From the NCBI GenBank assembly GCA_013265495.1, contig MU057615.1:186001-250000 (forward strand): a stretch of DNA of 64,000 nt. The letters run 5' to 3'. Shown here one piece after another: positions 1 through 64,000 of the stretch. Positions within the stretch are counted from its first letter, which is position 1. Every line of letters starts with the position of its first letter. This stretch comes from Vicugna vicugna (Eukaryota). The position numbers were made by a program, and so were the translations under genes. A model generated the notes under the pieces. The model saw only the letters and a list, made by a program, of their open reading frames with translations, was not told the DNA's origin and did not search any database.

Positions 1-444
1 AATCACTGTGTAACATTGCAGAGTATGGACATTTGAGTACAAACTAATTCCTATTATATAATTATTAAGACAGAGATTATAATTGGTCACCATAAATTCA
101 TTGATGACTTCTGAGAATCAGTCCTGGTGCCTAACTGGAGGAGACTGATAGCATAATTAATGGTATAAGTATAAAAAATATTCTTAGACTTTCATTGTTT
201 TAGGACATATAAACTCATAATTACCTAATGATCTATTGATGACTTGACATTGGCTTCTATAATGCATTTAAGCCTTTTTCTCTGCTTTTTCTCCTTATTT
301 CTGCTTTACAACACTAGTAATAAAGATTATAAAGCAAGCTTCCATCTTAACTCAAACTACTATAATTTTGTGTAACTGCAATCTAAATTTACTACTATTA
401 AACAATAAAAAGAGGAATTTAGAATTACTGAGCCATCATTTAAA

Positions 445-3190
445 TTTTTTAAACTTTTTATTTTGAGATTATTATAAAGAAGAAATCACAAAAATTGCAC
501 AGGAAGGCCTAGATTCCCTCTCCCCCATTTCCCCAAAGTTTGGCATCTTACATAACTGTACGACAACAGTGAAACATTGTGAAAACATTGATACTGATAC
601 AATCCACAGAACTTGCTCAGATTGCACCTCTTCTGCATGCCCACACATGCACTCTTGTGTATCTTTTTATGTGTTCTCTGAAGTTTTGTTACCTGTGTGG
701 GTGCCTGTAATCACCACCACAGGGAAGATACATGACTGTTCCATCATGGCAGAGATCTCAGGAGATCTCCTCTTCCTCCAGAGCCACACCCATCCCCTCC
801 CCATCTATAACTTCTGGAAACCACTAATCTATTCTCCAAGAATGTCTTACACATTCATTGAATCATACAAAATGCAGCCTCCGCCGGTTACCTCCTTTTC
901 ACGCGGCATAATATTCTTGAGACTCATCCAACTTGTTAGCATCAGTAGTTTCTTTTTATTCCTGACTAGTATTTCATGGTATGAATGTATCACAGTTTGT
1001 TAAACCATTCACTCATTGAAGGATATTTGGGTTGTTTCCAGTGTTTTTACTATAAGAAAGAAAATTGCTATGAACATTTTTGTATTGGTTTTAATGTCAG
1101 CCTAAATTTTCATTCCTCTCAGATAAAAGCCTGAGAATTCTATTTCTGCATAAAATAGTAAGGATATATTTAGTTTAAAAAATGTTACAGGAAATCACCA
1201 AACTACTTCCCAGAGTAGTTGTACCATTTTACATCCCCACCATCAGTGTATAAGAGATCTGGTTTCTCTGTGTCTTCTGCAGCATTTGGTGTTTGTTTGG
1301 TTGTTTTTCTTTTTAATTTTAGCTATTTTAATAGGTGCATTGACATCTCATCATGGCCTTAATTTGTTTTTCCTTGGTGGTTAATGATGTTGACCATCTT
1401 TTCACCTTACGTTTATCTGCCATGTATATCTCCTCTTCAGTGAAATGTCCGTTAGTATCTTTCGCCCATTTTCTAATTGAATTGTTTTGTACTCTTGAGA
1501 GTTCTTCACATATTCTAGACAGGAGTCCTTTGTCAGATACGTGGTTTGCAAATATTTTCTCTTTCTCTAAGTCTGTAGATTGTCTTTCCAATATCTTAAT
1601 AGGATTTTGTAGAAAAAAAGAGTTTTAAGTTTTGGTAAAGTACAATTTATTGATTTCTTTTTTATGGGTTGTGCTTTTGGTATCATCTATAAGAACTCTC
1701 CATCTTCCTACAGGTCAGGATGATTCTTTCTTATGTTTTCTTCTTATGTTTTGCAGCTTTACATTTTGCTCTTAAATCTATCATCAATTTCTAATTAATT
1801 TTTCTATAAAGTGTGAGATTTTGCTTTAAGCTCATTATTTTCCCCCTATGGATATCCATTGCTCCAGCACCAAAAATTGAAGAGATTATTCTTTAACAAG
1901 TGAATTGCCTTTGCGTTTTTGTACAAAATCCGTGGGTCGCACTTTCTGGGGTTGATTTGTGGGCTCTCTGTTCTGTTCCCCGGATCTGTGTTTCTGTTAT
2001 TCCGCCAGTACGGCATGGTCTTGAGTACTGTAGTTGTGCAGAAAGTCTTAAAATCTGGTAAAGTAATTTCTCCAATTATTCTTTATTTTTAAAAAATGCT
2101 TTATACATCTATCAAGATTAATCAAATTGTAGACCTGAAATATGTGTAGTTTACTATACAGGAATCATATCCAAATAAACATGTTATAAATAAATAAATA
2201 AATAAATATGTTTAAAAAATGCTTTAACTCTTCTTGTTCATTTGCCTTTCCATATACATTTAGAATAAACTTTTCTATAGCTATAGGATTTTGGTAAATA
2301 TTATATTAAGTTGAATGATCAATTTGGAGAGAACCAGCATCTGAACATATTGAAACTTCAGTGCGTGAACGCAGTGTGACTCCCCTTTACTCAAAGCTTC
2401 GAGTTATTTCATCACTGTTTTACAGTTTTCAGTGTACGAGTCCTGTGTAGGCTTGATGAGACTTGTACCTATGTACTTCATGTTTAGTGATTATAAATTG
2501 CAATGTGTTTTCAATTTACACCGCATTTCTGAAATAAAATTTTCTTGACTGCAGTGTATAATTCTTTTTCTGTATTGCTGGACTTGATTTGCTAGTATTT
2601 TGTTGAGGGTTATTGCATTTATGATCATGAAAGATACTGCTATTTTTCCTTTTTTGTGTTTTTGTCTGATTCTGATACTAGATAATACATGATTTGAGAA
2701 ATGTTCTATACACGTCTGTTATATGGAAGAGATTGGGTAAAATTGACCTTAATGCTTTGACTATTTGGTAAGATTTCCCGCTACAACCATATAAACTCGG
2801 AGATTTTTTTTCCTCAGGAATTTTTAAACTGTAAATTCAGTTTCTTTTAATATTTATAAGCCTACTTATGTCATATATTTAAGTTGATTTTTGGTATTTT
2901 GTGCTTTTTGAGGAAATGGCCCATTTGACCTCAGTTGTTGAATTTGTATGTAGAGTTGTTTATAGTAGTTCCTTACTATCATCTTAGTATCTGTAGGATC
3001 TATAATGATATTTACTGTTTCTTTCCTGAGAGTGGTCATTTGAGACCTTCTTTTTTAATGTAAATATTTTGTGCTATAAATTTCCCTCTCTGTAGTGCTT
3101 TAGCCACATCCTGCACACACACACACAGAGATATACATGCATTTTCATTCAGTTGAATGTATATTTGATTTTTCTTGTGACTTCCTCTCT
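445..3190 (-). mobile_element. Old LINE-1 (L1MC/MD-like), 3' UTR and ORF2 3' part
   Basis: T-rich tail at left, typical antisense L1 3' sequence; minus-strand peptide EKIFANHVSDKGLLSRICEEL...KWAKD is the L1 ORF2 C-terminus. Confidence 0.85.
2104..2213 (+). mobile_element. Short 5'-truncated L1 3' end nested in the older L1
   Basis: AATAAA and (TAAA)n tail; 13-bp TSD aaaaaatgcttta at 2091-2103 and 2214-2226. Confidence 0.8.
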
Positions 3191-3199
3191 TATGCATGT

Positions 3200-3430
3200 T
3201 TTATATATTATATATATTTCTATATAATATATATTCCCATATATAGTCATATATAATATATACTCATGTATTTATATATATATGTATCCACATAAAAATA
3301 TATTCATATGCAATATAATCATATATAATATATATGAATATAGAATATGTATTCATATATACCATATTCATTTATTATATATTCACATATAATATATCCG
3401 TGTATTACATATGTTCATATATATATGAGA
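3200..3430. repeat. Degenerate (TA)n low-complexity tract
   Basis: AT-rich tatata-type run. Confidence 0.85.
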
Positions 3431-4354
3431 AAGAGAGAGATCCATTCCCTAAATCTATTCCGTCTTGTTCAGAGCTAGAAGTTCTGATTCAGGTAAAAGT
3501 GCAAACAAAATACACTTTGCATTAAACTTCCATTCACTTATGAGGCATTTCCTAAAACCTCCCACTGAATCAGCCTGATACGTGTGGAGCAGGTACCTCT
3601 TGTGTGTGGGTTGCTATTGTTGTTCTTGTAGAACATACAAAGTCAAATGGAGCAGACGCTCCTCCCAAGCCTGTGGCTGGTGATGGTTCCGCCTGGTTGA
3701 AGCCCCTGACGTTGGGCCCATTTTCTTTCTTGGGTGCTGGCCGCTTTATCTGTTCTGCTTCCCATTTGGAAACGTTTAATATAGGGACATGCTCCTTGAG
3801 GTTGTGCCTTGAGGGACGGAGACAAAGGCAAGACTGCTCACTGTGAGGGGAAAGTAGTGAGAGAAGAGAAGGTAGCTGTGCTTTTCGAAATCTGCTCTTC
3901 CCAGTCCTTAGAAGAATCTGGTAGAAATGACCTTAGATAGAAATGGTGCATTTTGTATTTTCAGCTTTTGAAAAAATAGACAAGAAAAATCAATAATTCA
4001 AAGAGCCCAGGGAGCTCAAGAGCTTTTAGACAAGATCTTTCTAAATGACCACTCCTGTGTGTAAAACCCCACATTAAGTAACTGACATATTATAAGAAAT
4101 TCCAAGAGCAAACATGCTGTGATGTGTTTTAGTCAGTGGATCAAGTGTTCATATGAGAGAGAGTTCTTCCTTTTGAGGCTGATCTTCACTGCCACTCTGC
4201 CACTGTCTTAATTCCATCTCTTATCTTTTTCCTGGGTAAATAGCTCCTGGCCTGAGAGCTGCTTTGCTTTCTCCCCATGGATCATTCCTCACTGTCATTC
4301 TGGAACTCGGCCTGTTTGTCAGCTAAATGATCAATGGTTCCATGATACAGAACT

Positions 4355-4700
4355 CCATTGCATTGTATTCTGCTCTTGTTGGGACGAGTGTCCTAGAAAT
4401 GTCAACTGCATCTTCTTGGCTGATGATATTGCTCAGTTATGTGAGATCATTACCTTTCTGTCTTTAGATCTATCAGTTTTTGAGGATAGGGTGGTGAAGC
4501 CCCCAACCATAATTGTTGATCGTTTTCTAATTATTTATCAGTCCTTTTAGTTTTGGGTATTTTTGCAGTTCTGTTGTTTATTGCATGTGTATTTAGGATC
4601 ACTGTCTTTTGGTGGGTTGATCTTTTTTAATTATTATGTAATATCCTTCTTTGTTCCTGATAATTACCTTTGCTCTGAAATCTGTTTTATGCGTTATTAA
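4355..4700 (-). mobile_element. L1 ORF2 endonuclease-region fragment
   Basis: Minus-strand peptide KTDFRAKVIIRNKEGYYIIIK resembles the L1 endonuclease (DKEGHYIMIKG). Confidence 0.75.
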
Positions 4701-7120
4701 GGAATGATTCTCTCTAGATCTCTCTGATTCACTGGGATGAGCAGCTCTGATTCTCCACCCTTCAGGAAGATGTGGCTCTGTCCTGCACTCAGAGAGGCCC
4801 CAGGGCTGCATGCGTGTCAGTTGCCACAGTTAGTGTGTTGACCCAAGGCGAGGAGGGAGGAGGAAGAGAAAGCTGATGTCACAGGATGATTGAGAGCCCT
4901 TGGTACTTTTACCCACAAGGTTTCTTCACCCAAGAAAGAGCCAGTACAGGGGAGGGGATCCTGCAGACAGCTGGAAATCTCAGTGGAGCTGGACAAAAGG
5001 GAGAAAGAGACATTTTTCTTGGTGACAATAATTTAAATCCTGGCCTGAGGAAATATGGGCTAAGTGAGCAATAAAGTAATTCACATGTTGGTTTTTTCCT
5101 CTTTGCTTTATACACAGTCATCTTCCTTGAGGGCTCTATGGCATCTCTGGTAGTTTTATTAAAAAGAAAAATCTAAAAACTTTGATGTAAAACCATGGGT
5201 AAATTGATTTTATCAACTTGACCAATAAGTAAACAAACATATAATATAAAACAGGAACTCAAGCTTGACTTGTAAATATGATGATTTAATTTAATAAAAT
5301 GCATATTTTGTGTCATTTATTCATTGCACTTTTTGTTTTCGTAGCCATACTTGAAGTAGAATTCATTCAGTGTTTAATGGATGAAAGGCTAATGAATTCG
5401 TGTTGCCTTCAGGAAAATCACCATAAATTCATCATAAGCTATATTCTGTGTTATATACTGTTACTACTAAAAGTAATAAAATGAGTGAATGTCACCTCAT
5501 AGACAGCTGATTATCCTGGGAATAATCAGTTAGAGATTGGTAGGCCTGGAAAGAGCTTTTGAGATTGACTCCTTACACCCTTGACTTTATAGAGGTGGGA
5601 CTGGCGCCCAGAGAGGAGAGCTGACCGAGAAGCAGTGAACGGACCAGGGTTTCTTAGCCCTGCAAAGTGTCTCTTAAGAAAAACACAGGGAGAAACTTTG
5701 TTTCCTTTTATTTTATTTTTGTTGTCTCTTTAAAGTAGTATTTTTAAGAATGTGATGTAGTTGACCACTCTGTAGACTGAAATACTGTGATAAATGAATT
5801 GATAGAAAAAAACTGAATTCTAAAAGAGTACATTGAAAAAAGTTATTAGGAGGATAAAAGAGTTAAGTTCCCCCCCCATGCAAAATTTAAAAAAAAATTA
5901 CCATCAACAAGAGGTAAATAAATGATAAACTTTAAACAAGAGAAATGATTTTTTAATAGCACTTTTAAGGGCTTTGTGGTCAGGAGTTTGACTTTTACTA
6001 TTGAAGCTGAAATTTGAAGGATAATAGATTAGGTTGCACACAGTCTATCAATAAAGAGCTTTTGAGTTGTTCTGCCAGTAAGTTAACACAAAGGGAGTTC
6101 ATGTAAAGAAGTTCATACTATTGAATGAGTAGATCTCTTGAATTTGAGAATACAAATAACTTCTTTCTGCAAGTAACAGGCAACATTTTAATTCTACCTC
6201 TGGAATACACAAGTCACCCCTCCCGGGAGATTTATTATATTAAGAACGGAATGAAAGTCTTTGTAATGTGCACAGGAATTGTTTGCCAAAAATGTGTTTA
6301 ATATGTTACCAGTAAAAATAGAATTACTGAGTCACCACAATGAGACAGAAAGCTTTGGTCAGCAAGAAAGTCATGCCCGGGTCAAAGGTATGTTTGAATA
6401 TCCAAACCTTTAAGCACGGTTTTGGGGTTATGGCAATGACAAGAGAAGGGAGAAAGTTTGTGAAGCTGGTGCAGGCAGCAGTGACTAAGACAGTAAGGGA
6501 CAGGCTTAGAGTAAGGACTTTACCTTACCTTTTAATAGATTTGAGCCCACAATACATATTACAGAAGTCTCAGTCACCTGGGATGCTACAAAAGCACCTT
6601 AGTTGTTTTCAGCCCAGAGAATTTATACGTTAGCAGGTGAGCTACAAATGGAAATGTTTAGATATCTCACTCTTTACTGAACATCAGGTTCCATTTAAAT
6701 GTGAACAAATATGGGCTTTCACGTGCCTTTGAGTAACATTTAAAATTATTTACTCTCTCCTGTGAAATCATTTATCATTGTTTCCTCTCTTTTGAAACAA
6801 TCTGCCATCGTAAATATTTTGGTTTGGTAAACAGACATCACAACTTTTTAATTTACTTCCTTCTGAAATTCAACATCAGTGACCTTAATGAAAATTCCCC
6901 AATCGGATCCTCATTTAATTAGATTTTTAGGATCATGAGGAGCAGCTGTTCAAAGTTAATAACTTCTCCATCATTTAACAAATGTTACCTTCATCAGCAG
7001 ACTTTGGCCATCACCCCATACTTACTGTATTTTGTAGATTAACAACAGGATTTTTTTTTAAATGCTGACCTTTCCTCAGCGACATTAAGAATATTTAAAA
7101 GGCTTCAAGTTAAACAATGA

Positions 7121-7340
7121 CTTTTTTTTTAAAAACATAGTCATTTTGCAATGTTGTGTCCTTTTCTGGTGCACAGCATCATGGCCCAGTCATACATATA
7201 CACACATACATTCCTTTTCATATTCTTTTTCATCACAGCAATATTTCAACATACAAGATATTAAATATAGTTCCTACACTATGCAGTATATAACCTTCTT
7301 GTTTATCTAATATATAGTAGTATGTATCTACAAATTTTGA
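7121..7340 (-). mobile_element. Young lineage-specific L1 3' end
   Basis: Poly-T, then ...tttctggtgcacagc...catattctttttcat...aagatattaaatatagttcc, shared with copies at 25.4, 29.4, 48.5 and 61 kb; partial TSD taaacaat. Confidence 0.8.
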
Positions 7341-7889
7341 TAAACAATATTTTTAATGCAAAGAATGAAAGATGAGTTGGCTTTGGTATGAGTCTCACTT
7401 CTTTATATGTCTTCATCTTTTTACAGACTTGAAAAGCACAATTTTTTTTTCATATAAATTCTTCCTCTTTCCAAGTAGTTTTTCAAAAACAGGAGGAAGG
7501 TCAAGCTATGAAATAAACAACAGAACAATAAAATATTAATGAAGCGGACTACTAAAAGAACACCCTTTTTCCATGTCTTTTTGTGAGCTTGGTCTTGAAT
7601 GATGTCTAGGTATGTGTGTGTGTATGTAATCTCTATAACATTTTCTGTCACGTGGACCTGAAATGCTGCTGATAAGAAATGCATTTCTTCCATATCCATG
7701 AAAGTCACTATCCTGTGTGTTTGTTTTCAATGATCCTCTGAATCAAAGGCTCTTTACTTAGGTTTTTAATTTGGTTAATTATAAAAATTTTATATTCTTC
7801 TTGGAAAGATCTCTTTAAAATAAATTTTAAGTCAACCGCTGTAAGCAACTTTAAGTTGTTAATAGAGGTGAGAGAGTGTTTATTGTTTA

Positions 7890-8730
7890 ATTTAGATTTT
7901 CTTTAAACAAAAAGACATACAATACTTGTGATTAAAATCACCTTTGTTGTCCTTTTGCTTTCTGTTCACACAGTTCTGCCCAAAATGAATCACTCTCGTA
8001 AATTTTGTGTGTATTCTTCCAATCACTGTATTTCTACTTCCATGAATCAGCTCTGTTATCTATAAAGTCTATAGTGCTGCTTGGTGTGTCTTCACATTTA
8101 CACAGATTGCATGTGAGTCCATGAGGTGTCCTAACTTACAACTCAACATCATGTTTTTGAAAGCTGGCTGTGTTGACATGTAGAGATCTTTTTCATTGAT
8201 TTGGCTGCTGTTCCATGTTCTGTTTGCTGGAATCACAGTTCCATTATGTAGTTTTGAACTTTCCATTTTGGGGATTAAAATAATGCAGCAGTGACCAATC
8301 TCATCCATGTTTTCTGTTCTCGTGTCTGAGATATTTTCTAGAAAATTCACATCCAACTTGTATACTGAAGGATTATTAATCAGAAAACACAAAGACCTCC
8401 TGTAAATCAACTAGGGAAACGAACAGACAACACAGTAGAAAAATACAAGGTATGGATGGGAAATTTGGAGAAGAGGTAACTTGACTCAGCAATTACCAAT
8501 TTACAAAATAAGCAAACAAAAAACAAAAAGAAGAAAAGAAACCCATTAGTAAATGGGAATATTGGAAGGTAAACAGTTGGAATAATATTTGCACTCAGAG
8601 TGCAAATCTTAAAGAGTATGACAACACCAAATATTGGCGACGCACAAAAATAGGACTCCTGTACTTTCCTGAAGGAAGTTAAAATCAGCAACTTACTCTG
8701 GAGAATAATTTGGTGGTAGTTAATAATTTT
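7890..8730. mobile_element. Old L1ME-like fragments (antisense to ~8360, sense to ~8730)
   Basis: Degenerate L1 3' motifs (ctcaacatcatgtttttga; aaggattattaatcagaaaacacaaagacctcct). Confidence 0.55.
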
Positions 8731-8799
8731 TGAAAGAACTAATTTTTACACTTTTACACATTTGTAATTATACCTCTTATTTAAGAGATTTTCTCTTAT

Positions 8800-9900
8800 G
8801 AATGAATATTAATATTTACTGTGAATGAAGGAAGGTTTTTCTTCAATTATTGACTATTACTCAATCCTAAACTTTTCTCCTTTATAATGTAATTTTTTGA
8901 TTTTGAGCCAGCCTCGTGTTCCTGGCATGACATCTATTTATTCAAGCTGAATTGTTGCTCTTACACAGTTAGTCTTGACAGAAGTGTTCTATTTAGAATT
9001 TTTGTATCTTTATTTAGGGTTGACAGAATAAGGCCCCCCCAAAGAAGTCCCCATTGGAATCCCCAGAGTGTGTTTACATAACAAAGGGGGCATTATAGCT
9101 GTAATTCAGTTAAGAGTCTTGAGATGGCAAGAGTACCCTGGTGTGTCCTGCGGCCAGTCTTACCACAAGTGTTCTCACAAGAGGGGAGCAGAGCAGCAGA
9201 GTCAGAGGAGGAGACATGATAAAGAAGCTGTGGTCAAACCAGACAAGGGCCAAGGAACGCTGAAGCTTCCAGGTACTGGAAAAAGCAGGGAAGATTCTCC
9301 CTTAGAGCCTTCACAAAGGGGTGCAGCCCTGCCAACCCATTTTAGATTTCTAGCCACTTGAACTGTAAGATCTGTAGTTTGTACCACTGCGTTCATCATA
9401 ACTTGCTATGCCCGCAATAAGAAACTGGGAAAATATCTTCGATCGTAAGTGGCATTTTTCTTGCATTTGCTTTGTTGCTAATGTTGTATTTGCTTCATAA
9501 AACCAAGTAAATGCCTTCCTGAGTATTTTTTTTTAATTCTCTGAATTAGTTTGAAAGGTATAGAAATCACCTACTCTTTCAAAATTTGGTAAAGACTGTC
9601 TTTGAAACTACCTGGACCATGTATGGTTTTTGTTTGGGTGAGGACTGGGGGAAGACGTGGGCCGACGCTTACGACAATCTCAGTGCCCTATTTGCCAATG
9701 GTGGCTTCAGGTTTTCAGTTTATTCTTAGGTCAATTTTGATAACTGAAAATTTTACAGAGAATTTTCTATTTCATCTAAAATTTTAATTTACTCACACTA
9801 GGTTGTTGTACTCTTTTGTTATTTTTAAACCATAGAATACACTTTCATTTCTAATTTTTGTGTTTGCTCTTTTTTTTAAAATCAGCCCTCTTGAAGTTAT
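8800..9900 (-). mobile_element. Old L1 ORF2 fragment interrupted by an MLT1 LTR
   Basis: Antisense ORF2-like stretches (ttgagccagcctcgtgttcctgg; tttgaaactacctggacc). Confidence 0.55.
9021..9427 (+). mobile_element. MaLR solo LTR (MLT1D-like)
   Basis: cagaataaggccccccc...gttaagagtcttgagatgg...gattctcccttagagcct...gaactgtaaga, typical MLT1 motifs. Confidence 0.8.
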
Positions 9901-9952
9901 TTCAGTTTTATTCAGGCTCTGCTTTAATCTTTGTCATGCCCCCTTTTCTCTC

Positions 9953-10650
9953 GCTTTATTCAGATATAATTTACACACAGTAAACTTCGTTAATGTGTAG
10001 TATTCAGCTTATTCATATTTAGCATTGTACACAGTCACCAAACAGGATACTGAACATTTTTATAACCTCAGAAGTTTCCTAGTGCTTCTCTGCAGTCCAT
10101 CTTCTCCACTGATCCCTTGCCCCAAACTGTCACTGATGTGCTTTTTGTCACAATATTTTTGCCTGGCCCAGAATTTTATAGACGTGGGATGATACCATAA
10201 GTACGTGTGTATACTTGACAGCTTTTACTTTCTCATGTTTTTAAGATTCATCCATGTCGTTGTGTATGTCAGTGGTTCATTTCTTTCTAGGTCTGATTAA
10301 CGTTCTGCAGCATAGACACACTACAGTCTGTTTATCCAGTCACCACTTGGTGTACATTTGGGTTGTTTCCACTATTCGGATATTTTGAATAATGCCACTC
10401 TGAACATATACATACAAGTCTTCATGTAGGCATATGTTTTCATTTCTTTTGGGTTAATTCCATGGAATAAGCCTGCTGGGTTTGGGTGGTACGTGCGTGC
10501 CTAAATTTGTAAGATCCTGGTAAGTTATTTTTCAGTGTCTGTAGCATTTTGTATTCTTACCAGCAATGGAGGAAGTTTCTAGGTTCTGTACATTTTCAGC
10601 AAGACTTGCTCTTGTCAGTCTTGTTAATTGTAGCCATTCTTGCAAGTAGA
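9953..10650 (-). mobile_element. Old L1 3' UTR
   Basis: ctttattcagatataatttacacacagtaaa...gattcatccatgtcgttgtgt...catttgggttgtttccac. Confidence 0.75.
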
Positions 10651-10689
10651 ATGATTTTCTTCTTCCGCAATAGTGACTTTGAACATGAT

Positions 10690-11790
10690 TGATAAGGATT
10701 GAATTTTGCCTCACAGTTTTATTGTTTCCTTGTTATGCCTTCTGATTTTTCTTCCTTTGTTCCTCCTTTCTTTTTTACATTTTTGAGGATTATTTTAATA
10801 TTATTAGACTACAAATTTATTTTTAAAATTGTTTCATTATGGTGTTTTGAAATATATTTGAGTGTTTGTTCTAGAAATTAAAAAGACATCCTTAAGCTTT
10901 CACAGTCTATTCATAATTAATGTTACATTACTTCACACAAAATATAGACATCTTAAAATTGTGAGTCTGTTTACCCCTCTCCCACACACTCTACACCATA
11001 GTTGTTATATGCATGTGTACTATATATATGTATATATGTACATACAAAGGGAAGGTGTAATTTTTGCCCAAAACTGTCATATATTTTATAAAGGAATTAA
11101 GAGGAAAAATGCAAAACATCAATATTTTTGTTTACCCAGATAAATAAAATTTCTGAACCTCTTCCAAGTTTTCATATAATATCATTTCCCTTGAGCCTGA
11201 AGAACCTCTATTACCACTTCTTGTAGTGCCAGTCTTTTGGCAATGAACTTTTTTAGGTTTCTTTGTCTGAAATATCTTTACTTTACATTAATTTTGAAGG
11301 ACTTTTTTCTTACGTAGAATTCTTAGTTAATAGTTATCCTTCAGCCCTTGAAAGACGTTCCACTGCGCTCTTGCTGCCATAGTTTTGAAGTGAAATCAGC
11401 CTGCAGTGAAATCATCCACCTGATGTAACACGTCTTTTATTTCTTACTGTGCTCCGGGTTTTTTCTTTATATGTAGCTTTCACCAGCTTGATTCTGAGGC
11501 ACCTAGACAGGACCTTCTTGCATCTGCCGTGCTTGGAGTTCCCTGTGGGTCTTCAGTGTACACTTCTTTCTTTTGTCCGGTTTGGCTGTTTGAGGATAAT
11601 TTCTTCACGTATTTTCCTGCCCATTATACCTCTCTCCTATTTTTTTTTCATGGGACTCAAACTACACAGATGTAGGAAGCCAACAAGTCCCTAAGTCTTT
11701 GTGCATTTTTATTTACTTATTCGTAGTTCAATTTGGATAACCTATTTTTGAGTATTGTTACTTTCCTCTGTCATTTGTATGATTCCATAT
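10690..11790 (-). mobile_element. Old L1 ORF1/inter-ORF fragment
   Basis: tcatttcccttgagcctgaagaacct...ttcagcccttgaaagacgttccactg...gaaatcagc. Confidence 0.6.
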
Positions 11791-12065
11791 TGAATGAAAA
11801 ATACGAAAAAAAAATCTAACTATACTGTAAACATACGAAACCAGAGGGGCAGGGGAAAACCTACTGACCTAACTTCCTAAATGATTGGAGTTTGTAGGAC
11901 TAAAGACAAAAACCAAAATCGGTTGTTGTTGAACTTTGTAATGAATTCTAGGTGCCCCGATAACAGCAGAGGTTCCGTTTTCTTATAGCACTTTTCTCAG
12001 TAACTATAGAAAGAATGATATTCACAGAGAATTTCATACATATTTCAGAAATATTTTAAAAAGGA

Positions 12066-12195
12066 GGGGGAGGGCATAGCTCAGTGATAGAGTGCATGCC
12101 TAGCACGCACAAGCTCTTGGGTTCAACCCCCAGTACCTCCATTTAAAAAAATTAATAAATAAACCTGATTACCTTCCCCCACCCCCAGAAAAGAG
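12066..12195 (+). mobile_element. tRNA-derived SINE, Vic-1-like (camelid)
   Basis: ggggagggcatagctcagtgatagagtgcatgcctagcacgcacaag...gggttcaacccccagtacctcca with Pol III A/B boxes, then A-rich tail and aaacctgattaccttccccc. Confidence 0.8.
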
Positions 12196-13837
12196 AGATA
12201 CATGCACATTTATGTGTGTGTGCACGTGTGCATACTGCATTCGTTGCCTAGATGCTTGTGCTAAAATTCCCAGGATTTTTGGCGACCTTCTATAACTTAT
12301 TCTGATTATTGTAAAGTTAGACATAACCAAACTTATGAAAGTAGATCCCTGGTTAATGACTTTGGATTCCAGGATAAGAATGATTTTGCAAGTAACTTTA
12401 GACATCACTTATATTTGTAGGAAGTTACGTTAACTTTATTGTAGGTATTTATGAATCTTAATGCTTTGCATGTTAATATTTCGGCAATGCCTGGATGACC
12501 CAATAGCTTAATCTTGGCTTTTGTGTTCAGTATCAGTCATTAGAATCATTTCGTTCTTTGATCTCTACTGTGTAATTGAATCCTAGTGAAATCAATCAAC
12601 ATGGCAGCACAGGGACTTATTTTAAATCACCAATTTTCATTTAACTACAAGATAAAAAGAAAAAAACTGAGTTACGCAGTTCATTCCAGAAGTCTTTTAG
12701 TTCATGAGAACATTCTACAGAAAAATGAACAGTGTGTCCTTTTGTAGTATTCCAAATTTGGTCAAAATAATTGAACTCTTTTAAAGGTGAATTGAAGAAC
12801 AAACAAATACATGTTTGAGAGGCAGAGCTGAAACTGTGACCTCAGTTCTGTTGCACGCATTTGGATTCATGCACTACAGGACAGCCCTCCGTTAGAGGAG
12901 AACCCGCACTCTTCCTTTGCATTGTCCCCTTTATGTGTGTGAGACAGAGATAGGTATGGGGGTGCCTCCTTGTGTACCTGACACTTCAGATGTCTGTGAG
13001 GTATTTGCACACTGATATTAGAACAGGTTATCTGACCCTAATTGTTTCCTAGATAATAATCCGTGTCAATTAGCTGGATTAGGGCTGTGTCCTGGTGTGC
13101 AGAGATGGGAGAGAAGCAGCCATGTGCAAATCAGCTTTCAGCAAGCTGTTGCTATAGCTACCAGGATGCAGACTATTTCTAAAACAGCAGCAAACAAGTG
13201 CTTTCAGACAAAGGACAAAGGGGAAAGAAATTGGGCTATTTCCATAGCAACAGAGAGATCTACTGATGTGGGTAGATTATGCTTTTCTCTACCTAATAAT
13301 ATTGATGTTAGTCATTAATAATTTTATGGAAGTAGAAATATAGAAAACTCTGATCTTGAACTAATGGCTTAAAGCATAAGGCATGGAAATTGCATTCACT
13401 GAAAATGTCACTAAGGTCCAGGGGGTGATGCTGTGAATTTGGACGACTGACACTTACTGAAATGAAGGGATTACTGACTGCTCCTATTGTTGCCATTTTT
13501 TTTCACTGCAAAATTCAGAGAAAATTCCCTTAATCTATTTGTACTAAAGACTGTGTCGGAGGGTAGGTGCCAGATATAGAATAAGCAGACATTAGAGAAG
13601 TGATGTAAATGAAATTAGATTTAGAATGTGTGAAGGGAATCTGAAAAGAATTGCAGCATTACATAACAAAGATCTTATGAAAAAGAGGAAAACATAATTG
13701 ATGCAGCAAGCAGAGTGCTCACCGGGAACAAATGCTGGAGGGAAAGGAGAGAGACGAGCAATCAGACAGTAAGACTGGAGAGCTGGAAGGCACCTTAGGG
13801 TTATGCATGCTCAATTTGCAAATAAAGTGTTAAAAGG

Positions 13838-14160
13838 CATTCATTCATGCGCATACTTGTCAAGCCTCTACTGCACGTCAGATTCTATTTTGACTACTTG
13901 GAGTAAGGACATCAGTGATTTAAACAGACAAGAATCCCTGTCTCTGTGGAGCTATCTTCTCAATGGAAAACATAGACAGTAAGTGTTAATAATAAATAAG
14001 TGTGTGTGTGTGTGTGTGTGTGAAGTGCTATGAAAATAAAGGCAAATGAGCAGAATTGGGGTGCGAAGGTAATTCAAGATTGAGTCTCAGGGTTGGCCTC
14101 CTTCGATGGAGCTAGCTACGCGGATGTCCCAAAGAAGAGCATCCCAGTGAGAAAGAAGAG
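13838..14160 (-). mobile_element. L2 3' fragment containing a (TG)n microsatellite near 14000-14022
   Basis: cattcattca...aaacagacaagaatccctgtctctgtggagct, an L2 3' signature. Confidence 0.7.
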
Positions 14161-14304
14161 GACCGTCCTGACATTATCACGTGCCCAGATAACGGCAGAT
14201 GAGGACCAGAGCCCAGTGCCCTGTCCTCTGCACCCCATTGTCTTCTGTATACCTCAGTCTTAAGCAATTTTGCACAACATAATTTTCTGTTCAGTCATTC
14301 TGAT

Positions 14305-14890
14305 GAAGGGGTTCTCGAGGGGTTGTCCCTGGACCAGCAGCATCAGCACTGTGAGCGAAGAACACCGCCAGCCATGTCAGTGAACAGAGGATGCTGCGGC
14401 CATCGAGCCATCAGCCGCTGCCTCCACCCCTGACAGGTGAGCGGAGGGAGCTCAGGATGCAGACAAGCAGGCAGCCCGGCAGCCGCTCCTAAAGGTGCCC
14501 CCTGAAGGGACTCAGGGTGTGGGAGAACCGGGCCCTGGCCCTAGACAGCCAGGTGCGTCTCAAAGGAATGACTTCAGTGAGCCCAGACTTTTGCACCTTC
14601 CAATATACAGAAAAGTGCTCAATTCCTTAACTTGAGGTGTCTGGTTTTCTTTAATTAACAGTAATGTTTTGATGTTCCGACTACCTGGCTTTTGTTGCAG
14701 TAACTCATGTATCTTGGCCACTTCAAAACGGTCCCTCAGAATAATCTGAGAGGCTGTTATCCTGAGCTGAAGACCTCAGAAATGTCCGCCGAGTAAAATG
14801 TAACTCTTAGCTTTTAGGTTGCGCATTTTATTTCAGCCAACAGCATCAACTGAGAGATTGTTAGAAAAGCGAATTCTCAGGCCCAGTCAG
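14305..14890. mobile_element. MER5A-like hAT MITE split by an LTR
   Basis: ttctcgaggggttgtccctggaccagcagcatcagca / gcatcaactgagagattgttagaaaagcgaattctcaggccc. Confidence 0.7.
14350..14842 (+). mobile_element. ERV1-type solo LTR
   Basis: TG...CA termini, 4-bp TSD gcac/gcat, polyA-signal-like agtaaa ~45 nt from the end; related copy inverted at ~38190-38684. Confidence 0.8.
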
Positions 14891-16204
14891 AGGCCTTGGT
14901 GACTCAGTGTCTGTGGACGTGGGGCTCTGCGCCTGCCAAGCCTCCCGAGTGGGTCTGACAGCCGCCTCTCTGAACACCCTGCACGCTCTCCTTCGGCGCC
15001 TTCCTTCACTTCTGACTCTGGGCTGTGTAGAGTCTTCCATAAATGAGTCCCAGTTTATCAGCCACTATCCTAGTCCCTCAATATCCTGACATTTTTATAA
15101 TAAGAAAATTATCCAATAGTGGTTTTTCCAGAAGGGAGAAGACACACTGTCAGTGTGGCCAGTGAGGACAGAGTAGATGCCCAAAGGAGAAGGCTCAGCC
15201 GGGTGCTGTCCCCAAAAAAAGGAGCATGGGTAGGGACAGCCAGGTTCTGGGACACGAGCTCACCCGCCCTGAGCAACTTCTGGGTGGAACAGTCCCATTC
15301 GTGGGGAAAGACAGGGGATTTCCTAGAAGCGGTCTGACAGTACGGTGACCTGGGATGGAGGGAGAGACCCGTCAAAGGTCAGTTTTCACCCACATGTGAG
15401 GTTGCATAGGTTTTAAATTAAATTTTATTATTTTTGTCTTCCTTTTCATTACTTAACATTAGAATTACGCTCCAGCATAAGGTGAGTGCTTATAAGGCTG
15501 CCTTCTGTCTTTCTGTTCCTCTCACTGTAACTGGTCTAAAACCTTATTAGTAGCCATTAGATTTCAACCATCTTGGACCTCAACTCTGTTTTCTGTAACC
15601 ACTTCCAAAATAAGGCTGGACCTCTGCTTCTGATGATGGTGGATATGGGGGCAGGGTCAGAACCACGAAACCCACTAAAACTTGCCATGAAAGCTGAACA
15701 AAATATAAAAATGCTGCTTGAAAGGATGAGAAACCTAGCACCATGGCTGGGAAAACTTTTAGAACAAAAATTCAAGTGATGGGATTGGCAGCGTCCAGCT
15801 GGGCGGCTCTCGCCGTGCTTCTTTAGGGGCATCTGCATCTTGGAGGAGACTCTTGACAAACTGAGACCCTGAGCAGAAATTCTAGTCAGACCTGCTGGGA
15901 TTTGGGCTCGAAAATTGGAGTCCAGGATCCTCTAAGAGAAGGGTGCAAATTTTGGGTTGCAGCTCACAGTGTCTACAGGCAAAGAGCAACATTGGAACAG
16001 AAATAGACTCACCCCAAATTCAGTTCCTAAAATGGGGAAAATGTCAGTGTTGGGAAGGAGCAAATGCAGCTGTCACTATTTGCAGATAATTAGGGATGCA
16101 GATTAGTCTTGTGGAATGAGGAACTCAGCGGACCTTCTACTGGCAAAAAAATAAATGTTTAACTGGAGAAAATTATAAACACACACACATGCACACACAC
16201 ATTT

Positions 16205-16960
16205 ATACACACCATATGCAAAAATAAACTCAAAATGGCTTGAAGACTTAAACAGAAGACAAGACACTATAAACCTCTTAGAAAAAAACATAAGCAAATC
16301 ATTTTCTGACATAAATCTTAGCAGTGTTCTCCTAGGGAAGTCTACCCAGACAATAGAAATAAAAGCAAAAATAAACAAGTGGGATCTAATTAAACCTAGA
16401 AGTTTTTGCACAGCAAAGGAAACCATAAATAAAACAGACAACCCATGTAATGGGGGAAAATATTTGCAAATGATGTTTGTTACTCAGTCATAAAAAGAAT
16501 GAAATAATGCCATTCCCAGCAACCTGGAGGACCTGGAGAACAGGATACTAAATGAAGTACGTCAGAGAAAGATAAATATCATATGATGTCACTTACATGT
16601 GGAATCTAAAAGACAGTACAAATGAACCATTTACAAAACAGAAAGAGACTCACAGACACAGAAAATAAACTTACGGTGACCAAAGGGGAAGTGGAGGGGT
16701 GAACTAGGAGCATGGGATTAACAGACACACACAACTACATAGAAAATAAATAATAAAGAAGGATTTACTCTATAGTACAGTGAACTATATTCAGTATCTT
16801 GTAATAACCTATAGTGGAAAAGAATAAAAAAGTATATACACATACATGTGTGTGTACATATACATACACATACACATATACATAATCTCCAAGTCATTTT
16901 GTTGTTAACCTGAAAAATAACATAATATGATAAGTCAACTATACTTCAATAAAAAAGAAG
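16205..16960 (+). mobile_element. Younger L1 ORF2 end plus 3' UTR with an internal deletion near 16475
   Basis: aaataaactcaaaatggcttgaagacttaaac...gcacagcaaaggaaacc...aatgaaataatgccatt...actatacttcaataaaaaa. Confidence 0.85.
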
Positions 16961-17058
16961 AAGCCAAAAAAATAGTCTCTCCAGCTCATCCTGGGTACAT
17001 GCAGCAAATGGAGAACCATGCCTTCAGGAGGTCCACTGACTCTGGGTAAGAGCAGCGG

Positions 17059-17634
17059 TATTACTAAAGCGAGCGCGGGTCCGCGCTCATGCATGGGGGA
17101 AGGCCCGTCTCCTGACGCAGGGTTGTGGTGAAGGAAAGTGCGGGCACCTTTATTGCAGGCACCAGACGAGGAGTCCAGGAAGCTAATGCTCAAAACTCCT
17201 GAGCTCCCAGGGGGCTTCAGGGGAAGCCCTTTTAACGGCCAGGTGAGGGAGGGGAGTCTCGGGGTGTGCGATCAGCCCGTGCGCAGTGTCCTGACTGGCT
17301 GACGGCGAGGCCACAGGGAGATGTCACGGGGGTTAACGTTATCAACCCCCAGGCTCCGGCCGGCCAGGGGGCCACATGCTCATGGTCATCACATGGTTAA
17401 CTTCTTCTGTTTGGTGGGAGACTTGGCGTCTGTAAGACAACTCAGGAATGTGCACTAGAATGTTCACGGTTATTTCTGCCCTTCAGGGAGACTGCCTTGT
17501 GGCTGATTTACTGTCTAAGTTGTTAGCAGTTCTTTGGCCCAGCTCCTACATTTGTTCCCATTCTTTCAATCATTAAAGACAATCAAAAAAAGACTCGGGG
17601 GAGGCCTGGGAGGCCTTGCATTGTCGTGCTTACA
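17059..17634 (-). mobile_element. ERV1-type solo LTR, CpG-retaining
   Basis: tattac...ttaca termini, reverse AATAAA (tttatt) near the left end; interrupts the old L1. Confidence 0.7.
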
Positions 17635-20600
17635 GCATATAGAAATGTAATTACTTAATAATAAGAGCACATAGGAGGTGAGTAGAAACAAAACTATACT
17701 GGAGGAGGGTTACTGACACCAGATGCTGTCTTGAATCCATCGGGAAAACATAAAAAGAATCAGAAATGATAAATAAGATGGTTAATATAGAAACACCAAA
17801 AATATACATATGTACTTGCTCTCATATCTTGTTTCAGCTTTCTTAAAATGTATAACATTCTATAAAATAATAATTAGAACAATGTGTTGACTTTTGAACA
17901 TAGAAATGCCATACATATAGCAATAATAGCACAAAAAATGGGAAGAAATGGGGCAGTGAAGGGATAGTTTCTATATTTTTCTGGAATAAGCATAAATCTG
18001 AAATATATTTTAATAAGTGAATATGACTATTTAAGCCCAAGAACAATAAAGGATGTAACTTTTAAAGTAACACTTCAAAATTATTATAGAAACTCAAATG
18101 TTGCGTTAGAAAATGTGCACTTAATATGAAAGTTTTGAAAAGGAGCAAAAGAATAAAAAGGCATGAATGACATAAAACCAAAAAGCAAATGGTATATGTA
18201 AGTCCAGCCATATGAATAACATAGTGTGAATGGATTTAAGCAATTCAATTAAAGCCAGACATTGTCAGGCTGGATAAAAAGAAAAATATATGCTGTCCAT
18301 ACAAGGCACTGTTTATTAGATTCAGGGATACAAATAGGTTGAAAGAAAAAGGTCGGAAAAAGATATTTTGCCAACAGCTGACATTAGGTTGCTGTAGTGA
18401 CTATATTAATATCAGTCAAAATTGGCTTTAAGAAAAACAAATGTTCCCAGAGATACATAGGAATACGACATAATGGTAAAAGAGTCAACCCATCAGGAAG
18501 GTATAAACATACATAAACTTAACAACAGAGCCACAAAATACATAAAGCAACGACTGAGGGAACGGAAGGGAGAAGTACACAGTTCAACAATAATGTTTGG
18601 GGACTTCAGTGCCCACTTTCAATAAAGGGTAGAGCAACTAGACAGAAACGAACAGGGAAACAGAAGACTGGAGCGACACTGGAAACCAGAACCTAACAGC
18701 CGTCTCTGGAACACTCAGCCCACCACAGCAAAGCGCACGCTCTTCTCATGTGCACGGGGGACATTCTCCAGGAAACACCACATTCGAAGTCATCAAACAA
18801 GAATCAGTACATTTAAAAGGATTGAAATTGTGCCATGTATAGTGTTCAACCACAGTGGAATTCAATTAGAAACCAAAATGGTTATACATTGAAAATCCAA
18901 TAGAATCCACCTTTGAAAAGTAATGTGTGAGTTTGCCATGGCTCTTGTCCATGAGGCCCATCTCACAAACTCAGCTCTTTTTATAAGCCAGCAAAAACTC
19001 AGTTCTAGCTTTGAATTATTTATATTAGAAAAGAAGAAACGTCTCACTCAGATCACTAACCTAAGCTTCCACTTTAAGAACAGGAAAGCAAACAGCAAAA
19101 CAAACCCAAATAAAATCAATGGAGGAAATAATAAAGGTAAGAGTAATCAATGAAAGTGAGAACGATAAATCAATAAAGTCAAAGCTCATTTTTCAAAAAT
19201 ATTAATAAAATTCATGAAACTTTAACAAGATTAACACAAAAATGAGAGAAGGAGCAAATTGCGATGTCAGGAAATGAAATGAGGACCATAATGATGCTCT
19301 GGATAGTAGGTGAGTATTAGAAACAGTTTTGATGTAATGAACCCATTCTAAAAACACAAACTATCAAAACTTACCCAAGATGAAACAGATTCCCAGAATG
19401 GTCTGATAACCATTAAAGCAATTGATTTCACAGTTTTTAAAAAATGCAAAAATAAAATAACATAATAAAGAAATCTCCGGGACCAAATAGTTTAACTAGT
19501 GAATTCTACCAGGCATTTATTTAAAGAAGCAGTTATACTCATTCTCTGCAACCTTTTCCAAAAACTTGAAGTAAAGGAAACACATGCTAACCTGCTTTAT
19601 GAGGCCAGCATTAATACAATAACAAAACCTGACAAAAAAAGAGAACCATACACTATCTTTCATGGATATGTATGCAAAAAATACTGAAATATTAACAAAT
19701 TGATTCCAGAAATATATAAAAAGAATAATATAAAACAAGTGGGATTTATGCTACACATGCAAGGCTGGTTTAACATTCTGCAATTAATCAATGTAATGAC
19801 CACATTAACAACCTAAAAAAAGCTACATAATCATAGCAATTTATGCAGAAAAATATTTGAGAAAATACAGCATCTATTTATGGTAAAAACTCAGCAAACT
19901 ACAGTAGAAGGGAACTTCCTTAACTCAAAAAATGCCATCTAGGAAAAATCTAGAGGTGGGATTATGCTTAATTGTGAAAGACTGAATGCTTTCTCCCTAA
20001 GCTTGGGAACAAGCTTTCAACACTCCAGTTAAACATCATAGCATGTAGTTTTAGTCAGTGCAAAAGGCAAGAAAAAAATTAGAAGCATACAAGCTGGAGT
20101 GGAAGAAATCAAATGGTCCATTAGCAGAATGCACGATTGTCTACATAAAAATTACAAGGAATCTACAAAATTGTCCTGTAGACTAAGAAGTGATGTTAGG
20201 AAATCAGAGGATACAAGACCAACACACCAACACACATGAGCCAAGTGCAGTTCTGCACAGTATAAACGCACAGGGGAAAACAGGGAAGTTCAAAAACGCC
20301 GTTGAAAAATAACTCCCGAAGTTGAAGTACTTGGATAAAAGTGTCACTGACATACAGTGTCAGTTTATAGAAAACTCAAAATCCTGATAAAAAGAAATCG
20401 AAGAGGATGTAAAGAAACAGAAAGTCACACTGTGTTTATGGAAGACTCAAATAGTAAACATTGATATATACACAAGTTGATTTTTAGATTTAATGCAAAT
20501 CAAATGCTAATCCCGGAAGTATTTCTGTAAATACAGACAAGTGATTCTACAATTTATTTGGAAAGGCAGAGGAAACAGACTATCCAAAACAATTCTGAAA

Positions 20601-21805
20601 AAGAAAGTTTTATTAGTCACGTTACCCAGTTTTAATGCTACAGTGCTAGAGTAATCAATGCAGTGTGGTAGCGGCAAAGGGCTGGAGAAAGGATTCAAAG
20701 AAAGAATCAAGAGGCCACACAAATATGGTCAAATGATTATTGTCACATGTGCAAAAGGGCTTTGGTGGAGAAAGGATAGTGGTGTTGGAACAACTACACA
20801 TTCATATGCAAAAAATGAATCTTGACATGAATGCCTTAAACATAAAGTAACTCAAAGTGGGTCATAGATCTTCATGTGAAAGAAAAATTGTAAAACTTTT
20901 AAAGAAAATCCAAGAGAAAATCAGCAAGGAGTAGGGTCTGAGGACGAGCTGTTAAATATGGCACCAAAAGTGTGATGCATAAAACAACAAGTGACAAAAC
21001 AAGCTAGAGACTGGGGGAGAGTATTTGCAGCTCACCCCACTGCCAAAGGACTTGGACTCACTGTATGTAAAGAATTCTTCAAACTCAAGAGGAAGAAAAA
21101 AAAATCTGACTTAAAAATTGGTCAAAGATGTTAATTGACACTTCACCAAAGAGGATATTAAGATGGCAAATATATGCAATAAAAGATATTCATTCTTAGA
21201 TACTGGGAAATTAAATTAGAACCATGATGAGATACCACTACAAATCTATTTAAACTATTTTAACTGTAGAACGTTTAAAATAAAAAATGCTGACAACAAC
21301 AAGGACTGTGGAGAATGTGGAGCAATTGGAACTTTTGTAAATTACTGGTGGAAATACAAAATTGCACAGTCATTCTGGGAAGCAGTTTGGCAAGTTGTTA
21401 ACACACTTAAATACGTTCATATCATATGACCCAGCAGTGCACTTCTGGGTATACGTGCTAGAGTGGTGAAATTTTATTTTCACATAAAACCCGGTATATT
21501 AATAGGTATAGAAGTTTTATTCATAATTGCTAAAAACTGGATACCACCCTAATGTCCTTCAGTTGGGGAATAAACTGTGGTACATTTCGACAATAAACGA
21601 ACCGTGGTATGTTTCGACAATGGAGTAATGTTTAGATAAAGGAAACTTTTGATACACTTAACAACTTGGTCAGAGACATTATGCTTAAGTGAAGAAAGCC
21701 AGACTCAAAAGCTTATTTAATACTGTGTGACTCCACTTATATGACATTTTCAAAAGAGCAAAATTACAGGGTTGGAGAACTGATCAGGAGTTGAGTGGGG
21801 AGAGG

Positions 21806-22063
21806 TGGTTACCAGGGGAAAAGTGGAGGGGAAGGGATAAATTGGGAGTTCAAGAATTGCTAATATTAACTACTGTATATAAAATAGATTAAAAAACAAT
21901 TCTTCTGTATAGCACAGGGAACTATATTTGATATCTCTCGTAATCTATAATGAAAAAATATAAAAAGGAATATGTGTATGTATATATATGACTGAAACAT
22001 TATGCTGTACACCAGACACTGACACATGGTAACTGACTGTACTTCAATTTAAGAAAAAAAAAA
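21806..22063 (+). mobile_element. Young L1 3' end nested in old L1 3' UTR
   Basis: Poly-A tail; 13-bp TSD gagtggggagagg at 21793-21805 and 22064-22076. Confidence 0.9.
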
Positions 22064-24099
22064 GAGTGGGGAGAGGGTGACTACAGGAGGATAGAAGAAG
22101 GAAGTTTGTGGGGGGGGCAATGGATCTGTTCTGTGTCCTATTGTTAGTTACAGAAATGAAACATGTGATTTGATGAGAATATTTAGTTACTTAGTTTACA
22201 ATTTGCTCATCACCCAAGACTAGAACACTAATAGGAATATCTCTGTATAACAGATTTTTCTAAATGTTTTCAAACACACCAATGTATTTTAGAACCAGCT
22301 CATCCTGCAGCAGTAGTTTCTTGTGCATGAAGAATAAGATAGTTCAGAAACTTCGGTGCCTCTTCTAGGTCTGTAATTCTGTATTCATAGATACATTTTA
22401 CCCCATTCAGAAGTGTTCTGGCTTCTCTTTTTGCTAAAGATAATGCATATTTAATCTGTGGGTTGCCTAGACACTGGAAAATAAGCGCTTGGCCAAACGT
22501 TGAAATGGTTTATTAATTTTTTCCGCTGATACGCTGATTTCTGTTATCAGTCACAGGTCTTGCATATGACTTCGCCCACTCTGTAGTTTGCTTTTCACCT
22601 TCTTAATTCTCTTTTTAATAAAAGACAGTCTTAATTTTAATAAAGCCCAGGTTCTCAGTCACCCTCATCAGAAGCATCCTTTCTCTTCCTCTCGTGGTGA
22701 CAGACAGAAGCAATATTACTTTTATGCATGGGAATCATTTGATCCCTTGAAACTTTGTGCTTTAAAATGATTTTGGTAATATTGACCATTTTTATAAAGC
22801 ACATTCATTAAACAAATGTTAACGCTTTTCAAGTAATTAAAATGGTCTTAGATCTTTCTGGTGATTTCCAGTGAAGTCTGTGTGTTGTTGGCTCTTTGGT
22901 TGTATTTCATTTACATTCTGAAGTTTCACAATATACACTCCTTTTGTAGTTCAGATGACTTCACTTGATTTCTTTGAAAACATCTAAATTCTAATTTTTG
23001 TAGCTGTAGTGTAGCACATTTTAAACATTACCCATGTGAGTCTTTTTGAAAATCTTTGTCTACTGCACCTTGACAACTTTGAATGATATTTTCCTTGTAA
23101 TGATAAATTATGTTTACTTACTGTGCTTTCGAATCCATTGCTGTTTCCAGCCCCTCAGATGTGAAAATGGTTCAGCTGTCTTCTAGTTGATAAGAGTACA
23201 TCTTATTGACACCATCTTTGGATAGAAAATCGAGGAAATCATGAAATCTGCCTCTTAAGGTTTTGGGGCAGGTTAAAGAAATAACATTTGTTAAATGATT
23301 GTAATGTTTGGCACGTTCTGAGTGCACAGGAAATTGAACTGCTCACTGATGCTTTAAAATGCCTGAAATTGTAATCCAATAGCTTATGTGATGTTTTTAA
23401 TTTATGTATATTTCTCACATGAGAGAAATTCCCCAAATGACAGGAAGTTCAGTTCATTTCAGGGGTGGAGTTTCCAGCATGATATCCAATTTCCATCAAG
23501 GCTGCAGCTGTCAAACCTAGGAGTGCTGTTTTATGAAGCAGTGTCCTTCTCCACTAGTTCATATGAGAAAATGCTGAATTCCAACATTCTATTTTTTTCT
23601 CATCCTGGTTTTCAAATTAAAAGCCGTACTTAAATATTTGTGAGGAATCTGGTATTTTTAACTAGAGTGAAGGTTAAACAACATCTCAGAAATTTCTTCT
23701 TGTGGGGTCACAAAGTACTGTCCACCTGGAAAAACATTCTCTCTTCTGTGAACACTAATCCCTGAGATGATGAAGTCTGTGCTCTGTTGGTATATTTACT
23801 TTAATCTTTCTAGGTCAGAGAGGGGCACGTTTCAGAGCCCCTCTCCACAATTATGGCTGTTTTCCAGGTCCTTCCTCAGTCAGGACTTGCTGGATGGCGC
23901 CAGCTTGCCTGAATTTCCCCCGCTTCCAACTCAGGACTGTGACCAGTTCCATGCTGGAATCGGCCGTCGGGCAAAGCATGGTGTGTAAGCCTAACTCCTT
24001 TTCTCATGGAAAGATGAAATATTTTTGAGCCATAAAAAAAAAAGAGAGAGAGAGAGAGATTGGGACATCTCATTAAATAACAGACAGAATATCTTTTTC

Positions 24100-24297
24100 T
24101 TGTCTTAGAGACTGTGGCAAGAAAGGAATTAAATGTTCTCACCACAGAATGAAATGGTAATTATGTGGTGGAATGGAGGTGTTAGCTGATGCTATGCTGG
24201 TGATGGCTTACAATACGTAACAATCAACACATTGTACACTTTAAACTTATGCAATGTTTTATGTCAGTTATAACTCAGTAAATCTCAGGGGAAAAAA
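24100..24297 (+). mobile_element. L1MA9/10-like 3' end
   Basis: ttaaatgttctcaccac...atcaacacattgtacactttaaactta...tcagtaaatct. Confidence 0.75.
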
Positions 24298-25309
24298 GGC
24301 TTCCTCATACCCTTTGCTCCAACAATGTAAATAAGCACTGTTAGCAATACATCCAACATCCACCATGTTAAAAAAAAAAAAGAAAACACTATGAAATATG
24401 GAATCCTGATTTTTAAGGTTGCTGATGAAAGAGCCCAAGCCAATTCTTCAAGGGTAGAAATCAAAAAACACAGAATAAAAATCTTGCTTACCTGGTGCAG
24501 CTTCCTTTGCAAAGTATTAATAAACCTTTTTATGTTCTAACATTCTTGGGATTCCCTTTTGGATGGTGGCAGGTACTTCTGAGCAATGCCTAGCAGGAAG
24601 GTAGTTTATTATTCTGAGAGAAAACTCAAAGCAAGGATCTCCTGGACACCTGTTTTTTTAAAAAACGTTTAGTTTTAACTGTAACCTAGTACAGGATTAG
24701 AATAGTTTTCTTCATGTACAGGAAAGCCACATTATGTCCCCCCATCTTCCACATTCACTTTAGAGGGCCTCTTGTAAAGCAGTTTCCCAAAGGGGACATT
24801 TACTTATTGATGCTCATCTTTGATGCTGAAGGTCCCCCAGGTGACAGATGTACTCTGCTGCAAAGGAGGGGGAGATGCTGTGAGACCCACCTCCTTGGGC
24901 AACTACCTGGAGCATCCATGTGGGCTTTTCTAAATCACTGATGAGGTCCCAGGAGCTCAAAACGCTTCTTCTTATTTGGGTCAGAGATTCTTGTTGGTCC
25001 TTTACAGTGATGATGCCTGGGGAATGCTGCAGACTGTCAGGTTCAATTGTGACTCAGTTCATTTCATGTTACTGTACCCGGAGGGATTTCTGATCTGTGC
25101 AGTGCAACCTCTTCATAATGTATTTAGTTTCGCGTGTCTGAAGACTGCTCACTGGATTGGGGGGGGCCCAGCATCAAAGGCACAGGTGCCACACCTCCAG
25201 CCTCCTGGCTGAGGGTCTGGGGGTCTGAGGCGAGCTCCTCATTTTTGCTGAACAAGCGCTGTTGGGAAATAAAGCACCTGCAACCAGCCTGGGCTGCAGC
25301 GAAGCCCAG

Positions 25310-25400
25310 TCACTGAGTAAGTGGATGACTCCCTGGCGCCTCAGTTTCTGTCTGTAAAATGGGGATGTTAATACTGTTGTGAACATTCAGCAAAGTGAAT
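25310..25400 (+). mobile_element. MIR fragment
   Basis: gcctcagtttctgtctgtaaaatggggatgttaata MIR core. Confidence 0.7.
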
Positions 25401-25510
25401 TTTTTAAATTTTTTTAAATTGAAATGTAGTCAGTTATAATGTGTCAATTTCTGGTGTTCAGCTCAATGTACCGGTCATGCATATACATACATCAATTCAT
25501 CTTCATATTC
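25401..25510 (-). mobile_element. Young L1 extreme 3' end
   Basis: ttttttaaattgaaatgtagtcagttataatgtgtcaatttctggtgt, same family as the 29.4 and 48.5 kb copies. Confidence 0.8.
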
Positions 25511-26552
25511 AGGTCCTAGCAATTCATAACCAGAGCCAGTATGTTAGTAGGGTGCAACCCATTCTCTTCTGACACAGGTAACTTGGTGATGACGTCTGTC
25601 ATCACTGCGGCAGGGACCTTGGAGGTCACCTTGTTTACCAGCAGGGACACTGGGCACTCGTGGGCCGAGGGGCTCACAACCCCACCCAGAACTCAGGCCT
25701 CTCTCCTCATCTCCTGTTTCTGGTTTTATACTACTCTCATGGGGCCTCACCGTCTATTTAAAAATTCAATATAGGGACCTAATTATTTCTGGAAGGTGTG
25801 GTCCCATGTCCATGCCTTGGCCTTGGTGTGCACGGTGCCACCCTCCAAGTTCCTTGCATATGTCAGGCCTGTCCTGACCTGAGTGGACGCTGACTTAACC
25901 TCCTGCGTTGGGAAGTTACCCCTGTCTAGACGAGACAGCACTTGGAGGAAACCCTTGCAGGGCAGTGTTCTTGACTACTCGGGGACTAAGTGGCGTCCCA
26001 CATGCTGACTAGAGAGACAAAGATGGGAATACCATTTAACTGCAGATATTTGACTTCCCAGAACTTCCTAAAACTGGTATTTCATTACAAATAATAACAC
26101 AAGAAAGGGTTTGATCTAGAAAAAAGATACACTAAGAAAGTGATGGACATTTTTTCTGGAAGAAATTCATGTACACTGTTAACAAAGTCATCTTATGTTT
26201 AAAAAGAACGTTATGTACAGAACCTTTTTAGAGAATGTGGTGAAACCAATAAATTGAAGGTGTGAATTTTTTCCAAACTTTAATACTTAAACAATAAAGA
26301 GTCTGGCCTTCCCAGACTCTTGTGAAGTTTGAAGCAGGTCCAAGGGGCTGTAAAGTTACCCCTGAAAGGTCCTGCCTCCAGTCCCACTGGCACTAATGGT
26401 GAAGGGCGAACACCACTGAGTAGGTGTGTGCAGCCACGTGGGGGCCTTAGAACCCGGCCATCTGCACCCACCCGGTACCCCTCACATGGCTCTGTGTGAA
26501 GGGTGTATCTCCTTACATCTGTATTTGTGTAATACAGACATATGCACGTATG

Positions 26553-26583
<31 letters not shown>

Positions 26584-27929
26584 ACTCATTCATGGAATAA
26601 GCTTTCAAGTCATTCTCTAAATTAGGACTATGTGAAATGACTAAATAATTCCTCAAGAGTAAATGGCCCGAATGTCTTGAGTACAGTTTTTCACAGTGCA
26701 ATTAAAATAATATATGAATAATTATTTCCCCAATTTTCTTTGGTATGAAGAGGAGTTAAAAGTTGCCCAAGCTGTCATCCCCCTGAGTGGTGAGGTGGGA
26801 TTGGAACCGGGCAGCCCGGCTCTAGGCTGCCTTTCCATCAGGACACGTGGGAATGGAAGCGGAGGGAGAGACAGTGCGGTGGGCTTTGCAGCTCTTACTC
26901 AGGCACAAACACAAGACGGGGCTATTAAGTCTCATGTGGACAACGAGACCTGGGCCGCGATCTCCCCTGGCTCCTGGTGTTCCCAATCATGGCGTTCCTT
27001 GGGCCAGACTTTTAGAAACCTTCAAATTGTCGGGGAGCAGCTTTGAAAGGCACCTCCTCCACTTTCGAATTGTGCTGTGTCTCCTGGCTCAGTGGGATCT
27101 CGGAGAACCTCCCAGAGCTCTCATCGGGAGGGCATTCAGTAGTCCTTCTGAACACTAGAGTCACAACACGATGATAGTTATTAACACACATTTCTTGTAT
27201 TACCTATGATGGGACAAAATAACATTTGTGAAGCATTTTTAAAGTTTGAGAGATAAGAGCTCCTCATGGGTACCTAATCATCAAAAAATGGTACATGGAA
27301 GCTATTTCTGCAGCATTCCCTCTTACTTAAGATGTGCAAGATGCCTCTGATGTCTCCTTCATGGGGTGTCTGTGATTTATTTCAGTAAAGATGTTTATGA
27401 TTTTCACTTGTGACAGGGATTCTCAGAGCCCTGTGTTCACCGTATCACTAGCTTCTTCAACTACGGTTTCTACTACAATCCCATTATCATCATTTTAATA
27501 TAATCTCTTCTTGAAAGAAAGTGAATCGCAATTTTTGGATAAGGGAAGCCTATATTCCATTTTCAAATGGGAGTAATAATGATGCATATCCAGTCCAGGC
27601 AGAAATTCCAAACAATTTCCCCAAATACCAACAAATGCTCGAATACCTGCATAACAGTCCAACAAGGACGTCTGAGTGCTGGGCTGGCTATGAATGTATG
27701 GTTTCCTTCCACACTGAAAAGAACACAGGCTGTCATGTAAATGAATAACGGCCTGATGTTTAAAACATGTGAAAGACAGTATTTAAGACTAGACCCAGTT
27801 TTAAGAAGAGAAATTCACAAACCGTGAGGGGCTGAGTCACCCAGGGAAGGGAGGAGAAGGTGACAGCCACGACACACAGATACAACATCTGACACGTGAA
27901 CCTGTGGGTCAGCTTGCCATGCGACAAAC

Positions 27930-28569
27930 TGAGACAGGGCGGAAGACGGCAGGGCACAACCATTAAGGAACGAGGTGACAATTGAAGATCTGACTCCCAG
28001 GAGACCTTGAGCTTCATTATAGGCTTGTTGTAATATGTTAACATGGTCAGTGGCCCTCCCACTGGCGCCACGACAGCTCCCAGGCTGACTGTAACAGGCC
28101 GAAAAGCAGGCGGTGGCCCAGTTCCTGGGAATCCCAGACCCTCCCCCAAAGTGGTTGGAACGGTCCTTACACTTGTTTGCAGGTGAAGCCCATAAAAACA
28201 AACAGCCTCTCACCTCGTCGCTCCCTCTCTCTTGCCTTCTGAGACGGCCTGCGTTCTGCCTGTGGAATGTGCCCCTACTTTTGCTTTAACTGCCTCCACA
28301 CCTCGTGGCCTGTCTGTCTTTCCTAGATGACCCCATGCTCTGGGGCCACCTCTTGCCTGCTGCCTCTCTCTTTCTTGCCTTTTGAGATGGCCCTGCACTT
28401 TGTCTATGAGCATGTATCTCTCTGAATGAATCTACTTTTACTCAGCTGTGGCTCATTCTTGAATTCTTTCTTGCACAAAACCAAGATCCCTCACTTGATG
28501 GGGTGCATCCTAGGACTCACCTGAGACCTGGGTCGTGGCCATCCCCTTGTGCCCCATTTTCCTGTATCA
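27930..28569 (+). mobile_element. ERV1 (MER41-like) solo LTR
   Basis: TGAGAC...GTATCA termini, exact 4-bp TSD aaac on both sides; related to LTRs at 55127-55686 and 60426-61017. Confidence 0.85.
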
Positions 28570-28600
28570 AAACCACCTCAAATCTAGTGTTTCCTTCACA

Positions 28601-28884
28601 CAGACATACCTGGGAGATGCTGTGGGTTCAGTTCCAGACCCTGTAATAAAGCGAATATGGCAATAAAGCCCGTCACATGCATTTTCTGATTTTCCAGTGC
28701 ATATTTATACATATTGTAGTCTAGTGAGTTTATGGTAGCATTATATTTTTTAAAATGCACATGCCTAGATTAAAAAGCACCTTATTGCTAAAAAATGTTA
28801 TCACCTGACAATGCAGGGGTGCCACAGACCTTCAATGTAGAAAAGCACAGCAAAGTGAAGTACAGTGAAAAGGGGGTCTGCCTG
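28601..28884 (-). mobile_element. Tigger1 internal-deletion derivative (TcMar-Tigger)
   Basis: TIR-like ends cagacatacctgg / gggtctgcctg and Tigger1 subterminal sequence (ggttcagttccagacc...aataaagcgaatat). Confidence 0.8.
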
Positions 28885-29382
28885 TGCTCCTCATGGTTCC
28901 TGGATGGGCGGGTAGGCTGGCGCTGGTGAGCTGAGGAGGGTAGCGTTCACCTCTGTGGGTGTTACCTTGATATGAGATGGGGCCGCGAGCATGTCTGGCA
29001 TCTGTCTCATTCTCAGCAGGCCAGCCTGGTCTCATCCATCTGGTGGTGGTTGGGGGTTCCCAAGAAGCAGCAAGACAGGCCAGTCTCAAGCTCCTTCCAA
29101 GCCTCTGCTGCTGTCACATTTGCTATAAGATACATGGCCAAGTCCAGAGTCAGTGTGGGAGAGCTGGCCAAGGCCATGGATGTAGAAACTGGGGTTCTTA
29201 TGGCTGTTTTTGCAAGTAACTTACCATAGTACGTGACACATTTTCTCCAAGAATTACTTACCACTTAAAAGTTTTGCTGATGGGCACACAGAAATTCAAT
29301 ATAGCAGGTTTTCCACTTGATAGTAAATTTGGATAAAAATGTTTGTGAACTATTAAAGTGAGTACTCAGACAGTGAAACTTT

Positions 29383-30471
29383 TTATTTTATTCATTTATT
29401 TATTTAATTAAACTATAGTCACTTACAATGTGTCAATTTCTGGTGTATGGCACAATGTCCCAGTCATGCATATATATACATATATTTGTTTTCATATTCT
29501 TTTTCATTAAAAGTTATCACAAGATATTGAATATAGTTCCCTGTGCTCTACAGGAGAAATTTGTCCTTATCTATTGTTATATGGTAGTTAACATTTGCAA
29601 ATCTCAAACTCCCAAATTTATCCCTTCCCACTCCCTTTCCCTGGTAACCCTAAGGTTGTTTATTATGTCTGCAAGTCTGTTTCTGTTTTGTAAATGAGTT
29701 TATTAGTGTCCTCTTTACTCTTTCTTTTTTTTTAAGATTCCACATATGAATGGTATCATAAGGTATTTTTCTTTCTCTTTCTGGCTTACTTTACTTAGAA
29801 TGATGATCTCCAGGCCCATCCATGTTGCTGCAAATGGCACTATTTTATTCTTTTTTATGGCTGAGTAGTATTCCATTGTATAATATACCACACCTTCTTT
29901 TTTCCTGTAAATTTCTAGTACTTTTGCTTTTTTGTATATATATATATTTTTTTTAATTGAAGTATAGTTAGTTTAGAATGTTGTGTCAATTTCTGGTGTA
30001 CAGCACAATGCTTAAGTCAAACATGAACATACATATGTTCATTTTTGTATTCTTTTTACTGTAAGTTACTACAAAATATTGAATATAGTTCCCTGTGCTA
30101 TACAGTATGAACTTGTTGTTTATCTATTTTATATATATTAGTATCTGAAAATTCAGTTTGTCCCTTCCTATCCCTTTCCAATCCCCTGGTAACCATAAGT
30201 TTATTTTCTATGTCTGTGAGTCTGTTTTTGTTTTGTAAATAAGTTCATATGCCTTTTTTTTTTTTTTAGATTCCACATATAAGTTATATCATACGGTATT
30301 TTTCTTTCTCTTCCTGGCTTACTTCACTTAGAATGACATTATCCAGGCCCACCTATGTTGCTGCAAATGGCATTATTTTATTGTTTTTATGGCTGAGTGT
30401 TGATCCATTGTATATATACCACAACGTCTTTATCCAGTCACCTGTCGGTGGACATTTAGGTTACTTCCATG
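29383..30471 (-). mobile_element. Composite of two young L1 3' ends in tandem
   Basis: Two similar L1 3' UTR copies (~29383-29896 and ~29947-30471) inside one 17-bp TSD tcagacag(t/a)gaaacttt. Confidence 0.85.
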
Positions 30472-30666
30472 TCAGACAGAGAAACTTTGGATAGCAAGGA
30501 TAGATATATTTTTAAGTGAAAAACCTGAAAGTGGCAGAAACTGTGTTTAAGAACAAGTGTGATGAACCCCTTTGGATAACTTTGTATTTTACTTTTGACA
30601 CTTTAACCTCCCGTAAGGCATTTTACCTCAAATTGTAGTGATTTTCTGTGTCTTCACTTGGTGTCT

Positions 30667-31039
30667 GCATTAGTTTGCTAGGGCTGTGAGAAGGAAATAC
30701 CACAGACCCAGGGGCTTGAACAACAGAAGTGTATGTTCTCATTGTCTGGGGGCCAGAAGTCTAAGATCCAGGGGTCAGCTGGGTTGGTTCCTCCTGAGGC
30801 CTCTCTCTTTGGCTTGCAGATGGCCGCCTTCTCCCTGTGTCCTCTTGTGGACTTCTCACTGGGTATCCTTCTTTTTAAAAAGACATCAGTCAGATTGGAT
30901 TCAGGTCCACCCATATGAGCTCATTTTAACTGAATCATCTCCTGAAAGGCGCTGTCTCCCAGTACAGTCACAGTCTGAGGCACTGGGGGATAGGACTTCA
31001 ACATGCAAGTTTGAGGGGTACACAGCTCAGTCTGTAAGA
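30667..31039 (-). mobile_element. MaLR solo LTR (MLT1A-like)
   Basis: tgcattagtttgctagggctg...aaataccacagac...ggccagaagtctaagatc...ggacttcaacatg...cagctcagtctgtaaga. Confidence 0.85.
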
Positions 31040-31139
31040 GTCTCTCTGAGTTTTCTGTAGCCCCCTCTGCACACACCTCTGTGCTGGGCTCCTGGCTATA
31101 TGAAAAAGGGCCAGGAGCATGGCTTTTCCCTGGGAATGA

Positions 31140-32044
31140 GTGAGCATCACACACAAGGGCTTGCTAGGAGACGGAGTGACCGCGAAATCAGGAAGCCCAC
31201 CAAGGTGTGGGGCCTTGCTCCGGCTGTGAAAGAGTTTGTGCAAATTGGCAAAGTAAACCGCCGCCTTATTGTTCAGAAGGGGGCATGGAAGGAAAATGCT
31301 CCAGCAGAGAGAAGGGGGGAAAAACGCTAGAGTGGGGAGAGGAAGTGCTTGAGTGAGTTGCCATCAGCCAGGGTGGGCGCTGGAAACAGCTCCGGCCCGG
31401 GTCGGGCCCCGTGGACTTTTATGGGAGGCTTCGCCATCATGTCCTCCTTCTGGGTGTGATGGAGGCAATCGCCTTGTCCTCCATCTTCATATGGGCTTTT
31501 CTTGTTGTTGTCTTGGCAACTGTCAGCTGTCATGGCGCTGGTGGGTGTGTCACTTAGCAACTAATACATCACAGTGCGTCTATAATGAGGCTCCGGGTCC
31601 ACTGGAGGTCAAATCTTCCACCTTGGACCCTGTAGGTTCTAACCGGTTCTTGTTTCTTCTCCTGAGACTTAGATAAGAGTCATTAGTTTGTAGTTGAGGG
31701 AGGGGCAGGGGTATGATCCTGGGGGCAACAGCCTTGTAACAAAAAGGAAAAGTTGCTTTTAATCAGAATGCTGGCATTTTGGTGGACCCAGTGTTCCCCC
31801 AAAAAACCATCTCTGAAGATTCTCCTCCGGCATAACCAAGAGGCAGGGCTTGGGGGGGCCTTAGTTTCTGCAGAAGAGCTTAAAGATATTGTTATGTGTG
31901 TTCCCTGAGGAGGAGCCAGGACCCTGCCCCAGGGCTGCATGATTGTTTCTTGACAGTTCCCCCTCATTTCTGCATTCTCTCCCTTCCCTGATTAGCAAGT
32001 GTTTGAATCTGCCCTTTGGAACTCAGAGAAAGTCAAGGAGGCTG
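31140..32044 (-). mobile_element. Adjacent ERV1-type LTR fragments (~31140-31660 and ~31735-32044)
   Basis: Shares motifs with the 55/60-kb LTRs (gtcatggcgctggtggg; ggaggtcaaatcttcc...ggttctaacc); second piece begins tgtaac. Confidence 0.6.
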
Positions 32045-33243
32045 TGTTGTTGGTGATTAGGTTCTTGTCTTGTGGCAGAAAGAATTTAGAGACTAGATAG
32101 AGAGGTTAAGAAAGTAAAGTGGGAAAAAAAAAAAAGATTTGAGCCCAATAGAAGGCACTGATAAGACATTGGGGCTTTGAGTATTTTATTTCAGTGATTA
32201 TGAAACTGAATACCGTATGGCACATATTTCCTCATTTAGGAGATTTTTAATTATATTATGTTGGATCTAATCATAAAATCCTTAGGATTTTAAAATAGGA
32301 AGGAATCCAAGTAGTCAACCCTTACCTCCCTCCACCTTTTTCATCAGACTACTGACCAACTTCATTTGAAAGCTGCTAATGGTGGGGAGGTTTGGGAATT
32401 TGTATGAAAACAAGAGATACTCATAAAAATTCAACCACCAAAGGAAGGTATAGAGTCAAAAGTAAGATGCATCAATCTATTGGTACCATTTCTCCAAGAA
32501 TAACAATTTTAAAAACTTTTTTATAAATATGTATGGGGTTTTATTTTACAAAAATGTTATCACATCTACATATTATTTTTTGTTCCTTCTTTGCAGAGTA
32601 AAATTTTTGATGCAAAATTTATAAATTTTTTAATGGATCATAACTTTCATGTCAAATTAAAGAACTTAGCTTAAAAAAAAAGAAAAGTGGGGATTTATTA
32701 AGGGATAGAATGTTGTCAAGGGGAGAGCGGGCAGACTCGGGTGAGCAGCTGCCCCGAGTTTCTTTGCAAGTTGGTTACACAGAGTGTAAAAATGAATGGA
32801 TGGAATATTCATTGGAAAGGGAAGGGTTTGGGGTCATATTCCTTGATTTTCATCCCAGCTCTGTCTTCCCAAAGGGAGGAGAGATTTTTGTCCTTATTTA
32901 GTCTGGATTGGAAGTGTCATGGCGTCAGTGCAGGATGGGTACTTCTAATCTGCAAGGCTGATTTTATAGTAGTAAGGGCATACTGAGCAAAAGGTTACAT
33001 TCAGATGTTGGAGACTCCTGTCTTTTCCTCCCTTTCTTTGTGGGCCTCCAGGTTGTCACCCCAAAATATGTGATCACTTACAGCCCAGAGGTTCCTGCTT
33101 TTCTCTGCCCAGGGACCCCTGTGGTTTACGTGATGCGTGGTTTCCTGCATTTGGCCCATGCTCCCCCTCTCATGCCCAGTTCCTGCCATTTGGTCTGCAT
33201 CCCCCTTTCTCTGCTCGTATCTAGCTATTTGCCTGCTCTAATA
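32045..33243 (-). mobile_element. ERV1-type solo LTR with an internal ~560-bp retroposed insert
   Basis: tgttg...taata termini, exact 4-bp TSD gctg (32041-32044 and 33244-33247), reverse polyA signal tttatt at ~32694. Confidence 0.8.
32124..32683 (+). other. L1-mediated retroposed insert (putative orphan 3' transduction)
   Basis: A12 at the 5' end, non-LTR AT-rich body, ATTAAA at 32656-32661, A-tail at 32673-32681, TSD aaagtggg at 32116-32123 and 32684-32691. Confidence 0.7.
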
Positions 33244-33714
33244 GCTGGGGAAGCTTTCAGGCTGTGTTTAAGGTTTGGGGGTATGGGTGACTTCATACAT
33301 GAGTATATGATGACGTTCACAGGATGAGCAGGACCCAGGCTTCAGCTCAGTGTCATTTTTTCCCTCAACGTCCAGGACTCCCAAAGTGTGGGTAGCTTGG
33401 AGGAAAACCCCAGAGCCCAAAGTTCTCATGTGGAATCCTCTGACTTTATATGAAAGAAATGAGGTTTTCCCCGATTTAGCAGAATCCCAAGCATGCACAT
33501 GATAGTTCCAATGATGAATTGTGAGTTGAAGTAAACTTAAAAAAAAAAAGCTATTTATAATAAAACATTTTATTTTGTCATACCAGAAGAAATAATCATT
33601 TTTATCCTCTCTCTAAAAAGAATAATGTCATAAAAATCATTGTCATAGAAAAGTGCAACCAAAGAATGAGCAGTCAAAAGACGTAGGAGACACCAGTGCT
33701 CCTTGGCAGCCCTT

Positions 33715-33868
33715 CTGTATGTGACAAATTACTGCAAAGGTCGTGACTTGAGGCAACACAAGTTTATTATCTTACTGGGTGACAATCAAGGCCCCTCCCA
33801 GGGCTGCATTCCTTCTGGCAGCCAAGGAGAGAATCCATTTCCTTGCGTTTCCAGCTTCTTGAGACCAC
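33715..33868 (-). mobile_element. MLT1 LTR fragment
   Basis: acaaattactgcaaa...caacacaagtttattatcttac...agggctgcattccttctgg...gagaatccatttccttg. Confidence 0.7.
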
Positions 33869-34023
33869 TTACATTTTTCAGGGGGAAAAAAAAGATGTCA
33901 GACACATAAGTATGAAGACAGGCCAGTTAGCAAATAAAAATAAAATCTACTTTTCCTGGATTTTGTGATTTTTGTAGCATTTGCGATTGTTAAGTATTTA
34001 TGTTTTTTCTCATGCAAAGTAAA

Positions 34024-34078
<55 letters not shown>

Positions 34079-34080
34079 GT
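34024..34080. repeat. Compound (TG)n(TA)n microsatellite
   Basis: Directly visible. Confidence 0.95.
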
Positions 34081-36809
34081 ATTTAATATTGCTTTTAGAT
34101 TTTTATATCCTTTTCTTATAAAGGGCCCTAGGTCAATTAATATCAGGTGACAAGTCCTGAACCTGCTCAGGAGAGCACTGTGCTCCCCTGTTGCATCTTG
34201 GGGTCACGTCCCCTGTTGCTTCTACAGGAGATCCCTGTAACGAATACTTTTCACAACCTGCCATACCTGAAGTGGTCTCGCTCCTTTCAGCTCGGATACA
34301 GTCCTCCCTGACTGATACACCCCTTCACCTGTCCACTTTCTGCCTGGTGGTCCGAGGACCAGATGGGGGGGCGTCTGTGCAGAGCTGCCTGCTCCTCCTG
34401 AGTTGGTCTCTCTGGCTTCCTGGAGCCTGCCCTCCCCTCCCCTGGGCTCTGAGTGGGGCATCACACGCTCTCCACACTGCAGGCCTGCACTCCTGAAGGC
34501 AGGGCGTTGCACCTGTCCTTATATAAACCTAGCACCACGCCCAGCACAGAGTAGGACTGACATCGTGGAGTGGGTGAACAGCTTCCCAAAACTGGAAGAG
34601 CCTGGGTAGACGGGGAGAATGTTCAGGAGCCAAGGGTGTGAGCAGGGCACGCGTGGCCCCTGGAGGCCACGGACCTGAAGGCAGATGCCTGGGGAGAAGC
34701 AGAGGCCAGCTGCAAAGCCTTGTTTCCCAGGGTGACCTGGAGGAAGTAACACCAAAAATGTATATTTTTGTTATGCACCCAACTCTGATAAGGAAGAAAT
34801 AAAGATGGTTTTATTCTAATCATCACTGCATATTACACATTTTGAGACAAGACATTTGAACAACCTTTAACTGGCAGGGGCCTGTGGTCACCATTTTATA
34901 AAGAAAACTGCCGGTGACTTCCAGGACTGATGTATGTGTCTGTCCTGCTCCAGGCGTGTCCTGACGCACTGGGACTGAGGGAGGGAGCCTGTGCCCGGGA
35001 GCGGGTGACTTCCGCCCCCTCCAGTCTCCACGTGCCTCTCCTCCATTAATCTGTCATTTTTCCGTTTGGCCCTCTTCTCTGGTAAAGGAAAGGAGAAAAG
35101 CATTAGAAAATAGCATTCTGGTGTTTTAGAAGTTACACATAGATAACATTAAGCATCATCATTTTTCTTGTCTTTTGTTAAAATGCTCCACGTGCTGCAG
35201 AGACTCATGGCCTTTTTAGGAACCATTAAATGCTCCAAATTATTAAAACAAATTATGAGCATAGGTCCTTCAAAAACATGAAGGTTTCTATTTGGGGATT
35301 TTACGTATTTCTCACCTGTTACATTTATCGGTATCTCAGACACATTAATTTCCCAGCTATTTATGAATTATGTAAAATGTTATTTTAGATAGACATTGTG
35401 AGAATGATTTTTTTCCTCTGCAGAAAGGGAAGATGATTAATGCAGTTACAAAGATGTTTATGAGAGACAGAAAAGTATTTCTTTGTGGGTGGGAAGTGTT
35501 TCTCCAACAGTTCGTCAAATGTAGACACAATAAAACATTCGCACCAGGCACCAGGCAGGCCATGTGCATTGCGCCCTCCCGAGCTGGAGTTTGAGGCAGG
35601 AGTTTCAAATAAGAAGGACATCCCCCAGATCCTGTAGTCCCCACCGCAGGACGTCCTGGTATGATGCCTTTCCTTACAGGAAAATTCCCTACAGAAAAAT
35701 CACTTTCAACAGTGAAAAATCCAACTCCAGGCCAGGATGTGGAAATATAAAATGTTTGAGTCTGAAAAATTCTTACATTTAATCTAACCCAATTTTACAG
35801 AGGAGGAATCGAGGCCCAGGAAGGGTAGTCACTTTACACAGTTTTTAAACGGGGCTGAAGTGGAGTGGGCTTCTGTGCCGGGGTTCTCTCTGCAACGTGT
35901 CACAGCGGTCCCCACATCTGACCGCTGGATTACAGCTGCTGCAGCTGCGCTCAGTCACATCCAGGGAAGCAAATTTTGACTGTACAGTTTGGAACAATTG
36001 GTCCTTAGCAGGTGTGTGACTTGATGAAAGTTACTTAATCTCTTTGGCCTTGGTCTCCCACCCTCCTGGGCAGAAAGTCATTATTGTCTCTGCCCCAGTG
36101 ATCAGCGCCTGGGAGGGGCAGGAGCATCTGGGCCTCGTAGGAGTGACTTCAGGTAACGCTGCCTCTCTGACTATATAAGGTTTACCCATTTAAAATCTGC
36201 ATTTTGAAGTGTATTGTGTACGCGCATTAATGGGGATGGAAAGCAGAGAAGCTCAGGAGAGAAAGGGCATAAAGAGGAAAACCTTCTGTTCAGCGGGAGA
36301 CTTTCTGTTTCACCATTTTTACACAGTAAAGAGACTCACTTAGAAATTTTTACTTGGGGTCCCAGAATTCAAACTACACATTGAGGAACTTTGGTAAAAA
36401 TTCTTCAAGTTTTCTGAGTTTCAATATTCCTGTTAGAATATTGGGATGGAAAAATATCTGGATGCTTTTAGGTTCTTTCCAAAATACAACTGGGGCCTTT
36501 ACGGAGAACATTCTTTATTGATAGCATCGCCCACATCCCTGGGGGCTTGGCGCTGCTGGGGAGCGCACCTTCATCCTTCTCTCCTCACTCCTTTGCCCAA
36601 TAAACCAGTGTTAGAGGGAGCGAGGGCGTAATCCCCATGGGCACCTGTACGTGCCGTACCGGCCAGTCTCACATCCTGAATTTTATTTAAGGTTTTAAGT
36701 ATGTTCTCATATTCTTTGTAAAAATACAGCCCTTTACATAGTCAGAAATCATAATCGTGTGGCTAAAATCCTACCATCAAGGAGGTAGGGGGCCTGCTCC
36801 CCTGCCCCG

Positions 36810-37000
36810 CCGGTTGGTTCTGCACCGCGCATTGCTCCTGTCTCATCAGGAATGCCCCTGACCTTGCTGCTGCCTTTGCTCCGGGCTCCCGCAAGGGGCG
36901 CCTCTGTCTGCGTTGCTCACTCCTGCACTTCACTGAGGTCTTGGCTCTAAGTCACCTTCTCAGTGAGGACTGCAGCCCTCAACCCTCTGGTCCACTCTCC
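36810..37000 (+). mobile_element. L2 fragment
   Basis: ttgctcactcctgcacttcactgaggtcttggctctaagtcaccttctcagtgaggact. Confidence 0.65.
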
Positions 37001-38189
37001 TTTCCCCCTTTTGCACCCACACTATGTGTTCAGATGGGCCTCTGCTTCACGCAGCCTCTCGGGACCTGGGAAGGGGGCGTGTGAATGTACCACGTGCGCA
37101 CAGGGAGGGATGCTGCAGTGTTTGGTGAACAGCACCAGTGAGCACCGTGATCTGGATCTAGCTGCCAAATACTTTGTCTGTCTCCCTCATTAGGAAAGAC
37201 ACACTCCTCCCTTCTTCAACTGAGGCAACCCAAAAGGTCCACCCTGTCCCATCCGCAGTGTCAAGGTGACCTGTATGTGTGCTGCTCTCCGCACCAAGTT
37301 TGACCTTGGCTTTCCCTGATCCATCATCCTCTAATAAACTAAAAAGGACAGCTGCCTAATCCCTGCCCCCATGTGGCTACAAGCACAGAGAAGGGCCAGG
37401 AAAGTCACCACCAACCCGCTGATTTGCAGCCATTCTGAGGTCCCGGGGGCCGAGCCTGGGTGGGCTGCGCTCCCTGAGAGAAGAGCGTCTGATTAAGCGT
37501 TAATTCTGCTCCTAGAGGCCTCTCCTCCCTGGCTCTCGATGCCCTTGTCCAGGAGTTTTCCTTTTCCATTAACTCCGGACTGTGGGAAAGTTGGCGCTGG
37601 AGAATAAGTCTTTGTGGTCCAGTCAGCTTTTCCAGGTCATGATCTGCCCATTACAGATAGGAATGCAAAAGTACATCTAAATCTCAAATAGTCACAGACT
37701 TTTCCTCCTGACTTGAGGTCCTGTTGGCAGTAGAGCTCTCTGAAAACCTAGCCAGCCTCTTAACACCGAGGCCAGTCTCACGTGGGCATAGACATGATCA
37801 CAGATCTTGTGTCAACATAACTCCAAGATCCACAACATGCCTTTAATTTTGCCCACCATTGCCTCTACCCAGCCCTTCACTTTCCTCTCACTCTTACTCT
37901 TTCTCTTAAATTGAGCACGGCCACCTTGGCCCTGTCCCGCCTTCAGTGGAAGAGTCATGCATTACTCTCTTGCACAGGGGACATATTTGCACAAGTAAAG
38001 ACTTTGCATGGTGGCAACTTCACCCCATTTAGAGATTTTTAGCAACAGGTCTGATTATTTCTGCAAAGCTGAGTTTCAGCAGGCTTTTAACACTCAAAGC
38101 ATTTCTTGATTCTGTGATTTACTGATGGGGATGAGCAGCTTTTCTTTCTTCCATCCCTTCAAGAACTTGTGTTTGCTTTATCTTTCTTT

Positions 38190-38684
38190 TCTCTTCGGGC
38201 AGTGTAAGAAAAACGCACAGCCCAAAAGTGGCAAGTCCTGTTTGGGGATCTTGTTGAGGACTATATCCTGGGAGACGGCCTCTCAGTTAGCTCTGAGGAA
38301 CTTCCCTGAAGAGCTAAGGAAGAAGCCAGGGTATAGAGCTTTTTGCTGGAAAAAATAACACAGTGGGACATCAGAAGATTGCTGCTAATTGCAAAGAACA
38401 GACATCTCAGGTTACTGATTTTAGGATTTTTCTATATATGGGAAGATGCAAGCATCTGGATTCACTGAAATTATTCCTTAGATATGCACCTTAACCATCT
38501 AGGGCCGGATTCCAAAGCACCGAATGCTTCCTGTTTTTGTCCGTCCTGAATTCCCCTCAGGCACAGACACTGGGGGGTATGGATGGGGGCTGCTGCAGTG
38601 GCTAATGGCCTGGTCCTTATAGAACTGGAAATTTGGGCAACATTCTTTGATTACGGGAATGTCGGGCAACATTCCTCGTTCACA
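38190..38684 (-). mobile_element. ERV1-type solo LTR, same family as 14350-14842
   Basis: By eye, the reverse complement aligns with the 14.3-kb LTR (aaggaataatttcagtgaatccaga...cttcccatatatagaaaa...ctgagatgtctg); ends cctcgttcaca. Confidence 0.8.
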
Positions 38685-39479
38685 CTTTCATAACTGCTTC
38701 CAAGCTGGCCAACCATCTTCTGAGATCATCTCTTTCCTGTGTTGACTTCCCAGGCACAGTCAACAGCAGTCATTGGATCAGATGTGTCATGGTTCTCACC
38801 TTCATTGTTGGTTGAAGGCCCATCTTCCATGACTGGACCATAAGCCCCTCAAAGGCAGGAGCTCTCCTGTTGGCGCAGTGCTGGGTCTTGAATGGTTTGC
38901 CAGGCCTGACATAGTGCAACAAAGTGGTGATGAGCGAGCGGGTTTGTCAGTAAAAGGCTGGGTCTGGTCAGTTGAATTCCCTGGCTAAGAAAGTTTCTTT
39001 AAATGGAAACTCAATGGAAAGGAGAAATATGGGATTTGTTGAGAATTACTCAACTCTGTCAAAGTACTTCGTTTATAATTTTGAATATATATATATTCGT
39101 TTATAATATTGAATATATAAAGAAGCTATGAAAGATTAAACTGTCTAACAGTCTGCCTTTTGATCCTCCTTGCCATGGACCTAAAGCTAGTCCTTTAAAC
39201 TGTAATTATGAGAGAGTCTCTGAGGTGGTCCAGACTCGAGACATTTCTCTGGGTCGCACAGTGTTGTTAGCCCCATCCTGTATCTGATGTGCTATGAACA
39301 CTGGGGTGGCTTCCAATTACAGAAGCCATTTGAGCCCCATCAGCCCTGCGTTGGAATCAGCACTTGGCTTGGATGGCTGTCAGCTCTCTAGTTTTTGGTT
39401 GTTGCTTATTTTTCCCTTTTCTTTTTGATTTGGGCTGTATTATTTGAGAAGGCTCTTGAGTGAAAATGACAATCATTAT

Positions 39480-39710
39480 AATATAAGCTAACACTTTCTG
39501 GATCATTTGTTTCATGCCAGGCACTAGAGATTTTTATTTAACTATTTATTTCCTCCTATACACCCCCTTTAGGAGGTAGACACTACTATTCTTCCCATTT
39601 TACAGATTAGAGAATGGAGGCTTTAATAGATCATGCTACCTGTCAAAGCTTGGACTTATGAATATAGGAGGGTCTGCCTCTGTGCTCTGAAATATATTCT
39701 TCTGCCTCTT
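39480..39710 (-). mobile_element. MIR SINE
   Basis: agctaacactt...tgccaggcact...gaggtagacactactattcttcccattttacagattagagaatggaggc. Confidence 0.8.
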
Positions 39711-39962
39711 GGCCCCTCACCACATCCCACGATTACAATTTAAGATTTACAGAGCATTTTCACACAGGTTATCAGACTGTGTGATTGGTTGTCTTTGTTG
39801 AATGTCTATCATGTTGATGCAGGCACTGTGTTAAGCACTATCAGAAAAGGAAGTGGGAAGATAAGGATGTAAACCTGGGGAAAACCAAATTTCTGAAAAA
39901 GAAAACAAAGCATGCAGAAAATCCAATAGAAATGTCTTACCCCTCCTTCTGCTCTGTTTCAG

Positions 39963-40183
39963 GAATACCAAATTGATATATTTTTTGCTCAGACCTGGAC
40001 TGACAGTCGCCTTCGGTTCAACAGCACGATGAAAATACTTACTCTGAACAGCAACATGGTGGGGCTAATATGGATTCCAGATACAATCTTCCGCAATTCT
40101 AAAACTGCAGAGGCTCACTGGATCACCACCCCCAATCAGCTCCTCAGAATTTGGAATGATGGGAAAATCCTTTACACCTTAAG
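39963..40183 (+). CDS. GABRG3: GABA-A receptor gamma-3 subunit, internal coding exon (exon 4, 221 bp)
   Basis: Acceptor ctctgtttcAG|GAATAC, donor TTAAG|gtaaga. Open frame [73 protein letters not shown](R), with the WxPD motif of Cys-loop receptors and gamma-3-type residues. Confidence 0.97.
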
Positions 40184-40890
40184 GTAAGATGCTGGGGAAC
40201 CTTTAATCACTGGTGGTCCAATACTGGAGTCTTTAATCCAGATCATTATAGGAATGAGGCCCTGTTTTCATTGCTAAGCTCTATCACTTCTCATGTTCAA
40301 CGTGCTACTGCTCTTGAAAAAGTTTTTTCTAATCTCATGTGTGTAAACATAGAAAGTCTGACCCCAGGGTTGTCTACTTTGAAAAGATGCAACACACACA
40401 TTTAGTGCAGCCACCATCTGCATAGACAAGTGGGAGAGCTGGCCAAATATGAAATCTTTCCTACAAGTGGATTAACTTGGCATTATACTTATTTAGGCAA
40501 ATACACCAGTTTCAAAATGGAGGGAGGATTTCATTCCTTCAAACAGATTGAAAACAAGGACACCGAAAGAAGGACATCGGAAAACAAGGACATATTGTTT
40601 CAATTTGTTTCCTCTCTTACTTGGCTTTTATTTCTTGACACAGTTAGGATTTTACTAATGGAAATTCTCTCCATTTCTGATAGTTAAAAGTGAAGCAAAG
40701 GAACACAACACAAAAACAACCAAATGGTATTCTGCATGGGTGGGGCCTCTGCCGAGAGTTAGTTAGTTCCCTGTGGTGACCGACCCTCCCGCCCACCACG
40801 TTGTGGCAGTGTGACCACTGCGGCCTTGCTTGGGGTCTTTGCCAGGGTGTTGCTGGCCGAGCTCGAGAGTGACTTGTGGCTCTCCTGCAG
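40184..40890 (+). other. GABRG3: GT-AG intron (707 bp, phase 2) between the two exons
   Basis: gtaaga...ctctcctgcag; splicing joins AG|G into an Arg codon and keeps the frame. Confidence 0.95.
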
Positions 40891-40973
40891 GCTCACCATA
40901 AACGCTGAGTGCCAGCTGCAGCTGCACAACTTCCCCATGGATGAGCACTCCTGCCCGCTGATCTTCTCCAGCT
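40891..40973 (+). CDS. GABRG3: GABA-A receptor gamma-3 subunit, Cys-loop exon (exon 5, 83 bp)
   Basis: Acceptor ctcctgcAG|GCTCACC, donor AGCT|gtgagt. Encodes (R)[27 protein letters not shown] with the C-x13-C Cys-loop and FPMD motif. Confidence 0.97.
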
Positions 40974-41729
40974 GTGAGTACTGACTTGGGTTTGAACGCT
41001 GTGTAAAGGAACGTCTAGCCTGTGCGGGTTTCCAGCAAATGGTCGCGTGATTGATTGTCGTATTCCTGTACAGCCAGAGAAAACTAATGGTTTTGGGTCA
41101 CATGGGTATATTCACTTTAGAACTTATTACCTAGGATCCGTGTTACAAAATAGGTAGTTTTGGTAAATCCTTGAGCAACTTAACCATTCACTGTGATACT
41201 GAGCAACTCAGAAATTGATGAACAGTTGACTTACCTAGACCTTTATGCTAGTAAATGGTGCATATTACTTGGAAGTACAGAAAACTCCTTTGCAGTAATT
41301 TTAGGCTTAGTATCATCTTCAAATCAGGTGTTTGTCTCCAAAAGAAAAAGAAAAAATTTTACTTAAATATATTTATATCTGTCTCATTGCACTATAGTAG
41401 GATGTTATTTTTCATAGCTTTTCATTTTCTAATATTTTACTTATGATTGATACTAGAGCTAATGAGTAATTATTTATAAATTCTTGGACAATATCAAATG
41501 CTAAACACAAGGATACACATAAAGGAAACATCAAATTTATTTGCTTATTAAGTTTTGAAGAAAAGGTCAATATGGAAATATACCTGTCTTGCATATGAGG
41601 TATTGACACACAAACATGACGACATTTCAGGCAGAAGGTTTTAAGGTTTCTCGCTAAACATTGTAGTGAAAAGATAAAAGTGATATAATGGATAATCACA
41701 TTTTAGAGTTCATTTTAAGTTCAGAAAAA

Positions 41730-43015
41730 GACGAGATAGAAAGCAAAATTTCACATAGGGATAAATTTAACCAAGGAGGTGAAAGTCCTGTATATTGAAA
41801 AGTACAAGACATTAATGAAAGAAGTCAAAGAAAACATAAGTAAATGGAAGTGCTGTGCTCGTGGGTTGCAAGAGTCAATGTTTTAAGAATTTCCACTACC
41901 AAGAGCAATCCACAGACTCAGTGCAATTCCTATCAAAATTCCATGGGCATTTTTTTAAGGAAATAAGACAAGTAATCCTGAAACCACAAAAAGAAACCTG
42001 AGACAGCCAAAGCCATCTTGAGAAAGAAGAACAAAGCTTGGGAACATCCAACTCTGATTTCAAACTGTACTACAAAGCTGTAGTGATCAAAACAGTGTGG
42101 CACTGGCAGAAAAGCAGACGCGTAGATCAGTGGAATAGAACAGAGAGCCCAGGAATAAACCCACACAGATATGTGGTCAATTTACAGCAATGGAGACAAG
42201 AATATATACAACAGAGAAAGGACAGTCTCTTCAATAAATGGTATTGGGAAACAGGCCAGCCACACACAGAGAGTGAAATTCAACCACTCTTTTGCACCAT
42301 GCACAAAAATTAAGCCAAAATGGATTAAAACCTTGAATGTAAGACCTGAAGCCATAAACGAGCCTAGAAGAAAACATAGGCAGTAGGCTCCTTGGCACAG
42401 ATCTTGGCAATGATTTGTTTAATCTGACACCAAAAGCAAAAACAATAGCAGTGAAAATAAATAAATGGAACTACGTATCGTACTAAAAAGCTTCTGCACA
42501 GCAAAGGAAACGTTCGACAAAATGGAAAGACAGCCTACTGAATGGGAGAAAATATTTGCAAATCATATATCTGATAAGGGACTAATATCCAAAATATGTA
42601 AAGAACTTATGCGGCTCAATGGCCAAAAAAATTTTTTTGATCAAAAAATGAACAGGGAATTTAAAAAGACATTTTTCCAAAGAAGACACACAGATGGCCG
42701 GTAGGTGCATGGAAAGATCTTCAGCATCATTAATCACCAGGGAAATGCAAGTCAAAAGCACAGTGAGGTATCATTTCACACCTGTCGGAGTGGCCATCAT
42801 CAAAAAGACAAATAGCCAGTGTTGGTGAGGATGTGGAGAAAAGGGAACCCTTGTGTGCTGCTGGTGGGAATGTAAATTGGTGCAGCCACTGTAGAAGACA
42901 GTATGGAGATTCCTCAAAAAATTAAAAATAGAACTACCATATGATCCAGCAATTCTCCTTTTGGGTATGTATCCAACGAAAATGGATAACACTAATAACT
43001 CAAAATGATACATGC
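41730..43015 (+). mobile_element. L1 ORF2 3' part (decayed)
   Basis: Peptides [21 protein letters not shown] and [10 protein letters not shown]...[21 protein letters not shown] in shifting frames. Confidence 0.92.
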
Positions 43016-43669
43016 CTGGAGGGAGGGACCATCTGCATCTCTTGGTCAGTTGGGTTCCATCCTCCTGAGGCAAGAGAGCAGGCTGAGTAGGACAGGATGG
43101 CTGCCCTTAGCTTCATCATTACCAGGCTCCTGCAGCATCAGATCGGACTTGCAGAGGAACAAACCAGAAAGGTTTATTTTTAGGGCCACAAATACCGCTT
43201 CTTCCTGTGTGTGCAGCGTGCAGCCAAATGTGTTTCATTCTAAACCCTTGTTGATGTGACCCGGAGAGGGAAGCAAGCACTCATGCCTCATCCAAACACT
43301 TCCTAACTGGTGTGTGTCTTAAAATAAACCGAGACAAAAGTGCCTGTTCCCTGCTTCCCTGCCTGCTGCCTGAGTGCATTAACGAGGCGAGTCTTCTGCC
43401 AGGCGGAACGTCTGGGCAAGCGGGGCCTCCCTCCCGTGCCTTTTGCTTTGGCAGGAAAGGAACCACGCTGCTCCTGGAAAGCCCTTTCTCTCTTGGTTGA
43501 GTTAATCACCAGAGAGCAGATGCTGTGACGTGCCACAGCGGTGGCCTTGTGTCCTTTGAAGCAAATGCTCAGGGACAAAACTTCCAAACAGAGGCCTGTC
43601 ATCCGAGGGGAGCGCAGCTGTTCACCCCACACGCCACTCGGCGGGTCTGAGGGAGGCCCACGCGGAGAA

Positions 43670-44450
43670 AGCAGTATTTCTGGGTGTGTCTGTGAGGGTG
43701 TCCCCAGAAGAGACCAACATTTGAGTCAGTAGACTCAGTAAAGAAGGTCCCCTCACCGGGGGGGGGGGATCACCCCGTCCTTTGAGGGACCACGTGCAGG
43801 CAGATCTCCTGCTATGGCGCTTCGCAGATACTGCGTTTTGGTTTTTTTTTTTTTTTCATATTGAAACTTATGGCCACTCTGCATTGAGCAAGTCTGTCAA
43901 CACCGTTTTCCCAACAGCATTAGTTTTCAATTAAGGTATTCACATGGTTTTTTTCAGGCGTAATGCTATCGTACATTTAATAGACTATAGCATAGTGTAA
44001 ACATAACTTTACAAAAAATTTTGTGTGGCTTGCTTTGCTGTGATGTTGGCTTTACCGTGATGGTCTGGACCTGGACATGCAGCATCTCCGAGGCGTGTCT
44101 GTAGAAGAAAGAGGTGAACTGGGGTGGGGTTTGCTCTTTGCTTGAGCTGGGACCTGCATCTTCTCCTGCTCCCAGACATTGCTCCTCCTGGTCCTCAGGC
44201 CTTCAGACTTGGACCAGGACTTAAAAACGTCAGTCTCCCAATTCGCAGGCCTTTGGGCTCTCACTGAATTACCTCACCAGCTTTCCTGGGTTTGCAGATG
44301 ACAGACCGTGGAACTTCTTGGCCTCCATAAATTGCATGGAGTCATTCCTGTAACAAACGCCCTCTTAGAGCTGTACTTCCACCTGTGTCTGTCTCTGAAC
44401 CTACATCTGTTTTGCTGTTTTCGTTTCTCTGGAGAACCCTGACTGATACA
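43670..44450 (+). mobile_element. ERVL LTR (MLT2-like) split by a Tigger1 derivative
   Basis: atttctgggtgtgtctgtgagggtg...catttgagtcagtagact...cttggcctccataa...tttctctggagaaccctgactgataca. Confidence 0.8.
43797..44101 (+). mobile_element. Tigger1 internal-deletion derivative
   Basis: caggcagatctc...gcgcttcgcagatactgcgtttt...atctccgaggcgtgtctg followed by TA. Confidence 0.85.
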
Positions 44451-44549
44451 GGGGGCAAGTTCCCACCCTCCCAGACTGCTCCAAGGTCCCCCCAGAATCC
44501 TTGCGTTCACTTAAATTCCCCTGCTTTGGATGCTGCTAAAGGGGTTTTT

Positions 44550-44710
44550 TCTTACTTTATTGAGGTATGATTGACATGTAAAAAGCTGTACATATTTAAT
44601 GTCTGTAGCTCAATGAATTGGCGACAAGTGGACACCCATGAAACTGTCACCAACATCAAGGCCATTAACATATCCATCACCTCCCAAACTTCCCTCCTGC
44701 CCCCTTTATT
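44550..44710 (-). mobile_element. L1MA/MB 3' end
   Basis: ctttattgaggtatgattgacatgtaaaaagctgtacatatttaatgt. Confidence 0.75.
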
Positions 44711-45059
44711 ACTGCTGCTATTTTAATACTGTTTGCCTTTAAAAAAAATTTCCCCCATCCTAAGTCTGGATGGTAAACATTATTTGGCGGAGTAGAAATA
44801 GTGGAATCTGTAGCCTCTTTGTGTGTTTTCATTGTTGTTTTATATAATGCATGTAGTCACTAAAATAAATTTTAAAAAGGGCTTTGTGACTTTAAAGATA
44901 AAGTGTGAACCATGCTGAGTGTCAGGGAGGCTCTGGGCCAGCCTCCTCCCTGCGGGGACCTACTCACTGGCTGGCGTGGGGGCTGGGGACTTTGGGCGCA
45001 ATGTTAAGCACCCAGCTTGACGTGGGAACCTGGGAACCCTCACTTTCCCTCTAACACTC

Positions 45060-45920
45060 ACGTAAGCCTGTCTACTATGTGCCAGGCGCTGCTCTGAGCA
45101 ATTACAGTCATGAGCCCATCTGATCTTTGTAATGACCCTGGATGCCCTGTTTTTCCTGATGCCTTCCCCAGCCAGGAAACCCAGCACGGGGTCGCGGGGT
45201 CATCTGCCCACATCACCCTGGAGAGCAAAGGGCAACTGGGTTTGAACCAAGCACAATGGTAATTGAGTGTGCACTGCTGATTATTATTATAACTACTATT
45301 TTATTGTTATGAGAAGAGGGCACAGGGAGCAAAAAGAGATGCTGTGAGGGCTCAAGGTATGAGGTGAGATCTATTTGGCTTTCTCCCCAGTAAACCGTGC
45401 AGGGCGAAGTAAAACAGAAGCAGGAACGTTCGTGCTCGCTATCTGTGACGCCCATGCCGGCTGTGACTGCCCGGGAGCTGGGGACATGATCAGGGAGATG
45501 TCACTGCTGTTGCAGAGATGCGGGAGATATCTGAGAAAGGTGGCTGGTTTTCAGTTTTAAAAGTGGACTGAATGCTAGTTAGCAAATCTCTGTGTCAGCG
45601 CGACTGGATCCTGCCCCCGCATAGTTTAGAACAGTCCCGAGGGCACCTCTGGTCCTCCCTCTGGCTGACACCGTGCCTGGCACCAAGCAGTGGCCAGAGA
45701 CCAGCGACGACCTCTCCTCCATGTGTGCATTTCCTGTCTGTGCAGAGTAGCACATTCTGCCCCCTGTTCCCACCTGCCGCCCCCATCTCACAGGTGAGAA
45801 AACTGAATCTTAGAGAAGGAAAGCAAACACCAGTGCAGGATCACACACTAGTGGGCGGTACAGCAACCACATGAATGTGGCTCTTGCTTCTCCAAGTCCA
45901 GGATTTTCTCTACCACACCA
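45060..45920 (-). mobile_element. Two MIR fragments (~45060-45270 and ~45775-45920)
   Basis: tactatgtgccaggcgctgctctgagc; ccccatctcacaggtgagaaaactgaatcttagaga...gatcacacactagtgggcgg. Confidence 0.65.
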
Positions 45921-47302
45921 GCCTTTATCTGGACACTTATTAGCTAAAGAGAACCAATATCATTGCATTCTAGAAACTTTTTTTTTTAATCACTTCCATC
46001 TGTACTCTGACAACTGCCTCCTTGACTGATGGTTGAAAAACACGGACCTGCGTGTAGGACACAATGGACCTACTGTTTCCCTTCCCAAGCCTTCCAGACA
46101 GAAGACGAACGTGGAAGTGCAAATTCTCAGGAAATTTGCTAAGGAAAGCATGTACCTCTCAGTGGGAGAAACTGGCACATCCTTCATTAAAACATCATGG
46201 ACGTATTTATAACCAGCATATTAAATGACACTAGGAGTTCTTAGAGCATCTCTTCTTTGTGTTCGGCCTTTGTTCCACTAAGTGAACCAAGCAAGAGGAG
46301 AAACCCTGCCTCCTGGATCCTGATTTCGAGGGTTCTGCCTGAGCCAGGTGAGTCCTGCACTCAGAGCCGCTCTCCTGACTCACCTGCTTCTGGCCTGTGG
46401 TCTGGGCGCTCAGGAAATTTCATGTTGTTCGCCACTCTGCCCAGGGGTTCAGAGCACATCTCAGCAAGAGTATGGGGACCATTCCAGGATGACTTGAGCA
46501 ATGCCAAGGTGGTGCCCTCAGCAAGCTGCAGCAAAATACAGTAAATTATCCATGGACATCAAATTTCTACCAAAAGTATTTTGAAGACATTGCTTGTCTA
46601 CTATAAAACTTGTCTCTTCCCTCTTTTAAGCTCCCTGCCCCTCTCAGCTGCCCAGCAGCAGTATTGCCTGGTGCCAGGGGCTTACTGGATCGTATGCAGA
46701 TAGATAGGAAACAGGAGGGAGAAGTGTGGTCCGGGCACTTCGCTTTTCCATTGTTGAGGAGAAGATGACTCCGCTTCAGCTACTTGTCTACTGGTAAACC
46801 TGTTTAACGCCTATAAGATGATCATGGTCTTCAGTGATGAAACCCAAAGTGTCTGGGGTGTGTCCTTTGTAGTCACCTTAATAGCATGAAAAGAATGAAA
46901 GTAAGAACTCTGTAAGGCAAATCATTTCTCCTGCTGGGCCAATGAAGCCATAATGTAATTGAGAAGAAAGTCTATCAGTGCATTTTGGTTATAAATTGTT
47001 CTTTCTCTATACTTACTCAATATTTTCACAGAAGTTTGGTTTTGTTGATTTTCGTGGGTTGGGGAGCATGTCTTCTGTGGGCTTTTAAATGCCAGTTCAC
47101 AGTAGGTGCTTAATAGGTGTTTATTCTGTGTAGGTGGCTGCCCATTGGTGTTCACAGCTCAGGATGGTGCAGCCGTGTAACACCTCATTTTGGGAAATGC
47201 CTTTTGACTGAGTAGGTGGTTAGCTCATTAATGAGAACACATACATTGTTCCTATTCAAGAACACTCTCCATCAACCAAGTTCCATTGTCAAAGAAAAAG
47301 AA

Positions 47303-47384
47303 GCATGGGAAATCTCTAATTTCTGCTCGGTTTTGCTGTGAACCTTAAATTGCTCTAAAAAATAAAGACTGTAAAAAAAAAAAA
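47303..47384 (+). mobile_element. Very short L1 3' end with poly-A
   Basis: atgggaaatctct...ttttgctgtgaacc...gctctaaaaaataaag followed by an A-run. Confidence 0.7.
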
Positions 47385-48349
47385 TCCGACCTAGGGCTGA
47401 GGGAGAGGGTCCAAGGAAGAAGCAAAGCGGAAGCAGTCTCTTCCCCAGACGTCACTTGGCACCTTGTTGGAGCAGGTGTCAGCTTATCAGACGATGGAGG
47501 AAATTCTCTGGGTCGAACTGGGCCAGAGGGGGTTTACAGTTGGCAGAAAACATCTGACCCGAGTCCAGATGGGTCAAAAGCTTGTCTGGGATTTTCAAGC
47601 AGGAAACTAAACTCCTGGTGCAAGTGACTGAGCCCAGTGGGAAGGTCCGCAGAGGGTCAGGGCTTTCGGAGGTGCTAGCTGACAGGGCGGTGTGAGGCCT
47701 GAGGCATGTGGTGTCTGCATCAGGAATTTCTCGGCACACCTGTGGGATGCAGATGGACCAAGGCACATGGGCAGGTGCGTGGAGGGTTCAAGGCATCAGG
47801 AGCTCCTCACTGAATGGGCAGCACAAGACCTAGGGTGCATCGTGTCCCTCCTGGGGGGAATGTGGCGACGTGGTGAGCAGGCCAGAACTGGGGCTGCACC
47901 CTCACTGAAGGACTGCATGCACGCACAGAGGGTGCAGCCCAATGGAAGGGGGAAGAAACACCAGGAGAAGCACACCCAGACCAGGGAGAGAAGTTCCATC
48001 CTTTGTTTCCTTCCTGTGCCCTAACTGACAATGTGTGCCATCGTGCTAGCTGTGAAGAAGTGTCGACAGGGTGCAGCTCTACTATCACAGAGCAGGTAGA
48101 AAGAGTGAATTTGAAGCTGAGAGGCAGTACATTCCTAAGTGCAAAGAACTGTTAAATGCATATTATTTTAAGTGTGTATCTTGAATTTAATTGCCCTCCC
48201 TCTGTCATTGCCATTCTTTAAACTTCCGCCACCACCAGATTTAAAATCTGCTCTCCACTGACCTCCCTAAGCAGGAATTTTGAATCACTCTTACTTTTAA
48301 AAGTCTTCAAAGAATAATTATAATTCACAAATCTCAAACTTGTTTATCT

Positions 48350-48530
48350 GGAAAGAAGGAAAGAAAGAAGGAAGGAAGGAAAGAAGGAAAGCAAGAAAGA
48401 AAGAGAAAAAGAAAGGGAGGAAGGGAGGAAGGAAGGGAGAGAGAAAGAAAGAGAGGAAGGAAGGAAGGATGGAAGGAAGAAAGGGACAAGGAAAGAAGAA
48501 AGGAACAAGGAAGGAAGGAAGGAAGAGAAA
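48350..48530. repeat. Polypurine (GGAA/GAAA)n tract
   Basis: About 180 bp almost exclusively A/G on the + strand. Confidence 0.95.
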
Positions 48531-48544
48531 GTAGCAATGCATTC

Positions 48545-49400
48545 TTTTTTTTTTTAATTGAAGTACACAGTTACAGTGTGTCAATTTCTGGTGTACAACA
48601 CAGTGTCCCAGTCATGCATATATTCATTTTCATATTATTTTTCATTAAAGGTTATTACAAGATATTTAATATAGTTCCTTGTGCTATACAGAAGAAATTT
48701 GTTTTTTTTTAATGTATTTTTATATATAGTGGTTAACTTTTGCCAATCTCAAACTCCCAAATTTATCCCTTCCCACTCCCTTTGTGCTGGTAAACATAAG
48801 ATTGTTAGCTGTATCTGCAAGTCTGTTTCTGCTTTGTAGATGAGTTCATTAGTGTCCTCTATTTTTCTTTCCTGGTTTTTTTTTTTTAGATTCCACGAAT
48901 GAGTGATAAGATATGGTATTTTTCTTTCTTTTTCTGGCTTACTTCACTTAGAATGACAATCTCCAAGTCCATCCATGTTGCTGCAAATGGCATTTTTAAT
49001 TATTTTTAATGGCTGAGTAGTATTCCATTGTGCAAATATACACAATTTCTTTATCCAGTCATCTGCTGATGGACATTCAGGTTGCTTTCATGTCTTGGCT
49101 AGTGTATATAGTCAAAACTACAATGAGGTATCACCTCACACCAGTGAGAATGGCCATCATTCAAAAATCCACAAATGCCAAATGCTGGAGAGGCTGTAGA
49201 GAAAAGGGAACCCTCCTACACTGCTGGTGGGAATGCAGTTTGGTGCAGCCATTGTGGAAAAAAGTATGGAGATTCCTCAAAAAACTAAAAACAGACTTAA
49301 CATATGATCCAGCAATCCCGCTCCTGGGCATATATCCAGAGGGAACTCTAATTCAAAAAGATGCATGCAGCTGAGTGTTCATGGTGGCACTATATACAAT
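48545..49400 (-). mobile_element. Young L1 with 5' inversion
   Basis: Antisense 3' UTR 48545-~49111 joined to a sense ORF2 C-terminus ([16 protein letters not shown]...[23 protein letters not shown]) ~49112-49400. Confidence 0.88.
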
Positions 49401-50349
49401 ACAGTGAATCCGTGATTGATTTTTTATTATCTGGGAATAGAGCCAAGACAGCCCAGCTCTTTATGGGTCCATGAGCAGCAGGCTTGGGTAAGGCTTAAAT
49501 GTGCTGGGTGGACGTGCACATCCCATACTTTCAGATCATTTCCCCTCTGTGGCTGACCAGGAGCTGGAGAGAATCAGGTGACTACGTTTTCATCTCCTTT
49601 ATTGGAGCCGTGCCAGTCAGGCAGAGGTTGTGGCTTTGAGGACAACGCGTGTCCTTTGAACTTGAATTAAGAGGAAAATAGTTGTGGAGAAAGGGCAGCA
49701 CCTCTCTTCAGGGTTCTGTGTTTGACACCGAGTTGACATCAAGCGGCATATTTCCCAAGAACTTAGCCCGCTGGGGCCTTGAGTCATCATCTGTGAACAA
49801 TGTGACCTGTCCTGAGGGGACGGGGGTGGGGAGCGTCGCTCCGTTCTCCATCCGCCAGGCTTATTCTGACTTAACACGCTCCTTTGTGCGCGTGTGCTTG
49901 GGGTGATGGAGCCGGAGGGGGGGAGCCGGAGGGGGGGGACTCGCAGGCCTGGTTTAGGTGACAGGTTTTCTTAATAATCTTAGTACCCTAGCAACGTGAC
50001 GTGATGCTTTGTTTCCGTTCTTATGGGTCGGATGCACGCTTTGAACATCAGTACAGATGTGTTTTGCTATTTAGTGTGTCTCTTACAACTCTTATTCCAA
50101 CACTAGACTTTCTAAAGAAGTTTCACTTTATTTAAAGAAGCCCCATAGTGAAAAGTTAATATTGGAGAGAACTGAGTATCTGAAACACCCTCTGCATTTA
50201 GCTGAATTAAATGCTGTTGACCTTTGAAAGACTATATAATTTTTACGATAAAATTATTTTGAACATTATGTCAAAATCTGTAAGTATTTATGAAGGAATT
50301 TCAGGCCACAGATTGGCGCTTTCTTTGTACATGAGTTTATTGACTAACT

Positions 50350-51915
50350 GGGAAACTACCAATTGATAAAACATTGTTTTTTATTTAGATTTGGGTCTTA
50401 ACTCTGCCATTTAATAGCTAGATATATTTTTCTGTTACGTAGAGAGGGGTGTTGAAGGCTCCAACTGTAATGGCAGATTCACGGATCAGTTCTTCCGGTC
50501 TGCCCTTATATGTTTTGCTGTTGACTTGTTAGGTACATACACATCTAGGATTAATTTGTTTTCTTGGGAAATTAACGCCTCTACATGTCAGCATGGATTA
50601 ACAAAAGACCCATGTGTTGTCCACGAGAAACTCACTTTAAACAAAGACTTAGACAAGTGAATATTAAAGGGAGGCAGAAAGCTATCAATCAAAGGAAGGA
50701 ACAGCTTTATTAATTTTCGACAAAGCTTACCTGAAAACAGGAAGTTAATCCGGGGTAAAAAGCGGCACTTTTTCCGTTAGAACCGTGAACATGCTGATCA
50801 CAGTCACTTGAAATTTCTTGTCGGGTAATTCCAGCATCTGTGGCACTTGTGAGTGCGGCTCTCTTGGGGTCTTTGTCCCTCCAGGTGCTTCTGGGTCTGC
50901 TTGTCCGCCGCCCTTCGGCATGCCCTGTGCGTTTCTGCTGAAAGCCGTGTCGGTGCTACTGGTTAACGGGCTCCGGTAGATGCACCTGGAGAATGAGGCT
51001 TCATGTCCTCCGGCTCCGAGCTGGGCTGTGCGTCTTGTTTGCTGCAGCTGCTGGTTCTGGAGCAGAAAGGTCCCTCCAGCGCCCTGTTTTCGTTCCTCTT
51101 TTGGATCCGGGCTTCCTGGGTTCGCCTCCGCAGCGAGGGCTCCGGCGGCCCTTTCAGCGGTGGCCCACTGCTCTCACACGGGGCCCCTTTTGGTTTGGGG
51201 TGAGGTGCTGGGGTGGGAATTATGATCAGACTTCAGTGTTTACGTGAGTCTGTGTCTCTGGGGTGGGGCCTTCTTGGGTATTTCTCCAGTGGAACAGGCC
51301 TTCCTCCTAACTCCTACCCCCTTCCCCAGCCCCCACATTCCCAGTCCATATCCAGGAAGCCCTGGCCGCTGTTGACTCTGTCCCAACCTCTCAGGTGAGA
51401 CAGGAAGCCTAGAGGGGGACGGAGCATCTGGGATAAGGCTCCCGTCTGGGATAAGGCTCTGGTGAAATCTTTTCCCCTCCGGGGGGGTGCTCTTTGTCGT
51501 GCCCAAGGCTCTGGGTGTATTTCACCGTGATTAATCTTCAGCTGCCAGAGAAAAAAGGCGATCTTTCTTGGATCCTCACTCCTGAGAACCTGAAAGGGTT
51601 CCCAGAGGTGAAGCCCCTGAAAATGCTGGGGGCTCCCTGAGATTTTTGCTTGCAAAAGTGTTTCAGTCTCATATTAGCCCACACCCAGCCTGCAGCAGTA
51701 ACTAAATTTATTATTTAAGTGTTCCTACCAGTTTTTGCTTCAGTGACTTCTCCTCCACCTTGACTCTCGATGTTTCCTTGGCTCTCCAGATTTCTGGGTG
51801 GCTACTGCCCTGAGACCTCAGTTTTCTGATGGGTCCAAGAAGAGTCAGTGACTCTCAGTTAGTCCAGCCTTTTCTCATGGTGAGACAGGTGTGAGGACTT
51901 CTAAGCTCTTTTCCC
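50350..51915 (-). mobile_element. Old L1 5' portion (5' UTR and ORF2 start) with an internal inverted segment
   Basis: Antisense endonuclease-region motifs to ~50580, sense endonuclease-region motifs ~50590-50770, then L1MC/MD-like 5' UTR. Confidence 0.65.
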
Positions 51916-52174
51916 GCTGGAGCTGACTCTAAAAATCCCTTCATTTGCTATTTCAGTCACAGTTAATGGGTAGGAGTCAAGAATTTTCAAAAATAGATGT
52001 CCTTGGAATTTGAAATGAAAGACTGCAGAGTTAAAAAAGTGTTGCACGGTCCAGTTATAGTTGGAACCAGCGAGAGTCTCAGTGCTGCTCCAATAGAGCA
52101 TTCAGTGTGCTTGGTCCTTGGACCAAGGACCAACAGGATGTTGAGAGAGTCCTGGATCTAACCAAGAGGTACAG

Positions 52175-52420
52175 ATAGCAGCTCGTGTGTGCTGAGCACT
52201 TACTGTGTATGAGATACTGTTTTGACTGCCATATTCATGTATTAAAGAATGAATGAATTTAACCCTTAAAAAAGCCCAGGGTGCTATGTACCATTGTCCT
52301 CTCCGTTTTCCAGATAAGAACATTGAGGCCCAGGGTGCTTAAGTGACTTGCTCAAGGTCACATGACTCAAGATTCTCAAACAAGCGCCAGACCTCACGCT
52401 TTTAACCACACTGTTCTTTG
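52175..52420 (-). mobile_element. MIR SINE
   Basis: ctgagcacttactgtgt...cagataagaacattgaggcccagggtgcttaagtgacttgctcaaggtcaca...cttttaaccac. Confidence 0.85.
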
Positions 52421-52539
52421 CGTCTCTCTAACTATTACGTGCAGATAATACACTCATATTATCACGTAATAATGCAGATAGTAATAAGGAAAGTTGAATT
52501 TTCCCTGACATTTCACGGCGGGGGACGTGGGGAGATTAT

Positions 52540-52985
52540 TCCTGCCATGGGAAATCAGGGAAGAGTTGTCATTTTAAGTTACTAAAACTGAGATTTAACA
52601 GTAGGAGGAGTTTGGGGAACAAAGAAACTGAGGCCCAGGGACTCACAGTGTGTGAGAAAGAGGGACAGGTGCTGAGGGTGGAAATGTCCGGCTGGAGATC
52701 TCAACAGTTTTCCGAGTATTGGGAGCTTTGGAATCAAAAAAATGACGGGCTCACCGGTGTGTTTGAGAAAGATTGTTGTGTAGCGGAACGCAGGGAGAGC
52801 CGGAGAGAGAGGAGCGGAGACCCGCGGCCCGTTGGAGAGCTGTGTGTGGTGCTGCAGCGGGAGCGGGACGGGGGCGGGTGCCGGAACCGACGAGGGTTCC
52901 GGAGGCGCCGAGTGCGAAGCTAGCGGAGAGGAAGGAATCGGAACTGACTCCAGTGGCTGAAGTCTGTGTGACTGGACAATGAAGA
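52540..52985 (-). mobile_element. L2 fragment, partly CpG-enriched
   Basis: aaactgagatttaacagtaggaggagtt...aaggaatcggaactgactccag...gtctgtgtgactgga follow L2 consensus order. Confidence 0.6.
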
Positions 52986-52989
52986 CACA

Positions 52990-53134
52990 GGTTGCTAAAT
53001 ACTGAATTTTATTTATATTTATATATATGTACAGGCTAATATTACGTACATACTCAAATTATAATATATTCTAATTATATATATATATACACACACACAT
53101 ACACACACACACACACACACANNNNNNNNNNNNN

Positions 53135-53187
<53 letters not shown>

Positions 53188-55126
53188 CTGGCTTTCTGGG
53201 CTGGTATAATTAGTTGCGCTTGAACATAAAATGCAGGGTGAATTTCCCTATAGCCAGAGAACAAAGGGGAGTCACGTCTGCAGTAACTTTCACAGAAGAG
53301 GGTTATGTCATTTCTTCAGAAGAGACACGCTTCTCCCGAGTTTAACATCTAACAAGAATTTACTTAATGCAAGGGGAACGGTAGAAATGACAGAGGATGG
53401 CGTCCCCAGCTTCCGCTCCCACTAGGACGTCACAGAAGTTGTCCAGGTTAACCTTGGAAACCTTCCAGCTTTGCAACACGCTGACCAAACCCAGGGTCTG
53501 TCTGTCTCATGCTGCAAACCTTCTGAGGGTATTTCTTTTACTGCTTAACTGGAATAACAGAATCTTACCTGCTTTCTGAGCCTTGTGAGATATTTTCCAC
53601 AGTTCAGTTTTTCAGATTATTAAAGAAGAGAACAAAGAAACCTTTAGAACCCTGTGCTTGACTTTTGGGGTAACAAGTATTTTAAGGGAAGGGCCGAGCT
53701 GCCTTCTCTTTCCTAGAAATGTGGTTTTGGGCTCCCCGGGGAGTTGCAGACCGAATTTATTCTTTTGCTCATACCTGACTGCATCCTTTACTGCTCTGGT
53801 TTTTTTTCCTTTAGTGATAATAACAAAAAGCATTTCCCATCAGTGCCTATTTTTGGCAACTTAAACAACAACCCGAAGGGTAGTGTGTCGGAGGTGCAAT
53901 TTCCCCTTGGTTTGCACCATAAACTCTGGAGAAATCACCGCTCTTGTCGCAAGTTGTTTCTTCTCTCCTACTCACGTTCCCAGCCATCACGGTGGCCTTC
54001 GGGCTTTCCTTCCATGCAAAAGGTTCAAGCCTGGAGGTATCTTACAGATCATCTCATCTGAGACCTTTCATTCCGTTCATGAGGACCAGGGCCCAGGGAG
54101 GTCACCTGTGCTTCTCAGAGGCACGTAGCTGACCCGTGGTGGGTACCACGCGGTGGGAAGCCGTGCCTTCTGCCTGCTGCTCCGGGGGCCTTTTCACGGC
54201 TCAAAGTTGGGAGGGATCATGGGAGGTAAAGTCCAAAGTCAGCCCAGCAACCCGCACTTGTCTTTCTTTGAAGATTGATAAGCTGTCAATCAGTCAGTAC
54301 GGAGCTGTTAGACACAGGTTGGTCTGAAGATGCATAAAACGGATGCTGCCTTGAGGTGTCTGCAGGGTGGCTGCAGGGCGGGCAGATGCGATTGGGAGGA
54401 GAGGGAGGTCGCCGTCGCTGCCTGGTGGAGTGGAAACCGCACGGCTCCACGTGTCCCGGGACAGCCCAGCGTGTCAGGACACTGGGGCCAGAACCGGGGA
54501 CAGGCTCGGGGACAGCCTGGGGTGGCCGGCCGGCAGAGGGAGGAGGCCCCATGAGGGAGGCTCCCGAAGCCCTGCGGGTGAAGGGAGGGAGCCTGGTGGC
54601 AGGCACGCGGGCCGGAGGGAAGACACAGCTCGGGAGGCGCGGACTTCCGTGGGACACGTGTGTCCGCTGAACGTTTCTTCGCAGCTGGAACACACAGGTC
54701 GCCACAAGCCAGGGATCCCTCCTTGTGAGCGTTTTTTCTTTTTTCTTTTCCTTTTTGTTGTCTTAGAACCGTTTAAGACTCTGTGGTACATAGGGACCCT
54801 GCCAAACCGCTCTGAGCCGTTTAACCCCATCTGGTGGCCACTCATCACCTCCTGAGTCACGACAGGCGGAGCGAGGGAGGGAGGGGACCGAGGGGGAGCA
54901 GCTGGCCCCTTCCTCTTGCATTTCCTGAGCCCCAGACCAAATGACCTAGGGGATCCCCAGGACGTAAATCCAGAGCAGATCGAGCAGACTGATGGTCTTC
55001 AAATGAGGACTGAAAATACTGCTGTACAGGACTCCGAGGGAGAGACTGCGGCTGAGAGCGCACTTTGGACCCGGAACCGGCAGATGCCACCTCTCACTGA
55101 CTCTGAGGAGGGTGCTCGCGCCCTCC
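52990..55126 (-). mobile_element. Putative ERV1 internal region (leader and degraded gag-like sequence)
   Basis: Directly abuts the LTR 3' end with TGGAGG (PBS-like); GC-rich leader; degraded RYLQAW-like and CLSCQK.GH...C-like motifs on the minus strand. Left boundary uncertain. Confidence 0.5.
53088..53184. repeat. (CA)n microsatellite containing an assembly gap (13 N, 53122-53134)
   Basis: Directly visible. Confidence 0.95.
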
Positions 55127-55686
55127 AGATACAGGACAACGTGGGCGAGAGGACGGCCGTACCCAGGGCTCCGCGGAGTCCTTGGGACGCTCCCGGCAAG
55201 TGAGGCTCCTGGGCTTCGCACAGGGAAGAGTTCAAGAGCAGGGCCATTGTAGAGAGAAAGCAGATTTACTCAGGGAGAATGCACACTCCATAGACTGAGT
55301 GAAGGCCATCTCCGAAGGCGAGAGAAAGGCCATGAGGTGTAGGGGTGGATGTTTAGTTTAAAATAAAAGTAGGCACACTCCATAGGCAGAGTGTGGCCGT
55401 CTCACTCAGAAGGGAGAGCGGCCACCAGGTGCGGGGTGTTAGTTTTATGGGCTCAGTACCTTCATGTGCTAACAAGTGAGGATTATGAAGACCACTTTGG
55501 AAAGGGGCGCGGATTCCTGGGAGCTGTCCTGGCCCCTGAGGGAGGACCATTTAGCAGGTGTTACATTTCCATAAGAGTCTGTTGAAGCCCAGGGTCTACC
55601 GGGAGTAGAATCTTGCACCACGTTGGAGCTAACTGCTGTGTCCTTCTTTTACTGGTTGTGCCCTGCCCCCCTTCCCTCCTGTCTCA
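55127..55686 (-). mobile_element. ERV1 (MER41-like) LTR, probable 5' LTR
   Basis: Reverse complement starts tgagacaggagggaagggggcagggcacaacc and ends cctgtatc, matching both termini of the 27930-28569 LTR. Confidence 0.85.
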
Positions 55687-56059
55687 GTCCCATGCTGCCA
55701 GCAGGGAAGCAGGAGACGAGGGTGACTTGCTGAAGCCCACAGGCCACACATTAGGGTTGGGTTTTGACCCTTAGTCACTACAGTTGAGCTTGAGGGTCAA
55801 GGTCAAGCAATGTTCTGTGTGTCTTCCCTGCCTGCCCCACACTTGACAGGGAAGAGGCAGAGGGTCACATGATGCACGTTCTTTGGCCCAATAGGAGTCA
55901 TGGGGATAGTGACACCTAACGCACAGGATTATGGAGGTGGACGACAAGAAACCCCCTTGCACGTGGAAGGAAGGGCCTCACGCATGCTCACTGGATAAGA
56001 ACGGATATCTGTATTATCTCTTAATTTTGCTATTGTTGACAAAGAGCCAGCGTAAGGGG

Positions 56060-56615
56060 ATAGATGGTCTGCTGGTTGGGTATCTCAAGGTAACATCTGC
56101 AAACCACCCCAAATATGTTCCTTCTGGTTCTTTTCCCTACTCACTAAATGCAAACCCTGTGTTTGCAGACCTTAGAGTTGTTCTTGACTTCTGTCTCTCC
56201 CTCGCACCCAGCCCCTGCATCCTCCAAGTGTCCAGTCCACTCAGCTTCCGCCTGGCCCCATGGTGGTCTGTCTGTGCGGATGCTGGCAGATGCCTCTTGG
56301 CACCACCTGGGCACTGACACTTCATCTCATCAGAGCAGCCACAGGGTCAGCTGGGCCCGCGCACTTGCCCTCTACCTCACTCAGAGCAAAGGCCAAGTTC
56401 ATACCGCTTCCCAAGCACAGCCACCTCCCACCCAGCTGTTCTGCCAGCGTCTCCAGGGGCTCAGCCACGCCGGACGCTGGGTCCCACACGTGCTGGGCAC
56501 ACCTGCCTCAGACCCCCGGTGTGAAAGTTCACCCCATTCAAGGAGCCTCTCCAGATTCCCCTGCGTATAACAGAACCCACGCCACACCCTCAAATTCTGC
56601 TTTATTTTTTCTGAG
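56060..56615 (+). mobile_element. L2 fragment
   Basis: ccttagagttgttcttgacttctgtctctccctcgcacccagc...acctctacctcactcagagcaaaggccaag-like L2 motifs. Confidence 0.7.
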
Positions 56616-56650
56616 ATGCCATGCAGGTTTTTGTTCGGGTCCACTGCCTC

Positions 56651-56747
56651 TTATTTACTTACTTATTTAATGGACGTACTGGGGATCGAACCCAGGACCT
56701 TCTGCGTGCAAAGCATGTGCTCTACCACTGAGTTCTACCCTGTACCC
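56651..56747 (-). mobile_element. tRNA-derived SINE, Vic-1-like (camelid)
   Basis: Reverse complement gggtagaactcagtggtagagcacatgctttgcacgcagaaggtcctgggttcgatccccagtacgtccattaaataagtaag. Confidence 0.8.
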
Positions 56748-57484
56748 TCTTCAAAGTGCTTTTGAACGAAGGACAAAAGGGTGGCTGAGGTAGCTGGCCA
56801 GCTCCGCAGTCAGTTCGCCTTGGCTCAAATCCGAGCTTGCACTGATCAGCTGGATGGCATCGGGCAATTGCTGTATCTTTCTACGTTTTAGTTTTAAGGT
56901 GATAAGTGGAGGGTAAATTAGATAACTTGTGGAGAATGTGAGCCTAGCTCTTGGAGACAAGAAAACTGACAGCAGGTTCCAATTATCCTTTGTGGCTTAT
57001 TCGCCAGGGAATACTACAAGTCCGCTCATCTCCTTCCCAGAAGCGCAGCATGGACTTCAGGAGAGTGCCACCCTCACTGTAGCCTTGAATCTTGTCTAAT
57101 TCACAGCATCATCCTCGTCTCCAGGATTCTGACTGCGAATAATGACTGTGTCTTGGGTCACATCTAACACTTCGGTGGAACCAACATGACACCTCCCACC
57201 CCTGAGAAGAACTGTCTGACGATGAGTGATGCTGGTTGTAGGTGGATGGGGACTGTGACAGCCCAGCGCTCATCAGGCGCCCGAGGAGGACAGGAATGTT
57301 CCTTGTCTGGGGAAGCACCAGGAGGAGCCTTTAAGGAATGCTGATTCACTTTCTCGCATTTTGTGGGTTATGGTGGCATGACGCCCCAACGAAGAGAATC
57401 TACTGTAGAAACAACATTTAGTTCAGTTTCACTGCGGGGTTCTCTCACGTGGGTGACCGTCTCATGTGCATTTAAAGCGTGATT

Positions 57485-57850
57485 CCATTATTACTCAGCT
57501 ATAAATAAGAGTGAAATTCTGCCATTTGCGACAACCTGGATGGACTTAGAGGGTATGATGCTTAGTGAAGTAAGTCAGAGAAAGATAAATACTCTATGTT
57601 ATCCCTTATAGGTGGAGTCTGAAAAATAAAACAAAGGAATGACTGTAACAAAATAAAAGCAGACTCACAGATGTGGAGAACGGATTTGTGGTTACCATTG
57701 TGGGGGAGGTGGGGCAACACTGGGGAAGGGGATTAAGAGGTACAAACTGCTAAGTACTAACTAGATCAGCAACTAGGATACAGGGAAACACAGCCATTAT
57801 GTTGTAACAACTTTAAATGGAGCATAATCTACAAAAATAGTGAATCACAC
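57485..57850 (+). mobile_element. L1 3' UTR fragment
   Basis: gaaattctgccatttgcgacaacctggatggacttagaggg...gagaaagataaatac...aagaggtacaaact. Confidence 0.85.
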
Positions 57851-58384
57851 AAAAAATGAAGCATGCTTCAACCCCCACAGTCTCAGTACCTCCCCCAGTC
57901 TTCTGGAAGACTTTCATGAACTGGATGAAAGCTCCCAGGGGTCAGTGGCTGCACCTGCTGTTTTCAGCAGCACACGTCCTGCACGCAGCCCAGGGCATGG
58001 GCAGCCCACGCTGCTGATTTTAAAGGGCTTTTGCTGACTGGAAGCTCTCAGTTCATACCCTAGCCTGGGACGTCATGGGACTTCTCATTCTCACGGGGAC
58101 AGCTCTGAGAGGGAAGGAGCGCTGTGTTAATTCTGAGGGAACAGCAGGAACAAATTGTGCTGTGCCAGGGAAGCCCAGGGTGTTCAGTGGTCCCAAATTC
58201 AACAGGGAAAGAAAGGCCTGTTTCCATTGGTGTCCTTTGTGAGTTGCAGTATGTTTGGCTCCTGCTGTCTGTGTGTCTCAAAATCTGCCACCAAATGGGA
58301 GCTGCTTAGTGAACTTCAGTCTATTACCTGGTGGGAGGTCTGCTTCCTGTGGATAAAGGAACAGACCAAGAGAACAGGGAGAAA

Positions 58385-59305
58385 AAGAGCATGCATGTGT
58401 ACAACTCAACAGTAAAAAGACAAATCGGTCCATTACGGATGGGCAAAGGGTCTGAATAGACATTTCTCTACAGAAGATGTACAATTAGCCAGTCAGCACG
58501 GGGAAGTACGCTGAGTATCATTAATCGTTAGGGAAATGCAAGTCAGAGTCACAGTGAGATGCCACTTTGCACCCAGCAGAGTGGCTGTATCACAAAAGAC
58601 ATTGTAACAAGTGTTGTTATGATATGGAGAAATTGGAAGCCTTGTACATTGCTGGTGAGGATGTAAAATGGTGCATCTACTTTGTAAAGCAGTTTGGCAG
58701 TTCCTCAAATAGTTAAGTACACAGTCACCATATGATTCATTACTTCAATTCCTAGGTATATACCCAAGAGAAATGAAAATGTATGTTCACAGAAAAACTT
58801 ACACATGAATGCTCAGAGCAGCATTATCCATAATATACAACAAGTGGAAAAAACCTAAATGTCCACTAACTGATGAATGGATAAAAGGGATATGATACAT
58901 CCACACAATGGAATATTATTCAGCAATAAAAAATGAAGTACCGAGGTATGCGACAATGTGGATGAAACTTGAAAATATTTTACTAAGTGAAAGAGCCTAG
59001 ACACAAAAGGACAAATATTTGCATGGCTCCACTTAGATGATTATCTAGAATAGACAAATTCATAGAGACACAAAAGTATATTAGTGGATGCTTGGGGCTG
59101 GGGTTAGGGAGGAATTAGATGTGATAGCTAAGAGGCATAGATAGGATTTCTTGTTGGACTGATTTAAATGTTCTGGAATTAAATACTGACAATCAATGCA
59201 TTGGTAATCAATTTTGAATATACTAAAAACCACTGAATTATCCACTCTTAAATGGTGATCTTTATGGTATGTGACTTACAGCTTGATAAAGCTGTTACTA
59301 AAAAT
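58385..59305 (+). mobile_element. L1MB-like ORF2 end and 3' UTR
   Basis: agggaaatgcaagtc...ttgctggtgaggatgtaaaatgg...tactaaaaaccactgaatt...gataaagctgtt. Confidence 0.88.
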
Positions 59306-60425
59306 AATTAGGTGATTTAGAAAGTGTATTAACCATAATGGATTTCACAGTTATGTAATAATTATAGTTTACTTTTGCTTTCTGTAACAATTGACTTGAA
59401 AAAGATGTCCTTGGTGGTGGTGGGAAGGATTTGGAGGGGGAGGAGGAGGGAGGTCTCAGTCTGCATCCCATCCTGACCTCTCAGCATCTCTATTTGTGAC
59501 TCTCATTCTTCCAATGAGCGAGTCCAGAAGTCAGTCTTTTACTGTGCTTCACTGTTTAGTTTAGCTTCTTTGCTGCCTTCCCGAACACTGAGCAGAGACT
59601 GGCCCTTCATGTGCTTTCTTCTCGTTCTGCCTACGAAGCCATTCTTAGTGAGTCACTTGAATCTCAGTGGGATTTACATTAGGGCCATGAAGTGGGAATG
59701 TGTAAACTGACTGAGCCTAAGATGGAAAACTCTGCGCTGATAGAGCAGCAGTGCTCTCAGCGTTATGTAAAACTTAAAGATTATTGAAGATCCCCTAAAA
59801 ACTTTTTATTGATGTGGGCTATCAAAATTTACTCTTTTAGAAATTAAAACTGAGGTGTTTTAATAATGCATTCATTAACTCATTTGAAAATAACAAAAAA
59901 GCCCATATTAGCAACATAAAAAAATTATGTTATCCCAAACTAAAAGACTTCGTGAGAGTTTAGTGACACTGCTTTAGATTTTCACAAATCTCTATATTAT
60001 CGGGCTTAAAAAAAGCCAGATGATTTTCATATCAGCTTCCACAGTCAGTATTTTGTGATACGTAATTTTGACTGAAGAAAGTCCAGCCTGAGAGATGTGT
60101 AGTTCAAAAATGGATGAGTATTGTATTAGACTTTTCAGATAATCATGGATATTCTTCTTCGATATCACATAAAATTCAACAAGTAGTGGTTTCTTAGGAT
60201 TTAGTTATAATACAGAGCCTAGTACTATGTAAATGAGCTCTTCGCGCCCTGTCACCCTGCGCTCCATCGGTCTGTACTGTACGTGGAGTATACTTTTTAC
60301 CCATGTGTGACTTGGTACATCCCGCCTTGGTCCTTTGTAAAATGCTGGTTCACAGAGTTATGCAGATCATCCAGATGTAGACGTAATAGCACAAAGATCA
60401 CCTTTGCTTTTGCTCTCGTCCATCT

Positions 60426-61017
60426 TGTAGATGTAAGTTCTTGCCTAGGACAGGAAAGAATTGCAGAGCGAGGCGTAGTAAAGTGAAAGCAAGTCCATTT
60501 AGAGAGAGACACACTCCGTGGACAGAGTGTGGTCTGTTGCACTCAGAAGGAGGGGTGGCTTCGGGGACACACATTCCACAGAGTGAATGTGGACTATCTC
60601 AAAGAGCAAGAGGGAGAGAGATGGAAAGCAGTGGGGGTGTTTAGCTTAAAGTAAAAGTAGATTGCACTCCACAGACAGAGCGTGGGCTGTCTCGAAGACA
60701 AGAGAGACAGCGACCGTGGGTTCTGAGTTGGTAGTTCCAATGCGCTGGGTAATTTCATATGCTAACGGGTAGGAGAATTATGCCAGTTATGCTGGGGAAG
60801 AGGCGAAGATTTCCAGGAAGTGTCCTCCCTTCCACCCCACCTGCTTTTTGCCCTTTTATTGTCAGCCTAGGAAGTGTCATGGCGCCTTTGGGCGCGCCAT
60901 GAGGTCCAAGGTCTACTGGAAGGTGAATCTTCCGCCCTCTTGGTTCTAACCAGTATGTCCCCAGTGGCTGTGTCATTCCTTCAGTGGTTGTGCCGAAAAC
61001 CCTTCCCTCCGTTCTCA
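60426..61017 (-). mobile_element. ERV1 (MER41-like) solo LTR
   Basis: TG...CA termini, imperfect TSD atct/gtct, shares cacactcc...agagtgtgg repeats with the 55-kb LTR. Confidence 0.78.
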
Positions 61018-61038
61018 GTCTCAGGAGAACAGTATTTT

Positions 61039-61318
61039 ATTTAATTTTTTTTTATTGAGTTATTGTCAGTTTGCAATGTTGTGTCAGTTTCTGGTGCACA
61101 GCACAATTCTTCGATTGTACGTGAATATATATATTCAGTTTCATATTCTTTTTCATTGTGAGCTACTACAAGATACTGAATATATTTCCCTGTGCTATAC
61201 AGTATTAACTTGTTTATCTATTTTATATATACCAGTCAGTATCTGCAAATCTCAAACTCCCAATTTATCCCTCCCCACGCCTCGGCAACCACAAGTCTTA
61301 TTCTATGTCTGTGAGTCT
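61039..61318 (-). mobile_element. Young L1 3' end
   Basis: 15-bp TSD ggagaacag(t/c)atttt at 61024-61038 and 61319-61333. Confidence 0.88.
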
Positions 61319-61789
61319 GGAGAACAGCATTTTGAGTATTGGGAAGCTGTCAAGCTCATGATGGTGGATACAAGTTTTCCAAAATTCTAATGTCAACTTG
61401 AAGTCTCAAAATTTAGCATTGGCAACAAATATTGGCAATTGTTTAACTAGAAGTGATAGACTCCCTTCAGTCATTTTCAAGAAAATGTCTACCAAACACC
61501 CAAGTCTGAAAATAACCACAATTTGTCTACCAGTTGTTCTTCCAAGTGAAAATGCTACTTCATGAGAGACGTTTGGCCCTTTAGCACCTTGGGTTTAAGG
61601 CTGATTGGAGATGAACAGTGTAGATACATTCTGAATTCTTTCTGGGAACTGCTTCACTGGGCAGGGGTCTTCTCAGCTCTAGGAAGTGTTATTTGGGTGC
61701 AAATCAAGGTGAGTGGAGATGGAAAAGGAAGTGTGAGGAGGAGGGCTTGCCATCAGGAGCAAAGCAAACAGTAAGTCCTGAGGGTGAGA

Positions 61790-62572
61790 GTCAGAAGTCC
61801 ACAGATGATAAATGCTGGAGAGGGTGTGGAGAGGCGGGGACCCTCCCAGACTGCTGGTGGGAATGTCGCTTAGTGTAGCCGTTATGGAAAACAATATGGA
61901 GATTCCTCAAAAGACCAAAAATGGACTAACCATATGATCCAGCAATCCCACTCCTGGGGAAACTTAGAATCCAGAGGGAAACTTAACTCAGAAAGACACC
62001 TGCACCTCAGTGTTCATAGCAGCACTGTTTACAATAGCCAAGACATGGAAACCACCTAAGTGTCCATTGACAGATGACTGGATAAAGAAGTTGTGCTGTA
62101 TTTATACAATGGAACACCACTCAGCCATAAAAAATGATAAAATAATGCCATTTGCAGCAACATGGATGTCCCTGGAGAATGTCATTCTAAGTGAAGTAAG
62201 CCAGAGAAAGACAAATACCATATGATGTCACTTATATGTGGAATCTAAAAAGAAAAGACAAATGAACTTATTTAAAAAACAGAGACAGACTCTCAGACAT
62301 AGAGAACAAACTTGCGGTTACCAGAGGGGAGGGGGGCATGGGAAGGGATAAACTGGGAGTTCGAGATTTGCAGATACTGACTGATCTATATAAAATAGAG
62401 AAACAAGTTTATACTGTATAGCACAGGGAACTATATTCAATATCTTGTAGTAGCTCACGGTGAAAAAGAATATGAAAATGAGTATATGTTTATTCATGCA
62501 TGACTGAAGCATTGTGCTGCACACCAGAAACCGACACAGCATTGTAAGCTGACTAGACCGCAATAAAAAAAA
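61790..62572 (+). mobile_element. Young L1 ORF2 end plus 3' UTR with poly-A
   Basis: Peptide MFIAALFTIAKTWKPPKCPLTDDWIKKL...MPFAATWMSLENVILSEVSQ; AATAAA and A-tail. Confidence 0.92.
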
Positions 62573-63299
62573 ACGAAGTGGCACACCCTCAACCCAGAGG
62601 GAAGCTGAGCCCCGAGCCAGCCGGTCTGCCTGAAGCCCTTTACCCCTGCAGGGTTTACTGAGGTCCAGAAAAGAAAAGAGACGTCAGAGCACAGGATATG
62701 TGATAAATGAGCCACTGGATGAACATTTAAAGAATGCAAGGAGGAAGTACTGCATAGATATGGTTTAATCCGCACTCAAACACATATATCAAGAGCCTTC
62801 TATGGGTGAAATGTGGCACCATCTAAAAGTGATTTTTTAAAAAAATTTTTCTCGTGAAGCATGCAGAAATGTCGGAGGCCCTGGGTGCAGCATGCTCTGA
62901 AAGCTTGTGGGTTTGGGCCCCAAAGCTCCATGAAGGGCTAGCTCTGAGCCCCAGTTTACAGAGTGATGCAGTGCAGAGGGCCACTTCTCAGGGGTCCTGG
63001 TAGAAGTGTCTGGGGACTCCTGCACTGGAGCTGTTACTTGGTTGGGTGGATACCTTAGATCCAAGAGCTGCAGTGACACCTGATGGTGGATGAGATACAC
63101 TGCAAGGTCTTTTTGTGGGCAGGGAAGTGTGGGGATGAAGCTGCAGAGAGGCACACTGGGTAGGAGGGAGGCCCCAGGCTGTCTTCCCCTCCGGGACATC
63201 ACAGAGGCTTCCTGGTCACAAGCTGGCCCCACCTCACAGAGGTGCCCCAAACGCAGTGTGAGCTGGGCCCGCCTGAGGTTGCACTGGCATGCGAGTGGT

Positions 63300-63900
63300 C
63301 CACTTGCCCAAAGAGGACAAGCCCTCGCAGTCAGAGCTGCTTTGTTTAAATGTTACATAATTATAAATAAAACATACTCATTCTTATCGTTCTATCTCCC
63401 TCTCAGCCATTTTTTCTTTTTTGACAGTTATGTTCAATTTTAATTAGATTTGTAATATTTTACACAGTAGCCTGTAATTAAAACTTAATTTAATGAGAAA
63501 ACACATTTATTTAGTTCTTTATTTTTGCAAGTAATCAAATTACGTACAAAACAAAAGCTAGGATAAACAATACAATTATATTAGCCAGGATGTTATAAAT
63601 TCTCATTTGGAGCCGTGGAAACAAACATTTGTGGTCTGTCCCCATGGTTAAAAACATAATAAAATGTACAAGAAGAAGGAACGTGTCTTTATGGCTAGAC
63701 ATCTTCCACATAAGTATTGCATTTAAATTTTTTGTAAACCTTTCTGTGAAGTTGCTATAGGCAAATGGTATGTTACAGTTATAGTTTGGGGACATTTATT
63801 AAATAATTTCTGTAATTTCTGCACATGTTTATCTTAAACTGCCATCCAGACCCTTTCTTTCAGTAAGAGATTCAAAGCAGAGGCTTATGTCGAGCAGGGA
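63300..63900 (-). mobile_element. Possible ancient hAT transposase remnant
   Basis: Minus-strand SPNYNCNIPFAYSNFTERFTKNLNAI loosely resembles the hAT C-terminal dimerisation motif. Confidence 0.3.
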
Positions 63901-64000
63901 AGTCATGCCAGGAGTATCTGAGCATCTTTCTAAACCCCCCCGGTTCCCTGATCCAGTTCCAGTACAAATATTTTCATACGTGTTTTTCTTCTTCTGTTTT

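Follow-up and report, generated by a model that had tools for sequence, protein, structure and literature searches.

An ancient AT-rich insertion in a vicugna LTR: a candidate orphan L1 3' transduction with a second copy elsewhere in the genome

One long terminal repeat (LTR) in the genome of Vicugna vicugna is interrupted by a stretch of AT-rich DNA with a run of A at each end, which raises the question of where this DNA came from and how it was put there. The locus lies in a window of 64,000 nucleotides (assembly GCA_013265495.1, contig MU057615.1, positions 186,001 to 250,000), and all positions below are those of the window. The original prediction, made from the letters of the window, was that the insert copies a distant locus and is the product of an orphan L1 3' transduction, in which an L1 transcript reads through into its 3' flank and only the end of the source element and the flank are inserted.

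The host is a solo LTR on the minus strand at 32045-33243, recognised by the 4-bp direct repeat that flanks it (32041-32044 and 33244-33247), by a minus-strand AATAAA at 32694-32699 and by its high depth in public sequencing runs. Without the insert it is 631 bp long. It is a member of a high-copy family, whose summed depth runs to thousands, compared with about 9-14 in single-copy contigs. From the 4-bp duplication, the anatomy and its likeness to other LTRs, we take it to be of the ERV1 type. The longest family pieces, a selection among those listed, have diverged by about 15%, which fits an LTR older than the insert. The host LTR is itself enclosed by an older repeat (31500-32044, and 33244 onward). 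Past 32044, copies of this enclosing repeat carry other sequence (101 and 96 contigs among the listed loose ends), and this continuation is a poor match to the window after 33247; there may have been a deletion, or the boundary may lie elsewhere.

Contigs from public runs were used to look for the empty site and for other copies. Twenty-four runs with seven organism codes matched, of which 20 held part of the stretch and 15 held half or more of its words, about 2 billion contig letters altogether. Four of the 24 were aligned to 31960-32860 at 80% likeness: X1, the best DNA run; X14, a lower-ranked DNA run; and two small-share runs, X18, which is RNA, and X16, which is RNA by guess. Contig counts refer to the rows listed, with a further 43 difference rows, 34 joints, 660 loose ends and 5023 pieces beyond them.

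In all four runs the LTR-family contigs omit 32124-32691. Among those listed, 33 contigs in X1 and 35 in X14 have loose ends at 32121 and continue like the LTR after 32691, and several of the listed joints lead from 32121 or 32123 to 32716-32728 with the intervening LTR letters in place. Family copies thus run directly from 32123 to 32692, and the possibility that the segment belongs to the LTR consensus falls away, as judged from family contigs rather than a consensus. The empty site that was to be expected in other LTR copies is there, and the net insertion is 568 bp (32124-32691), where about 560 bp had been estimated. An assembly artefact or chance was rejected, since contigs of X1 cross both junctions, with 0 differences at the 5' one (32001-32199) and 3 at the 3' one (32593-32785), and an X14 contig crosses the 3' junction with 1 difference.

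The insert reads on the plus strand from a run of twelve A (32124-32135) through a non-coding body of 537 bp (32136-32672) to a run of nine A (32673-32681). The positions first given for these features all hold, including an ATTAAA polyadenylation signal at 32656-32661, 11 nt ahead of the second A-run, and the flanking aaagtggg at 32116 and 32684. The body has a GC content of 30.5%, which agrees with the description of AT-rich DNA interrupting the LTR, and the LTR flanks have about 43-53%. The body holds one CpG and stop-free frames of up to 53 aa. No AATAAA or ATTAAA hexamer other than the one at 32656-32661 occurs in the 537 bp; a hexamer at such a distance occurs in 7% of shuffles, and taken alone the signal is weak evidence.

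In the preferred model the insertion is flanked by a 16-bp target-site duplication. The left copy (32108-32123) is preceded by TT and ends where the LTR-family contigs depart from the window, to return at 32692. The right copy (32676-32691) matches it at 14 of 16 positions without gaps, and the last 8 bp are exact; in a search for the 16-mer at 32108 with at least 14 of 16 matches, on both strands of the window, the site at 32676 was the one other match. The right copy had been explained as the left copy minus gtaa. Two substitutions are preferred over this 4-bp deletion, because the two genomic copies of the insert described below are about 10% apart. Models with 8-bp and 13-bp duplications are also possible. 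The proposed L1-endonuclease-like left flank stands: in the 16-bp model the site is TT|AAGA, and in the 8-bp model the nick would be at GT|AAAG. The nine A appear to be a decayed 3' tail that merges into the A-rich beginning of the right-hand copy, and are partly assignable to the duplication; the remaining tail is A3 in the 16-bp model and A3 to 11 nt across models. Cited passages of PMC10830420 give target-site duplications of 12-18 bp, within which the 16-bp model falls, and those of PMC13009371 describe transductions with two poly(A) tails and a polyadenylation signal 10-30 bp upstream of the tail. An A11 run at 33528-33549 also has a lead-in like the insert's 3' end (17 of 20 letters), which is probably chance.

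The insert has a second, single-copy locus in the genome, about 91% identical, in both DNA runs. In X1, two contigs cover 32176-32441: one, of depth 9.14, has 0 differences from the window, and the other, of depth 8.5, differs by 23 substitutions over 265 bp and by 1 gap. The corresponding pair in X14 covers 32176-32551; the contig of depth 11.1 has 2 differences, and that of depth 13.9 has 36 substitutions over 375 bp and 3 gap letters. The second copy therefore differs from the window locus by 8.7% (X1) or 9.6% (X14) in substitutions. This removes the objection that no second genomic copy would exist, and bears out the proposal that the insert copies a distant locus, in that a unique second copy is seen over 406 of the 537 bp (32146-32551). 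A shared contig break at 32593/32622 suggests that it extends to 32622. No second copy was seen at 32124-32145 or at 32623-32672, and at 32643 this locus alone is present in X1 and X14, among contigs from which those matching human DNA had been left out; because such contigs were dropped, the gaps prove nothing.

When depth is modelled with two copies, and with fitted ends and depths for the unlisted contigs, the model comes within 1.2 units in 12 of 13 bins per run and under-predicts the last bin in both DNA runs. That bin, 32642-32672, has a depth of 14.5 against a modelled 8.0 in X1 and 26.8 against 7.8 in X14; the excess is absent from X16 and X18. [quoted passage not shown] Over the insert, depth is 13-48, against a range from hundreds up to tens of thousands in the LTR, and no high-copy repeat of at least 80% identity lies inside it. 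At 80% likeness its depth is that of two copies, and there is no L1 body in the insertion, a statement that refers to repeats other than very old remnants. Parts of the body look to us like decayed MIR and L1M. In each run, one or two other, unrelated sequences match a short AT-rich stretch at 32603-32636, as deduced from depth and gap tables; this stretch looks like an old L1M remnant. Searches of the 64-kb window with blastn and nhmmer found no second copy there, and none of the repeated L1-like 3' ends in the window matches the insert. In metagenome scans a 23-mer of the insert gave 0 matches, and a 17-mer gave 75 loci, all chance, the best being 20 bp exact and the longest alignment 34 bp.

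The duplication, the TT|AAGA site and the ATTAAA together make an L1-type target-primed insertion highly likely. As for the RNA that was inserted, our best reading, held at slightly better than even, is an ancient orphan 3' transduction from a putative source L1. Transcription by Pol II would have passed the poly(A) tail of a retroelement and continued for about 540 nt into the flank, giving a polyadenylated RNA that ended at the ATTAAA. L1 ORF2p would then have made a nick at an A-rich site immediately downstream of the poly(A) signal of the antisense LTR. Priming on the new tail, it would have copied the flank and broken off within the tail of the source element; a second-strand cut would have left the 16-bp duplication, and both copies would have drifted about 10% apart. 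Which of the two copies was the donor is something we infer.

Transduction explains the A12 at the 5' end directly, as truncation within the source element's tail, where a chance fall at an A-run would be rare. Elsewhere in the window, A12 starts at 10 of 128000 positions (0.00008); a chance 5' end at A8 would take 0.0006 of positions, and one at A6, if the run has since grown, 0.002 (259 of 128000). Five of eight features of orphan L1 3' transductions are present: the empty site with its duplication, an endonuclease-like site, a polyadenylation signal, a unique distal locus and the lack of an L1 body. A rough calculation of the odds for transduction spans 0.43-0.96 on assumed inputs, which are guesses except for the prior. 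Our confidence is not set higher because a passive repeat tail in a host transcript would look identical, and because a five-letter repeat hints at a more complex junction: the letters after A12 (32136-32140) are the same as those after the right duplication copy (32692-32696; p about 0.002, uncorrected), which the transduction model leaves unexplained.

The close rival, overall somewhat short of even chances, is a retrocopy of a host transcript. In its simpler form, which is unlikely but has a serious share of the probability, L1 acting in trans would have made a 5'-truncated copy of a host Pol II transcript (a 3' UTR, a lncRNA or an intronic RNA that used the ATTAAA as its polyadenylation signal), and A12 would be an internal A-run, possibly a passive SINE or L1 tail. 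Cited parts of PMC4862182 give such retrocopies the same hallmarks as transductions, and report that TIGER calls with little L1 signature proved to be retrocopies. Monoexonic processed pseudogenes outnumber orphan transductions by 216 to 48 in 1,019 humans in the portion of PMC12350158 cited, and many short pseudogenes match 3' UTRs only according to an extract of PMC4509998. The second copy is also colinear over 32176-32551, with 3 gap letters and no skipped intron, like a single exon. Against this, truncation would have to fall exactly at an A-run, which is the case for 0.0001-0.002 of positions.

The other form of retrocopy, which we consider improbable, has an A12 that was absent from the donor and was made at the junction. 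The enzyme might have jumped to the poly(A) of another RNA or added A without a template; or poly(A) alone might have been inserted into a longer duplication of 21 bp, with its final five letters as microhomology. This form would account for the five-letter identity, although this match was noticed post hoc and is weak, and an extra event is needed. Template-switch chimeras are described in the available part of bioRxiv 10.1101/2025.02.02.635956, and cited passages of PMC10830420 have ORF2p adding non-templated bases and jumping templates, so that a 5' A-run without a source tail is possible; an addition of 12 non-templated A is without precedent in the passages cited.

An origin other than target priming is very improbable. 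It would be a templated repair insertion at the DNA level, a capture carried by the LTR, or a duplication of the whole LTR-plus-insert locus that gave the second copy. A short 3' tail (A3 in the 16-bp model) and a second copy whose ends lie outside the visible range would suit it, but the duplication, TT|AAGA and an ATTAAA at the right distance would all have to coincide. With two copies only, no LTR subfamily carries the insert. Contigs of the second copy do not extend past 32643 into the LTR, and among the longest pieces listed none reaches far into the left LTR, though filtering could hide one. Pol III read-through from a SINE was rejected because runs of four or more T are Pol III terminators and the insert body has 11 of them.

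The age of the insertion was estimated from a relative. An X16 contig crosses the 3' junction (32313-32831) with 17 substitutions, and an X18 contig covers 32094-32358 with 9 substitutions and 15 gap letters, which extends 30 letters to the left of the junction, one fewer than is required of a bridging contig, and 42 letters to the left of the point where the A-run ends. These contigs are orthologues of the LTR-embedded copy, 3.3% diverged. In X18 and X16 this orthologue has a depth of 2-8, and at the positions covered the 12 listed letters specific to the second copy are all absent; with incomplete cover and low-depth RNA contigs, this is uninformative for either copy. Among the listed sites in the insert that the relative covers, 12 differences are private to the second copy, 6 are private to the relative and 5 are common to the relative and the second copy against the window. 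The divergence of the second copy is 3.0 times that of the relative (interval 1.8-5.0), and since the insert is present in the 3.3%-diverged orthologue, the event appears to be about three times older than that split. The insertion was probably made before the crown of the camelids, with the clade presumed. The camelid tribes split 11-25 million years ago in the section of PMC4884201 cited, and if the relative belongs to the other camelid tribe, as we infer, the insertion would be 33-75 million years old (central values, with wide limits).

Orphan L1 3' transductions, which were reportedly described by Solyom et al. in 2012, are the closest known system. The cited passages of PMC13009371, PMC12350158 and PMC4509998 describe them, like the insert, as unique distal DNA with no L1 body, a duplication, an endonuclease-like site and a polyadenylation signal 10-30 nt before the tail, and the 537 bp of the insert fall between the median orphan lengths given in those of PMC13009371 (335 bp somatic, 968 bp germline). 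Unlike the cases described there, which are human and polymorphic or somatic, this insert is ancient, apparently fixed and non-human, and begins with a bare A-run; its source element is putative. Monoexonic processed pseudogenes and 3' UTR-only retrocopies, as far as the quoted parts of PMC12350158, PMC4509998 and PMC4862182 describe them, have all of the insertion-site hallmarks and the single colinear block, but an A-run at the 5' junction is unexpected for them, and an exonic donor of the insert is hypothetical. Portions of PMC13756887 on dogs, where some 3' transductions are 'parentless', and of PMC4862182 on chimpanzee, orangutan and macaque show the process outside humans, with donors that often have no full-length L1 at the source, as in our reading of the insert; the dog and primate events are recent and partnered with L1 sequence, unlike the insert. 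Events of this kind are already known in humans, other primates and dogs. No camelid report of an orphan transduction or of such a retrocopy was found in the literature searched, which most subscription papers lie outside.

The importance of the insert is modest, and it opens no new mechanism. It had been proposed to tag a once-active source retroelement; because the event is ancient, with copies about 10% apart, its value as a tag for a recently active element is lower. Should an L1 tail precede the donor, the insert would mark, with a date, one source L1 that was active early in the camelid lineage, and would be a neat example of truncation within the tail of a source element. Its presence or absence could also be used as a marker for the clade.

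A coding exon of a GABA-A receptor gamma subunit is present on the same strand as the insert, which is 7.3 kb upstream of it. This exon (39963-40183, plus strand, 221 bp) matches Pfam PF02931 with E=2e-17 and has AG/GT ends. Its best PDB matches are gamma-2 (59 of 74 residues, counted by hand), the ESM Atlas leaves the gamma subunit unnamed, and we take the gene to be GABRG3. A Pfam scan of 150 of the 181 frames of at least 75 aa gave this exon as 1 clear match and 2 others below the cut-off; frames internal to the insert are too short to be included. Upstream exons of the gene were not found in the window, and the insert is probably within the intron upstream of the exon, in sense orientation. 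An acceptor-like AG at 32595-32596 follows a pyrimidine tract, with ATTAAA 76 nt on, and the insert would separate the poly(A) signal of the antisense LTR from the U-rich tract downstream of it. It is most doubtful that a fossil transduction from an Eocene-age source has in this way turned into a putative alternative last exon of the gamma-subunit gene: the relative's insert is 3.3% diverged, with changes within the acceptor-like pyrimidine tract and no sign of splicing or constraint.

Rfam gave two tRNA-like matches alone in the window, both far from the insert. They are weak matches to the tRNA model (34 bits), at 12070-12141 on the plus strand and 56671-56740 on the minus strand, and are probably the heads of tRNA-derived SINEs. 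One interspersed repeat has about ten copies in the window that are 70-82% identical, among them 29379-30473 (two in tandem), 48541-49401 and 61044-62581, and is presumably an L1 3'-end family.
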